A DNA stretch of 46,917 bases, from positions 1-46,917 of IMG/VR virus record IMGVR_UViG_2974695582_000001. One strand, 5' to 3'. The stretch comes from a virus (taxonomy: Duplodnaviria > Heunggongvirae > Uroviricota > Caudoviricetes). Made by a program: the position numbers and the translations under genes. Positions 1-46,917 of the stretch are shown piece after piece (within the stretch, counting starts at the first letter, position 1; every line of letters starts with the position of its first letter). The notes under the pieces are model-generated. The model had not been told where the DNA came from and did no database searches. It was given only the letters and a program-made list of their open reading frames with translations.

Positions 1-126
1 GTGCGCAATTCAAAAGGCGCAAATTCAATTCAATTCGGCATAAAAAGCCTGCAAATGCAAGGGAAAAGGCATGAAACGGCCTGCATTTACGCAATATCGG
101 GCTATTCAATATAGGAGGGTGTATAT

Positions 127-417
127 ATGGGGTGTGCTATCCAGTATATGGAGCGCAAGGGTGCTAATGGGGGTATGAATTACGGGGGCTATATGGTCAA
201 TGATGGGGTGAATAACCTTGTCTTTGTATCATGTGGCACTAAGGGGAATACCCGCCCTCTATTCACCTACCTAGGTAATGGGGACTACCTAAAGGGTAAG
301 GCTGTATATGAGGGAATGGCATTCATCATGCCGGATATCCTCTTGAGTGCAGCTCAGTACAATACTCTCTATGCCTCTATGGATGATAGTAAGACTAGGT
401 CATTCAAAGGGGAATGA
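127..417 (+). CDS. Hypothetical protein (96 aa)
   Basis: ORF with AGGAGG 8 nt upstream of the ATG; no recognisable domain. Confidence 0.55.
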   Translation: MGCAIQYMERKGANGGMNYGGYMVNDGVNNLVFVSCGTKGNTRPLFTYLGNGDYLKGKAVYEGMAFIMPDILLSAAQYNTLYASMDDSKTRSFKGE

Positions 418-607
418 GTGTGAAGAAAACCCGCGCGATATTCGGCGTGAAAAGGTAGACCATTATAGAGAGGTTGCCTCATTCACTGCCCGAACAGTCT
501 CTATTGCGGGAATTGTAGGAACGGCAACGATTGGAGCCCTTATCGCAATTGGGCTATTCATTTTCGTTGTCGGTGGAATTGTTTTCCATCTGCTTTCCAG
601 CGTGTAA
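347..607 (+). CDS. Small putative membrane protein; start uncertain (GTG347, ATG371 or ATG383)
   Basis: C-terminal hydrophobic stretch SIAGIVGTATIGALIAIGLFIFVVGGIVFHLL; stop abuts the terminator hairpin. Confidence 0.45.
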   Translation: MQLSTILSMPLWMIVRLGHSKGNECEENPRDIRREKVDHYREVASFTARTVSIAGIVGTATIGALIAIGLFIFVVGGIVFHLLSSV

Positions 608-667
608 AAAAAGAATTCTTTTCGGGTGGGCCTATTCAATTTGAATGGGTCCCCCGGAATTCTTTTT
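606..667. terminator. Bidirectional intrinsic terminator
   Basis: ~16-bp imperfect stem CGGG(T)GGGCCTATTCAA / TTGAATGGGTCCCCCG flanked by AAAAAAAGAATTC and GAATTCTTTTT. Confidence 0.7.
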
Positions 668-829
668 CAGGAATTCGCTTTGCAGTTTATGGGCGCACTA
701 ATTGCAAATGCAAATTCTAATTGCCGGCCTATATCATACATCTCTAAAAATTTGTGACATTTCAGTTTTCATAAATTAGTTACTTTAAGTTGATTGTAGC
801 TAACGGTGTGTAATGGCCCCTAAACACAG

Positions 830-860
830 AAAAACCCAACACCCTTTTGAGGTGTTGGGT
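830..860 (-). terminator. Intrinsic terminator ending the leftward operon
   Basis: ACCCAACACC (834-843) / GGTGTTGGGT (851-860) with an A-run at 830-834 (U-tract on minus), just past the 874 stop. Confidence 0.8.
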
Positions 861-873
861 AAATTCTAAATTC

Positions 874-1095
874 TTACTCTTCTTCTTCGACTTCCAGTGA
901 GAATGCTGGAGCTGGATTGAATGTCAATCCTGCCTCATGCATTTCTGCAATCTGTGCTGCCTTTTGTGGACTATCAATAGACAAAATAGCTAGCAGGAGG
1001 TCATAGATTCTCATGGTCTGAATGAGCATAACCTTATTGAAGTTCTCTGGTGCGAATGCATCCATGTTTACTTCTTCATAGTTCTCTTGGGACAT
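874..1095 (-). CDS. Hypothetical protein (73 aa, acidic C-terminus)
   Basis: GAGGAG RBS, in operon, ends before terminator. Confidence 0.8.
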   Translation of the reverse strand: MSQENYEEVNMDAFAPENFNKVMLIQTMRIYDLLLAILSIDSPQKAAQIAEMHEAGLTFNPAPAFSLEVEEEE

Positions 1096-1267
1096 CTAGT
1101 CTCCTCTCTACCGCCGCGATTTTATCTTCATCATCTAGAATGATAGACCAGTCATCGACGTGGATGCGGTCATCCTCAATCTCAATTTCGACCGCATTCT
1201 TTCTTGCCCAGTAAAGAATCTCTTCCTTGTTTACCAGGCGCTCTAGTGTTTCCTTCTTTGTTGCCAT
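1076..1267 (-). CDS. Hypothetical protein (63 aa), paralog of 1277-1435; probably leaderless
   Basis: ATG lies 6 nt after a TAGAAT -10; sequence similarity to the neighbouring ORF. Confidence 0.8.
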   Translation of the reverse strand: MATKKETLERLVNKEEILYWARKNAVEIEIEDDRIHVDDWSIILDDEDKIAAVERRLDVPREL

Positions 1268-1273
1268 AGCACC

Positions 1274-1302
1274 ATTCTACTTGATATAGCTGAACTTGTC
1301 AC
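1274..1302 (-). promoter_or_regulatory. Housekeeping-sigma promoter GTGACA-17-TAGAAT
   Basis: Minus-strand hexamers at 1302-1297 and 1279-1274. Confidence 0.6.
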
Positions 1303-1435
1303 CATTGAAGACGCAAGTCCATCCACCCACAACAATTTCGTTTCCTCGCTCACGGACCGGAAGGTCGTTCTTTGCTGCAAAGGCACGAACTTGGGCCTTG
1401 TTCTTACACTTCAGAAGGTCCTTCTGCTTCGCCAT
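1277..1435 (-). CDS. Hypothetical protein (52 aa, MAKQKDLLKCKNKAQVRAFAAKNDLPVRERGNEIVVGGWTCVFNGDKFSYIK); not in the ORF track
   Basis: Translated by hand; AAGGAG RBS; fills the gap in the operon; paralog of 1076-1267. Confidence 0.75.
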   Translation of the reverse strand: MAKQKDLLKCKNKAQVRAFAAKNDLPVRERGNEIVVGGWTCVFNGDKFSYIK

Positions 1436-1652
1436 CTTCAAGCTCCTTTTCGTATTCGTCGTATAGTCTCATAATGAGATTGGATAGATTAGTATTAGCC
1501 AAACCCGCCGCAGAAGTCAGCGGCGAGTACATTACCTTACTAGACATGTGCAGCTTTGCATTTGCCTCGTTCTGAGTCTCCAGATAATCAACCACATTGT
1601 CCAGAACTTCAAAAATCTTCTGAAGCTCCCGAATTACATCTGCCTTTTCCAT
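1404..1652 (-). CDS. Hypothetical helical protein (82 aa)
   Basis: AGGAG RBS; overlaps flanking genes in operon fashion. Confidence 0.75.
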   Translation of the reverse strand: MEKADVIRELQKIFEVLDNVVDYLETQNEANAKLHMSSKVMYSPLTSAAGLANTNLSNLIMRLYDEYEKELEDGEAEGPSEV

Positions 1653-2281
1653 TCTTCTCCTACATATCTTGTATACGCTGGTGGAATGGCTTCGTTGATT
1701 TCCTTATGAATCATCCAGTCGATTCCCATTCCTTTGCGCTTTTCTGCAATTGGTGCGTTTCCGCCACCTGTTACTTGCACGAACATGTCTTCTGTCAAAG
1801 CACGTCCAAAGTGATTTTTTCTCTTGTCATGTGTATATACAAGGGCTGTATGCTTAGGGTGTTCTGGTGCTTCAAACTTCCAGCCACCTGGCTCGAACAG
1901 TCTATGCCTGTACACTCTAAGTCCCTTGAACATTGCTCCACACAACATTACCCCATCGAGTGGGGCCGTATCTACATTCTCAATAACATAGGGTAGTCCA
2001 GAGTCCTCAAGCATTTCTCTGACTGGCCCGATTAGGTCTGGATACTCCTTGCCAGTACGCTTTTGCAAGTCGCTGTACTTTTGGCAAGGAGGGCTTGCGT
2101 GAACGAAGTCAAAACGTCCGCTCATCATCATACGCCAACCTACAGAAAGCGCGTCACCCAATACAAAATTGAAAGGATAACGCGTCTGTACTTTGTTGTC
2201 TACTCCGACAACTTCAAATCCAGCTTGGTGGTAGCCCATACTAGCACCACCACCGCCGCAGAACAAATCCAATACTCTCAT
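1634..2281 (-). CDS. DNA (cytosine-5) methyltransferase, compact phage type
   Basis: Motif I DLFCGGGG, catalytic motif IV SPPCQ, motif VI IENV, motif VIII YRHRLF, motif X-like INEAIPP. Confidence 0.9.
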   Translation of the reverse strand: MRVLDLFCGGGGASMGYHQAGFEVVGVDNKVQTRYPFNFVLGDALSVGWRMMMSGRFDFVHASPPCQKYSDLQKRTGKEYPDLIGPVREMLEDSGLPYVIENVDTAPLDGVMLCGAMFKGLRVYRHRLFEPGGWKFEAPEHPKHTALVYTHDKRKNHFGRALTEDMFVQVTGGGNAPIAEKRKGMGIDWMIHKEINEAIPPAYTRYVGEEWKRQM

Positions 2282-2287
2282 GGATTC

Positions 2288-2296
2288 ATTCTAGCA
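2288..2296 (-). promoter_or_regulatory. Extended -10 promoter (TGC-TAGAAT) for a leaderless methyltransferase mRNA
   Basis: TAGAAT ends 6 nt before ATG 2281; no RBS; -35 not recognisable. Confidence 0.55.
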
Positions 2297-2297
2297 T

Positions 2298-3065
2298 TTA
2301 TGACTTCTTAATGGTATCCATACAGACAGGGAAATGCTCGTGAGTAATATCAAATACCGCCCGTGCATAATCCTGAATTTCCTTTTGAGCATCGTGCTCA
2401 AGTCGCTGGTGAAGGAAATGAGTCACAGCACCTAGAGATACCGTCCAACGCCAACGAACATAAAGTCCATATGCTGGGAGAAAGAGCCGCGCCTGCTCTG
2501 CGCAAATCCCGTTGGCCATTGCAGAATCGTAGAGGTCAATACTTGTACGAACAAGCTCTGTAAGCTCATCCGTCCAGAAGTTACCATACTCTTCCGCAAA
2601 ATCGTTCCTGATATCGAGCGCATAGTCATTATATCGCCAAGCACCCCACTCAACATCATCAAGTGACTTCAGTGGTTCACCAGAGCCCTGCTTACGATTT
2701 TCTGGAGCAGAGCGCCATTCGTTTGGCGCAGGAACATAAAACTCCGGGATTTCAGTTACATAACGACGAGAAGACTCATTCCAGCCATTCTGGTCCTCAA
2801 GGTGGGTTGAAGCTACTGCATACTTCCACCATTGACGTGCTACGAAGAGTGGTGCATAAACCTCAAAAGTGAGAGCGGAATGACGGAACACCGAGCTGTG
2901 CTCTTCACGTTGAAGAAAGGCGAGAAGCCGTGCTTCTCTATCCCCAAACTCTTCCGACTCCTTAGCAAAAGAAACCTTTGCTGAGTTCACGGGGTCAAGG
3001 TCATCACCCATGTGCTTAATGTATCGAACATAACCCTTGTCTAGAACATTAATTCTTTCCGTCAT
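2298..3065 (-). CDS. thyX: Flavin-dependent thymidylate synthase ThyX
   Basis: INVLDKGYVR..MGDD, HSSVFRH, APLFVARQWWKY, WNESSRRY, HAQKEIQ-like segment; ATG 3065 follows GGGAGG (track start 3083 is less likely). Confidence 0.9.
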   Translation of the reverse strand: MTERINVLDKGYVRYIKHMGDDLDPVNSAKVSFAKESEEFGDREARLLAFLQREEHSSVFRHSALTFEVYAPLFVARQWWKYAVASTHLEDQNGWNESSRRYVTEIPEFYVPAPNEWRSAPENRKQGSGEPLKSLDDVEWGAWRYNDYALDIRNDFAEEYGNFWTDELTELVRTSIDLYDSAMANGICAEQARLFLPAYGLYVRWRWTVSLGAVTHFLHQRLEHDAQKEIQDYARAVFDITHEHFPVCMDTIKKS

Positions 3066-3279
3066 ACGCGCCTCCCAAAACATGTCTCATCGTCGCCTCA
3101 TGGGCATTTGTCATTTCGTACTTCCTACGAGCCTCATCATAGCCCGCCATAATTGCGTTGGCAAACCAGCCAAGCATCATATCCTCATCCATGATATCGA
3201 TAGGTTCGTTTTCCCAAACCTTCATGAATTCCTTTGCCCAAATTTGAGCATCTGTCGTGCTTGTATCAAACTTCGTCAT
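3049..3279 (-). CDS. Hypothetical protein (76 aa)
   Basis: ATGA overlap with the upstream gene; natural-looking composition. Confidence 0.75.
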   Translation of the reverse strand: MTKFDTSTTDAQIWAKEFMKVWENEPIDIMDEDMMLGWFANAIMAGYDEARRKYEMTNAHEATMRHVLGGAYDGKN

Positions 3280-3431
3280 ACTAGATTGTCCAGCTCTCTT
3301 TGCTTCTTATCAATTTCCTTTTGAGTCCTCTTGGCAGACAACTCATTTCCTTCCTTCAGGAATTGAGCCTTAACTTCCTTAAGGCTCTTAATCTGCTGAG
3401 TTAGCTGGATTCCCCTTCTCATCGGGTCCAT
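3276..3431 (-). CDS. Small coiled-coil protein (51 aa, MDPMRRGIQLTQQIKSLKEVK...); not in track
   Basis: Hand translation; AAGGAG RBS; stop overlaps the next ATG. Confidence 0.6.
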   Translation of the reverse strand: MDPMRRGIQLTQQIKSLKEVKAQFLKEGNELSAKRTQKEIDKKQRELDNLV

Positions 3432-3558
3432 TTACAATCTCCTTAAACTTCTTCAAATCCGTCTTTGCCCGTTCAATCTTCTTTTCGGTTACGTGAAAAG
3501 CCCCATCGTCGCTTTGCTCGATTGGAACTCCATCTCTTCCAATGAAGATGTTTGCCAT
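3388..3558 (-). CDS. Hypothetical protein (56 aa, MANIFIGRDGVPIEQSDDGAFHVTEKK...); not in track
   Basis: Hand translation; AAGGAG 7 nt upstream of ATG. Confidence 0.6.
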   Translation of the reverse strand: MANIFIGRDGVPIEQSDDGAFHVTEKKIERAKTDLKKFKEIVNGPDEKGNPANSAD

Positions 3559-3727
3559 TTTGTCTCCTTTTCGTTACAATCCATCCGTCTTGCTGACATT
3601 CCCAACAAGGTTGGAATACGTACTGCTGCATATCCAGCACTGACTTACGCAAGCCACAGACTGGACATGCGTAATCGTGTTGGGCAATGAGCCCGTCAGT
3701 GTAGATTTTTGGCCTATGCATTTTCAC
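3473..3727 (-). CDS. Putative zinc-binding protein (CPVC...CWEC)
   Basis: Two CxxC pairs; GTGA overlap with the upstream gene; 3' end overlaps the 3388-3558 ORF. Confidence 0.6.
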   Translation of the reverse strand: MKMHRPKIYTDGLIAQHDYACPVCGLRKSVLDMQQYVFQPCWECQQDGWIVTKRRQNGKHLHWKRWSSNRAKRRWGFSRNRKED

Positions 3728-3885
3728 TTATCAGGGTCCGTTCCGTTAAACTTTCCGTCTGTTAGCTCAAGAAGCTTCTTGAAAGCTCTCTTACGGCCGA
3801 CACTATCTCCACTATCTCTGGCATCTACAAACTTTCTAAACCAGAAACGCCTATCCTGATAATACTTATCTTCCTTATTAGGCAT
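3724..3885 (-). CDS. Hypothetical protein (53 aa, MPNKEDKYYQDRRFWFRKFV...); not in track
   Basis: Hand translation; fills operon gap. Confidence 0.65.
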   Translation of the reverse strand: MPNKEDKYYQDRRFWFRKFVDARDSGDSVGRKRAFKKLLELTDGKFNGTDPDK

Positions 3886-4090
3886 TGTGTTCACTCACCA
3901 CCGCTCTAATTCGGTCATACAAATCCAAACCCGGCCGGATTGTTGAGTCACAAATAGCACACCAAAGAGTAGGCTCATCATCTTGTCCGAGCCTAGTAGT
4001 TAGATTATGTCCACAATCAGGACACTGTAGATGCTTAACTTTACCTTCATCTGCTAGATGACGATAGTTATGAAAAATTGACCATTCCAT
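3878..4090 (-). CDS. Putative zinc-ribbon protein (CPDC...CAIC)
   Basis: Two CxxC pairs; no obvious RBS. Confidence 0.75.
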   Translation of the reverse strand: MEWSIFHNYRHLADEGKVKHLQCPDCGHNLTTRLGQDDEPTLWCAICDSTIRPGLDLYDRIRAVVSEHNA

Positions 4091-4096
4091 AGCAGC

Positions 4097-4124
4097 AAAA
4101 AAGCCATTGCGGTTTGCAATGGCT
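4097..4124 (-). terminator. Intrinsic terminator closing the tRNA operon
   Basis: Perfect 9-bp stem AGCCATTGC/GCAATGGCT with a U-tract on the minus strand. Confidence 0.8.
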
Positions 4125-4150
4125 AGAGTTCTCCTTCTCTTTAATTTAAG

Positions 4151-4223
4151 AGCCTAGTGTGGGAATCGAACCCACGACCTTTTCCGTACCAAGGAAATGT
4201 TCTACCACTGTCACTAACTAGGC
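4151..4223 (-). tRNA. tRNA-Thr(GGT)
   Basis: Cloverleaf GCCTAGT/ACTAGGC, anticodon arm TTTCC-TTGGTAC-GGAAA, T-arm GTGGG-TTCGATT-CCCAC; CCA not encoded. Confidence 0.95.
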
Positions 4224-4325
4224 GCAGCCCCGAAGGGCGCGGTGCAGGCAGCCGTTTAACTAGTATAAGCCGTCCGCGAAGCTTGTCGGTCCCCAAAAAG
4301 GAGAAGAAAAACGGGACCGACTGCG
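4224..4325 (-). ncRNA. Structured inter-tRNA spacer B (candidate ncRNA)
   Basis: 9-bp stem GTCGGTCCC/GGGACCGAC around a pyrimidine-rich loop; further hairpins AAGCT/GGCTT and GCCC-TTCG-GGGC. Confidence 0.4.
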
Positions 4326-4396
4326 AGCCGGATGATGGAATCGAACCATCGCCTCATCTTTACGAGAGATACAGTCTACCACTGAAATAATCCGGC
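4326..4396 (-). tRNA. tRNA-Thr(CGT), weak D-stem
   Basis: GCCGGAT/ATCCGGC, anticodon arm TATCT-CTCGTAA-AGATG, T-arm GATGG-TTCGATT-CCATC; CCA not encoded. Confidence 0.9.
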
Positions 4397-4508
4397 ATTT
4401 GTAGTCTGCCTCCCCTGCAACTAGGTACTACAGACAAGCCCCGAAGGACATTTCCTCGGAAGCAGAGGTACGGGTCGGTCGCATTCTCACCGCACGTACT
4501 CCCAATTG
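4397..4508 (-). ncRNA. Structured inter-tRNA spacer A (candidate ncRNA; contains the module repeated at 11205-11244)
   Basis: Several stems (GGG-A-GTACG/CGTAC-CTC; TCTGCTTCC/GGAGGCAGA; CTGTAGT/GTTGCAG) and similarity to a second locus. Confidence 0.5.
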
Positions 4509-4581
4509 AGCCGCCTGTCGGTCTCGAACCGACCACCTCTTGTTTACAAGACAAGTGCTCTACCAGATGAGCTAAGGCGGC
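4509..4581 (-). tRNA. tRNA-Thr(TGT)
   Basis: GCCGCCT/AGGCGGC, D-arm GCTC/GAGC, anticodon arm CTTGT-CTTGTAA-ACAAG, T-arm GTCGG-TTCGAGA-CCGAC; CCA not encoded. Confidence 0.95.
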
Positions 4582-4610
4582 AATACCAGTGTAACACACT
4601 GGCGTAAAAA

Positions 4611-4684
4611 GTGCACCCCCGCTGACTTAAACAGCAGACTACCCGCTTATCAGGCAAGGCGTACTATCGTTATACTAGGGTGCA
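4611..4684 (-). ncRNA. Atypical tRNA-like RNA (anticodon-like loop CT-GAT-AA)
   Basis: Acceptor TGCACCC/GGGTGCA, D-stem GTAT/GTAC, stem CTTGC/GCGGG, T-like arm CTGCTG-TTTAAGT-CAGCGG; lacks D-loop GG and the TTCR T-loop. Confidence 0.6.
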
Positions 4685-4743
4685 GGGCTCCGAAGAGCAA
4701 GCTTAGGATAGTATTAATAGCCCCATCCCAAGGCGATAGAATC

Positions 4744-4773
4744 ATCTTAACACGAGCTAGATGTGCTTGTCAA
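4744..4773 (-). promoter_or_regulatory. Promoter TTGACA-18-TAAGAT for the tRNA operon
   Basis: Near-consensus hexamers; -35 overlaps the TGA stop of the Dps-like gene. Confidence 0.8.
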
Positions 4774-5168
4774 GAAAGTGATTCGTTGAACATCCAAGTC
4801 CACTTGTCCAAGCCACGCTGGATTTCGATAAGAACATCCTGTGTAGCAAGGTCATTCTCATACTGACTCAACGCGTTCTTGATGTGAACTGAGTTTGTAT
4901 TGAGATGACTTGAAAGTTCGTCCACGGCTTCATCGAATCGGATAGGTTCAGACGTATAACTGTACTCTACACTACCCGTAACGTGTTGTCCAATAGCCCG
5001 CGCTCTCTCTGCTAGTGTGTCAGCATACCCGTTTAGGTCTGCGTATAGCTCATCTAGCATCGGATGAAGGTAAAGGAATTCGCGTCCACGAAGATTCCAA
5101 TGGAAATCCTTTGTCTGTAGCGAAGCTGTAATCAACCCGCCCAGAATCTCTTCAAGGTTTGCATTCAT
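4770..5168 (-). CDS. dps: Dps-family (ferritin-like) protein
   Basis: Dps signature FHWNLRG..F..LH..LDELY......DTLAERARAIG and C-terminal LDKWTWMF; AGGAGG RBS. Confidence 0.88.
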   Translation of the reverse strand: MNANLEEILGGLITASLQTKDFHWNLRGREFLYLHPMLDELYADLNGYADTLAERARAIGQHVTGSVEYSYTSEPIRFDEAVDELSSHLNTNSVHIKNALSQYENDLATQDVLIEIQRGLDKWTWMFNESLS

Positions 5169-5186
5169 ATGCTTGCCTCCTAACGG

Positions 5187-5882
5187 TTAGTAGCCACACC
5201 TCGGGGCGGTAACCCAATGAGATGCACCTCTACCATTATTCCACAACTTCCAGAATGCTGCATCTTGCTGTGCTGGCGAATAGTTCATCGCCTTACCTGG
5301 AAGTCCAGTCACACTTTGCCAAGTTCCGTCCATGAACTGATAAGCTCCTGACGCTCCCGAGCTTGGATTCAATGCTCGGTAGTTACCACCTGACTCATAC
5401 TTCCGGATACATGCAGCAATCCCACCGGGTGCCACATGGTTATTACTATTTCCGTTTGTATTTGCTCTTGGCTGCTGGACCTTCGGCTTATATACGCGAG
5501 GCTTAGAATTTGCCTCACGCTGCTTCCTGGCCCTTTCTGCCGCAGCAGCTAGCTGTGCCTGACGCTGCTTTTCTGCTGCTTCTGCTTGGGCTTCCTTTCG
5601 GGCCTTTTCTTCAGCGGCCTTCTTCTCTGCCTCAGCAATCTCTCTAACTCTCTTTTCGGCTTGAGCCTTCTGACTCAAACGCTTATCTCTAGCCATCTGT
5701 TCAATGTCTGAAACAAGTGGCTGCCGCGTGTCGCTTCGCGACGACCTATGGTCATCCTCTCCACGGTCCGACTGGCTGTCGGCTGCTACGACAGGTCTTT
5801 CTGTATTACTCTCCACTACTACAAAAGATGTAGTTCCTGCAACTGCAAGGACTGTGGCTAGTGTTGCGAATGTTCTCTTCAT
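5187..5882 (-). CDS. Secreted transglycosylase-like protein (Rpf/SceD-like lysozyme-fold domain)
   Basis: N-terminal signal peptide, Ala/Glu/Lys coiled-coil stalk, C-terminal CIRKYESGGNY...ASGAYQF...TW...SPAQQD...W; AAGGAGG RBS. Confidence 0.85.
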   Translation of the reverse strand: MKRTFATLATVLAVAGTTSFVVVESNTERPVVAADSQSDRGEDDHRSSRSDTRQPLVSDIEQMARDKRLSQKAQAEKRVREIAEAEKKAAEEKARKEAQAEAAEKQRQAQLAAAAERARKQREANSKPRVYKPKVQQPRANTNGNSNNHVAPGGIAACIRKYESGGNYRALNPSSGASGAYQFMDGTWQSVTGLPGKAMNYSPAQQDAAFWKLWNNGRGASHWVTAPRCGY

Positions 5883-5912
5883 GAGACCTCCTTTGTCAGC
5901 AACGATTCATCT

Positions 5913-5941
5913 AATGTACCAGACTAGTAACAAACCTGCAA
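5913..5941 (-). promoter_or_regulatory. Leftward promoter TTGCAG-17-TACATT
   Basis: Hexamer spacing upstream of the Rpf-like gene. Confidence 0.5.
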
Positions 5942-5975
5942 CTATGATGTTGCAAAGAAAGGCGGGTCTTTCTAC

Positions 5976-6005
5976 TTGACAGCAAGGGAAGAGACCTGTT
6001 AAGGT
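5976..6005 (+). promoter_or_regulatory. Rightward promoter TTGACA-18-TAAGGT (divergent pair)
   Basis: Consensus -35 at the point where transcription switches direction. Confidence 0.7.
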
Positions 6006-6046
6006 AAGTATTACACTAGAAACAAAAGAGAGAAGAGTATAAGCAA

Positions 6047-7045
6047 TTGAGAGTAAGTTTCTATACAGTTAGAAGTAATCTAAAGACTGATAATGGATAC
6101 GGTTATGCTGGTCATAACATCCGCAATAGTCTAGAGAAGCTTGGACACACTGTTAACTTTCACGACGAACAGGCTGACGTACAGCTTGATTTCTGTCAAC
6201 CCCCACTTTATGCGCATTTCCCCAATCAGTATAAGATTGGTTACACTCCGTGGGAGTCGTCCTCTTTGCCAGAAGGTTGGCTAGAGGGCTTTTCTTCTGT
6301 TGATGAGGTATGGACTACATCACAAAAGTGTAAAGAATGGTATAAGGAAGCCGGGGTATCCAAGCCAATCCATGTCTTTGAGCATGGAATTGAAGAAATT
6401 TGGTCACCAAAGCAAAGGAATCCCCAAAACAAGGTTAAGTTTCTGCATGTAGGAGAGCCAGCACCTCGAAAGGGAGGGCAAATGGCCCTGGAAGCCTTCC
6501 GACTTGCGTTTGGTAATCAAGATGATGTACATTTGACTATCAAGAGCAACGGATTTAACTCAACTCGTGTGTATACTTCCACGTTTCATCGTGGCGGACC
6601 ACGAAGTATCCTTGGTCTTCCCCATCAGGTTTATCAAAACGTTACAGTTCTTGAGGACAAGCTGTCTCTTGAGGAACTGGTAGGACTCTATCACAGCCAT
6701 CACGCGCTTGTCTACCCATCCTGGGGAGAAGGATTTGGTCTTATTCCTCTTCAGGGCCTTGCAACCGGTATGCCGACCATTTGTACCGGTGCCTGGGCAC
6801 CATATGAGAGATTTTTGGGGGATTTGAATCTCAATTCTCGATTGGCAAGTAGCCGCTGGTCAGATATTCATCCTGGGAACATGTATGAACCTAGTATGGA
6901 CCATCTTGTTGAGCTTTATCGTTATACGTATGACAATTACAATGAATTGTCTAAGCAATTCTACGATAATTCAAATAAAGTACATTCAGAATATAATTGG
7001 GATAACCTTACACGAGAAGCATTCGAGCATTTGGAGAATAGATGA
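6047..7045 (+). CDS. GT-B fold (GT4-like) glycosyltransferase 1
   Basis: VDEVWTTS, KFLHVG..PRKGG, LVYPSWGEGFGLIPLQGLATGMPTI; TTG start. Confidence 0.9.
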   Translation: MRVSFYTVRSNLKTDNGYGYAGHNIRNSLEKLGHTVNFHDEQADVQLDFCQPPLYAHFPNQYKIGYTPWESSSLPEGWLEGFSSVDEVWTTSQKCKEWYKEAGVSKPIHVFEHGIEEIWSPKQRNPQNKVKFLHVGEPAPRKGGQMALEAFRLAFGNQDDVHLTIKSNGFNSTRVYTSTFHRGGPRSILGLPHQVYQNVTVLEDKLSLEELVGLYHSHHALVYPSWGEGFGLIPLQGLATGMPTICTGAWAPYERFLGDLNLNSRLASSRWSDIHPGNMYEPSMDHLVELYRYTYDNYNELSKQFYDNSNKVHSEYNWDNLTREAFEHLENR

Positions 7046-8025
7046 AGATTTCCTTTCATACTGAAAAGGACAACCTAGATACAACACGTGGATATGGAAC
7101 CGCTGGATTCAGAATGGTTACCTCTCTACAGGAACTTGGTCATGAAGTTCCATTTGATGATGCTAGTGCGCCTGTACAGATTTCATGGAACCCGCCGCAC
7201 TGGTACAAGTTCAACGAAGGTCAGTACCGTATCGGATACACACCTTGGGAGTCAACTGAGCTTCCAGATGGATGGGTGCGAGCCATGAATGACTGTGATG
7301 AGGTTTGGGCGACCTCAGAATGGGTTGGGAACGTCTACGAAATGGCCGGGGTCAAGAAACCCATTTATGTATATGAGCACGGCCTAGACAAAAAGTGGGA
7401 GCCACGTAGACGTAAGGCCGGTGAGGTCATCAAGTTCCTTCACATGGGAGAGCCAGCCTTGCGAAAGGGTGGTCAGATGACTGTTGAAGCCTTCAGAGAA
7501 GTGTTTGGTGACCGTGAAGATGTTCACTTGACAATCAAGGCGTATCATCAGCACTTTTTGCGAGTTTGGAAAGATGGAAAGATTACAACTCCAGATAAGG
7601 CTTATAACAATGTATCTGTAATTACAGACCAAATGCATTTCGGTGAATTGCTGGACTTGTATTATGAACATGATGTGTTGGTATATCCTTCATACGGAGA
7701 AGGATTCGGATTTATCCCGCTTCAAGCGTTGGGAACTGGAATGCCAGTGATTTCTACTCACAAGTGGGCACCATACGATAAGCATTTGAAGGAGTATTGC
7801 ATTGGTTCGAGATACGACAGAAGCATTTGGGCTCTACATCCTGGGAATGTTCTATATCCAAACTACGATGACCTCAAGGCTACTCTTCGGTTCATTTCGG
7901 ATAGGGAAGAACTTGAGTTTGCACACAATCTCTATTATCACCGGGCCGAAACAGTCCATAGAGAGTATGATTGGGTAAACAAGACAGAGAAAGCCTTCGC
8001 GCACATCGTGACCAAGTTTACATAA
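7042..8025 (+). CDS. GT-B fold (GT4-like) glycosyltransferase 2, tandem paralog
   Basis: CDEVWATS, KFLHMG..LRKGG, LVYPSYGEGFGFIPLQALGTGMPVI; collinear with the preceding gene; ATGA overlap. Confidence 0.9.
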   Translation: MKISFHTEKDNLDTTRGYGTAGFRMVTSLQELGHEVPFDDASAPVQISWNPPHWYKFNEGQYRIGYTPWESTELPDGWVRAMNDCDEVWATSEWVGNVYEMAGVKKPIYVYEHGLDKKWEPRRRKAGEVIKFLHMGEPALRKGGQMTVEAFREVFGDREDVHLTIKAYHQHFLRVWKDGKITTPDKAYNNVSVITDQMHFGELLDLYYEHDVLVYPSYGEGFGFIPLQALGTGMPVISTHKWAPYDKHLKEYCIGSRYDRSIWALHPGNVLYPNYDDLKATLRFISDREELEFAHNLYYHRAETVHREYDWVNKTEKAFAHIVTKFT

Positions 8026-8057
8026 TTGTGACATAGAAAATTAGTTTTCACCCCTGC

Positions 8058-8105
8058 CTACTAAAGGTGGGGGTGTTACTATAGAAGAACCACTAAATAT
8101 TGAAC
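8058..8105 (+). promoter_or_regulatory. Two NrdR-box-like sites 32 bp apart flanking an extended -10 (TGT-TACTAT, 8074-8082)
   Basis: 8090-8105 CCACTAAATATTGAAC matches all core positions of acaCwAtATaTwGtgt; 8058-8073 CTACTAAAGGTGGGGG is a weaker match; directly upstream of the RNR gene. Confidence 0.65.
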
Positions 8106-8140
8106 AGGCCCACCGTGGGCCAGAAGGAGTTTTGCTTTTT

Positions 8141-10084
8141 ATGGATTTCATTGACGCTACGGGCCGCATCAACGACCCTTACCGTAACTTTATTCACCTA
8201 TCCCGTTACTCAAGGTGGCTAGACACTGAGGGACGCAGAGAGACTTGGGTTGAGACTGTTGACCGTTACATCGACTTTATGCTCAACCACCTAAAGAAGA
8301 ACAATGGTTATACCCCACCACAGAACCACATTGACCTTGTTCGTGGATACATTCTAGAACATCGAGCACTTCCGTCTATGCGAGCACTTATGACCGCAGG
8401 ACCAGCGCTTGAGAGAAACAATATTGCAGGTTATAACTGTTCCTATGTCGTTGTTGACAATCCCGTTGCATTTGATGAGATTCTCTACATCCTCATGAAT
8501 GGTACAGGGGTCGGATTCTCCTGTGAGGAGCGTTATGTTTCACAGCTTCCAGTAATCCCACAGCTTCACGATTCAGATAACGTAATTGTAGTTGAGGATT
8601 CAAAGGAGGGATGGGCTCATGCTTATCACGACCTTGTTGCAGGTCTTTACAATGGAGTTATCCAGAAGTGGGATGTTAGTAAGGTTCGTCCGGCTGGAGC
8701 AAGACTTAAGACGTTTGGTGGTCGTGCATCTGGTCCAGACCCGCTAGTTGAACTCTTTGAGTTTACAGTTTCTACTTTCCTTAAGGCACAGGGCCGCAAG
8801 CTCACTGACCTTGAGGCTCACGACATTGTTTGTGAGATTGCAAGTGTTGTAGTTGTTGGCGGGGTTCGTCGTTCAGCTCTTATTTCTCTTGGTGACCTTG
8901 GTTCTGACGGACACCGTTCGGCTAAGTCAGGTAACTGGTGGGAGAAGGATGGACAGAGGGCTCTAGCAAATAACTCAGCCGTTTTCGATTCAAAGCCTAG
9001 TCGAGAGGTGTTTGATAGAGAGTGGCAGGCTCTAATTGATTCTGGTTCAGGTGAGCGTGGAATCTTTAACCGTGAGGCTTCTCGTAAGCAGGCAGCTAAG
9101 TTTGGTCGTCGTGAGCATGATGTGGATTATGGAACTAATCCATGTTCTGAAATCATTCTTCGTCCAAATCAGTTCTGTAACCTTTCAACTGTAGTTGTTG
9201 AGGCTGATGATACCTACATCACCTTGGCTTCAAAGGTTCGAGCAGCAACAATTCTTGGTACCTGGCAGTCTACACTAACAAACTTTAAGTATCTTCGACC
9301 TCTTTGGAAGCAGAATACTGAGCAGGAGCGACTTCTCGGAGTTTCGATGACTGGTCCATTTGGTAATAAGTTGCTGAACGGAACGATTTCATTCGGAAAG
9401 ACGGAGGATGTTCTTGTTGCTCTACGCTTTGAAGCAGTAAAGATGAATCAGATTGTTGCTGACGAAATTGGAATTCCTCGTTCTGCTGCAATCACTTGTG
9501 TTAAGCCAGAAGGAACAACTTCACAGCTTACTCTTACATCATCGGGATTGCACGCTTGGCATAAGGAAGAGTATATTCGTACAGTCAGAATGGACCGCAA
9601 GGACTCGCTTTGCCAGTTCATGATTGATGCTGGATTCCCGTGGGAGCCAGATGTTATGAATCCAGAGAATACGGCTGTGTTCTCATTCCCAATTGAGGCT
9701 CCAGAGGGTGCTATTACACGTCACGAGTTGGATGCAAAGCGCCATCTTGACCTTTGGATGCTATATCAGCGTGCATGGTGTGAGCACAAGCCTTCTGTCA
9801 CGATTTACGTGAAGCCAGAAGAGTGGGATGAGGTTGGAGATTGGGTTTACGAGAACTTCGATGAAGTTTCTGGTATTTCCTTCCTTCCTCATTCAGAGCA
9901 CACATATCAGCAGGCTCCATATCAGGACATTACCCGAGAGGAATATCTTGAGTGGGTAGAGAGAATGCCTAAGGATGTCGATTGGGACCTTCTTTCTTCT
10001 TATGAATTGGAAGATGAGACTACTGGAACACAGGAACTAGCTTGTACTGCTGGTGCTTGTGATGTAGTTGATGTAGTTAGATAA
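8141..10084 (+). CDS. nrdJ: Class II (adenosylcobalamin-dependent) ribonucleotide reductase
   Basis: PSMRALMTAG, YNCS, GTGVGFS, TNPCSEI active-site motif, ITCVKPEGT, HKPSVT, C-terminal CTAGAC; ATG 8141 fits the AAGGAG RBS better than TTG 8132. Confidence 0.92.
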   Translation: MDFIDATGRINDPYRNFIHLSRYSRWLDTEGRRETWVETVDRYIDFMLNHLKKNNGYTPPQNHIDLVRGYILEHRALPSMRALMTAGPALERNNIAGYNCSYVVVDNPVAFDEILYILMNGTGVGFSCEERYVSQLPVIPQLHDSDNVIVVEDSKEGWAHAYHDLVAGLYNGVIQKWDVSKVRPAGARLKTFGGRASGPDPLVELFEFTVSTFLKAQGRKLTDLEAHDIVCEIASVVVVGGVRRSALISLGDLGSDGHRSAKSGNWWEKDGQRALANNSAVFDSKPSREVFDREWQALIDSGSGERGIFNREASRKQAAKFGRREHDVDYGTNPCSEIILRPNQFCNLSTVVVEADDTYITLASKVRAATILGTWQSTLTNFKYLRPLWKQNTEQERLLGVSMTGPFGNKLLNGTISFGKTEDVLVALRFEAVKMNQIVADEIGIPRSAAITCVKPEGTTSQLTLTSSGLHAWHKEEYIRTVRMDRKDSLCQFMIDAGFPWEPDVMNPENTAVFSFPIEAPEGAITRHELDAKRHLDLWMLYQRAWCEHKPSVTIYVKPEEWDEVGDWVYENFDEVSGISFLPHSEHTYQQAPYQDITREEYLEWVERMPKDVDWDLLSSYELEDETTGTQELACTAGACDVVDVVR

Positions 10085-10095
10085 GAATTCACTTA

Positions 10096-10124
10096 GAACC
10101 CGGCCAAATAGGCCGGGTTTCTTT
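10096..10124 (+). terminator. Intrinsic terminator after nrdJ
   Basis: AACCCGGCC-AAATA-GGCCGGGTT followed by TCTTT. Confidence 0.85.
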
Positions 10125-10151
10125 GTGTTTCTGAAGCTTTAGCGTTATACT
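10123..10151 (+). promoter_or_regulatory. Promoter TTGTGT-17-TATACT for the endolysin
   Basis: Overlaps the terminator U-tract. Confidence 0.6.
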
Positions 10152-10174
10152 GTATGAAGGAGGTGAAAGATAAT

Positions 10175-11188
10175 ATGGCAACACCAATGACGGCAACACA
10201 AATTGTCGCTCAGCTAAAGAAGTGGGGAGTTCCTTATAAGGAGTATAAGGATTGGAAGAACCACAATCGTAATCATATGGGTGCATGGGGTCCTGTAAAC
10301 GGATTCATGGTTCACCACACAGGTTCCGACAGCAAGGACCAGCGTGAACTACTTTACGCGGGTATTTCTGGTCTTCCTGGTCCACTTTGTCATTTCGGCC
10401 TTGCTCAGGATGGAACTGTCCACCTAGTTGGATGGGGAAGAGCAAATCACGCGGGGTCTGGTGACCCAGACGTTCTAAAGGCAGTAATTGATGAGAGCTA
10501 TGGAGCAAATCCGCCTGTAGACAATCAGTCTTCAGTTGACGGAAATGCAAGGTTCTATGGTGTAGAGATTTGGTATTCGGGAAGTCATGCAATGTCAGCA
10601 GCTCAGTATGCGACTCTTCGCAAGCTGGCTTCAGCTATTTGCGATTTCCACGGATGGTCAGAAAAGAGCGTAATTGGTCACGGTGAATGGGGAAGTCCTG
10701 GTAAGTGGGACCCCGGCATTTCATCAGGAAAGATGATGGATATGGCAAAGGTTCGTGCGGACGTTAAGTCTACTCTTGGCGGAAGCAAGACGCCTGACCC
10801 AGTTCCATCAAAGCCAGCAGATTCAGCAAGCACTCACACAGTTGTAAAGGGAGAAACCCTTTGGGCTATTGCTTCTAAGTACAAGGTGAGTGTGGACAAC
10901 CTAAAGAAGTGGAATAACCTTAAGTCAGAGTCTCTTGACGTTGGTCAGAAGCTCGTTGTTAAGGCTCCAGCATCGACAGGAGGTACAGCTACAGTGGCAA
11001 AGAAGGACGCAACTTATAAGTCAGTTTGGGATTTGGATGCATCAACTCCACCAAAGGGACATGAGACCACAGCTAACCCAACTTGGGCACCTATGAGCAT
11101 TCTTCGTGGTATCTATGAAAACCTTGAGACATTGTCTAAGAAGGTTGACGAGCTATCCAAGAAGATTGACGCACTAGAATCTAAGTGA
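10175..11188 (+). CDS. Endolysin: N-acetylmuramoyl-L-alanine amidase + LysM domain
   Basis: Amidase_2-like MVHHTG, ANHAG, FYGVE, VIGHGEW, KWDP; LysM HTVVKGETLWAIASKY...NLKKWNNL; GGAGGTGA RBS before ATG 10175. Confidence 0.9.
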   Translation: MATPMTATQIVAQLKKWGVPYKEYKDWKNHNRNHMGAWGPVNGFMVHHTGSDSKDQRELLYAGISGLPGPLCHFGLAQDGTVHLVGWGRANHAGSGDPDVLKAVIDESYGANPPVDNQSSVDGNARFYGVEIWYSGSHAMSAAQYATLRKLASAICDFHGWSEKSVIGHGEWGSPGKWDPGISSGKMMDMAKVRADVKSTLGGSKTPDPVPSKPADSASTHTVVKGETLWAIASKYKVSVDNLKKWNNLKSESLDVGQKLVVKAPASTGGTATVAKKDATYKSVWDLDASTPPKGHETTANPTWAPMSILRGIYENLETLSKKVDELSKKIDALESK

Positions 11189-11194
11189 TATAAT
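11166..11194 (+). promoter_or_regulatory. Strong promoter TTGACG-17-TATAAT in the 3' end of the endolysin gene
   Basis: Near-perfect consensus; no RBS-led ORF before the next terminator. Confidence 0.8.
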
Positions 11195-11200
11195 CTAAGT

Positions 11201-11303
11201 ACAGCCTAGGAAATGAGTCCGGGTTGTCTGTGGCGCTAGTGCAGCGCTCTTTAGGATGGAATTATAATTACCGTCATAGCCTCGCCTTCGGGCGGGGCTA
11301 TTG
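11201..11303 (+). ncRNA. Candidate stand-alone small RNA (~100 nt)
   Basis: Bracketed by its own promoter and terminator; hairpin-rich; shares sequence with the tRNA-operon spacers. Confidence 0.6.
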
Positions 11304-11310
11304 GCGTTTT
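11276..11310 (+). terminator. Terminator-like hairpin
   Basis: ATAGCCTCGCC-TTCG-GGCGGGGCTAT then TGGCGTTTT (imperfect U-tract). Confidence 0.7.
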
Positions 11311-11330
11311 CGATGCTATTCCGGTATAAT
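11301..11330 (+). promoter_or_regulatory. Promoter TTGGCG-18-TATAAT
   Basis: 10 nt upstream of ATG 11341. Confidence 0.6.
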
Positions 11331-11340
11331 TCAAATTACA

Positions 11341-13035
11341 ATGACTTATATCTATCATGTTAGAAGAGATAATCCGATTGGACTCTGGTCTTTCGACTCG
11401 CAACCTCTCAATGACGATTCCGGATATGGCGCTAATGCCACTTTTACCGGGTCTCCAACTACAACCCGCCCAATTGTGTCCGGTGGGGTTGCGGCTCAGC
11501 ATGTGGATTCTGCTGACACAATCAATTACCCAATCACCAACATTATGATTGAGGGTAGAGAGTACCGCGCATTTTCACTAGAGGCTTGGATTAAGCCACA
11601 GACCGGAAACGGGACTATCCTTGCTCGTGATGACAGCGGACTGTTCCTTGACGGTCTAAATCTTAGATTCTCGGTGGCATTTGGTACTACTGTCAGTGTA
11701 ACTTACACCCATTTGGATGCAGGAAATGTATATCATGTTGTAGGTGCATTTGATGGTCAGTCTATTCTTCTATTCCTTAATGGTCAGGTAGTTGCTAGTG
11801 CAGAGGTTGACAGGTCAATTGTAGATACTGGATTTGCCGATACTTCTTCGGTCATGAAGACGGCATCGACAGGCTCTTTTGTAATTGATACTCCAGCAGT
11901 TTACAATTATGCACTAGATTCATCATCAATTAATAGGCATTACTATGATGGAATTGATTATCCAGAAATTGTTAATCTTTCTCTAAATAATGGAGGTAAG
12001 TATTATCAGTTCTCAGACTCACATGCCAAGGTCTATGAGACCATTTCATTTGGTGATACTGATTCGTGGAGCCTAGGTCTGTTTGATGTCACTCTGGCTG
12101 AAGTAGATAACAAATTGGTAAACCTATATGATGAAGCTTCTGAAGATTGGCTAGGTGGAGTGTGGACGTACCAATACTCAGTTGATGTTGAAACCGGCGC
12201 GGGTATTACTTTGAATGGCTCTCGTATCACCTGGGATTCTTTGGGGTCAATTACTGTAGAGACATCTGTTGATGGTACTACGTGGACTCCAGTAACAAAT
12301 GGAAGTTCGATTGTTGGAACTCAGGACCTATCTACAGGATATGTCATTTCGGTTAGAATTACTCTCCCAACAACAACTGAGCAAACTTACGTAGACAATC
12401 TAAAGCTTGTATTTTATACAGACAAGACAGTGTATGGAAGTGATGAGTCTCTTCCAGCTACATTCGTTGACCCACTTACAGTAACTCTAGCTGAAGAAGC
12501 TTATGCTCCAGCTAGTTTTAATGACAATCTTGGAGTGTTGCTTCCAGCGAACAATGGATTTTCAATTCCTGCCGATACCGACTTTGACCCTTACAATGCC
12601 GTAGAAATGACAGTCAGATTTGATACTAGTACAGCTAGTAAGACTGTTCTATCAGTGGGTTCAGCTTCCATCACAACAAACGGAACCGGACAGTGGACAT
12701 TTACGGGACTATCAGCTCTTTATATTGACGGACAGGCTGTTACATCACCCGCAACAATTTCGCCTGGTATGTGGCATCACGTCCTTGCTGTATTTACAGG
12801 AACAACTTCTCCAGTGTATGTAGGAAATAGCTCTGCTGGAACTGCTGGATATCCGATGAGGGTTGGTTATCTCGCCCTATACGCAAGTGACATTACCTCA
12901 ACGATGGCAGATGCAATTTATGATGCTTGGGTTGGTACAGCAGCTATTAGAGTGTCTGAAACTGCTATTGGACAGATTTCTGAGGGTGGTTTCCGAGCTT
13001 ATGCCTACGACTGGTCAATTACTGGCGCAGGATGA
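11341..13035 (+). CDS. Virion-associated protein with LamG/concanavalin-A-like domains
   Basis: PIGLWSFD, FSLEAWIK, YHVVGAFDG...LFLNG and WHHVLAVF patterns; true start 11341 (the track extension runs through the sRNA). Confidence 0.75.
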   Translation: MTYIYHVRRDNPIGLWSFDSQPLNDDSGYGANATFTGSPTTTRPIVSGGVAAQHVDSADTINYPITNIMIEGREYRAFSLEAWIKPQTGNGTILARDDSGLFLDGLNLRFSVAFGTTVSVTYTHLDAGNVYHVVGAFDGQSILLFLNGQVVASAEVDRSIVDTGFADTSSVMKTASTGSFVIDTPAVYNYALDSSSINRHYYDGIDYPEIVNLSLNNGGKYYQFSDSHAKVYETISFGDTDSWSLGLFDVTLAEVDNKLVNLYDEASEDWLGGVWTYQYSVDVETGAGITLNGSRITWDSLGSITVETSVDGTTWTPVTNGSSIVGTQDLSTGYVISVRITLPTTTEQTYVDNLKLVFYTDKTVYGSDESLPATFVDPLTVTLAEEAYAPASFNDNLGVLLPANNGFSIPADTDFDPYNAVEMTVRFDTSTASKTVLSVGSASITTNGTGQWTFTGLSALYIDGQAVTSPATISPGMWHHVLAVFTGTTSPVYVGNSSAGTAGYPMRVGYLALYASDITSTMADAIYDAWVGTAAIRVSETAIGQISEGGFRAYAYDWSITGAG

Positions 13036-13062
13036 CGTTTTTGACGCATTCTTTACCACAAT

Positions 13063-13091
13063 TTGCCCTTAGGTGAAGACAAAGGTATAAT
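13063..13091 (+). promoter_or_regulatory. Promoter TTGCCC-17-TATAAT (leaderless ATG 13099)
   Basis: -10 ends 7 nt before ATG. Confidence 0.75.
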
Positions 13092-13098
13092 TTTTGAT

Positions 13099-13416
13099 AT
13101 GAAGACTACACGAAAGCAAATTGTTGAAGAGGTTCCCTGGGGAGTTTATGTCTGGGAAATGCCTGATGGTCGCTGGATTGGTGACGATGAGGGTAATTTC
13201 CTGAATATTGCTTCTATGAAGGGTAACCAAAAGCGCATTCAGGAGCTTAAGGATACTGTGCGCTCTTACGGTATTACCGAAGGTAAGCCGTTCTTTCTGT
13301 CTGGTCACAGGCAGGTAAATGATGAAGAATTTGAGAATCAGAAGCGTCGAATGGCATTTGGTCTAATCCCAGATGAGCTTGATGTTGCTGCATTCAGAGA
13401 GGGTAATACTAAGTAA
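13099..13416 (+). CDS. Hypothetical protein preceding the portal (105 aa)
   Basis: ORF with TAATG coupling to the portal; start moved to ATG 13099. Confidence 0.85.
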   Translation: MKTTRKQIVEEVPWGVYVWEMPDGRWIGDDEGNFLNIASMKGNQKRIQELKDTVRSYGITEGKPFFLSGHRQVNDEEFENQKRRMAFGLIPDELDVAAFREGNTK

Positions 13417-14999
13417 TGGCAAATAAGGTTGTATCAGCAGACGACGAGTCACAGGAGATTGAGGTTAGAGTAGGTTCCATTGTGGAATACTCCTCATCTT
13501 CTCGTGAGCTTGACGTATTTTCTAGACCTGCCGATGAAGTCCGCAAGATGGACGGAATTACTGCTGCCCTAAAGCGTAAGACCACAAGGGAGATTCAGAA
13601 GTTTCAGCGGGGAACTGATGGTGCAAAGACAAAGCGCGAAGAGCGTGATGAAATCACCGGATACAACCTGTTTGAGGTGGTAATGCCACCATACAATCTT
13701 GACTATCTTGCAGCACTATTCGAGAAGTCATCTCCACACGCGGCTGCTGTAAAGGCTAAGGTTAAGAATATCGCCGGGTTGGGTTATCAGTTTGTAGAGT
13801 CAGAGCTAACTAAGGAAATGCTTGATATCGCAGATGGCAATGAAGCAAAGCTGTCTCGTATTAGAAGGAAGTTGTCTAGGGGTCGTCGTGAGCTTAATGC
13901 ATGGCTAGACTCTTGTAATGAAGAGGATGAGTTCGATGAGACTTTGTCAAAGCTCTGGACGGACTACGAGACAACTGGAAATGCATATCTAGAAATTGGT
14001 AGAAAGACTACAGGAGAAATTGGATATCTAGGTCATATTCCTTCAACGACTCTTCGTATTAGGAAGCAGCGTGACGGGTTTATTCAGATTATCTCAAACC
14101 GTGCCGTATTTTTCAGAAACTTTGGAGACACGGAAACTCCAGACCCTATCGGTAATGATTCACGACCTAACGAGATTATTCATTTCAAGAAGTATTCTCC
14201 AACACATGGATACTATGGAGTTCCAGATGTTGTGGCAGCAATGAATGCTGTTACTGGTAATGAATTCTCAGCCCGATTCAATCTCGATTACTTCGAGAAC
14301 AAGGCTGTTCCTCGTTATGTTATTGTTATCAAGGGTGGTAATCTTTCAGCGAGGTCGGAGCAGCAGATTCTAGAATTCTTCCAGGCTTCCTTGAAGGGCA
14401 AGAATCACAGGACGCTCTATGTTCCTCTGCCAGCCGACGAGGAAGGTAAGAAGGTTTCATTTGAAATGAAGCCAGTCGAGACAGGAACTCAGGATTCTTC
14501 ATTTAACAATTATCGTAAGGGTAATCTAAATGAGATTCTGATGGCTCATGGTGTCCCGATTTCTAAGGTTTCTTTGGGCGAAGGTGTTTCTTTGGCGGCT
14601 GCTCGTGATGCCGACAAGACATTCAAGGAACAGGTCTGTCGTCCAGAGCAGAGAGTTCTTGAGAAGAAGCTGAATAAGATTGTCAAGGAATTGACAGATG
14701 TATTCATTCTCAAGTTGAATGAGCTTTCTTTGACTGACGAAGATACTCAGTCAAAGATTGATGAGCGTTACCTACGTCTTGGCACTTACTTGCCAAATGA
14801 GGTCCGTGCACGTCAGGGACTTCCAGGAATTAAGGGTGGAGACAAGCCGGTGGAACTTAAGCCTCAGCAGGCGGCAGAGCAAAAGACACAGGCTTCTGGT
14901 AATAGGAAGAGGGACCAGGAACGTCAGGCTAATTCTACGGATTCTGCATCTTCCACTAATTCACGAAATCCTCAAGGAGAGGGGAGACAGTCCGCCTAA
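13416..14999 (+). CDS. Portal protein
   Basis: Portal-like segments DYETTGNAYLEI, EIIHFK, YGVPD, FFENKAVP-like, EILMAHGVP, NEVRARQGL; position before protease and capsid. Confidence 0.9.
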   Translation: MANKVVSADDESQEIEVRVGSIVEYSSSSRELDVFSRPADEVRKMDGITAALKRKTTREIQKFQRGTDGAKTKREERDEITGYNLFEVVMPPYNLDYLAALFEKSSPHAAAVKAKVKNIAGLGYQFVESELTKEMLDIADGNEAKLSRIRRKLSRGRRELNAWLDSCNEEDEFDETLSKLWTDYETTGNAYLEIGRKTTGEIGYLGHIPSTTLRIRKQRDGFIQIISNRAVFFRNFGDTETPDPIGNDSRPNEIIHFKKYSPTHGYYGVPDVVAAMNAVTGNEFSARFNLDYFENKAVPRYVIVIKGGNLSARSEQQILEFFQASLKGKNHRTLYVPLPADEEGKKVSFEMKPVETGTQDSSFNNYRKGNLNEILMAHGVPISKVSLGEGVSLAAARDADKTFKEQVCRPEQRVLEKKLNKIVKELTDVFILKLNELSLTDEDTQSKIDERYLRLGTYLPNEVRARQGLPGIKGGDKPVELKPQQAAEQKTQASGNRKRDQERQANSTDSASSTNSRNPQGEGRQSA

Positions 15000-15004
15000 T
15001 CTAA

Positions 15005-15463
15005 ATGGTTAATTTCCTAAGAAGAGCTTGGGACACACTGGCTCTGGCATTGTCCAGACCAGTAAATAAAGTAGCCGCAGCAACGCTGTCAGTATATACA
15101 TTTTTGTGGGGTTTGTGGCTAGCAAGCCCCTTCTGGGAAGTATTTAACGCTGCACATGTTTACTCGTGGCTTGAATCAGTAATGCCGGAAACGGTATGGG
15201 GAATCTTGGCAATGGCTGTAGGAGCAGCTATGACTTACGGCCTTGTCAGAGGTTCTGAAAATTCACTAACGATTGGAGCATTCGTCGGATTCCTTCATTG
15301 GCTAATCATTGGTCTAGGATATTTTGCGGGTGATTGGCGTAATACAGGTGGCATTGCTTCGTTGGCTATGGCTATTTTTTGTGCGGCTATCTACCTAAAC
15401 ATGCGATTCCTACATTTCGCACACAATGATTTGGCTTTTGAAAAGGACTCTGATATTATCTAA
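15005..15463 (+). CDS. Integral membrane protein (~4 TM), function unknown
   Basis: Four hydrophobic segments. Confidence 0.8.
   Translation: MVNFLRRAWDTLALALSRPVNKVAAATLSVYTFLWGLWLASPFWEVFNAAHVYSWLESVMPETVWGILAMAVGAAMTYGLVRGSENSLTIGAFVGFLHWLIIGLGYFAGDWRNTGGIASLAMAIFCAAIYLNMRFLHFAHNDLAFEKDSDII
15431..15459 (+). promoter_or_regulatory. Promoter TTGGCT-17-TATTAT (leaderless ATG 15466)
   Basis: Extended -10 TG; 6 nt to ATG. Confidence 0.65.
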
Positions 15464-15465
15464 TT

Positions 15466-16785
15466 ATGGAGATTAAGAAGGCTCAGTGGGCTTCTGATGG
15501 GGACAATGTTCGCCTAACGATGCCACTATCTAAGGTTGATAAGGAGAACCGCCTGGTTTCAGGTTGGGCTTCTCTTGACAACGCTGATAGCCAGGGAGAC
15601 ATTGTTCTCAAGGAGGCTAACCAGCGTGCATTCAGCCGTTTCCGTGGAAACATCCGTGAAATGCATCAGCCTATCGCTGTTGGTCGCATGGTTGATTTCA
15701 AGGAAGACTCCTACTTCGACCAGGAGACGCAAAAGTTCTATAACGGAATTTTCGTTACAGTATATGTCTCCAAGGGTGCACAGGATACTTGGGAGAAGGT
15801 TCTAGACGGAACACTCCAGGGATTTTCTATCGGTGGAGCAATCAAGGACGCCGAGACACAGTGGGTAAAGGATGCCGGTAAGGCAATCCGCTTTGTCAAG
15901 GATTACGAATTGGTTGAACTAAGCTTGGTAGATTCTCCGGCAAACCAGCTTGCTAATGTATTCTCAATTACTAAGGCTGCCGATGGTAGCACAGTAATGA
16001 AGGGAATGGTAGCAGATACTCGTTCAGAGAATGTCTTCTACTGTGAGGCAGATGGTATTGCTAAGACTTCCACCGAAGATACTGTTTCTTGTGGTAACTG
16101 TGGTTCCGCGATGCAGAATATCGGATGGTTTGAGTACGAGAATGATGAGGATAAGACTGAAAAGGTGTCCAACCTTATCGCTAATCGTAATTCTTCTAAC
16201 ACGAGTGGTTCAGAGGAGCCAATCGCTAAGCAGGAAACTGCACATAATGAAGGAGGTGTTATCGTGGCAGAAGAGAACAAGACTCCTGAAACTGAGGTTG
16301 ATGCCGGTTCTACCGCAACAGTCGTAGACGAGGTTGCTGAAGAGGGTAAGGCTGAAACTGAGGTTGAGTCAAGTACAGAGAGCGTAGCAGAGAAGGCTGA
16401 TGAGGAAAAGCCTGAGGAGGGTTCTGAGGCCGTAGAGGCTGAGGATGAGACCGACATTTCAAAGATGTTCGGAGACCTACAGACTGCTATTGAGTCTGGC
16501 CTTGAGAAGAATGCAAAGGCTGCTGATGAGGCAATTGAGAAGGCAACTAAGGCATTTGAGAACAAGGTAGAAGAGCTTGTACAGAAGCACGACGAGCTTG
16601 TAAATAAGTTTGAGTCTCTAAAGACTGACATTGGTGGCGTTGAAAAGCGTCTAGGTGTTGTAGAGTCTGAGACTGCAATTAAGAAGTCCGGCGACCTCGG
16701 CGGGTCAACGGAAGAAACCCTACAGAAGAGTAATCAGGGTTCAACGTGGGGCGGGCGCTTCCTCGGCCTTTCCGACCTACACTAA
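15466..16785 (+). CDS. Capsid maturation (prohead) protease fused to an acidic scaffold region
   Basis: HK97-protease-like VSGWAS..D.QGD, EMH..IAVG, GFSIGG, ELSLVDSPAN; Cys cluster; Glu-rich C-terminal half. Confidence 0.88.
   Translation: MEIKKAQWASDGDNVRLTMPLSKVDKENRLVSGWASLDNADSQGDIVLKEANQRAFSRFRGNIREMHQPIAVGRMVDFKEDSYFDQETQKFYNGIFVTVYVSKGAQDTWEKVLDGTLQGFSIGGAIKDAETQWVKDAGKAIRFVKDYELVELSLVDSPANQLANVFSITKAADGSTVMKGMVADTRSENVFYCEADGIAKTSTEDTVSCGNCGSAMQNIGWFEYENDEDKTEKVSNLIANRNSSNTSGSEEPIAKQETAHNEGGVIVAEENKTPETEVDAGSTATVVDEVAEEGKAETEVESSTESVAEKADEEKPEEGSEAVEAEDETDISKMFGDLQTAIESGLEKNAKAADEAIEKATKAFENKVEELVQKHDELVNKFESLKTDIGGVEKRLGVVESETAIKKSGDLGGSTEETLQKSNQGSTWGGRFLGLSDLH
16264..16785 (+). 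CDS. Nested in-frame scaffolding protein (internal GTG start)
   Basis: AAGGAGGTG at 16250-16258, GTG at 16264 in frame with the protease; acidic coiled-coil product. Confidence 0.65.
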   Translation: MAEENKTPETEVDAGSTATVVDEVAEEGKAETEVESSTESVAEKADEEKPEEGSEAVEAEDETDISKMFGDLQTAIESGLEKNAKAADEAIEKATKAFENKVEELVQKHDELVNKFESLKTDIGGVEKRLGVVESETAIKKSGDLGGSTEETLQKSNQGSTWGGRFLGLSDLH

Positions 16786-16821
16786 TTTATTCCTAGGAAA
16801 TATGGAGGTGACACAAACAAA

Positions 16822-17817
16822 ATGAGTAATGAATTGCTAGAGAAGGTTATCCGTACCACCGAAGTTGGTGCTGGTGGCGGTGGTCTTCTAAACGCTGAGC
16901 AGGCAGACCGTTTCATTGACTACATGTGGGATGCTACTGTACTTGGTTCACAGGTACGTACAATCCGTATGCGAGCAACTGAGATGGATATTGACAAGGT
17001 TGGTGTTGGTGAGCGTCTAATGCGTGTAGCTACCGAGGCTGTTGACGATGGTGTCAACGCTGGAGCAGTCTTCACGAAGATTTCGCTAACCACCAAGAAG
17101 TTGCGTCTCGACTGGGAGCTTTCAACTGAGTCTCTTGAGGACAACCTTGAGGGCGAGGCTCTTGAGGACCACATTGCGCGCCTTATGGCAACGCAGGCTG
17201 GTAACGATATCGAGGATGTTGCTATTAATGGTAACACCGCGCTTACTTCCGACCCGCTAATGAAGGCATTTGACGGTTGGCGCAAGCTAGCCCTTGCCGG
17301 TGGACACGTTGTTGACCACGCGGGACAGCCACTTAACCGTGCTGCTGCGAACAAGGCTCTTAAGGCGATGCCACGTAAGTACATGCAGCGTCGTAACGGT
17401 CTTAAGTTCTTCACAGGTTCTAACTTGATTCAGGATTACCTATACGGTCTTACCCAGACTGCATCTGGTCTAATCTCACTTGAGAACGTCGCAGAGGGAG
17501 TTACACGTAACGGTGTTCGTACTGATGGTCCTGCTGGATTCAACAGTACACCAATGTTCGGTATCCCAACTCAGGAAGTACCACTATTCCTTGAGACTGT
17601 TGATGGAGACTATTCAGGTGCTACGGGTGACCACGGTGACCTATGGCTAACATTCCCACAGAACATGCTCTGGGGAGTTAAGCGAGAGATTCAGGTCTAT
17701 CGCGAGTTCAAGCCAAAGAAGGACACCATCGAGTACACAATGTATTGCCGTGTTGGTACACAGATTGAGAATGCAGACGCTTTTGTTGTTGTAAAGAACA
17801 TCAAGGTTTCAGCCTGA
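16822..17817 (+). CDS. Major capsid protein (HK97 fold)
   Basis: Position after protease/scaffold; GGGLLNAEQADRFID, ESLEDN, NGNT segments; strong GGAGGTGA RBS; terminator downstream. Confidence 0.9.
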   Translation: MSNELLEKVIRTTEVGAGGGGLLNAEQADRFIDYMWDATVLGSQVRTIRMRATEMDIDKVGVGERLMRVATEAVDDGVNAGAVFTKISLTTKKLRLDWELSTESLEDNLEGEALEDHIARLMATQAGNDIEDVAINGNTALTSDPLMKAFDGWRKLALAGGHVVDHAGQPLNRAAANKALKAMPRKYMQRRNGLKFFTGSNLIQDYLYGLTQTASGLISLENVAEGVTRNGVRTDGPAGFNSTPMFGIPTQEVPLFLETVDGDYSGATGDHGDLWLTFPQNMLWGVKREIQVYREFKPKKDTIEYTMYCRVGTQIENADAFVVVKNIKVSA

Positions 17818-17832
17818 TAATTCTGTCTGACA

Positions 17833-17858
17833 GACCCCCGCTTTCGAGCGGGGGTTTT
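17833..17858 (+). terminator. Intrinsic terminator after the capsid gene
   Basis: GACCCCCGCT-TTCG-AGCGGGGGTT-TT. Confidence 0.9.
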
Positions 17859-17885
17859 GTCGTTGAACGGACTGTCTGCTATAAT
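17857..17885 (+). promoter_or_regulatory. Promoter TTGTCG-17-TATAAT
   Basis: Extended -10 TGC; overlaps the terminator tail. Confidence 0.7.
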
Positions 17886-17916
17886 GAAATCACAATAGGA
17901 GGAACTAAAAAATACT

Positions 17917-18318
17917 ATGAGTTTCAATACACTAAAGAAGGAAGACCTTCTTAAGATTGCCGAAGATTACGGCGTAGACGTAAAGCCTAGTGACAACAAG
18001 GCTGTAATTGTTGCTGCCCTTTCTGAGGATGGTGTTCTATGGGAGGATGTTGCCAAGATGGACCAGACTGTAGCAGAGCAGGATTCAATTATCAAGGAAG
18101 AGGAAGCGGTTACTGTGGCTGAGGAAAAGGCTAAGTTGCCGAAGGCCCTTTTGAAGATGATTCGAGCGAATGGAACTTACGAGATTCGTGGATATACGTT
18201 TAAGCGTGAGCACCCGTTTGCACTAGTTGCAGAGGATGACGCAGAGTTCATTGTAGAAAACGACCCTGAGGGATTCCGTTACGCAACGCCTAAGGAGGCA
18301 CAGGCTTTCTATGGCTGA
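17917..18318 (+). CDS. Hypothetical virion/assembly protein with an N-terminal helical hairpin (Rho-N/HeH-like by eye)
   Basis: LKKEDLLKIAEDYGV...NKAVIVAAL pattern; AGGAGG RBS. Confidence 0.8.
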   Translation: MSFNTLKKEDLLKIAEDYGVDVKPSDNKAVIVAALSEDGVLWEDVAKMDQTVAEQDSIIKEEEAVTVAEEKAKLPKALLKMIRANGTYEIRGYTFKREHPFALVAEDDAEFIVENDPEGFRYATPKEAQAFYG

Positions 18319-18697
18319 TATTGTTTTCCCAGGAATGGCAGCGGGGGGTCCTCTAGGGCAGGACTACCTTCCTGCTAATTATGACCTCGTGCTGTACAAG
18401 GGAGACTATTTCAGCATGAGCCTGACATTTAAGAATCCCGACAATTCTCCAATGGATTTGACGGGATATACAGCACAATGTAGCATTCGAGCTACAGTTG
18501 GTGCTTCTGAAGGATTTGACGCAGAGCTTACAATTACCCCATTGCAGGGTAAGGTAGATGTTCTATTCCCAAGTTCTGTAACTTCAACACTGACTGCTGG
18601 AGATTATGTTTGGGATTTCCAGCTTACAAACCCTGATGATAATGTAAGAACATTTTTCGCGGGTGACGTAAAGGTTTATGGAGAGATTACTTCATGA
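18311..18697 (+). CDS. Ig-like virion protein
   Basis: YDLVLYKGDYF...DLTGYTA...YVWDFQL pattern typical of beta-sandwich phage structural proteins. Confidence 0.7.
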   Translation: MADIVFPGMAAGGPLGQDYLPANYDLVLYKGDYFSMSLTFKNPDNSPMDLTGYTAQCSIRATVGASEGFDAELTITPLQGKVDVLFPSSVTSTLTAGDYVWDFQLTNPDDNVRTFFAGDVKVYGEITS

Positions 18698-20193
18698 GTA
18701 CACCAGTAGGCCCAATCACAGTAGAGATTACCACGCAGGAGTCTGGAACCGTACAGGTTAGCCAGACTCCTGCCCCTGGCCTTGAATTGGCTACAAACGG
18801 CCCACAGGGAGCACCAGGAACTAGAATCTATCAGACCAATGGACAGCCTAGCAACAGTGTTGGTTTGGCTGGAGACTATGCACTCGACACGGCAACCGGA
18901 AGGCTTTATGGCCCGAAGGGAAGTGTTTGGACATCATGGGCTCAAATTCCAGGCATCACGGAAACAGGATGGCATGAGAATGGTCAGGCTGAATTTAACG
19001 GCTCTGATATTTACCTTACATCCGCTGGAGGAGGCTTTGGTGCTGGTACTCTTTGGTATGGAACTTCACAAGCTTCTAATGCAGTAGACGTAACCTTTGA
19101 GCTTGAGATGAGTGGTGGTTCTGGTGCAGATGGTATCACATTTGCATTTGCAGACACATCTACAGCAAATACATTCGTCGGTGGTGGCGGAGGAGAGCTA
19201 GGAATTGTTGGTGTAAATTCTGTCGCGGTGGCTTTTGTTACTGCACCTGACGAGAAGGCAAAGATTGTTACCACAACCCCTACAGGAATGACTACGGTTG
19301 TGGAGTCTGCCGTTATCGATTTGAGACCTAATCCAGTCACAGTAAGAATTAAGTATAATGGTACAAAGTTGACTGTATGGATTGATGGCACTCAGGTATT
19401 TGACCAGACAATTTCGATTCCTGCGAATTCTAAGCTCGGATTTACTGCTGCCAATGGTGGTTCGGATGACAATCACATTATTCGAAATGTGTCTTTTGTC
19501 CCTAGTGGTGGAATGCTTCTTAAGGGAGAAAAGGGAGACACTGGAAATGTAGGTAGTCAGGGTATTGCCGGAACAGATGGTGAACCGGGACCAGCCAATA
19601 CACTTTCCATTGGAACTGTAACAACCGGCGCGGCGGGTTCTTCAGCAAGCGCTTCAGTCACAGGAACGTCACCCAACCAGACTTTGAATCTTACGATTCC
19701 AAAGGGAGACAAGGGTGATACTGGAAATACTGGAGCAACAGGAACAAACAATACCACGATTGTCAGAAAGACAGCCGACGAACAGGTTACGAATAGTACA
19801 ACTGTTCAGGATGATGACCATTTCGTTATTGCAGTTGAGGCGAATTCAACATATGCAATCGACTCATTTATGATGTTCGAGTCTGACGCTGCTGCTGACA
19901 TCAAGTTTACATTTACTGGTCCTGCCGGTTCGACAATTTACTTTACATCAGATGGTGTGTCCGCTGGAAATTCAAATAACATTGGAAGCGTCAAGATGGA
20001 TGCCAATGCTGGTGGAGCAGAAACGGTTCTTGGTGGATTTGTTGGAACAAGAACAACAATGAGACCTGCCGGAATCATTGTAACTGGCGGTACTGCTGGA
20101 AGCCTAACATTTAGGTGGGCTCAGAATGCCCTGTCAGCAACCCCAACAACTTTGTATGCCAATTCATGGCTAAGAATCCAGAAAATGGCGTAA
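18694..20193 (+). CDS. Collagen-repeat fibre protein with L-type (legume) lectin-like domain
   Basis: G-X-Y runs (KGEKGDTGNVGSQGIAGTDGEPGP; KGDKGDTGNTGATG); GADGITFAF and GFTAANGG..DNH lectin-like motifs. Confidence 0.75.
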   Translation: MSTPVGPITVEITTQESGTVQVSQTPAPGLELATNGPQGAPGTRIYQTNGQPSNSVGLAGDYALDTATGRLYGPKGSVWTSWAQIPGITETGWHENGQAEFNGSDIYLTSAGGGFGAGTLWYGTSQASNAVDVTFELEMSGGSGADGITFAFADTSTANTFVGGGGGELGIVGVNSVAVAFVTAPDEKAKIVTTTPTGMTTVVESAVIDLRPNPVTVRIKYNGTKLTVWIDGTQVFDQTISIPANSKLGFTAANGGSDDNHIIRNVSFVPSGGMLLKGEKGDTGNVGSQGIAGTDGEPGPANTLSIGTVTTGAAGSSASASVTGTSPNQTLNLTIPKGDKGDTGNTGATGTNNTTIVRKTADEQVTNSTTVQDDDHFVIAVEANSTYAIDSFMMFESDAAADIKFTFTGPAGSTIYFTSDGVSAGNSNNIGSVKMDANAGGAETVLGGFVGTRTTMRPAGIIVTGGTAGSLTFRWAQNALSATPTTLYANSWLRIQKMA

Positions 20194-20214
20194 TAAAATT
20201 TAACGAGGTATACT
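20186..20214 (+). promoter_or_regulatory. Promoter TGGCGT-17-TATACT (probable leaderless ATG 20221)
   Basis: -10 ends 6 nt before ATG. Confidence 0.5.
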
Positions 20215-20220
20215 TACATT

Positions 20221-21129
20221 ATGGAAATTTACAGAAATGAACTAGCTAATGTTGATTTGAAGGTGCCCGTCACCGCAATCAATGGAACCTTCGAGGTAGC
20301 TGCCTATGAAGGGGATACATTGCTGTACACATTTCCTACCGTCACGGCAACTACTGGCGGGTATCGTGTAACCTTGCCGTTCAGTCTTGTAGACAATGAT
20401 GGCTCTTTCGTGATTAGATGGAAGTTTAATTATACAGAGAATGCCACTACAAAGACTTATCGCTACAACACTTCAGTGAATGTTGTAACACCATATGTAA
20501 CCATTGAAGAAATTCGCGCGGCTACGGAGATGTCGGTAACTGATGTTTCTGATGCTGAGCTTATCAGGCTTGAAAGACGTATCCGAGGTGTAATCGACAA
20601 TTACACAGGGCAGTCCTTTGGTCGATATGTGGGAACTAAGCAGGTTATTGGCTCTGGTGATAATGAGCTTAAGCTAAGCAATAGACTGGTTTCTATTGAC
20701 AATATCACTGGCGCAAACATCATGTACGATTCTGAAGGCGTTTCCGCTGCGGGATTTTATTCTGTTCGTGGAGATGGCTGGTATGTTGGTGTATCTAATC
20801 CCGTTCCTGATGGCGACTATGTTTTCCAAAATGTAATCCGTGACCCAGATTCTATGTGGAATTATGGCGGGTTCAAGGACAACATGGTTTATACCGTAAC
20901 AGGAACCTGGGGTTGGGATGATGTACCAGCAGAGGTAAAGGAAGCGGCTCTATCACTTTGTGAAGACGAGCTTTGCCCTCAGTCAGAATACAGAGACAGA
21001 TACCTTAAGAGTATTTCCGGAGACGGATGGAGATACGAATATGTTCCAAACGCTTATTATGGAACTGGAAGTGTCATTGCTGACCAGCTTCTAGCACCAT
21101 TTAGATATAGCACAATGACGGTGATTTAA
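20221..21129 (+). CDS. Head-to-tail adaptor (with N-terminal extension)
   Basis: YVTIEEI...IDNYTG..F and YTVTGTWGW..VPAEVKEAA motifs; position after head genes. Confidence 0.75.
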   Translation: MEIYRNELANVDLKVPVTAINGTFEVAAYEGDTLLYTFPTVTATTGGYRVTLPFSLVDNDGSFVIRWKFNYTENATTKTYRYNTSVNVVTPYVTIEEIRAATEMSVTDVSDAELIRLERRIRGVIDNYTGQSFGRYVGTKQVIGSGDNELKLSNRLVSIDNITGANIMYDSEGVSAAGFYSVRGDGWYVGVSNPVPDGDYVFQNVIRDPDSMWNYGGFKDNMVYTVTGTWGWDDVPAEVKEAALSLCEDELCPQSEYRDRYLKSISGDGWRYEYVPNAYYGTGSVIADQLLAPFRYSTMTVI

Positions 21130-21130
21130 T

Positions 21131-21619
21131 ATGATTAGATGTCTAGCAAGTGCAAAGTTCAGTATGCTTGCCGATATTATCAAGCCAGAAGGCGCACCGG
21201 ACGATTCTTCATCTACAACAGGACATTGGGAGTGGGTTCAGGACCCTGACACTGGAGCTTTTGTTCAAGTATGGGTTACTGATGACCCGGAAACTCCTGA
21301 TGTTGAAGGAGATGTGAGAACTGTAAAGTGTCGCGCTAAGGCAGCACTTACAGGAAGTATTCGTTCAGCAGAGCATTTCGGCTCAGAGTATTTGAATGAA
21401 GAGTGGGTTAAGCTTGAGCTTCCATTCAATGCCGACATTACTTTGAGAGACAGAGTGACAAATATCCGAACACTCAAGGGACAGGTTCTTTGGTCAGAGG
21501 AGGAGTCTAGCGGTAATCCAGCAACTACGTTTGATGTATTCCGTGTGTCTCCAGAAATTGACGGCTTTGGAACTGTAATCGGAAAGATTGCTCTTGTCAA
21601 GAGGGCGGTGGTTCAGTAA
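21131..21619 (+). CDS. Probable head-closure (stopper) protein
   Basis: Synteny; DITLRDRV-type motif. Confidence 0.6.
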   Translation: MIRCLASAKFSMLADIIKPEGAPDDSSSTTGHWEWVQDPDTGAFVQVWVTDDPETPDVEGDVRTVKCRAKAALTGSIRSAEHFGSEYLNEEWVKLELPFNADITLRDRVTNIRTLKGQVLWSEEESSGNPATTFDVFRVSPEIDGFGTVIGKIALVKRAVVQ

Positions 21620-22443
21620 TGGCAAGAAACTATGTTGGATTCAATGTAGACTTCGCTGAGGCTGCCGCTCTCTCCGGATTTCTTAAGACTCTATCTACCG
21701 AAATTAAGACAACCCGACATATTGGTCCTGTTTTGAAGTATGTTCATTCAGTCATGTCTCAGGAGTTCACTGATTACATGACTGTTATGGCTGCTTCACA
21801 GCCATCTAGATTCCATCACGTTTACGAATGGGGAGAGGCTGGAAATCCAGGAGCACGTCTATGGGAGGACGTTCTAATTGGTGGAGGAAATAGCCGTACA
21901 GCATCATTTAGATGGAAGGCATCAAAGCAGGTTGTTCCTGTTCGCGATGATTTTCAAGCGGCGGGTGTAAAGCAAATCCACGTCTTTGTATGGAAGGCTC
22001 CAGTAATGGAATATAACAAGCAGATTACTATCTCTCCTAAGAGAGGTAAGATTCTCGCTTACTTCACTGGACCAACAAATCCTGAGGGAAAGTATAAGAT
22101 GCAGTTTACTCAGAATCCAATTCAGGTAAGTAATCCTGGTGGAAGACTTACTACTGGTTCGTTTACACGAGAATACGTTTCTTGGTGGGGTGGAGCTGGT
22201 TCTCAGGGAGTCTTTGAATCTCGAATTAGAAAGATTCTAGAAGAGGATTTGGGTAAAATGCCTATTGAGTCTGCCACGAAGAGATTTAGAAGACCTACCA
22301 CTAAGACTTTCAAGATGCAGACTCTTGGACAGGCCACACAAGCTGAGGCATATGGAAAGGCAGCAGCAAGAAAGTATCTTGGGTCTAGGTCTAACAAGTA
22401 TATTGAGGCAGCGAAGGCCCGAGAGAGGATTATTTACGGATGA
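21619..22443 (+). CDS. Probable neck/tail-completion protein
   Basis: Synteny between stopper and terminator; basic C-terminus. Confidence 0.5.
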   Translation: MARNYVGFNVDFAEAAALSGFLKTLSTEIKTTRHIGPVLKYVHSVMSQEFTDYMTVMAASQPSRFHHVYEWGEAGNPGARLWEDVLIGGGNSRTASFRWKASKQVVPVRDDFQAAGVKQIHVFVWKAPVMEYNKQITISPKRGKILAYFTGPTNPEGKYKMQFTQNPIQVSNPGGRLTTGSFTREYVSWWGGAGSQGVFESRIRKILEEDLGKMPIESATKRFRRPTTKTFKMQTLGQATQAEAYGKAAARKYLGSRSNKYIEAAKARERIIYG

Positions 22444-22985
22444 CAAATTACAAGCCAATTGGCGCACACCAAGTTAACAAGTGGCTTTGGTCTCAGCTTA
22501 AGAACTTTGAATATAAGACTGGGGTAAAGGCATTTAAGGATTATAAGGATTCTGGAAATACTTCTGGATTCCCTGTTGTCCCAATTATTCCGGGTGTTCA
22601 ATCATCTGCATTTAGTGATATGACTGGAAACAGAAGTCCTTTCATTGTTTATAATTACATTACTAGCGGCTATACCACTGAATGGTGGCTGTGTCGAGAG
22701 CAGTGTGCTTATGTCATTTACGACAACGATGAAGAACGCTTGATTTCAATTCTTCATTATATGTCAGATTTGCTTAAGAGAATGGATTGGACAGCCAGAA
22801 ATATCAATAACAGTGGTCTAGCTGACCCGAGATTTGATATGAAGTATGTACAGCTTACAAGCTCTGCTGGTCCTGACGATTATCAGGTCACCACAGAGCT
22901 GAGTTTGAGAGGGGCCATGCTGGTAATCAATTACGAGTACACAGTAGATATGGACACTCTTGAAGGCAGTGGCCTTAGGGTATAA
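22440..22985 (+). CDS. Probable tail terminator protein
   Basis: Synteny just before the major tail gene; SPFIVY pattern. Confidence 0.55.
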   Translation: MTNYKPIGAHQVNKWLWSQLKNFEYKTGVKAFKDYKDSGNTSGFPVVPIIPGVQSSAFSDMTGNRSPFIVYNYITSGYTTEWWLCREQCAYVIYDNDEERLISILHYMSDLLKRMDWTARNINNSGLADPRFDMKYVQLTSSAGPDDYQVTTELSLRGAMLVINYEYTVDMDTLEGSGLRV

Positions 22986-22994
22986 TTCGGGAAT

Positions 22995-23024
22995 TTGGCT
23001 TTAGAACCGAAATCGCGATAATAT
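22995..23024 (+). promoter_or_regulatory. Promoter TTGGCT-18-TAATAT for the major tail gene
   Basis: Hexamers in the intergenic gap. Confidence 0.55.
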
Positions 23025-23089
23025 ACTTTTAGAGGAAGTGCCTAGCCAGCACACAAATCTTTTAACCTAAATGGAGGTGACATTCAAAA

Positions 23090-23719
23090 ATGGCATATCA
23101 GGTACGTAACATTATTATTGGTGCAGCGGCTCTCTACATTTCTGCAAAGGATTCAACCGACGCAGCATGGGGAGGCGGTCCAGCACTACCAGCGGCACCG
23201 GGTGCAGGTAGTTCATACACAACTACTCTTGATACTTCTGCTGACTGGCGTCATGCCGGTTTCACAACAGAAGGTCTTGAGGTTTCATATGAGCCTGACT
23301 ACGGAGACGTTGAGGTTGACCAGCTTCTAGACTCTGCTAAGTTGTTCAAGCAGTCTATGCGTGTAACGATTAACACGACTCTTGCTGAGGCAGCTCTAGA
23401 GAATCTTCTAGTTGCTTGGGGTCAGCAGTCTGCAACTCTAACTTCAACATCAAGCACGACTGAGCTTGGAATTGCAGCAGGTGCTCTTGGTGATGAGCCA
23501 GTTGAGCGCGCTCTTGTAGCCGTTGGACCTGGTCCAAAGACGGCTGCGGGTGCAAAGCGTGAGCGTCTATACCACGCCCGCCGTGTTCTGTCTGTTGAGT
23601 CTTCAGCTCACAGCGTTCGTCGTAATGAAGCTACGGTATTCCCAGTTGCATTCCGACTTCTACCAGACCCTAACTTCAGTGGTTCTGAGTATGGTGTAAT
23701 TAGAGACCGTAACGTCTGA
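23090..23719 (+). CDS. Major tail (tube) protein
   Basis: NIIIGAAALY, GFTTEGLEVSYEPD..DVEVDQ, TTLAEA.LENL; strong RBS; followed by terminator and chaperone genes. Confidence 0.88.
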   Translation: MAYQVRNIIIGAAALYISAKDSTDAAWGGGPALPAAPGAGSSYTTTLDTSADWRHAGFTTEGLEVSYEPDYGDVEVDQLLDSAKLFKQSMRVTINTTLAEAALENLLVAWGQQSATLTSTSSTTELGIAAGALGDEPVERALVAVGPGPKTAAGAKRERLYHARRVLSVESSAHSVRRNEATVFPVAFRLLPDPNFSGSEYGVIRDRNV

Positions 23720-23731
23720 GTTTAATTTTAG

Positions 23732-23770
23732 TGAAAGCTACCCCGCATGAAAATGCGGGGTCTTTCATTT
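23732..23770 (+). terminator. Intrinsic terminator after the major tail gene
   Basis: ACCCCGCAT-GAAA-ATGCGGGGT, extended by TGAAAG/CTTTCA, then TTT. Confidence 0.9.
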
Positions 23771-23797
23771 TGTGTTCTCGTAAAATCATGGTAAACT
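23770..23797 (+). promoter_or_regulatory. Promoter with extended -10 TGG-TAAACT
   Basis: Directly after the terminator; TTGTGT 16 nt upstream. Confidence 0.45.
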
Positions 23798-23828
23798 AGA
23801 ATCACTAATGGAAGGAAAGATTATCTAA

Positions 23829-24179
23829 ATGGCAACGACAGTTTATACAACCGAAGAGGTCGAGCTTCAGGACGGCACCACGGTTACTCTAAAGCCACTC
23901 ACAATTAAGAATCTACGTAAGTTTATGAAGGCAATGGAGGGTTTTGCAGAGGCAACAACTGAAGACGAGGGTCTTGAGGTTATGCTTGATTCAGCCGCTC
24001 TTTGTCTAAAGGCACAGCGTCCAGAGTTTTGGGATGAGAAGACTTCTAAGCACTCAGAAGAATTTGAGGATGCAGTAGATATTCCGACAATCTACAAGGT
24101 TCTTGATGTCTGTGGAGGTATCAAGTTGAATGACCCAAATCTTCTAGCGGCGGCAGCGGAGGCTCTTGGGAGGAACTAA
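23829..24179 (+). CDS. Tail assembly chaperone (short form)
   Basis: Between major tail and tape measure; VTLKPLTIKNLRKF. Confidence 0.88.
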   Translation: MATTVYTTEEVELQDGTTVTLKPLTIKNLRKFMKAMEGFAEATTEDEGLEVMLDSAALCLKAQRPEFWDEKTSKHSEEFEDAVDIPTIYKVLDVCGGIKLNDPNLLAAAAEALGRN

Positions 24180-24475
24180 ACCTCGCCCAGCTTGAGGCTG
24201 AGGTTTTTCTTCTAGGGCACTGGAAAAACTTCGAGGAGATTGAGGACAACCTCACTCTAGATGAACTCCAGGCTATTTTGGAAGCCGCAAGAGATAAGGA
24301 ATATAGAGGACAGAAATTCGCAGCAGCTCTGAAGGGTATCGACCTTGATGAGAAGACCGGAAACAACGATACATCATTTGATGATATTAAGAGACGAGCA
24401 GAGGCTAAGCTGCATGGTGTTTCCGAAGACGAAATCGAATTCTCTAATATTGGTATTGCAGTAATTGAAGAATAA
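23829..24475 (+). CDS. Tail assembly chaperone, long form via -1 frameshift at CCCAAAT (24134-24140)
   Basis: C CCA AAT fits X XXY YYZ in frame; the -1 frame is open to TAA 24473-24475 (SSSGGSGGSWEELNLAQLEAEVFLLGHWKNF...). Confidence 0.8.
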
Positions 24476-24487
24476 GGACTGATTGAA

Positions 24488-27400
24488 ATAGAAAACATTC
24501 AAATTCGCTTTAGTGGCTCCGCAAACTTCAGGGAAGTTTATGGAGAAGTAACCCGACTGAACCAGCAGTTGCAGATTATGCAGCGTACAATGGCGTCGGG
24601 CGCTTTGTCTATGGCGGATGTCAATACTGCAAGGGCCGGATTTACTCAGGCTGCCAATGCAACCGGACAACTAGCAACTCAGGCTGTACGTGCTCGCACA
24701 GAGACCTCTCTGCTTACTGAGGCAATCGCAAAGGGAGACCTTGGTTATAGGCAGTCTATGCGAGTACGTCAGCAGTTTAACAATATTCTTCGAGAGCAGT
24801 ATCAGCTCCAGAGAGCTACTGCTGTACAGTGGACTCAGTCTACTAATGGCCGAATGACGGCCGACTTGGTAATTCCACGAACCGCATCAGCCGCAATGAA
24901 TGCCTACACAGGCTCAATTGCGGCTAATTCGCGTGCTCTGATTACTAACATTGGTAATATGACCGCATGGTCGGCAGCAGCACGTGTTATGCAAATGCGA
25001 ATTGGTCTAGCTTCTGCTGCAATGGTTGCTTCGTCTGAGGCAATGGTTAAGTGGGGTAAGAACACCCAGTGGGCTGGTCGTCAGCTAATGGTTGGTTTCA
25101 CCATCCCGCTTATGGCTTTTGGCGCGGTGGCTGGTAAGGCTGCTTATGACGTAGATGCAGCAATGACACGTATTGCTAAGGTTTATGACACAACTGCTAC
25201 TTCTGTTGCTGGAAAGCAGAGAGAGCTTGATTCTCTCCGCTCTGAGTCTATGAATATGGCTACTCAGGTTGCTAAGAAGTATGGTCAGTCTGTCAAGGAC
25301 ACTCTAGACATCGAGGCTCAGCTTGCTGCAACAGGTCTAAAGGGCCAGGAGCTACAGCAGTCTACCGTACAGGTTACCCGTGCTGCAACCCTTGGTGAGC
25401 TTGACCGACAGGATGCTATTAAGGCAACTATTTCTCTTCAGTCTGTATATAATGCGGAATGGCAGAAGACTGGCGGATTGGCCAAGAATACTGCTGAAGC
25501 TTTCGAATACATGAACGCAATGGAGAATGCAACCAGCCTTTCCATGCAGGACTTTGTTGAGGCAATTCCTCGTGGTGCTGGTGTTCTTAAGGGTCTAGGT
25601 GTTGGCCTTAGAGAAATGGGTCCATTGCTTGTTGCTCTCAGACAGCAGGGTATTTCCGCTGCTGAGGGTATGAATGGTTTGCGTTCTTCAGCTCAGAGAC
25701 TTCTATTGATTACTCCACAGGCTGAGGATATGTGGAGCAAGTACCTTCCTAACAAGGGGACACTACAGAGCATTGTAGACCAGACCGAGGGTCAGTTTAT
25801 TCCTACTCTTGAGAAGATGGCTGATGCAATGGAAGGACTTAAGCCATATCAGCGTCAGCAGATTTTGACTAAGGTCTTCAATGTTTACCAGAACAACAAG
25901 ATGTTGGCAGTTCTTGATGGTCTTACAAATAAGACTGGTCAGGTTGCTACCGCATTTAAGGTTATGAACCAGGATGCCACAAAGAACGCCTTGACTGCTC
26001 AGCAGGAGCTTGACCGTATGGCCGAGTCTGCTTCTGGTAAGTTCAAGCGTGCTCTTGAGAACCTAAAGGCTCAGATGGCTGTACTTGGTGAGCCGTTCCT
26101 TGAGGCTGCATCTGAAATCGTGGGCTTTATCTCTAAGCTTGTCGATATGTTTAACGCGATGCCAGGACCACTAAAGAAGTTCCTATCTTACATGGTTATC
26201 TTCGGAGCCATCGTAGGTCCTATCATCATGCTTGTTGGTCTATTCGCTAACTTGATTGGAAATATCTTTAAGCTTGCTGGAACTGTTGGTGTTCTTCTTT
26301 CAAGATTCCGCCCATTGACTATGGAGCAGAGGGCACAACAGTTGCTAGCTAATCAGTCTTCCCTAGCCTGGAACAACCAGGCTCGTGCAGCACAGGCTTT
26401 GTCTATGCAGCTTACTACTTTGACTGCTCAGATGGAAAGAACTGCTATTGCTCAAATGCAGATGAATGGTACGGCAATTACTAGATTTGGTAATACCACT
26501 CCAAACTATGCCACGAATATTGGTGGTATTGGTCCTGCGGCTCCGCCAACAAATAGTCCTTATGGAGTAAATGCGGCGGGTCGTAACTACAATACTACAA
26601 CTGGTAGATTGGTATCTCAGGCAGAGGTAAATGCCTATGCTTCTGCTCAGGCTGCTGCTGCTAGGTCATCTGCACAGACTGCGGCAAATACGACAACCAC
26701 CCGTAGAAACTGGAGTGGAATTGCTACCTCAATGGGAGCTGTCGGTGTAGCTGCTGCTGGTATGGCTTTGATGACTGGTTCATCAAGTCAGATGATGAAT
26801 AATATCATGGCTGCCGTTCTTGCTGCATCCCTACTTGGCCCAATGCTTGTAAAGGCTTTCCGTAGTGCTGGAATTGCTGCGGCTGCTGCAAATGTCGCTG
26901 GAGCATTTAGCTTTGGTCGAGCAACTGGAGCTGCTGCCGGTGCTGGTCGTGCTGGTGCAGTTGGCCAGGGTCTTTTGGCTGCCCTTCCTGCGGCTGGAAG
27001 GCTTGGAATGGTCATTGCTAGGTTTGCTGGTCCGGCTGGTCTTTTGGCTACTGGTGCTTACATGGCATATAAGCTTTATGGGAACATGAAGAAGGGTATT
27101 GAAACCCAGAAGAGAATTAACGAGTCTGCTAAGGACTGGGGAGACATTCTCGGATTCGTTTACCATGAGGCTGGAGAGATTACTACTCAGGAGGGTAAGA
27201 CAAAGTCTACTCTTGATGCTCAGGTAACCAAGATGAAGGAAAAGAACAAGGAGCTTGTCAAGAGTCTCCAGCTTGCAAAGGCGGCTGGTGACCAGGAGAA
27301 GGCTGTAAACCTTGCAATTTCCGAGGGTCTTAAGGTTCGAAATCACGGTGGTTCTGCTAATGACGCAATGAACGCTGCTCGTATTTCTCTAAGAGCCGCT

Positions 27401-30400
27401 GGATATACCAGCCAGGAGATTGAGCCTCTAATCCAGGAGATTAAGGTCAAGGTAAACTTTGAAGATGCCAAGAGCACCATGAAGGCTCAGATGAAGGAAT
27501 TCGCTAGCACCTTCAATAAGGTTGCTAATAATGAATTCGGTCAAGGTGGCTGGGAAGGCTTTACTCGTGCATTCTCTGGAACTGGAGAGATTAACCAGAA
27601 TGCTGCCGAGCGTGGTAAGGGTATGGCTAAGGAATTCTGGACAGCATTTCAGGCTCAGAATGACATGTCTTCACGTAGAAATTACTTTGATGAATTCTAC
27701 AAGTCAGTTGGCAAGGAAAACAAGATTGCTTGGGGACGACTTGGAAACGATAACCGCGAAGACCTAAAGAAGGCGGGTATTGAATCATGGAGAGAATTCG
27801 CCAATGCTTACCGTGACGCTCAGGATATGACTGACATCGAGTTCAGAAACACATGGGCTGACGGTGATATCGAAAAGGCGAATGAGCTTAAGCGTGCCCT
27901 CCGTGGACTTGGTGGAGAAACCCGTGAGTATGCTGAAAAGCACATGGATGCCGAGAAGTTTGTTGCTCGTGAGATTGCCAAGAAGAACAACATGTCTGAT
28001 GAGGAAATCAAGAAGATTCACTCTCTAGATGACTTGTATGGAAAGCTTGACATGGCTTTGATGACTGTAGCAGATGCTCAGGCAACATACAAGCGTGTTC
28101 TTTCTCAGGCATATCGTGACCAGGGTAATCTTTCTAAGAAGGAGCAGCTACGTATCCTTAACATTTACCGCGTAAATGCTGGTCTCGAAAAGGCGAAGTC
28201 TGTTGAACAGGGCTTTGGCGATGTTATCGATTCCACGACGGGTAAGGTAAAGGATAACGCTAGTGCACTCCAGGAAGCTGCTGTATCTGTAGATGACTGG
28301 AACAATTCACGCCAGAAGGCAATGTCTGGTGCGATGGACACTGTCCTTTCCGAGGCTGACGAAATTTGGCAGGAAAGAGCAGACCGTGAGATTTCAGCTA
28401 TTGAAGCATCTGGAGAGCGTAGGGAGAATGCTCTAGATTCTGCCGCTGAGCGACAGGATGCCCGTTTTGATGCTCGTGCCGAGGCTGCCGATAAGAGATT
28501 CGATAAGCGCTCAAAGAACCTTGATAAGCGCTGGGACAAGATTATGGAAGACTTCGATAATCGTTGGGATGCCAGAATCAAGCGCGAAGAGGCCGCATAC
28601 AATAAGAAGATTGACAATATCAAGAAGGCTATTGCGGCTGAAGAGAAGGCTGAAGAAACTCGTCAGAAGATTTTCGAGGCTGAGAAGACTCGAATGGAAC
28701 GTATGGCAGCAATGGCTAACCAGAACATTGATTTCAATGTTGCTGTCAATACAGGTAACCTAGACGAGGCTGCTAAGATTGCAAATAACATGCAGTCTAC
28801 CACAGACTCATGGACACTTGATGACGCTGCTGCATCTAGCCAGGACCAGTCAGACGCTCGTAAGCAAAAGATGGAGGGTCAGATTACGACCCTTGAGGCT
28901 CAGCGTGACAAGCGTATCGAATCTCTTAAGAAGGTTGAAGAGGCCGAAAAGAAGGCTCTTGAGGCTAAGAAGGCTCGTGAGCAGGAAGCTCTAGCCGCTG
29001 AGCGTGAGCGTTACAACAAGGCACTTGAGGCTGAAAGAGAGCGTTACCGTAAGGGTATCGAGGCTCAGAAGAAGGCTATTCAGGAGCAGACTCGTCGTGA
29101 TGTTGAGGCTAAGCGTAAGGAGCTTGACCGTATGAAGAAGACTCTTGAACAGGAGCTTCTAGCGGTCCGTGCCTCTATTCCTCGCAATAAGAAGGAATAC
29201 CAGAAGCAGATTTCTACAATTGAGGGTCTTTACAAGAAGTATGGTGTAAACCTAAAGAGCCAGGGTAATCGATGGGCAGACACAATTGGTAATGCCCTTA
29301 CCTCTCACGTCAAGGAAGCTGCTGCTGACATCAAGAACAAGATTGCTTGGGGTAGCGTAGCCAACAAGGTAACTCAGGAAATGGTTGATGGTGGATTTAA
29401 TCTAACCACTTCTCAGTTCATGAAGTGGGTTACCACTGGAGAGCTTCCTAAGAGCTACAAGGCACCATCAAAGCCAAAGACTCGACACAAGGGTGGACCT
29501 GTTTCAGGTAATTCTAAGTATGATAACCGTGGTGGTCGTCACTGGGGTGCTGGTCTGCGACGAGACGAATCATTCGCTCTTCTAAAGAATGATGAGTATG
29601 TTCTAAATGGTAAGGCTCACAAGATGCTGGGAACTTCTAACCTTGACCGCATTAACAAGGGTGATGTTGGAACTGGCGGAATTGGTGGAGCTTCCGATGG
29701 TCTAGGTCTTCTAGGTGCTTTCGCGGCGGGTATGGAAGGAATGTACGAATCTGCTGCACAGATGGCAATTGAATCAGCAGGAAATCAGGCTATGGGATTT
29801 GGCATTGATGGAATGGCAATTGCTGGTGCAGCCGGTATGTATGGAAACGTACGCCTAAGTAATGAGCAGCTAAGCAATGCTGCTGCCATTATTGGTGTAG
29901 GTAAGTCTCTTGGTGCAACAACCCGAGACAACATCATCGCCATTATGACAGCTATGCAGGAGTCTACTCTTCGTAACCTAACTTATGGTGACCGTGACTC
30001 TGTTGGTTTGTTCCAGCAGCGAAACGCATGGGGTTCGTTCGCTGACCGTACAAATCCTTCAAAGGCTGCCAGAATGTTCTTCCTTGGTGGTGCGGCTGGA
30101 CAGAGAGGTCTATTCGACTTCCCTAACCGAGCAAAGATGAGCTTGGCTCAGGCTGCTCAGGCCGTTCAGGTTTCTGCCTTCCCAAGTGCTTATGCTAAGT
30201 GGGAAGATATGGCTCGTGCGGTTGTTTCCGGAACAGGTTTCCAGCCATTTGGTGGAACTGGTGGAGGAACAAAGCGTCGTCCTGTTAATTCTCCTGTGTC
30301 TCGTAGCTATGCGAATCACAGTAACCTACCAAGGGCTACCGACTTTGGTTCTCCTGTGGGAACTCCTGTTCGCGCGGCTATGAATGGTGTTGTTACAACT

Positions 30401-30901
30401 TCTGCCGACTTGAGAAGTGGAAATGGATATCGTTCATACGGTCGATACATTGTAATTCAGGGTGGTAACGAAAAGACTCTGTATGCTCACCTTTCTGACC
30501 GTGGAGTTGGTGTTGGTCGTCAGGTTCGTGCCGGACAGCTAATTGGTTATTCTGGTAACACAGGTAATTCAAGTGGTCCCCACCTTCACTTTGAGACATG
30601 GAGAAATGGTAAGACCGTTTCGCCGGGTGCTTTCGGAATTCCTGGAATGAAGACTGGTGGATTTACATTGAATGACGGTTTGGCAATGCTTCACAAGAAT
30701 GAGACTGTTCTTACAGCTCCACTTTCAGAGCAGCTTAAGTCTGGAATTCAGAATATTGACCAGGGTACTAATAATGAGTACAATGTAAGTATTACATTCG
30801 AAGGCCCTGTGAATTCAGAACTGGACATTGAGCGTGCAGTTACAAAGGCTATTAATAAGCGAGAAAGTAAGCTAGGTAGGAATAGGAGTATCACAACGTG
30901 A
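24488..30901 (+). CDS. Tape measure protein with C-terminal cell-wall hydrolase domains (lysozyme-like QES and M23 peptidase); start uncertain (ATA 24488 versus TTG 24569/ATG 24578)
   Basis: >2100 aa helical Ala-rich protein after the chaperone; AMQES..RNL..GDRDSVGLFQQ; YAHLS...GNTGNSSGPHLHFE. Confidence 0.92.
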   Translation: MENIQIRFSGSANFREVYGEVTRLNQQLQIMQRTMASGALSMADVNTARAGFTQAANATGQLATQAVRARTETSLLTEAIAKGDLGYRQSMRVRQQFNNILREQYQLQRATAVQWTQSTNGRMTADLVIPRTASAAMNAYTGSIAANSRALITNIGNMTAWSAAARVMQMRIGLASAAMVASSEAMVKWGKNTQWAGRQLMVGFTIPLMAFGAVAGKAAYDVDAAMTRIAKVYDTTATSVAGKQRELDSLRSESMNMATQVAKKYGQSVKDTLDIEAQLAATGLKGQELQQSTVQVTRAATLGELDRQDAIKATISLQSVYNAEWQKTGGLAKNTAEAFEYMNAMENATSLSMQDFVEAIPRGAGVLKGLGVGLREMGPLLVALRQQGISAAEGMNGLRSSAQRLLLITPQAEDMWSKYLPNKGTLQSIVDQTEGQFIPTLEKMADAMEGLKPYQRQQILTKVFNVYQNNKMLAVLDGLTNKTGQVATAFKVMNQDATKNALTAQQELDRMAESASGKFKRALENLKAQMAVLGEPFLEAASEIVGFISKLVDMFNAMPGPLKKFLSYMVIFGAIVGPIIMLVGLFANLIGNIFKLAGTVGVLLSRFRPLTMEQRAQQLLANQSSLAWNNQARAAQALSMQLTTLTAQMERTAIAQMQMNGTAITRFGNTTPNYATNIGGIGPAAPPTNSPYGVNAAGRNYNTTTGRLVSQAEVNAYASAQAAAARSSAQTAANTTTTRRNWSGIATSMGAVGVAAAGMALMTGSSSQMMNNIMAAVLAASLLGPMLVKAFRSAGIAAAAANVAGAFSFGRATGAAAGAGRAGAVGQGLLAALPAAGRLGMVIARFAGPAGLLATGAYMAYKLYGNMKKGIETQKRINESAKDWGDILGFVYHEAGEITTQEGKTKSTLDAQVTKMKEKNKELVKSLQLAKAAGDQEKAVNLAISEGLKVRNHGGSANDAMNAARISLRAAGYTSQEIEPLIQEIKVKVNFEDAKSTMKAQMKEFASTFNKVANNEFGQGGWEGFTRAFSGTGEINQNAAERGKGMAKEFWTAFQAQNDMSSRRNYFDEFYKSVGKENKIAWGRLGNDNREDLKKAGIESWREFANAYRDAQDMTDIEFRNTWADGDIEKANELKRALRGLGGETREYAEKHMDAEKFVAREIAKKNNMSDEEIKKIHSLDDLYGKLDMALMTVADAQATYKRVLSQAYRDQGNLSKKEQLRILNIYRVNAGLEKAKSVEQGFGDVIDSTTGKVKDNASALQEAAVSVDDWNNSRQKAMSGAMDTVLSEADEIWQERADREISAIEASGERRENALDSAAERQDARFDARAEAADKRFDKRSKNLDKRWDKIMEDFDNRWDARIKREEAAYNKKIDNIKKAIAAEEKAEETRQKIFEAEKTRMERMAAMANQNIDFNVAVNTGNLDEAAKIANNMQSTTDSWTLDDAAASSQDQSDARKQKMEGQITTLEAQRDKRIESLKKVEEAEKKALEAKKAREQEALAAERERYNKALEAERERYRKGIEAQKKAIQEQTRRDVEAKRKELDRMKKTLEQELLAVRASIPRNKKEYQKQISTIEGLYKKYGVNLKSQGNRWADTIGNALTSHVKEAAADIKNKIAWGSVANKVTQEMVDGGFNLTTSQFMKWVTTGELPKSYKAPSKPKTRHKGGPVSGNSKYDNRGGRHWGAGLRRDESFALLKNDEYVLNGKAHKMLGTSNLDRINKGDVGTGGIGGASDGLGLLGAFAAGMEGMYESAAQMAIESAGNQAMGFGIDGMAIAGAAGMYGNVRLSNEQLSNAAAIIGVGKSLGATTRDNIIAIMTAMQESTLRNLTYGDRDSVGLFQQRNAWGSFADRTNPSKAARMFFLGGAAGQRGLFDFPNRAKMSLAQAAQAVQVSAFPSAYAKWEDMARAVVSGTGFQPFGGTGGGTKRRPVNSPVSRSYANHSNLPRATDFGSPVGTPVRAAMNGVVTTSADLRSGNGYRSYGRYIVIQGGNEKTLYAHLSDRGVGVGRQVRAGQLIGYSGNTGNSSGPHLHFETWRNGKTVSPGAFGIPGMKTGGFTLNDGLAMLHKNETVLTAPLSEQLKSGIQNIDQGTNNEYNVSITFEGPVNSELDIERAVTKAINKRESKLGRNRSITT

Positions 30902-31299
30902 TTATTACGATGCCCCGCCCACGACTGATGCGATGGAATGGTAATGCAATTACTGACCATAACAGAGCGCAGCTTAGCATTGACGTAGAGAGGCTTGAGA
31001 AGAAGCAAAGAATGGCAAACGGTACTTTGCGTAAGTACATTGTTGCCGACAAGCGCAACTTCTCAACCTCTTGGTCAATGCTTCCCAAGCTGTCTACTCA
31101 GACAGTTGATGGATTTTGGGGTGCAGAAGCAATTGAACAGTTTTATAACACCGTTACTGGTTCGTTCTCTCTAGAGCTTACCGATGGTGATGGCGAGGTT
31201 TATGATTACACCGTCATGTTTGCAGATTTCTCAAAGTCTGTTACAAAGCGCGGAAGCGTTGACTTTTGGGAAGTCTCAGTAAGTTTGGAAGAGGTCTAA
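30898..31299 (+). CDS. Minor tail protein (distal-tail-like by position)
   Basis: First gene after tape measure; GTGA overlap. Confidence 0.7.
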   Translation: MIITMPRPRLMRWNGNAITDHNRAQLSIDVERLEKKQRMANGTLRKYIVADKRNFSTSWSMLPKLSTQTVDGFWGAEAIEQFYNTVTGSFSLELTDGDGEVYDYTVMFADFSKSVTKRGSVDFWEVSVSLEEV

Positions 31300-34200
31300 T
31301 GCAGAGTTCAACATCGTTCCTTCAGAATGCTCTGAAGCAGGGTGAAGACCTTCGTCCAGCGGTCAGGGTAATTGCTGAGTGGAACCATAACAGATACACT
31401 AAGGTTTCCACCATTGATAATTACCAGTACCCTGAAAAGACGAATGGCTACGACCTTGACATGTATCCGATTGAGACAATCATCAATCCTATTCGTCCAA
31501 CGGCGGGTCTTTTGAAGGCTCGTGCCGGTGAAGGTGCCGTTGTTCAAGGATATGCTGATACAGTTCGTGGATATAGGACATACACAGCAGACCCGGATTC
31601 TAAATACAAGTATTGGACTGGTCCAGCTCAGGCTAACACAACGCCTTATTCGGGCGGTGGCTACACATTGCCTGAACCAGTTAGACCACATATTGTATAT
31701 GAAAATTCGGTGCTAACCAACAAGATTTATATCTGCATTGAAGATTCTTGGGCCAGACCTCAGAAGTATGACATTCAGATTACAACCAATGGAACTACTT
31801 GGACGACAGTTGCGTCAGACATTGTAACAAACTCAAAGGGGCAGGTTTTGCTCTATCTTCAGGATGACAATTCTTGGACGAGCACCGTTACAAGAAATAG
31901 CGCAATGTACATCAAGGGAATTAAGCTCGATGTAAAGTCTATGAACAGAATCCATTCCTGGTTCAATCTAGTTGAGCTTGGTGCTCGTCTTGAGAAGGAT
32001 TTGTCTGACCGACTAATTGACTTCTCTACCAGCAATGAGCTTGGCGATACAGACTTCATTACTCCAATGGGAACCATTAGTTCTAACAATGCAAGTGTCA
32101 CTTTGTCTAATTACGATGGAATTTTTAATTTCGATAATGAGTCATCTCCTTATCATGGTCTAATTGATGCTAATGCTAAGTTCACAATTGATTTCGGAAT
32201 TGATGTTTCTGATTGGGGTGGTACTGGAATTGAGTATATTCGTGTTGCCACAATGTATTCAGAAAATTGGGGCGGTAACGAAGAACAGGCCGAAGTTGCA
32301 TTGAAGGATGCATCAAAGTTCCTACAGGAGATTAAGCCCTTGCCAGAACTGATGGAAAATGTAACCATTGGTATGGCTATTTGGCGTATGCTTGATTCCA
32401 TTGGATTCATTGATTATGAGTACACGAGAACAGCAGAGATTGCTTCAAACAACATTCCATATTTTTGGACGGATGACGAGAAGACTGTATGGGATAACAT
32501 TCAGGACCTTTGTCGTGTAACTCAGTCTGCATGTTATTTCGATGAGCATGGAATCCTTCAGATTAAGACTCGTGATTCTGCCTTTAATAAGACAGCGCCG
32601 GTTTCTTGGACATTTGATTATGCCCAGAATGGCTCTAAGCGCCCGGACATTGTCAGTGTTGATGTGACCAATAGCTATGAGGCAAACAAGGTTACCGTGA
32701 AGTATCAGACGACTACCCTAGCACAGGATGCTCAGGGCCGTCCAATCTCAGAGGTAATCTGGCAGCCAGAGGATACCATTGTTCTTCGTAGCTCTGCACT
32801 GACTACTTTCTTGAGTAAGACAGACACGAAGTTCTGGATTGATAAGAAGGATGTAACGTCTTGGCCTTATGAAGGAATGGTCAATATTCGTGGTGAGCTT
32901 ATCAAGTATAAGGGTAAGGGCTACCGCTATTACAAGAAGGGCGGGTCATATACCGGAAATATTGATAATGACACAATCTTCAAGGTCATTTATTCTAGTG
33001 ACGAGAAGTTGCAGATTGATAATGAGCTTTCCAATCCAGACCATAGCTGGAGAAATTATTTCACCGGCTATATGAGGGTTGAGGAGCGAGGCTATGACTC
33101 TACAACTGCTCAGGACCACGACCTTATTCAGGATGTTTGGCTAACCAACGGGTCGTACTTTGGGCTTGAGGGTGGAACTCAGAAGTTGTGGAATGGTGGA
33201 ACTAAGTTCATGCCAGCAGACTCAAAGTTGCGACTTCAGTCTACGGGAAAGAAGGCTGGTGGAAATCATTGGTATACGGCGCGTAGAGGTGCTTGGACTG
33301 GTGAGTCTCCAAAGTTTATTGGAACCAGAATGATGTTCCCTTCAAACCCTAAGGGCAAGCATACTGCTGCCGGAATTTGGGTTTGGGGAAATACAGCTCA
33401 GAATAACATGTATGCTATCGACTTGAAGTGTACAAAGAATATCGACAGAAAAACTCATAACGAAGTTCGTGTTCTTAAGCGTCGAAACGGTTCTGTTACT
33501 TCTATCGGGGGTAAGGGAGCAACCGTTGCAATTGACTACGATAAGTGGTATGACGTTGATGTTGTTGTAACGTCTACGGCCAGATTTACTGTTTATATTA
33601 ATGGCGTTTTGGTTATGAATGTTATCGATAATGGAACTGATATTCCTATTTCAGGTAGAGCCGGATTGTATGTAAGAGGAGATTGTGTAACAGACTTCGA
33701 ATACTACTACATGATGGCTGATGGTGGAATTCAGGAAACAGACCTGGATAACTCTTCATATCTGGACATTATTCGGGGCGGGTATTTCTCTAATCAGTAT
33801 TACCGTGACTTTGTTACTCGTACAAGGGTAGCTCAGAGACGTAGAGGAAAGAAGACCATCAAGTATACTCAGTGGTATGACCAGAGGTATTTTGATGAGT
33901 TTGGCCATCAGGTTCACGAATACCGACCTTATGAAATTACATTCGATAAGAAGCCGGTTTTGTATTCAACTCTGTACGTCAGCAATGATGCTCAGATTGT
34001 AACAGATGAATATATCCATAACCCATATGGAGCAAAGTTCATTGTGGCTAATGCTTCCAGAATTAATTCTGTGGCAAACGGGGAGGACACTCTTACCTAT
34101 GGAGCTGACAACCCGGTTGAACAGAAGATGATGATTACTGGACGAACAATTCAGCAAGCAGAATCGGAAGATTACGAGGTAAAGAACGAACAGGCAATTC

Positions 34201-34487
34201 GTGCCCGTGGAGAAATCGACATCGAGTTCTCTTCTCCTTGGATTCAGTCTGAGGCAGCCGCTAAGGCTTTGGGTGACTGGATTGTTGATAACTGGTCCGA
34301 GCCTTGTGATGAAATTCAGCTTGAGGTGTTCGGTAACCCTCTTATTCAAATCGGTGATGTGGTTGCTGTCAACTATCCACCAAAGAATATGGCTGCTGCT
34401 ACCCACAAGTATTTTGTGATTAGCGTAGACCAGGCTTGGGACAATGGTTTGACAACCAATTTGTCATTGCGTAGAGCACGTATTTGA
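31299..34487 (+). CDS. Minor tail protein (tail hub/tip-like)
   Basis: Large ORF; CYFDEHGILQ and LEVFGNPLIQIGDVV hub-like motifs; ATG 31299 coupled by TAATG. Confidence 0.75.
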   Translation: MQSSTSFLQNALKQGEDLRPAVRVIAEWNHNRYTKVSTIDNYQYPEKTNGYDLDMYPIETIINPIRPTAGLLKARAGEGAVVQGYADTVRGYRTYTADPDSKYKYWTGPAQANTTPYSGGGYTLPEPVRPHIVYENSVLTNKIYICIEDSWARPQKYDIQITTNGTTWTTVASDIVTNSKGQVLLYLQDDNSWTSTVTRNSAMYIKGIKLDVKSMNRIHSWFNLVELGARLEKDLSDRLIDFSTSNELGDTDFITPMGTISSNNASVTLSNYDGIFNFDNESSPYHGLIDANAKFTIDFGIDVSDWGGTGIEYIRVATMYSENWGGNEEQAEVALKDASKFLQEIKPLPELMENVTIGMAIWRMLDSIGFIDYEYTRTAEIASNNIPYFWTDDEKTVWDNIQDLCRVTQSACYFDEHGILQIKTRDSAFNKTAPVSWTFDYAQNGSKRPDIVSVDVTNSYEANKVTVKYQTTTLAQDAQGRPISEVIWQPEDTIVLRSSALTTFLSKTDTKFWIDKKDVTSWPYEGMVNIRGELIKYKGKGYRYYKKGGSYTGNIDNDTIFKVIYSSDEKLQIDNELSNPDHSWRNYFTGYMRVEERGYDSTTAQDHDLIQDVWLTNGSYFGLEGGTQKLWNGGTKFMPADSKLRLQSTGKKAGGNHWYTARRGAWTGESPKFIGTRMMFPSNPKGKHTAAGIWVWGNTAQNNMYAIDLKCTKNIDRKTHNEVRVLKRRNGSVTSIGGKGATVAIDYDKWYDVDVVVTSTARFTVYINGVLVMNVIDNGTDIPISGRAGLYVRGDCVTDFEYYYMMADGGIQETDLDNSSYLDIIRGGYFSNQYYRDFVTRTRVAQRRRGKKTIKYTQWYDQRYFDEFGHQVHEYRPYEITFDKKPVLYSTLYVSNDAQIVTDEYIHNPYGAKFIVANASRINSVANGEDTLTYGADNPVEQKMMITGRTIQQAESEDYEVKNEQAIRARGEIDIEFSSPWIQSEAAAKALGDWIVDNWSEPCDEIQLEVFGNPLIQIGDVVAVNYPPKNMAAATHKYFVISVDQAWDNGLTTNLSLRRARI

Positions 34488-34512
34488 CTTTCACTTGACC
34501 GAAAGATATAAT
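34484..34512 (+). promoter_or_regulatory. Promoter TTGACT-17-TATAAT (leaderless ATG 34520)
   Basis: -10 ends 7 nt before ATG; no RBS. Confidence 0.75.
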
Positions 34513-34519
34513 TATCAAT

Positions 34520-34900
34520 ATGGACCAAATTAAAAGCACTAATGTCATCAAGGCACCCGAAGTGGTGCTCAATCCGGTATTCTTCCTTCCACCGGATGTT
34601 GTTGACGTGCGCGTCGGAGATACATCAGACCCAGTTGAGGAAGATGGCGTTACCTATGATGATGTCATTGATGCTGATGATGTACTCACAGATGAAGATT
34701 TGGCCACGGACCCAGGACCCGAAGTTCCTGTTGACGACGATGGGGAGGGAGCAGAAGTGCTCCCTACTCCTCAGTGGATGAACATCATTGACCAGCAGGT
34801 TAGAATTGCTCCGGACGGTAAGGCTGTCGTTGATGTTGTAATTGAGCTTGAAGATGTTTCGGGCGCAACAGAATACGACGTAAGGATTACCAAGTCATGA
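34520..34900 (+). CDS. Acidic hypothetical tail-region protein
   Basis: Asp/Glu-rich ORF, operon context. Confidence 0.75.
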   Translation: MDQIKSTNVIKAPEVVLNPVFFLPPDVVDVRVGDTSDPVEEDGVTYDDVIDADDVLTDEDLATDPGPEVPVDDDGEGAEVLPTPQWMNIIDQQVRIAPDGKAVVDVVIELEDVSGATEYDVRITKS

Positions 34901-35793
34901 GAGGCGTATACAGATTTTATCAGGATGGCAACCTAATTGCCGAGCAGCCGAACCTCATTACAACTGAGGGACAGCGGCTTATTTTGCGCTACCTAGCTGG
35001 ACAGTCCCCTTCCCTTGGTGCTGCTATTGGTATCGGGGTTTCTTCCGTTGCTGCTACAGTAAACGATACAATGCTCGGGTTTGAAGTTGAAAGGGTTCCT
35101 GTCAATCTTAGGAATGCAGATTACACCAATACAATGGTTATCTTCAAGGGTACTATTGACCAGGATGTTGTTGTCAATATCTATGAAATGGGATTGTGGT
35201 CAGCGGCGGCTAATAATTTGAGCGGAGAGTTTGACTCCCGCCTTCTTACAACTTTCGACCTTGAGCTTGAACCTTGGTCAAATGTAGTAGCTGACACAAC
35301 TGCTAACAGAACAAGCGTTGATGCTGTCAGGGTGAATGCTGGAATTAGTTCAACAACAAATGCATCTCTGGATGTAGATATGGACCTTTCCGGGTATTCA
35401 GCAAATGACACATTCTTGCTGGCTTTCAGTAAGCCAAACAACAACATTAACACAATTAAGCTTATCTTTGAAGATGTTATCGGTGGCGGTAATGCTTCAC
35501 TAACCAAGACTGTTTCTTCTCTTGGTACAGGATACAATATCCTTCAGTTCCGAAAGGGAGATTTCACAATCACAGGTACATTTAGTTGGGAAACGATTAC
35601 ACGAATGTCATTTGATGTAACTGCTGGAGGAACGGCGGGTTATGTGATTCTAGATGGTCTTCGTGTAGAAGACCTAGACACACCAAACCAAGACTTTACA
35701 CTTGTTTCCCACGCTATCCTTGGAAGCCCTATTCAGAAGACAAATGTGGCTCCAATGGATGTAGAATATGCATTGGACTTTAACGTAACATGA
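34897..35793 (+). CDS. Minor tail protein
   Basis: NLITTEGQRLILRYLAG...IGIG...LGFEVER motif resembling tail-fibre attachment proteins. Confidence 0.7.
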   Translation: MRGVYRFYQDGNLIAEQPNLITTEGQRLILRYLAGQSPSLGAAIGIGVSSVAATVNDTMLGFEVERVPVNLRNADYTNTMVIFKGTIDQDVVVNIYEMGLWSAAANNLSGEFDSRLLTTFDLELEPWSNVVADTTANRTSVDAVRVNAGISSTTNASLDVDMDLSGYSANDTFLLAFSKPNNNINTIKLIFEDVIGGGNASLTKTVSSLGTGYNILQFRKGDFTITGTFSWETITRMSFDVTAGGTAGYVILDGLRVEDLDTPNQDFTLVSHAILGSPIQKTNVAPMDVEYALDFNVT

Positions 35794-38700
35794 GTAGAAT
35801 TCTTCTAAGAGACCTAGAGCCTGGCAGGCTGTATCACATTCAGGCGAGAGCCACGAATGGTGAGCAGTCTTCTCAGTGGTCCCAGTTGTGGGACCTTCAG
35901 ACTACCAGCGACATTATGCCGCCAGCCGTACCTTCTGCCCTTTCTTGGGTTGTTGAGGGAACGGCTTTTAAGGCTGTCTGGACTGGTCCAACAACAAATC
36001 AGGATGGTTCTGACCTTCGTGATTTCAAGGACTTCCAGGTAAAGATTTATTCACCTGCAAATCCGGGGGTTATTGCAACATACTACACAACCTCTGCTCG
36101 ATTCGACCTTCCCTTTGAACTTAACGTAAATGCTCTAGGAACCCCAAGAGCACAGGTTGTTATTGAGGTGCGTGCTAGAGACAATACAGGCAATCTATCT
36201 GTTGCTGCAACTGCGACAGCCACAAACCCGGCCCCAGCAAATGTTACTGGATTTACTGCCACTGGAATCACTGACGCCATTTCCCTCAAGTGGGATGCTA
36301 ATCCTGATACAGACCTAAAGTATTACCAGGTTTATCAGGGCACTTCTGCGGGTGCCGAAAACACACTCGTATACACAGGACTTTCTAATTCCTTTGTATT
36401 TGACACCATCTCCACTAACCCACAATACTTCAAGATTTTTGCGGTTGACGTATTCAATACACAGTCAGCAACTGCGGCAACAGCCAACGCAACCGCAAAA
36501 TCATCTTTGGCAGTAGACGTTAATCCACCGAACGCTCCAACAGGTGTAACAGTTACTTCAGCTCTAGACACTTCTGACCCTTCTGGTGGAAGGGTTTACA
36601 TTGACGTGTCATGGACTGGAGTTGCCGATACAGACCTGCAAAACTATAGTGTTCGATACAGTACCGGAACAACCTGGGAGTACATTAACGTTCCCGAAGG
36701 TGTTACGACTGCTCGCATTAATGGTCTTCGTCCAAATACCAATTACAATGTTGCGGTTGCTGCCGTAGACTATTCTGGAAATTCTAGCTCATACACGAAT
36801 GCCGGAACATATCCAATTCTGACAGCAAAGGATACTTCCGCACCTGTTGCCCCTACTGGAGTAACTGTTGGCGCGGGTGTTACAACAATGACTGTCTACT
36901 GGAATGAGAATGCAGAAAATGACGTTAAGGGTGGAGTCGGCTATTACGAAATTCAGCTAGACACAGCTAACACGTTCAATACAGCCAATCTAATTTCTAA
37001 GCAGACCAGCGGAACAATTACTTCGTTCTCCAATCTGACATCCAACACAGCTTACTACACGCGCGTACGCGCGGTAGATGCTTCTGGAAATGTTGGTGCG
37101 TATTCTTCTATTGTTTCTGGAACTCCTCGCTACATTGCTAATGCAGATATCCAGGCCGGTACCATTAACGGTGACCGTATTACTGCTGCGACAATTAATG
37201 GTGATAGAGTAATCGCAAACAGCCTTGATGCAAATACCATCAAGGCTAATACGACATTCTCTCAGAACCTCACTGTTGGTTCTACCTTCACCATCGGTAC
37301 CAGCGGTATTATGAAGAGCGCAAATTATGTTGCGGGCTCTGCGGGATGGCAGCTAACAAACAACACTCTGGAAATTAACCAGGGTACTATTCGGGCTGCT
37401 GCGCTTCAGCTTCAGAATGGTCACAACATGCTCCATCCTGCCTACGCAGACTTTGAGTTTGTAAAGTCATGGTACACAAGCAACCTCATCACATTCAATG
37501 ATGGAGGAGTTTCGACGTGGGCTATTTCAGATGCCGTAGACGTAGTTGGAAAGTATAACAGTCAGTGTATCAAGACTTCGTGGACTGGTGTTGGAACGTT
37601 CTCAAGAGTTTACCTTGGTCCGACATTTACAACTTACAATGTCCAGCTTGAGGCTAACACAGATTACATCTTTTCCGGGTGGGTTTATGTAAAGACTGGT
37701 GCTGGCGCAAAGACGGCTGCCCTAGGAATCAAGCTAGCAGATGCTACATTCCCTGGTCCAGTTGGAAATACTTCAATTCCGGCAACATCAACATGGACCC
37801 GAATTTGGGGTACATTTAATTCTGGAACTCAGACAAGTGCCGAGCTTTATCTGTCACAGTACACTTCAGGAGATATGTACTGGGATGGTCTACAGCTTGA
37901 AAAGAAGGTCACTGCTGACACAACTCCTTCTCAGTGGAAGCCACCGGGCTCTACCTCTATTGATGGTGGAATTATTCGCACGGGTTCTATTCAGTCAACT
38001 GCTTCAGCAAATGGTCTAGGTGGTCAGCCAGCATGGTCAATTAACATGGCTGGTAATGCTCAGCTTGGTGATGCGAATATTCGTGGACGCCTTGTTGTTG
38101 GTGACCCAAGCAACCCATCGGCAGATGGTGCTAATAGCCGAATTCATTCTGCTAACTATTCTGCTGGTACAACTGGATGGATTATTCGTAATGATGGGTA
38201 TGCTGAATTCCGTCAGCTAGCAGTCAACTCAATCAAGGTTACCGCTTTTGACTCTCCATTCCAGAATGCAGCAAATGCCAAGTTGTTCGACTACATGCAG
38301 GATGCTACTCTATGGCTGACTTATGGTGCTGTGACTCAGAAGACCGACCCTGGTGCTTATTCCGCAGAGTCTCTATTTGAGTTCACTGGACCGGGTGTTG
38401 TTCTTCGTAATGGTACTGGTGTTCAGAGAATCGCTTATGACCCAACCATTCTATATAGAATTTCAGCCCGTATTCGTGCTTATGACGTAGCTACGCTAAA
38501 CGCTAACTCTGGATTTGAAACTAACCTTACTGGTTGGTGGAATTATGCTAGCACAACCATTACACGTGATACCGCAAAGAAGTTTGCCGGTGTGGCCTCT
38601 ATGGCTATGGCTCAGGCTGGTTCTTCTGTTGGTGTTTATGGTGCTGGAACAACAGTTTCCGTTAAGGCTGGTAGGACTTACACATTCAGTGCTCGTGTTC

Positions 38701-41700
38701 TACCAAATACCACAGTCGCTCGTGACAACCTCAAGATGAATATCTCGTGGCTGAATTCTGGCGGTACGGAAATTGCTGTAACCTATAATGACATGGCACC
38801 ACCTGTTGATGGTTCTGGTAACCCAATTCCAATTGATGGAACAACTTGGGTCCAGTTCTCTTCTCAGGGAGTTGCCCCTGTTGGTGCGGTTACTGCCAAC
38901 TTTGAGTTGCAGACTGGTCAGGCTGGAGTTGCCACGACTGGAACCTTGGCCTGGTTTGATGATGTAACAATCACCACCCCTCCTAGAGTAAAGATTGGTC
39001 TTTTCGGATTCGACAATTCAAGCAATATCATTGATTATGATTTTGTTGACCAGGCCACTACTCCTACCAAGATTCATGCAATGCCATCAGACTTGAGCTT
39101 GCTAGACGATTATGCGCCTAGCCAGTACATGATGGTCGCAAATGATGAGGAAGTTCAGATTGCTACTGGTTCATCATCTACTACTTCTGACTGGATTACT
39201 GTAACAGGTTATATCAAGGGTCGTGGTGGTTCTGGTGCTACTGGTAAGTTTGGTACTAATGCCCGAGCTGGAGACCCGTTCAATCCTGCTGCCTTTAACC
39301 AGGAAGTTCGATACATGGTTCCTTATGTGGAATGGGATATTGCGGCGGGTTCTAAGGCTCAGCTTGACCAGTTCTCTATTGAAGCATTCGAGAATGGTGC
39401 CCCAGCAAAGGTAGACACTAATGGTGAAGCGGCTACCATGAAATCTGTTTCTATTGAGAATATCCAGGATGGTACAGAGTTTGACCATGCTTTGAGATTC
39501 TACAGTGGAGAAATTGACGAAAAGCAGCCGGGCATGATTGGTCATATCACCGATGGTGAAATGAACGATGCTGGACATCTAAGAATTGTACCGCCGTTGC
39601 TTAACCGTCTATCCGACTACAATTCAGGACCATACATTGGTATTTGGGACCAGAACCCTAACTACCTATATGATGCTTCATTCAAGAATGGCATTACTGG
39701 TTGGACTGGAATGGCTAACACAACAGTTTCTCACGAGACTTCTGTTGGTAGAGAGGATACAAACGCTCTTAAGATTACAGCAATTGGAACTATCTCCAAT
39801 CCGGCTACAACCGAATTGCTAGGAAAGTATTCAGTGTCTACTTTGGCTAATCAGGAATTGATTGGTCAGGTTGTTACCGTTTCCGGTTATGCAATGATGG
39901 GAACTGCTACTGGACGAAATGTTCGCTTGGTTGTTAAGTTCATGAATGAAGCCGGTTCTATGATTAACGGTTACTTCATTGAAAAGGCGGTAACAAATAC
40001 TGCCTGGACTTACTATGCCTTCTACACACCAATTCCTGTTCCAGATACTTGTTACAACATTGAATTCTCATTCTCGTGGTTCAATGGTGCTACTGGTGAC
40101 ATCGTTTATGTAGATGACGTACAGCTTGAGGCTAACACTGACAAGACTGATTTCCGCTCTGCTTCTGCAAGTCGAATTGAGCTAAATGCGGAAGTTATCA
40201 GAAGTCGCGGTCCGATTATCATTGGTGATACTGACTTCAGTCTACCAACGAATGTTATTGGTTCAACTGGTAAGCCAGACGTCGGTAGCTACCGAGGAAT
40301 GATTGCTCAGTCTGAGTATGGAACTGCCGGTTGGAGAATGGTTGGTTACACAGACTCTAATGGCACTCGTGCGTCAAACAGCATGGCGTTCTTTGGTCCG
40401 GATGGTGACGAACAGTCTAAGGTTATTCTTTATGGTCTTAATGATGCATCGTTCCCTGGACAGGTTGCCATTACAAGTCCTAATGGTGCATTTACTCTGG
40501 TTACCCAGCCAGCACCAGATGGAGCTTATCCATATGATGTAAGAGTTTATGGCTCTCTAATCGTTGATGGACCTCTTCAGTGGCAGTCTTTGACTTCCAG
40601 TGCAGTTACGCCATTCGACTCCGGTCGTGCTCTTGGTGTGGCAAAGCAGAATGGCATGTTGATTTTCCGTGGTGCTGGTTCATGGTCTGGAACGGCGGGT
40701 TCTTCGGGAACTGTTATTTTTACTCTTCCTGTTGGATATCGCCCTGCCTCTCCTCAGTACATGTGTGCTCTTATGTGGAATGGTAATTCATGGTCATCCG
40801 GTGTTGCTTTCCACGTCAAGACGAATGGTGAATGTATTCTTTGGTCTCCTCCTGAGGGTGCCGGTCTTGGAACTTCACTTTCAATTGAGGGTCTTCACTG
40901 TAACATGACAGCAATGACAACTATCACTCCTCCGGGAACTGATACAACGGCTCCAGCAGTACCTACCGGATTCGCGATTTCTGCGGTATCCTCTGGAACA
41001 TCTACTGGTTCTTACAAGTTGTCTTGGACTAACCCAAGCACATCTGACGTGAAGGGTGTCAAGATTATTTGGAGGTCTGACCGTTATCCGACTGTAACAA
41101 TCGCGGGTTCTGGTACAAAGACCTTGACAACTGATGGAACAGTCGTTACAGTTGCCGGTACAGCTTCACAGGCAAAGACATACACACACTCTGGTCTTCC
41201 AGTTAATAAGACCATTTACTACCGCGTGGTATCATACGATGCTGCCGGTAACCACTCAACGTATGTCAGTGCTTCTCGTTACCTACTTGCAAGCCCAATT
41301 ACCATTAGCCCTTCTAGCTCCGGTTCTTACCGTCTAGGGTATGGTGGTATGTGGCGTAACGATGGTGACGAAGTTTACCAGGGTGACTGGACTGGAAACG
41401 ACAACCACCGTGGTTTGTACTTCTACGGTAGCAACATCTACAGCAAGTTGTCAACGGGTGGTGTTGTTCGTACTCCAACCAAGGTGACAATTTACCTGAA
41501 GCGTCTAAATACTTCTCACGGTAACAATGCCGGGGTCGGTATTAATCTACGCGGACACCTTTACCAGAGCAAGCCTTCGGGTGACCCTGTGGGAGGTATG
41601 ACTAACGAGGGAAGCGATGGAGACGATATCGTATTCTTGAGTCGTGGTGAGGCAGCAACGGTAACCGTTCCTTCTTCATGGTACAATAACATTGTTGATG

Positions 41701-41825
41701 CAACAGCCGCAAACCGAATTGAAGGTTTTGGTGTATATGGTAGCACAACCTCTGACTACGCCGTACTGTTCGGCAAGAGCAGTGGTTCAAGTTACGGAAA
41801 GCTAACTATCTACCACAACGGTTGA
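35790..41825 (+). CDS. Large tail fibre / receptor-binding protein with fibronectin-III repeats and carbohydrate-binding-module-like domains
   Basis: Repeated PPxxPTGV...VSW...Y.V.A FN3 patterns; NSGFE..L.GW...YTFSA and F..G..GW CBM-like units; FTLPVGYRP motif. Confidence 0.82.
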   Translation: MSRILLRDLEPGRLYHIQARATNGEQSSQWSQLWDLQTTSDIMPPAVPSALSWVVEGTAFKAVWTGPTTNQDGSDLRDFKDFQVKIYSPANPGVIATYYTTSARFDLPFELNVNALGTPRAQVVIEVRARDNTGNLSVAATATATNPAPANVTGFTATGITDAISLKWDANPDTDLKYYQVYQGTSAGAENTLVYTGLSNSFVFDTISTNPQYFKIFAVDVFNTQSATAATANATAKSSLAVDVNPPNAPTGVTVTSALDTSDPSGGRVYIDVSWTGVADTDLQNYSVRYSTGTTWEYINVPEGVTTARINGLRPNTNYNVAVAAVDYSGNSSSYTNAGTYPILTAKDTSAPVAPTGVTVGAGVTTMTVYWNENAENDVKGGVGYYEIQLDTANTFNTANLISKQTSGTITSFSNLTSNTAYYTRVRAVDASGNVGAYSSIVSGTPRYIANADIQAGTINGDRITAATINGDRVIANSLDANTIKANTTFSQNLTVGSTFTIGTSGIMKSANYVAGSAGWQLTNNTLEINQGTIRAAALQLQNGHNMLHPAYADFEFVKSWYTSNLITFNDGGVSTWAISDAVDVVGKYNSQCIKTSWTGVGTFSRVYLGPTFTTYNVQLEANTDYIFSGWVYVKTGAGAKTAALGIKLADATFPGPVGNTSIPATSTWTRIWGTFNSGTQTSAELYLSQYTSGDMYWDGLQLEKKVTADTTPSQWKPPGSTSIDGGIIRTGSIQSTASANGLGGQPAWSINMAGNAQLGDANIRGRLVVGDPSNPSADGANSRIHSANYSAGTTGWIIRNDGYAEFRQLAVNSIKVTAFDSPFQNAANAKLFDYMQDATLWLTYGAVTQKTDPGAYSAESLFEFTGPGVVLRNGTGVQRIAYDPTILYRISARIRAYDVATLNANSGFETNLTGWWNYASTTITRDTAKKFAGVASMAMAQAGSSVGVYGAGTTVSVKAGRTYTFSARVLPNTTVARDNLKMNISWLNSGGTEIAVTYNDMAPPVDGSGNPIPIDGTTWVQFSSQGVAPVGAVTANFELQTGQAGVATTGTLAWFDDVTITTPPRVKIGLFGFDNSSNIIDYDFVDQATTPTKIHAMPSDLSLLDDYAPSQYMMVANDEEVQIATGSSSTTSDWITVTGYIKGRGGSGATGKFGTNARAGDPFNPAAFNQEVRYMVPYVEWDIAAGSKAQLDQFSIEAFENGAPAKVDTNGEAATMKSVSIENIQDGTEFDHALRFYSGEIDEKQPGMIGHITDGEMNDAGHLRIVPPLLNRLSDYNSGPYIGIWDQNPNYLYDASFKNGITGWTGMANTTVSHETSVGREDTNALKITAIGTISNPATTELLGKYSVSTLANQELIGQVVTVSGYAMMGTATGRNVRLVVKFMNEAGSMINGYFIEKAVTNTAWTYYAFYTPIPVPDTCYNIEFSFSWFNGATGDIVYVDDVQLEANTDKTDFRSASASRIELNAEVIRSRGPIIIGDTDFSLPTNVIGSTGKPDVGSYRGMIAQSEYGTAGWRMVGYTDSNGTRASNSMAFFGPDGDEQSKVILYGLNDASFPGQVAITSPNGAFTLVTQPAPDGAYPYDVRVYGSLIVDGPLQWQSLTSSAVTPFDSGRALGVAKQNGMLIFRGAGSWSGTAGSSGTVIFTLPVGYRPASPQYMCALMWNGNSWSSGVAFHVKTNGECILWSPPEGAGLGTSLSIEGLHCNMTAMTTITPPGTDTTAPAVPTGFAISAVSSGTSTGSYKLSWTNPSTSDVKGVKIIWRSDRYPTVTIAGSGTKTLTTDGTVVTVAGTASQAKTYTHSGLPVNKTIYYRVVSYDAAGNHSTYVSASRYLLASPITISPSSSGSYRLGYGGMWRNDGDEVYQGDWTGNDNHRGLYFYGSNIYSKLSTGGVVRTPTKVTIYLKRLNTSHGNNAGVGINLRGHLYQSKPSGDPVGGMTNEGSDGDDIVFLSRGEAATVTVPSSWYNNIVDATAANRIEGFGVYGSTTSDYAVLFGKSSGSSYGKLTIYHNG

Positions 41826-41852
41826 CAACCCCTAGAGGGGTATGGTTATAAT
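41822..41852 (+). promoter_or_regulatory. Possible promoter TTGACA-19-TATAAT with an internal ACCCC/GGGGT hairpin
   Basis: Both hexamers are consensus but the spacing is long. Confidence 0.5.
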
Positions 41853-41884
41853 AGAAACAAGATAAAGAAAGAAGAAGAGAATTT

Positions 41885-42133
41885 ATGAATGAAATGAAGA
41901 AGTTGCAACTAACTAATACTGCTCTTAAGCAGAGTCTTGCTAATAAGGTAGCTAATTATGAAGATGAGCTAGCTAACATTAGGGCTGAGGCTTCCATCTT
42001 GCTTGAGGAGCAGGGTGAGAAGATTTCTGAGCTTGAGCAGACTGGCGCTGACAAGGATGCTAAGATTGAGAGTCTTGAGCAGCGTGTGCGTGAGCTTGAG
42101 GGAGAATCTGCGGATGTGGCCGTTTCGTCGTAA
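41885..42133 (+). CDS. Coiled-coil hypothetical protein (82 aa)
   Basis: Heptad Leu/Glu pattern. Confidence 0.8.
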   Translation: MNEMKKLQLTNTALKQSLANKVANYEDELANIRAEASILLEEQGEKISELEQTGADKDAKIESLEQRVRELEGESADVAVSS

Positions 42134-42518
42134 GCGAGAGCTTCCGGAGATTCCCACTGATAAGACGGATTACCCATATGGCCTCTTTATCGTAACTGAG
42201 GCCGGGTATTTCCTTATCAGAAATGGTGAACGTCTTGGAGTAAAGACTACCAGGATGGCATGTAGTTGGCACTCACACATTTCTTTGTCGAGTGAGGCAG
42301 CCGTTGCCCATCTTCCTGTGACTGGCCATGTTGGATTCAGGGATGGTACACTGATTAGGAACCAGGCGGATAAGAGGGATTATCTGATTTCGCGGGGTTT
42401 GAAGAGACATATCGTTTCTCCGGATGTATATGAGAGATATGGTCTTGCAGAAGGAAACATCATTGTCGTCTCTGATGAAGAGGCTAATTTTCACAGTGAT
42501 GGGGAGGTGTTGAGTTAA
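42114..42518 (+). CDS. Hypothetical protein (MWPFRRKRELPEIPTDK...)
   Basis: ATG 42114 with GAGGGAG RBS; the track start at 42003 is less likely. Confidence 0.75.
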   Translation: MWPFRRKRELPEIPTDKTDYPYGLFIVTEAGYFLIRNGERLGVKTTRMACSWHSHISLSSEAAVAHLPVTGHVGFRDGTLIRNQADKRDYLISRGLKRHIVSPDVYERYGLAEGNIIVVSDEEANFHSDGEVLS

Positions 42519-42959
42519 TTGGCCGTTTCAGCATTTAAGGATGTTAATTGGGCTCCAAATGAATATCTAGCAACTGATAAGTTGAATACGATGGTCTCGA
42601 ATACGAGATACCTCTTTGAGAGAGCACCGAAACTGTATTACAATTCTTATTCCATTAAGAAGGATACTGGAATTAAGATTGCATGTGGTACAGCAACAAT
42701 TGCACCGAGTAAGGCGCATTACTATAAGAAGACCATCAATTTTGGAAGTTTCTTTACGTCAGGCTCTAAGCCAGTAATTGTTACTAGTGTTACTTCTCCG
42801 TATAACCGAAGGATTATTCTTTCGCATTATGGAATTCAGGGAGAGGGATATGTTCCCGACCATCGTGGCTTTATCGTAGTAGGAGCAACTGCAACTTTGG
42901 AAAAGTCCCACTACTTGTCAAAGCAGATTTACATTAATTGGATTGCAATGGGATATTGA
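42519..42959 (+). CDS. Hypothetical protein with a tail-fibre C-terminal-like beta domain
   Basis: KIACGT....INF...F...PVIV...INWIAMGY pattern; TTG start after GGAGGTG. Confidence 0.6.
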   Translation: MAVSAFKDVNWAPNEYLATDKLNTMVSNTRYLFERAPKLYYNSYSIKKDTGIKIACGTATIAPSKAHYYKKTINFGSFFTSGSKPVIVTSVTSPYNRRIILSHYGIQGEGYVPDHRGFIVVGATATLEKSHYLSKQIYINWIAMGY

Positions 42960-42979
42960 TTTTGGAAGGAGGCGTGTCT

Positions 42980-43261
42980 ATGAAATATCTACCACTTGAA
43001 AAGTGGCATAGACGCGACCGCCGCCTGAATCCGAACGGTTATGTTCTGGTTTGGGTGCCTGAGCACCCTAAGAGTTTTTCGGGCGGATGGTATTATGAAC
43101 ACAGACTTGCAGCAGAGAGGAGCATGGGTAGAATCCTTAAATCATGGGAAACTGTGCATCACATTTCTGGAGACAAGACAGATAATTCGTGGTACAATCT
43201 GTTCGTATGCACAAGAAAGGAGCATGACCGGGCTGACCGGTTGACACCAGCACTTGTGTAG
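42980..43261 (+). CDS. HNH endonuclease
   Basis: EHRLAAE...VHHISGDKTDN...NL...RKEH; AAGGAGG RBS before ATG 42980. Confidence 0.88.
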   Translation: MKYLPLEKWHRRDRRLNPNGYVLVWVPEHPKSFSGGWYYEHRLAAERSMGRILKSWETVHHISGDKTDNSWYNLFVCTRKEHDRADRLTPALV

Positions 43262-43269
43262 TGTACAGT
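43241..43269 (+). promoter_or_regulatory. Promoter TTGACA-17-TACAGT
   Basis: Consensus -35 and TG-extended -10. Confidence 0.7.
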
Positions 43270-43285
43270 TAGCTTAGTTGTTCAA

Positions 43286-43327
43286 GAGAGCCGGGGGGAT
43301 TCCTCGGCTCTCCCTTTTGATGGGAGA
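43286..43327 (+). promoter_or_regulatory. Leader with alternative hairpins (terminator-like versus RBS-sequestering)
   Basis: GAGAGCCG/CGGCTCTC followed by CCTTTT; TCTCCC/GGGAGA covers the RBS. Confidence 0.5.
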
Positions 43328-43331
43328 ATAT

Positions 43332-44147
43332 ATGAAGTGGGCTTTTATCAGTGACCTACAGATTCCGTATCACGATAAGAGAGCCGTAGACCTTTGGTTC
43401 AAGGCTATGAAGTGGTGGAAGCCAGATGCGATTGATATTCCTGGTGATATTGATGACCAGCTCGAATACAGTCGATTCTCGGATGGTACTACTGATGAAT
43501 TCTTTAATAAACTAAAGAAGGAAAAGCAGCTTGAGGAAGAGTCTGACGCTGACTTTAGGGCCAGGGTATCGCCTCTGCCTTTTATTGCAGAGTATGCGAA
43601 GGAGGCTCGAAACTTTTATAGTCGGGTTAGAAACGACCACCCGAATGCAGATGTTCATGTTAGCCTAGGCAATCATGATATTAGGGTGATGAGTTATATG
43701 GACAAGAAGGCACCAGCCTATCTAGACCAGATTACTCCCAATATGCTTTGGGGTTTGGATGACCTTGGTTTCACATATAGAAATTATGAACTCCCTCCGC
43801 TTGAGCGATTTGGCGGGGTTTATGTTCATCACGGAAATACAACTACTACCACAGGTCTAGCAGTAAAGACGGACATTGAGAATTACAATATCTCTTTGGC
43901 CCGTGGACACGACCATCGTGGTGGTGTAGTATATAAGTCATACCCAATGACAGGGACCACACTGGTTGGTCTAGGCACAGGTCATATGTGTGACCCTAGT
44001 GCATATGGATTGAAGTACACAACCAATCCATCATGGGAACTTGGATTCGGAATTGGCCATGTAATTGATGGAGTTCCCAATCTGCAATTCATTCCCATCT
44101 CTCCGGACTACGTTTGCGTAGTTGACGGAAAGGTCTTCAAGGGGTAG
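43332..44147 (+). CDS. Calcineurin-like metallophosphoesterase
   Basis: FISDLQ, PGDIDD, LGNHD, VHHG, GHDH motifs in canonical order; ATG 43332 after GGGAG. Confidence 0.88.
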   Translation: MKWAFISDLQIPYHDKRAVDLWFKAMKWWKPDAIDIPGDIDDQLEYSRFSDGTTDEFFNKLKKEKQLEEESDADFRARVSPLPFIAEYAKEARNFYSRVRNDHPNADVHVSLGNHDIRVMSYMDKKAPAYLDQITPNMLWGLDDLGFTYRNYELPPLERFGGVYVHHGNTTTTTGLAVKTDIENYNISLARGHDHRGGVVYKSYPMTGTTLVGLGTGHMCDPSAYGLKYTTNPSWELGFGIGHVIDGVPNLQFIPISPDYVCVVDGKVFKG

Positions 44148-44177
44148 TTGCCCTTAGAAGATGTGCTCTGCTATAAT
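44148..44177 (+). promoter_or_regulatory. Promoter TTGCCC-18-TATAAT
   Basis: TGC-extended -10 upstream of the holin. Confidence 0.7.
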
Positions 44178-44212
44178 GAGCATAGATGAAAAGTAAAGGA
44201 GGTATAACCTAT

Positions 44213-44557
44213 ATGGCTTATGCCAAGTCTCTACTAGCAGTTCTTGTTACCGTTATTACGGCTGTTGTTGCAGCGATGACTGACAGCGTTGTTTCCAATG
44301 TTGAATGGATTAACGTTGCTATCGCTGGTGCTGGTGCTGCTGCGGTATTTGCAGCCCCAAACGTTCCTGGTTCTCGTTACACGAAGGCGGTTCTTGCAAT
44401 TATCACTGCTGTTCTAACCTTCCTTGTAACTGTAATTACGGATGGCGTATCAACCGCTGAATGGCTTCAGGTTCTTGTTATTGCTGCCGGTGCCGTTGGC
44501 GTCTATGCAGTACCTAACAAGCCTACGACCACGATTGGTCAGCCTGGTGTACTGTAA
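44213..44557 (+). CDS. Probable holin (4 TM, internally duplicated)
   Basis: Two similar halves YxK...TD...EW...AG...A.PN; AGGAGG RBS before ATG 44213; function inferred from topology. Confidence 0.7.
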   Translation: MAYAKSLLAVLVTVITAVVAAMTDSVVSNVEWINVAIAGAGAAAVFAAPNVPGSRYTKAVLAIITAVLTFLVTVITDGVSTAEWLQVLVIAAGAVGVYAVPNKPTTTIGQPGVL

Positions 44558-44738
44558 TAAATGTACAGGTCGAGTAATGTTCGACCGCGTGTTTTCTGAT
44601 AAAGGACACGTAGAACTGTTTTGCATCATTTGCGGTAAGCGATGGATGCTTGATAAGACAAAGAATAGGTTTGCTGCATGGCTATGGAAGAAGGAACAAA
44701 GCCACGCCACAGCCGCAAGCGACGCAAGGCCCGTCTGA
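44547..44738 (+). CDS. Small zinc-ribbon protein (CNKC...CIIC)
   Basis: GTG 44547 start; two CxxC pairs. Confidence 0.7.
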   Translation: MYCNKCTGRVMFDRVFSDKGHVELFCIICGKRWMLDKTKNRFAAWLWKKEQSHATAASDARPV

Positions 44739-45214
44739 GATACTTTTATCTCAACGGGGATTTGCACAAAGTCCTGAGTGTCACACGTGCTCAGGACTTT
44801 GCTATTTGCTGGAACTTTCGTGAAGGCAAGCGTGCTGGTTATATTTGGTCTGACCTTCGAAGAAACGCTGAACGTGCATTCAAGATGCAGGAAGTCAGTG
44901 CTATGATTGGAAGGCATAGAGTAAATATTGAGCGTGATATTCTGGCGGGTAACATCAAGGCCCCTCAGAGAAGTTATACCCTAGACGGAAATAAAAGACC
45001 GCTTTACTACTTTTTCTCCGAAAAGGATGTACTTGATTTGCATGACTATCTACTGACTATCCATATTGGAAGACCCAGAAAGGATGGTAAGATTACTCCA
45101 GCAAACATGCCGTCTAAGACGGAATTGCGAGCAATGATGCGTCATGATATGGTAACTTACGTAAAAACAGAAGGCGGAGAGTTCGTTCCCGTCTGGAAGG
45201 AGCAAAGTTGGTAA
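44678..45214 (+). CDS. Helix-turn-helix DNA-binding protein (MerR/excisionase-like segment)
   Basis: FKMQEVSAMIGRHRVNIERDILAGNI...YFFSEKDV. Confidence 0.7.
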   Translation: MAMEEGTKPRHSRKRRKARLRYFYLNGDLHKVLSVTRAQDFAICWNFREGKRAGYIWSDLRRNAERAFKMQEVSAMIGRHRVNIERDILAGNIKAPQRSYTLDGNKRPLYYFFSEKDVLDLHDYLLTIHIGRPRKDGKITPANMPSKTELRAMMRHDMVTYVKTEGGEFVPVWKEQSW

Positions 45215-45510
45215 AGGTTAAGCCTGTTACATATGAGCCTATCGCTGATGAACTCAACGGTAGCGTAGCCCTTTTGCAGGCGGCTTCCGCACTTGACGCT
45301 GCGGTCTATCTTGCTGTAGAGTCAAAGAACGTTGAAAAGTTGATGGATGCTGTTGCCATGTGGATTGGACTGGCAGAGCGTCTAGGCATTGAACTAGAAG
45401 ACGATGCTTCAGAAGAATCCGAGCCAGGAAAGCGGCGGGATTTCGGATTCACAAGCAATATGTCTAAGATTGATGAACCCATTAAGGAGGTACTTACAGA
45501 AGATGCATGA
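45208..45510 (+). CDS. Hypothetical protein (100 aa)
   Basis: TTG start, operon overlap. Confidence 0.7.
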   Translation: MVKVKPVTYEPIADELNGSVALLQAASALDAAVYLAVESKNVEKLMDAVAMWIGLAERLGIELEDDASEESEPGKRRDFGFTSNMSKIDEPIKEVLTEDA

Positions 45511-45748
45511 AGTTGAGAGCACTGAGAAGACACCTACTCCTCACAAGGTTAAGGTGATGGTCGGTTATACTCGGAACATGGGTAACTTTGAGTCTCTTCG
45601 TCTAGACGTTGGTCTAGAGGTTGAGGGTTATGGTAACCCGAATCCTACGTTTGACAAGGCGTATGGTTGGGCTGAAGGAAGGCTGCTTGCTCACCTTGAT
45701 GAGCTTGAGTCTGAAATCAAGGGGATTAAGGAGAAGTACGAGGACTGA
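45503..45748 (+). CDS. Hypothetical protein (MHEVESTEK...NMGNFESLRLDVG)
   Basis: ATG 45503 with AAGGAGG upstream; TGATG coupling to the next gene. Confidence 0.75.
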   Translation: MHEVESTEKTPTPHKVKVMVGYTRNMGNFESLRLDVGLEVEGYGNPNPTFDKAYGWAEGRLLAHLDELESEIKGIKEKYED

Positions 45749-46092
45749 TGGCCGCAAAGAACACGCAAGCGCAAAATGCTAATGCTCTGATTACTCTTTA
45801 TATCCAGTGTTTTACAGAGAAGTATTCACGAAAGCCTAACATTAACCGCTATCGTGTTAAGTGGGGCTTTCAGGATATGGTAGAAGACCTGGGGTATGGT
45901 CCGGCCAGAGAGGTAGTTGAATACTACTTCAAGACAGCGCGTCAGGGCCACCAGGTTGAATTTCTTCTAATGAATTACGAAAAGGTATTCGAATTCATGG
46001 AAGAGAAGAAGAAGGACGAAGAAAAAAGGGCTGAGCTGCGAAGGCAGACTGAAGAGAGAGTAAAGGAGCTGGAGTCTAAGAATGACGGCTGA
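45748..46092 (+). CDS. Hypothetical protein, possibly helicase loader (by position only)
   Basis: Immediately upstream of and overlapping the helicase. Confidence 0.7.
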   Translation: MAAKNTQAQNANALITLYIQCFTEKYSRKPNINRYRVKWGFQDMVEDLGYGPAREVVEYYFKTARQGHQVEFLLMNYEKVFEFMEEKKKDEEKRAELRRQTEERVKELESKNDG

Positions 46093-46917
46093 ACTTAAGG
46101 TAATTAACGCAGTCTGCAAGAACAAGGACATTGGTGTTCTATTCGCGGACAATGTAGACGAACTATTCGATGCATATGGTGATGTTTGGAAGAGCATCAA
46201 GTCTCATTATGAGAAGTACAAGTCTGTACCCGAGATTACAATTCTCCAGGAGCGTTTCGATGACCTGGAAATCATTGACACTAAGGGTGAGACGGAATAC
46301 TACCTTGATGAGCTTAAGACCGATTATATGAATTCTCGGATTAAGCAGATTGTATCCAAGGCTGGAGCGGCTATCCAGTCGGGTGAGGCTCCCGGCCGCA
46401 TTATCGATAAGACGAACACTGCTCTGGCAAAGTTGGGGCGATTCGCAAATAACGTGCGTGACGTTGATGTCACAGATTTCGCGGCGGCTGAGCAGCATTT
46501 TCAGGCTGTCCGCGACCGTAGTGCAGCAACGGGTAGTCCGGGTATTCCTACATCGTTCAAGTCTATTGACTCAGTGTATCCAACCGGTATGGCCCCTGGT
46601 CACCTTATCGTGGCTATTGGTTGGCCGGGTAAGGGTAAGACTTGGTTCACTTCCTATCTCGCCTGTAAGGCATGGGAGCAGGGATTTAAGCCAATGATTG
46701 TCTCTCTGGAAATGTCTCCAGAGAATATGCGTGACCGAATTTACACCATGATGGGTTCTGGTCTCTTCCGAGCCTCCGACTTTGCCAAGGGAGATGTCAA
46801 CATTGACGACTTCCATGCTTGGGGAAAGCGAAGGTTTGATAACAAGGGTGGATTCGTGGTAGTATCAAATGAGGGTCTTAATGATGTGACCCCTAATACG
46901 GTTCAGGGTAAGATTGA
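46082..46917 (+). CDS. dnaB: DnaB-like replicative helicase (5' part, truncated by the window edge; absent from the ORF track)
   Basis: Hand translation MTAELKVINAVCKNKD...GMAPGHLIVAIGWPGKGKT (Walker A)...VSLEMSPE. Confidence 0.9.
   Translation, partial: MTAELKVINAVCKNKDIGVLFADNVDELFDAYGDVWKSIKSHYEKYKSVPEITILQERFDDLEIIDTKGETEYYLDELKTDYMNSRIKQIVSKAGAAIQSGEAPGRIIDKTNTALAKLGRFANNVRDVDVTDFAAAEQHFQAVRDRSAATGSPGIPTSFKSIDSVYPTGMAPGHLIVAIGWPGKGKTWFTSYLACKAWEQGFKPMIVSLEMSPENMRDRIYTMMGSGLFRASDFAKGDVNIDDFHAWGKRRFDNKGGFVVVSNEGLNDVTPNTVQGKI

Follow-up and report, generated by a model that had tools for sequence, protein, structure and literature searches.

A probable second, non-canonical tRNA-Ile(GAU) gene leading a tRNA-Thr operon in Streptomyces phages

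A tRNA-like element precedes three tRNA-Thr genes

The window analyzed here is a 46,917-nucleotide stretch of viral DNA (IMG/VR record IMGVR_UViG_2974695582_000001) from a phage record of 129,015 bases with a GC content of 46%. Between positions 3800 and 5300 it is 99.6-99.7% identical to the Streptomyces phages SparkleGoddess and Stigma (Stanwilliamsviridae, Gilsonvirus). ARAGORN with default settings found 34 tRNAs and a tmRNA in the phage record. The genome encodes a canonical tRNA-Ile(GAU) at 67635-67710 (66.5 bits) and, likewise, a tRNA-Ile(UAU).

A tRNA-Ile(GAU)-like element lies on the minus strand of the window together with a group of tRNA-Thr genes (Table 1). An earlier, sequence-only reading of this DNA had placed the element at the head of an operon, and the arrangement agrees with this: a promoter and two leader hairpins precede the element, and three tRNA-Thr genes and a terminator follow it. 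The promoter is predicted to drive the element and the tRNA-Thr genes as one operon. There were six promoter-like sites, compared to 1.2 expected, and the promoter block is nearly unchanged among relatives.

Table 1. Features of the element and its operon, listed in the direction of the minus strand.
Feature	Position	Strand	Detail or basis
Sigma-70-type promoter, TTGACA-18-TAAGAT, TG before the -10	4744..4773	-	10/12 matches
Leader hairpin 1, CUUGGGAU ... AUCCUAAG	4702..4732	-	sequence, relatives
Leader hairpin 2, GCUC-UUCG-GAGC	4687..4698	-	directly 5' of the element
tRNA-Ile(GAU)-like gene	4611..4684	-	folds, model alignments, covariation in 11 variants
Element, first base	U4684		leader base -1, or partner of A4612
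Predicted mature RNA	G4683 to A4612	-	
Acceptor 5' strand	4683-4678 (+U4677)	-	
A9	4676	-	
D stem	4675-4672 / 4664-4661	-	
D-loop	4671-4665	-	
G, C linker	4660-4659	-	
Anticodon stem	4658-4654 / 4646-4642	-	
Anticodon loop	4653-4647	-	GAU at 4651-4649
Variable loop	4641-4637	-	
T stem	4636-4632 / 4624-4620	-	
T-loop	4631-4625	-	
G66	4619	-	
Acceptor 3' strand	4618-4613	-	
A73	4612	-	
Trailer	4586..4610	-	U5 run 4610-4606, then hairpin CCAGUGU-GUU-ACACUGG 4602-4586
tRNA-Thr(UGU), second unit of the operon	4509..4581	-	65.2 bits
tRNA-Thr(CGU)	4326..4396	-	56.3 bits
tRNA-Thr(GGU)	4151..4223	-	55.4 bits
Intrinsic-terminator-like hairpin and U-run closing the operon	4102..4124	-	predicted

The hairpins around the element are kept in relatives in different sequence versions. 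The stem of leader hairpin 1 is GAGGUG/CACCUC in Moab and CUUAGG/CCUAAG in contig L029, and this hairpin is also found in Blueeyedbeauty, Beuffert and Faust, which have no element. At the site of leader hairpin 2, relatives have a hairpin of different sequence and length. The trailer hairpin doubles as an extended -10-like motif (TGnTACACT) just 5' of tRNA-Thr(UGU). Its stem is kept by other sequences in Annadreamy and contig L008, and the hairpin is retained in Blueeyedbeauty and Beuffert.

Apart from the tRNA-Thr operon, no gene was consistently linked to the element among the phage records compared, and a related-locus search found no bacterial relative of the neighboring hydrolase gene. 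Cluster BE1 phages have long terminal repeats (PMC5764925). We considered a location of the element inside such a repeat and dropped it; just 734 bases are repeated at the ends of the record. Soil metatranscriptome contigs from three runs were identical to positions 4186-4551, with one over 4721-4775 and none spanning 4611-4684; DNA carry-over is possible, and these contigs tell nothing about expression.

Fold of the element and departures from the tRNA consensus

Read along the minus strand, the element consists of an acceptor strand UGCACCC, a D stem GUAU/GUAC with the loop AACGAUA, an anticodon stem CUUGC/GCGGG with the loop CUGAUAA, the variable loop UAGUC, and a T stem UGCUG/CAGCG with the loop UUUAAGU, followed by GGGGGUGCAC. 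The minimum-energy fold was cloverleaf-like, at -27.5 kcal/mol (z = -2.2). Using Infernal, the tRNA model RF00005 matched a 96-nt slice containing the element with 27.3 bits (E = 2.7e-4), which is under the gathering cut-off of 29 bits; the ordinary tRNAs of this genome score 46-72 bits. The element was absent from the default output of ARAGORN and from Rfam scans of long slices at gathering and relaxed settings. When the ARAGORN threshold was lowered to 95%, a tRNA-Ile(gat) was reported at 4683..4611. The match of the element to the tRNA model exceeds chance. The four-arm cloverleaf that had been proposed for 4684..4611 is borne out by the sequence, the fold, the RF00005 and ARAGORN alignments, and the covariation described below.

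The loops are as the sequence-only reading had described them, with a GAU anticodon, no GG in the D-loop, and no C56 in the T-loop. GG was present in the D-loop of all 34 ordinary tRNAs of the genome; the element has a single G there and a U at position 56. It is the sole one of 35 tRNA-type genes (the 34 default calls and the element) without both GG and C56. U54, U55, A58 and the G53-C61 pair are all present. The anticodon loop has 7 nt, with U33 and a purine (A) at position 37, as do 33 of the 34 ordinary tRNAs at the latter position, and is the same as that of the host Streptomyces tRNA-Ile and of the phage's canonical tRNA-Ile.

Two registers for the acceptor end

The ends of the RNA could be aligned in two ways. 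RNAalifold paired U4684 with A4612 and extended the T arm to 6 bp, with C48-G66 as the sixth pair, for a total of 7 + 6 = 13 bp. In the ARAGORN and Infernal alignments, G4683 is position +1 and A4612 is the discriminator; the first pair is then G1-C72, position 73 is A, and the stack has 12 bp. In the ARAGORN version the stack is 7 + 5, reached via a seventh pair U7.G66 and a one-base linker; in the Infernal version a 6-bp acceptor is followed by U8/A9, and G66 is either free or paired to C48. Because U(-1), U7/8, C48 and G66 do not vary and A73 is found in 10 of the 11 variants, no variant separates the registers and the family cannot pick between them. The acceptor/D junction has no room for a 7-bp acceptor plus the usual two-base linker, and among the folds of the 34 ordinary tRNAs, none combined a full 7-bp acceptor stem with a one-base linker.

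The choice of register bears on two earlier claims. A 13-bp stack, a first pair U-A and a discriminator C describe the RNAalifold register and disappear in the register of the two tRNA programs. Identity elements had been called lost; the discriminator C and U1-A72 vanish in the latter register and the anticodon loop equals that of the host, whereas the absence of GG and C56 stands. A73 is also the discriminator of the host tRNA-Ile and of the phage's canonical tRNA-Ile, and U at -1 (here U4684) is the base favored by bacterial RNase P. We rejected a tRNA of the tRNA-Sec type with its 13-bp stack: the variable loop has just 4-5 nt, the anticodon is GAU and not UCA, and 13 bp are obtained in one register only.

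The element belongs to a family with two alleles

We found the same gene at the same site in 18 phage records, all of Streptomyces phages, and in several soil contigs. It was always first in the tRNA-Thr operon in the records that carry it. Nine records have an allele with C56 that is annotated in GenBank as tRNA-Ile(gat): Gilson (two records), MeganTheeKilla, Emma1919, Forrest, Jada, Kenrey, Phredrick and Francob. These orthologs were detected by ARAGORN and Rfam, with 36-40 bits. Nine records have an unannotated allele of the window type or the Moab type, with U56 or A56, that scores 24-28 bits: SparkleGoddess, Stigma, Belfort, Karp, Annadreamy (two records), Limpid, Moab and Patelgo. The undetected allele is spread over 8 cultured phages and 3 metagenomic lineages. 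A conserved RNA gene is missing from the annotation of at least nine deposited phage genomes and of the present one.

The annotated genes of Gilson and its relatives (SEA_EMMA1919_19, Gilson gene 19, SEA_FORREST_20, SEA_FRANCOB_16) occupy the same position, after the promoter and leader and before tRNA-Thr(UGU). They share with the element a nearly identical acceptor stem, D arm and variable loop, the GAU anticodon, the absence of GG, and the odd acceptor/D junction. They differ in the T-loop (UUCAAGU or UUCGAUU, with C56), in having mostly U37/U38, and in lacking an extra C after G26. The window allele has U56, A37/A38 and the extra C; it scores 27.3 bits, and none of its nine records annotates it. 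The Gilson-like alleles abut tRNA-Thr via a 2-nt spacer, whereas the window allele is separated from it by the U-run and hairpin.

One way to dismiss the element had been that its orthologs are normal tRNA-Ile genes and it alone is degenerate. Orthologs in eight sister phages are indeed annotated as tRNA-Ile(gat), but they are non-canonical as well, with no GG, mostly U37, and 36-40 bits compared to 46-72 bits for ordinary tRNAs, and the undetected allele is no one-off.

The element is absent from Blueeyedbeauty, Beuffert, Faust, TunaTartare and Sham, in which the same promoter and leader run straight into tRNA-Thr(UGU). The canonical tRNA-Ile(GAU) was kept by all five relatives tested (Emma1919, Francob, Moab, Blueeyedbeauty and Faust), two of which, Blueeyedbeauty and Faust, do not have the element. 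Because the canonical gene is present in every phage checked and some lineages are without the element, we regard the element as accessory. A model search of the whole phage genome revealed no second copy, indicating that it is single-copy. Flanking sequences of the window and Emma1919 are 95-100% identical, whereas the element and tRNA-Thr(UGU) between them are only 74-78% identical. This difference indicates that the element and tRNA-Thr(UGU) are exchanged together as a cassette. Two phages that naturally lack the element (Blueeyedbeauty and Faust) and the two natural alleles should ease genetic tests.

The position of the element raises the question of a purely structural or processing role, in which it would be an RNase P/Z cutting signal or a stabilizer, or, in the allele with the U5 run, might work as a partial terminator that adjusts how much leader RNA is made relative to tRNA-Thr. 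Conserved leader hairpins lie on one side of it and tRNA-Thr(UGU) on the other; in the window, Annadreamy and contig L008 the acceptor stem runs directly into the U5 run, and the extended -10-like motif lies just downstream, as if transcription could begin again there. A cutting signal needs no invariant GAU, U33 or 7-nt loop, though, and the C56 allele, Moab and a contig from Hainich abut tRNA-Thr without a U-run. The same leader and hairpin suffice in phages that lack the element. We consider a structural role of this kind very improbable.

Conservation and covariation indicate a selected RNA

We aligned 11 distinct sequences of the element from phage records and from IMG/VR and soil metagenome contigs, leaving out contigs L026 (an unrelated high-GC chance match) and L027 (error-ridden). 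Pairs were counted in a segment-by-segment parse; the covariance-model alignment retained a gap that MAFFT had misplaced in the anticodon stem of the U56 allele. In this arm-by-arm parse, 97.4% of the stem cells had standard pairs and 8 of the 21 pairs had changes on both sides. Compensatory double changes were present in all four stems: A-U to G-C and C-G to U-A in the acceptor, C-G to U-A at D13, G-C to C-G and C-G to U-A in the anticodon stem, and G-C to U-A in the T stem. The observed pairing was reached in none of 2000 shuffles and the number of double-sided pairs in 23 of 2000; these counts are not probabilities, as the variant sequences are related. RNAalifold independently yielded a cloverleaf for the family. 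Relatives had been suggested as the place to look for covariation, and they contain it.

Conservation of the element is more telling than the pairing counts. Between the window and contig L008, the element is 95% identical, tRNA-Thr(UGU) 88% and the hydrolase gene 75%. The corresponding values for the Hainich contig are 91%, 81% and 77%. Overall, identity ranged from 91 to 97% for the element, 81 to 100% for adjacent true tRNAs, and 75 to 88% for coding sequence, and in every comparison within the window allele, the element was better conserved than the true tRNAs, spacers and coding sequence that flank it. The leader of the Hainich contig could not be aligned, yet its element has persisted with one acceptor-stem change, which is compensated.

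These data bear on whether the element is a neutral relic, that is, a duplicated tRNA-Ile that lost its function and persists as a passenger of the operon. Its scores fall short of both detection thresholds, it is redundant with the canonical copy, and it is missing from the five phages named above. There is also a mismatch in the middle of the T stem in several relatives: G.G in Annadreamy, contig L008, the Hainich contig and a further relative (run X1), affecting three lineages of the window allele, and G.A in Moab. A relic would not be expected to be more conserved than its neighbors within its allele, to have compensatory double changes in all four stems, or to persist with a compensated acceptor pair next to an entirely different leader, as in the Hainich contig, and the T stem of the window clade is fully paired where relatives have the mismatch. 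Conservation above that of the neighbors, together with the compensatory changes, argues for a selected RNA. A decaying pseudogene is therefore unlikely, and we give a neutral relic little credence. The sequence-only reading had likewise preferred a maintained RNA over random decay. As this family shows, strong selection can act on a tRNA-type gene that has no GG in its D-loop and varies at position 56, position 37, or both.

The positions that vary are not spread evenly over the RNA. Invariant in both alleles are U-1, G1, C2, the D stem and its flanks (CUAGUA ... UACGCC), A14, A15, one G of the D-loop, C32-U33-GAU, most of the variable loop, G53, U54, U55, A58, C61, and the G-run of the 3' acceptor strand. 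Among the 11 variants, position 37 is A in five and U in six, and position 38 also varies. Position 56 is C in six, U in four and A in one. The D-loop has 6-8 nt and never contains GG.

The invariant G of the D-loop can pair with position 56 in 10 of the 11 variants, as G-C in six and as G.U in the window allele. Alternatively, the base after this G could pair with position 56, as A:U in the window type and U:A in Moab. This alternative, with two events only, hints at an elbow that has been rewired and not lost. The earlier statement that both partners of the elbow contact are lost holds for GG and C56 but overstates the loss of the contact. Which near-universal feature is lost differs between alleles: the window allele has U56 and a perfect anticodon loop, and the annotated allele has C56 and mostly U37/U38. 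The differing losses suggest that the shared function may not need canonical decoding.

A deviant but possibly working tRNA-Ile

Very likely, the element represents a so far unannotated allele of a conserved phage gene that encodes a second, non-canonical tRNA-Ile(GAU) and stands first in a tRNA-Thr operon. For its role we tentatively favor a deviant but working tRNA-Ile that provides extra supply or a less recognizable copy, while rating this at somewhat below an even chance.

The layout of the locus suggests how such a tRNA might be made. A polycistronic precursor would be transcribed from the TTGACA-18-TAAGAT promoter. RNase P would cut between U4684 and G4683, the 3' end would be trimmed after A4612, and CCA would be added by host enzymes, since we did not find a gene for a CCA-adding enzyme in the phage genome. 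Judging from the sequence, the mature RNA would keep the 12-bp stack (7 + 5, or 6 + 6 with the invariant C48-G66), U8/A9, A14, G53-C61, U54, U55, A58, A73, and the anticodon loop identical to that of the host. By comparison within the family, the corner formed by the D-loop and T-loop would be rewired, with the invariant G staying in place and the 19:56 pair becoming G.U or A:U. Host IleRS would then charge the RNA, which would give this 46%-GC phage additional decoding of AUU and AUC inside its high-GC host, through a gene that has its own promoter and is well away from the main tRNA cluster. The RNA may in addition be a copy that is poorly recognized by host defenses that cut tRNA.

Codon usage and the anticodon loop are consistent with a working tRNA. 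Codons of the phage include, per 1000, 33.6 ATT, 17.6 ATC and 5.0 ATA; ATT and ATC together make up 51 per 1000. C32, U33 and GAU are invariant in all variants, and the window allele has A37 and A38. Several observations weigh against this role. A canonical tRNA-Ile(GAU) and a tRNA-Ile(UAU) are already present, and the element is dispensable. In addition, U37 is found in 6 of 11 variants, position 56 varies, GG is missing, and the acceptor/D junction is odd.

A possible mimic of tRNA-Ile and the Streptomyces T-box

A mimic or decoy role is also possible, in which the RNA would be processed like a tRNA and occupy a host factor that reads tRNA shape and GAU, without delivering isoleucine. Candidate targets would be IleRS, the ileS T-box leader, and a nuclease directed at tRNA-Ile. 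Such a role could account for the pattern of constraint: invariance is limited to the shape, C32-U33-GAU, the D-arm sequence and the acceptor ends, and features for decoding and the elbow vary or are missing (A or U at 37; C, U or A at 56; no GG), with a different canonical feature lost in each allele. A canonical tRNA-Ile(GAU) is always alongside. The loops and variable region are more conserved than in the neighboring true tRNAs, which fits a partner that recognizes sequence. On the other hand, we identified no partner, and we know of no tRNA-Ile-specific nuclease in Streptomyces, which counts against this role. In the window allele the anticodon loop is fully canonical and A73 is present, so nothing forbids charging. 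Mimicry of the host anticodon stem was not seen, as the stem is no copy of that of the host and only the 7-nt loop is equal. On balance, we rate a non-decoding mimic as somewhat less likely than a working tRNA. Depending on which role applies, the pattern seen in this family either broadens the range of working bacterial-type tRNAs or suggests that phages use the tRNA shape for a purpose other than decoding.

One candidate target is the single T-box of the host. Each of three Streptomyces genomes had exactly one T-box match, the match in the third genome being partial. In both loci that we inspected closely, the T-box is upstream of a class-I synthetase gene; the one in S. venezuelae is taken to be ileS, in line with PMC1262725. 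Detailed alignment of two Streptomyces leaders showed an AUC specifier with A after it and a UGGU bulge. GAU of the element is complementary to this specifier, and an A73-CCA end would fit the bulge. The element has both matches in common with the natural ligand of the actinobacterial translational ileS T-boxes, which is a canonical host tRNA with a normal elbow (PMC1262725, PMC7583486).

The altered elbow may be a disadvantage for this interaction. Mycobacterial ileS T-boxes are described as independent of the elbow (PMC7583486). In the Streptomyces T-box, Stem I is long and its AGCGA and GGUGAGA align to the platform motifs AGAGA and GGUGAAA, so elbow-independence cannot simply be assumed. 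The rewired elbow might weaken contact with the Stem I platform, which would cost affinity and also speaks against a mimic acting here. We regard it as improbable that a permanently uncharged tRNA-Ile look-alike holds the only T-box of the host, a translational ileS leader, in the ON state. If it did, more IleRS would help a phage whose proteins use approximately 56 Ile codons per 1000, far above the usage of a high-GC host, and the invariant anticodon and acceptor end, the drifting decoding and elbow features, and the presence of a canonical tRNA-Ile beside the element would be explained. More widely, the element might act as a decoy of some other host factor by which tRNA-Ile is recognized. 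The match of anticodon and discriminator to the single host T-box provides a testable hypothesis of riboswitch manipulation by a phage.

Comparison with known tRNAs

Several phage tRNAs evade or neutralize defenses that target tRNA, including the T5 tRNA-Lys against PARIS (PMC11464382), tRNA-Tyr against retron effectors (PMC11555353), and mycobacteriophage tRNAs with variant anticodon loops (PMC10264068). Like these, the element is an extra phage copy of a tRNA already in the cell, and it deviates where host enzymes read, as positions 37 and 38 vary between alleles and the elbow is altered. Phage tRNAs that counter defenses are reportedly canonical in structure and have been shown to decode or to rescue infection. 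In contrast, the element deviates in the tertiary core. We know of no nuclease directed at tRNA-Ile in Streptomyces.

In Staphylococcus, non-proteinogenic tRNA-Gly isoacceptors for cell-wall pentaglycine exist as extra copies beside the canonical ones and have the D-loop GG and the T-loop consensus replaced, changes that are thought to divert them from EF-Tu and ribosomal use. Unlike the element, they are chromosomal, specific for glycine, and serve FemXAB transferases. The phage genome lends no support to a role of the element as a non-ribosomal aminoacyl-tRNA carrier of the Fem or CDPS type; PF02388, PF13480 and PF16715 (FemAB, Acetyltransf_6 and CDPS) had no match in its 129 kb.

The canonical tRNA-Ile(GAU) of the phage and that of the host Streptomyces resemble the element in the cloverleaf, the CUGAUAA loop, A73, G53-C61, U54/U55/A58, and the lack of an encoded CCA. 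They differ from it in having GG in a D-loop of 9-10 nt, C56, and a 7-bp acceptor with a 2-nt linker. They also lack the extra base at position 26, and their stem sequences are unrelated to those of the element.

Structured elements of the tRNA operon

The elements flanking the tRNA-Ile(GAU)-like gene, together with a neighboring protein-coding gene and additional tRNA-model matches, are listed in the table. Stem pairing in the leader hairpin was preserved with other sequences in phages Moab and Patelgo and in a related contig, and in most phages the loop of this hairpin starts with GGGGCU. Because the hairpin was also found in phages that do not have the tRNA-like gene, we consider it an element separate from that gene. 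The spacer between the tRNA-like gene and tRNA-Thr(UGU) contains an extended -10-like motif (TGnTACACT or TGnTATACT) that overlaps the spacer hairpin and ends 6 nt 5' of tRNA-Thr(UGU). The spacer element may function either as a promoter within the operon or as a hairpin for RNA processing.

Features in and around the tRNA operon and elsewhere in the phage genome
Feature	Location	Strand	Remarks
U5 run, then 7-bp hairpin (spacer)	window 4586-4610	(-)	stem co-varies between phages
Leader hairpin	window 4702-4732	(-)	directly 3' of promoter; conserved
132-aa gene	window 4770-5168	(-)	indel among relatives
Sub-threshold tRNA-model match	own genome 72400-72473, outside window		26.4 bits
Sub-threshold tRNA-model match	own genome 80658-80727, outside window		19.1 bits
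Sub-threshold tRNA-model match	own genome 68622-68688, outside window		18.9 bits

The three sub-threshold matches may mark additional tRNA-like genes of the main tRNA region that are degenerate or non-canonical.

Variation among related phages

Together, the tRNA-like gene and tRNA-Thr(UGU) behave like a cassette (window 4509-4684) that can be exchanged as a unit and that has two alleles, one in the window and the other in phage Emma1919. Identity between the two was only 74-78% within the cassette, compared to 95-100% in the flanks. The 132-aa gene is missing from phages Belfort, Karp, Annadreamy, Forrest, and others, and in these phages the hydrolase gene directly abuts the operon promoter. 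The record of Streptomyces phage Sham (ON645339.1) labels its three tRNA-Thr genes as tRNA-Gly(ggt), tRNA-Arg(cgt), and tRNA-Cys(tgt); these labels are probably an annotation error, since the anticodon seems to have been taken as the codon.

Matches in soil metatranscriptomes and host genomes

Three soil metatranscriptome runs, all belonging to the same study, yielded contigs that were 100% identical to window 4186-4551, a stretch comprising tRNA-Thr(CGU) and both structured spacers. Some of these contigs had adapter remnants at their ends, and they could represent precursor RNA or DNA carry-over.

Each of three Streptomyces genomes (L151, L152, and L153) had one T-box match, with scores of 44-62 bits that are under Rfam's cut-off. 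In the two loci inspected closely, those of L151 and L152, Stem I is long and the specifier is AUC. A class-I synthetase gene lies downstream of the T-box in L152.

Follow-up and report, generated by a model that had tools for sequence, protein, structure and literature searches.

A conserved small RNA gene of Stanwilliamsviridae phages with candidate antisense complementarity to helix 69 of host 23S rRNA

MicL and DapZ of E. coli and Salmonella are small RNAs (sRNAs) that have their promoters inside the 3' end of the upstream gene and share a terminator with the mRNA. Terminated short RNAs or paired 5' hairpins are found in the lambda PR'-tR' '6S' RNA (Q antitermination) and in HK022 put RNA, and phi29 pRNA (Rfam Phage_pRNA) and T4 RNAs C and D are stable, structured phage-encoded RNAs other than tRNAs. 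We know of no function for T4 RNAs C and D, of no need for a packaging RNA in a terminase-type siphovirus and of no Q-like factor in the phage described here, the host clade of which to our knowledge lacks Hfq. Lambda PreS and other trans-acting sRNAs of phages and prophages pair with host mRNAs in Hfq-containing enterobacteria (10.1101/2024.10.31.621285; PMC12197685). A synthetic PNA antisense to helix 69 of 23S rRNA is described as invading the hairpin, blocking translation and stopping growth of E. coli (Kulik et al. 2017, as cited in PMC10777018 and PMC12828698), which shows that the site is open to antisense. Literature searches returned no actinobacteriophage regulatory RNA with a known function and no paper on the sRNA reported below, which is marked in none of the annotated phage records inspected.

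The window, the whole stretch of 46,917 nt that was analysed, comes from a Streptomyces phage of cluster BE (Gilsonvirus; 99.4% to Karp), of which it forms the left 47 kb. The phage is of the terminase-type siphovirus kind and its relatives are large lytic ~130-kb actinophages of the Stanwilliamsviridae. Phages bearing the sRNA carry ~40 tRNAs plus a tmRNA each, a heavy investment in the translation apparatus to which pairing of the sRNA with helix 69, if true, would be an addition. The sole ARAGORN matches in the window were tRNA-Thr genes at 4150-4581, and an Rfam 15 scan of the whole window gave three tRNAs only. The unit of interest occupies 11166-11310 (+), between the endolysin gene (also annotated in the records of relatives) and ~35 kb of + strand virion genes. 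Its features and those of its neighbors are:

10154-11188, + strand: endolysin gene (Amidase_2, PF01510, 3.7e-18; LysM, PF01476, 4.1e-17)
11166-11194, + strand: sRNA promoter, with -35 TTGACG at 11166-11171, a 17-bp spacer and extended -10 TGaTATAAT at 11186-11194
11201-11310, + strand: predicted ~110-nt noncoding RNA, with its probable start at A11201 and its probable 3' end in the U-run at 11307-11310
11201-11227, + strand: helix P1, with lower stem ACAGCCU/GGGUUGU, upper stem GGA/UCC and apical loop AAUGAG
11232-11248, + strand: helix P2, GGCGCU-AGUGC-AGCGCU
11245-11272, + strand: candidate antisense block CGCUCUUUAGGAUGGAAUUAUAAUUACC, complement of 23S rRNA 5'-GGUAACUAUAACCAUCCUAAGGUAGCG-3'
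11272-11310, + strand: predicted two-part intrinsic terminator, with basal helix CGUC/GGCG and upper stem AGCCUCGCC-UUCG-GGCGGGGCU, then UUUU
11301-11343, + strand: promoter and start of the LamG-domain gene, TTGGCG-18-TATAAT at 11301-11330, with -10 at 11325-11330 and ATG at 11341

The initial annotation, made from the sequence alone, had proposed that a TTGACG-17-TATAAT promoter is built into the last endolysin codons. It was located as claimed: the extended -10 TGATATAAT at 11186-11194 overlaps the endolysin stop codon (TGA, 11186-11188), the match is 11/12 with the TG extension present, and a promoter scan gave it the top score within 9-14 kb. The pattern TTGAnn-17(18)-TGnTAnnnT is retained in 22/22 distinct relatives, including those with a differing endolysin C terminus, and in all 22 the promoter ends at a fixed distance, 6 nt before the first base of P1. 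The predicted promoter is of the sigma-70 (HrdB) type, its TTGACA-like -35 and TAnnnT -10 hexamers having a spacing within the 16-18 bp of that type and being kept in relatives. Promoter-like sites of the same class number ~80 on the + strand across the genome. The RNA start was placed at A11201, the seventh nucleotide after the -10 element.

About 100 nt past the promoter, the 11-bp UUCG hairpin reported at first reading was found at 11276-11301 (AUAGCCUCGCC-UUCG-GGCGGGGCUAU; 11 pairs, one G-U). Below it a basal helix of 4 bp joins CGUC (11272-11275) to GGCG (11303-11306), and UUUU follows at 11307-11310. A simple terminator scan misses the hairpin because the U-run comes after the basal helix rather than after the upper stem. 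Changes on both sides were seen in 4/4 basal and 6/9 upper pairs (10/13), with 98-100% of alignment cells paired. The G+C-rich hairpin, the U-run and a stem kept by compensatory change together fit an intrinsic terminator, the U-run being UUUU in the window and numbering only 2-3 U in some relatives. A terminator of the same two-part design (17818-17866) follows the gene that ends at 17817.

At the other end of the RNA, P1 is paired in 100% of alignment cells and three of its pairs vary (G-U/G-C/A-U; C-G/U-A; U-G/U-A). Its apical loop AAUGAG (11212-11217) is invariant, with an unpaired probability of 0.96. P2 occurs as four sequence types across the family, and 18/18 distinct versions fold as a hairpin (-4.6 to -11.8 kcal/mol); between types the alignment shows compensation, with U-A replaced by C-G and G-C by A-U. 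P1 and P2 adjoin without a linker, giving a rod of two hairpins. The fold z-score of the sRNA is -3.07. Two resemblances that were considered for this part of the RNA were rejected. A closing helix CUAAGU/ACUUAG would have its 5' side upstream of the probable start, where it varies without compensation, the 3' side being invariant. Mimicry of RNase P RNA CR-I, which P1 seemed to resemble, was no better than in shuffles, 108-467/500 of which scored at least equally.

Each of 87 related phage records has the sRNA unit in a single syntenic copy, which in every case follows the endolysin gene, and metagenomic relatives also carry it. The intergenic sRNA body is more conserved than the flanking genes. 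Two helices covary: 95% of cells are paired, 13 pairs changed on both sides, and the covariation score of 0.327 (vs 0.144) was reached by 0/500 shuffles and collapsed when the partners were slid. G-U pairs are frequent and valid on the + strand only, which fixes the strand of the RNA. The covariance model R1 matches 11201-11313 at 109.7 bits (E 6e-25) and finds one copy per genome. A further match at 17760-17869, considered as a second copy, proved to be only the terminator after the gene ending at 17817, and the tRNA-operon spacer RNA at ~4397-4508, which has words in common with the sRNA, differs in fold and gave no model match. No Rfam 15 family reached its gathering threshold for the sRNA. 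A permissive search of 11100-11400 (E up to 10) gave as its best match the Pseudomonas rnk leader, which scored 23.8 bits where the threshold is 55; that match is driven by the terminator. ARAGORN detected no cloverleaf or tmRNA architecture at the locus. As for cellular homologues, a pattern of 16 specified bases run against 185,579 species genomes gave chance matches only (at most 20 bits), and no convincing match to the covariance model came from 151 sampled Actinomycetes.

With these single-copy records, the 22/22 promoters, the covariation and the lack of a conserved open reading frame (ORF), the proposal of a stand-alone small-RNA transcription unit is upheld, and we are highly confident that the locus is a genuine sRNA gene. 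The same data bear on a signal acting at the DNA level (an operator, packaging site, replication site or terminal-repeat boundary). High nucleotide conservation, an intergenic position and closeness to the left genome end would suit such a signal, but the compensatory changes and strand-specific G-U pairs indicate RNA. Moreover, the terminal repeat of the record is only 734 bp and ends far from the locus, and the stretch of endolysin plus LamG-domain gene occurs once per genome record. We regard a DNA signal as the least probable of the readings considered.

Coding is hardly more credible. The first reading had found no ORF led by a ribosome-binding site and had attributed the only ORF across the interval to over-extension of the LamG-domain gene. 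Both observations held: the sole crossing ORF in the window is a TTG-started over-extension at 11224, and most relatives have in-frame stops 9-24 nt before the LamG ATG, which block an N-terminal extension. A micro-peptide (MSPGCL[G/W]R...) could instead start at the AUG in the P1 loop, and all relatives agree in its first six to eight codons. However, that ORF varies from 8 to 49 aa with unrelated tails and is not conserved, and it has no usable ribosome-binding site, the only candidate being a GGA 2 nt before the AUG and paired in P1. Invariance also reaches upstream of the AUG, and the helix changes are compensatory, not 3-periodic. A translated product, which had been named at the outset as an explanation to be checked, is thus very improbable.

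A third alternative is that the element acts in cis, either as a terminated leader or antitermination signal before the virion genes or simply as a structured 3' UTR that terminates and insulates the endolysin mRNA. It heads those ~35 kb of + strand genes, begins at +1 with two adjoining hairpins as does put RNA, uses a terminator common to the sRNA and the endolysin transcript, and stays with the endolysin gene where the downstream gene differs. The next gene, however, has its own promoter, as had been asserted: TTGGCG-18-TATAAT was found, its -10 element lies 7-10 nt before the ATG in the window and in relatives with the LamG-domain gene, and the element is retained even where another gene follows. 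Because no Shine-Dalgarno sequence is present, the LamG-domain mRNA is read as nearly leaderless. A put-like or Q-type leader was rejected since the downstream operon does not lack a promoter of its own. A riboswitch or attenuator was likewise rejected, as the GAUGG/CCGNC antiterminator pairing is not maintained and an invariant linker is accompanied by freely varying upper terminator stems. The strong covariation of the terminator implies that it is meant to form, and a bare terminator needs neither 70 nt of near-invariant sequence nor its own conserved promoter. A cis-acting element is therefore unlikely, although less so than a peptide.

Given a stand-alone sRNA, a concrete candidate function is offered by its complementarity to 23S rRNA. 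The whole sRNA was aligned locally with the reverse complement of 16S and most of 23S rRNA. The best alignment was the helix 69 site in 8/8 members tested, with 23-24 identical positions over 26-29 columns, and its score was matched by 0/300 shuffles in six members, by 1/300 in the window and by 7/300 in the member L013. The 23S site comprises the helix 69 loop, the 3' strand and the 3' flank in the actinomycete form CCAUCC, a stem that the sRNA suits, in contrast to the E. coli CGGUCC. The antisense block includes the invariant UUAGGAUG (11251-11258) and UUACCG (11268-11273), and its candidate seeds are CUUAGGAUG and UUACC. Perfect pairing extends over a 10-mer (sRNA CUUAGGAUGG with 23S CCAUCCUAAG). 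Two features count against the antisense reading: the 5' end of the complementarity (CGCU) belongs to P2, as part of its 3' strand, and CUUAG has a possible pairing partner within the sRNA.

This complementarity is conserved. Across 29 sequences UUAGG(A/G)UG and UUAC(C/U)G are invariant or wobble-variant: the invariant blocks show just two substitutions, A to G (giving GGGUGG) and C to U (giving UUACU), and pairing survives both as G-U. All 29 homologs give a predicted duplex of -28.9 to -34.6 kcal/mol, whereas shuffles average ~-11 and reach -17 to -24 at best, and 20 rRNA positions are paired in at least 26 of the 29. Unpaired probabilities of 0.45 (UUAGGAUG), 0.76 (spacer) and 0.73 (UUAC) are those of a conserved accessible seed, although the low value for UUAGGAUG counts against the antisense reading. 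When the 27-mer reverse complement from one member was searched with up to three mismatches in four actinomycete genomes of 8-9 Mb (which may not be Streptomyces), only 23S copies matched, and control queries in the same search gave 0 matches. Of 151 sampled Actinomycetes, 77 contain the rRNA 27-mer without a mismatch.

When 113-nt segments were drawn at random from the same phage genome (400 draws), 1, 17, 1, 0 and 1 of them did as well as the sRNA or better, an empirical p of ~0.003-0.04 per genome that is of moderate strength, the homologs not being independent. BLAST of the whole phage genome against the rrn operon gave chance matches of similar bit score, so the significance depends on starting from the 113-nt query and a short list of host RNAs. 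On these sequence comparisons, we put action of the sRNA on 23S rRNA at just under an even prospect.

It is also possible, though a somewhat weaker prospect, that the stand-alone sRNA is genuine and its rRNA match coincidental. Its partner would then be either a host mRNA, with UUAGGAUG as the seed, or a protein that binds the invariant P1 loop and the P1-P2 rod (the RNA serving as sponge, decoy or scaffold). All of the evidence that the gene is real holds equally for such an RNA. P1 is nearly invariant and lies outside the rRNA match, which implies some other constraint on it. Its direct junction with P2 is an arrangement seen in many protein-binding RNAs, and the whole-genome BLAST shows that chance can give matches of similar score once the search space is larger. 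Coincidence is harder to reconcile with the location of the match on the invariant, mostly unpaired half of the RNA, with its retention in 29/29 homologs through indels and wobble-compatible changes, and with 23S rRNA being the sole near-complement in four host-like genomes. Nor did five phage genomes provide an alternative target: RNAduplex scans, complements of at least 10 nt and 7-mers shared by at least 4/5 genomes gave no conserved antisense site within the phage. For the P1 loop, a 12-nt complement at 2413-2424 was not conserved and an imperfect complement of 13-14 nt in the rrn operon was not significant, and the endolysin 5' UTR had no consistent site. Even if the rRNA match is coincidental, the sRNA constitutes a clean, covariation-supported new RNA family suitable for Rfam.

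If the RNA does act on 23S rRNA, a plausible course of events is as follows. Host RNA polymerase with the housekeeping sigma factor would start at the consensus extended -10 promoter within the final part of the endolysin gene. The P1-P2 rod would begin with the first base of the transcript, a largely unpaired A/U-rich stretch would follow, and the two-part hairpin with its U-run would end the RNA; the same terminator would also end endolysin transcripts and insulate the LamG-domain gene, which has its own promoter. The part of the RNA that begins in the 3' strand of P2 and ends at the base of the terminator is complementary to helix 69 (loop and 3' strand) and the next eleven nucleotides, in the actinomycete form. 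The partner of the RNA could be nascent 23S rRNA or the 23S rRNA of free 50S subunits, in which helix 69 is exposed, and such pairing may disturb the intersubunit bridge of helix 69 (B2a) or 50S maturation. The supply of ribosomes would thereby be reshaped or throttled during infection.

The helix 69 stem and 3' flank are structured in mature ribosomes, and invasion by the sRNA may therefore be hard. A ribosome inhibitor made from a strong host-type promoter would also harm phage translation, which counts against the antisense reading. Genes for L12 and L24 were absent at Pfam level from this genome, which thus lends no support to a ribosome-directed toolkit. Searched for in other phages, anti-H69 sequences turned up in the phage collection solely as rRNA contaminants, and IMG/VR gave no exact match. 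Weighing these points, we consider it nearly an even proposition that this is an independent ~110-nt noncoding RNA gene whose product pairs with the helix 69 region of 23S rRNA. The fuller reading, that of a Stanwilliamsviridae-wide antisense RNA against host 23S helix 69 that controls subunit joining or ribosome biogenesis, is more tentative; it would be the first natural virus-encoded anti-rRNA riboregulator so far as we have found.

All sequenced members found of a family of ~90 well-studied teaching-collection phages have the sRNA, and the promoter-sRNA-terminator cassette is experimentally tractable in Streptomyces. In its layout it is like MicL and DapZ, with a promoter in the last codons of the upstream ORF, a shared terminator, a length of ~100 nt and a conserved single-stranded seed, but it has no sequence or structural homology to them and its candidate target is rRNA rather than mRNA. 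Lambda '6S' and put RNA provide the parallel of a strong constitutive promoter, a short terminated RNA directly upstream of virion genes and two 5' hairpins. In contrast to those systems, the downstream gene of the phage unit has its own conserved promoter, no alternative pairing is known, and the body of the RNA shows sequence selection beyond the needs of a terminated leader. From phi29 pRNA and T4 RNAs C and D the sRNA differs in size and architecture, and it has no Rfam match. Like lambda PreS, it is phage-encoded, stand-alone and presumably base-pairs with a host RNA, whereas it comes from lytic 130-kb actinophages and its best complement is 23S rRNA. The sRNA shares with the anti-H69 PNA, as that oligomer is described in the papers citing it, complementarity to the helix 69 hairpin. 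The PNA is an artificial 13-mer directed against E. coli, whereas the sRNA is a natural RNA of 110 nt with ~27 nt of predicted complementarity to the actinomycete form. If the helix 69 pairing is true, the synthetic anti-H69 oligomers explored as antibacterials would have a natural counterpart in the sRNA, which would represent a new viral route to the host ribosome, by RNA-RNA pairing with rRNA instead of by a protein factor.

In the 129,015-bp genome whose left 47 kb make up the window, the 2.9 kb around the predicted small RNA (sRNA; about 110 nt, + strand, 11201 to about 11310) are 99.2-99.4% identical to Streptomyces phages Karp, Belfort and Stigma (Stanwilliamsviridae, Gilsonvirus; actinophage cluster BE) and about 77% identical to Gilson-, Annadreamy- and Blueeyedbeauty-type phages. 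The direct terminal repeat in the record is only 734 bp (1-734 and 128282-129015); cluster BE1 phages are reported to have one of about 11 kb (PMC5764925). The elements of the locus are as follows.

Features around the sRNA (window coordinates)
8132-10084, ribonucleotide reductase gene, with its own terminator at 10096-10120
10154-11188, endolysin gene (Amidase_2 + LysM)
11166-71, sRNA promoter -35 element, TTGACG, followed by a 17-bp spacer with TG at its end
11189-94, sRNA promoter -10 element, TATAAT, overlapping the endolysin stop
11201-11227, helix P1 (RNAalifold); its top (UAUGGAAAUGAGUCCG) is an invariant block
11232-11248, helix P2, of four sequence types, each folding as a hairpin
11250-58, invariant block YUUAGG(A/G)UG
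11268-73, invariant block UUAC(C/U)G
11272-75/11303-06, terminator basal helix CGUC/GGCG (RNAalifold)
11276-11301, upper hairpin AUAGCCUCGCC-UUCG-GGCGGGGCUAU
11278-86/11291-99, terminator upper helix (RNAalifold)
11301-11330, second promoter, TTGGCG-18-TATAAT, with an ATG 10 nt past its -10
11341, ATG of the Laminin_G_3 (LamG-type) protein gene, annotated there in all relatives and followed by a small ORF and then the portal gene

The TTGACG-17-TATAAT promoter that the initial annotation had placed across the end of the endolysin gene is present there, scores 11/12 (the best within 9-14 kb) and is kept in 22/22 distinct upstream sequences, always with a TTGAnn -35 and a TAnnnT -10 preceded by TGn; the spacer is 17 bp long, except for one of 18 bp. 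In these sequences the first P1 base lies 6 nt (7 nt once) past the -10 hexamer, and promoter and spacing are kept even with a different endolysin C-terminal peptide. Given the conserved promoter and the fixed -10-to-P1 distance, we infer that the RNA starts at A11201 and thus opens exactly with P1. The whole genome has 82 TTGACN-N16-18-TAnnnT sites on the + strand versus 8 on the - strand, many with a TG(n) extension, and the set is a large group of host-type promoters in the early region. Most of these sites lie between 59 and 123 kb. Their numbers and TG extensions assign the predicted sRNA promoter to the host-polymerase class common in this phage, and it would presumably be active without phage factors.

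The UUCG hairpin and the next gene's own promoter, likewise proposed from the sequence alone, were both found in place. The LamG-domain gene lacks a Shine-Dalgarno sequence and its -10 element is conserved 10 nt before the ATG (window 11301-11343), and its mRNA is probably translated as a leaderless or nearly leaderless transcript. In LukeCage-type phages only 6 nt separate the -10 from the ATG. A cis-acting role for the RNA (terminated leader, put-like antiterminator, or no more than a 3' UTR plus insulator) is unlikely, since the following gene retains a promoter of its own and there is no sign of regulated read-through. A weak 29-bit match at 17760-17869, considered as a second sRNA copy, proved to be no more than the terminator that follows a gene with its end at 17817. 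With its GACA/UGUC base, G+C-rich top and UUUCG loop, that terminator is built in two parts like the one of the sRNA, and like it has a promoter, TGCTATAAT, directly 3'; terminator and promoter together lie at window 17818-17885. The shared design gives independent support for the sRNA 3' hairpin being the phage's standard terminator type, and the virion module appears to be punctuated by junctions of this terminator-promoter kind.

Queried with the 127-nt interval, blastn gave 87 phage records, all Streptomyces phages of 121-134 kb, and in all 87 the unit occurs at one place, immediately after the endolysin, both in records with that gene at 10 kb and in those with it at 22 kb. Scans of IMG/VR and metagenomes supplied further relatives, giving 29 distinct sequences, and a covariance model built from these found a single copy per genome in six complete genomes; no homolog was found in the bacterial genomes searched. 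The intergenic body is more conserved than the flanking coding sequence in an alignment of members from two subfamilies and five genera (identity about 85-87% for the RNA versus about 77% for the genes).

The 121 nt past the -10 fold at -46.2 kcal/mol (z = -3.07), and none of 200 shuffles folds as well. Across the 29 sequences 95% of cells in the pair count are paired, 13 pairs have changed on both sides and the covariation score is 0.327 against 0.144. The observed values were reached by 0/500 shuffles on four of five measures and by 1/500 on the fifth, and sliding the partners by 1-3 columns collapsed the covariation signal. P1 is 100% paired with variation at three pairs, differences between the P2 types are compensatory, and double changes occur at 4/4 basal and 6/9 upper terminator pairs. 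Many pairs are G-U (26/29 at one P1 position, for example); since a G-U pair turns into an A-C mismatch when the opposite strand is read, the alignment identifies the + strand as the structured one. The idea that the interval is a signal at the DNA level is poorly supported, and we consider it extremely improbable.

The ORF starting at the AUG in the P1 loop varies from 8 to 49 codons among relatives, with unrelated tails, and the reading frame that runs into the LamG-domain gene from upstream is open in the window and closed in many relatives by stop codons 9-24 nt ahead of the ATG. Judged by these comparisons the interval is not coding, in agreement with the initial annotation, and a micro-ORF is a poorly supported and very improbable explanation of the locus. 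Rfam 15 gave no match at gathering thresholds, which places the sRNA outside known families; at E up to 10 only sub-threshold, terminator-driven matches to the region appeared, and ARAGORN reported nothing at the locus. Full-text literature searches on the phage family, cluster BE and Streptomyces phage small RNAs gave genome announcements and unrelated work, with no mention of the sRNA. The proposed stand-alone small-RNA unit is thus supported by its conserved promoter, covarying structure, single copy per genome and lack of coding, and the strong comparative support indicates an undescribed family-wide phage small-RNA gene.

Intramolecular pairing does not explain the invariance of YUUAGG(A/G)UG and UUAC(C/U)G. 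A closing helix with CUAAGU upstream of P1 was rejected (the CUAAGU side precedes the inferred start and varies freely), as were pairing of CUUAG with CUAGG after P1, which is possible in the commonest P2 type and lost in the others, and an antiterminator, as no such pairing covaries with the terminator. The A/U-rich spacer contains a perfect TATAAT at 11265-11270 (TATACT or TATATT in relatives), which may be a sigma-dependent pause or only the complement of the loop of helix 69, a 23S rRNA hairpin. Five complete phage genomes contained no conserved complementary site for the sRNA. On the minus strand at 2413-2424, 12 nt (GACUCAUUUCCU) are perfectly complementary to the invariant P1 loop region; they sit in a small hairpin within the minus-strand gene 2298-3083, and the sites conserved in three or more genomes did not include them. 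The spacer RNA between two tRNA-Thr genes (4397-4508, minus strand) shares words with P1 (GGAAAUG..UCC..GGG.UUGUCUGU) and is nearly identical in Gilson and Annadreamy, and the same pattern search gave no match in LukeCage and Muntaha. Kinship with the sRNA was rejected: the fold differs and the sRNA model has no match there.

Three abundant host-type RNAs from actinomycete genomes were compared with the sRNA. A presumed likeness of P1 to RNase P RNA was no better than shuffles. The 23S rRNA contains CCAUCCUAAG, the perfect complement of sRNA CUUAGGAUGG, and when sRNA 11245-11272, from the 3' strand of P2 to the terminator foot, is set against the reverse complement of 5'-GGUAACUAUAACCAUCCUAAGGUAGCG-3', 23-24 positions are identical over 26-29 columns. 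This site, at about E. coli 23S nt 1908-1934 (annotated gene; numbering possibly one off canonical), by the textbook helix assignment covers helix 69 from the last two nt of its 5' strand through the loop and the 3' strand, and a further eleven nt. Against 16S and most of 23S it was the top local alignment in 8/8 members tested, and its score was reached by 0/300 shuffles in six members, 1/300 for the window and 7/300 for the member L013. The sRNA GGAUGG fits only the CCAUCC of actinomycetes, versus CGGUCC in E. coli; the rRNA 27-mer is exact in 77/151 sampled Actinomycetes genomes, including all copies of a 9.2-Mb genome with six rrn operons. One member's 27-mer, searched as its reverse complement with three mismatches allowed, matched only 23S copies in four actinomycete genomes of 8-9 Mb, with 0 control matches.

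Predicted duplexes are of -28.9 to -34.6 kcal/mol in 29/29 homologs (shuffles about -11 kcal/mol, best -17 to -24), and 20 rRNA positions are paired in at least 26/29 despite indels in the A/U-rich spacer. Substitutions within the invariant blocks are limited to A-to-G (GGGUGG) and C-to-U (UUACU), and both pair as G-U. In five phage genomes, each sampled with 400 random stretches of 113 nt, 1, 17, 1, 0 and 1 of these equalled or beat that genome's sRNA, roughly p = 0.003-0.04, the homologs not being independent. Three host RNAs went into the comparison, and BLAST of the whole phage genome against an rrn operon gives chance matches of comparable bit score; the case therefore rests on the small query, the overlap with the invariant, mostly unpaired half and the wobble-compatible variation. 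We put the chance that the complementarity is functional a little below even, and helix 69 is an unexpected and testable candidate target. The main rival, a serious but minority possibility, is that the RNA is real and acts on another partner; in its favor, invariant P1 lies outside the rRNA match, so something else must constrain P1.

Free 50S subunits expose helix 69, which together with 16S helix 44 makes up bridge B2a. Given this exposure and the effectiveness of a PNA antisense there, it is conceivable that the phage RNA binds free 50S subunits or nascent 23S rRNA, which could hinder subunit joining or 50S maturation. Speculatively, the phage might benefit from throttled synthesis of new ribosomes, from ribonucleotides freed for the adjacent ribonucleotide reductase or from biased initiation. 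The main conceptual objection is that a blanket ribosome inhibitor would harm phage translation too. A BE1 relative is reported to encode uL24-like and L7/L12-like proteins (PMC12509530); Pfam searches found neither in this genome and thus we do not count them as support. As cited in PMC10777018 and PMC12828698, a PNA complementary to helix 69 invades the hairpin, blocks translation and inhibits E. coli growth (Kulik et al. 2017). That PNA is synthetic and acts in E. coli, whereas for the phage sRNA binding to the same helix is proposed.
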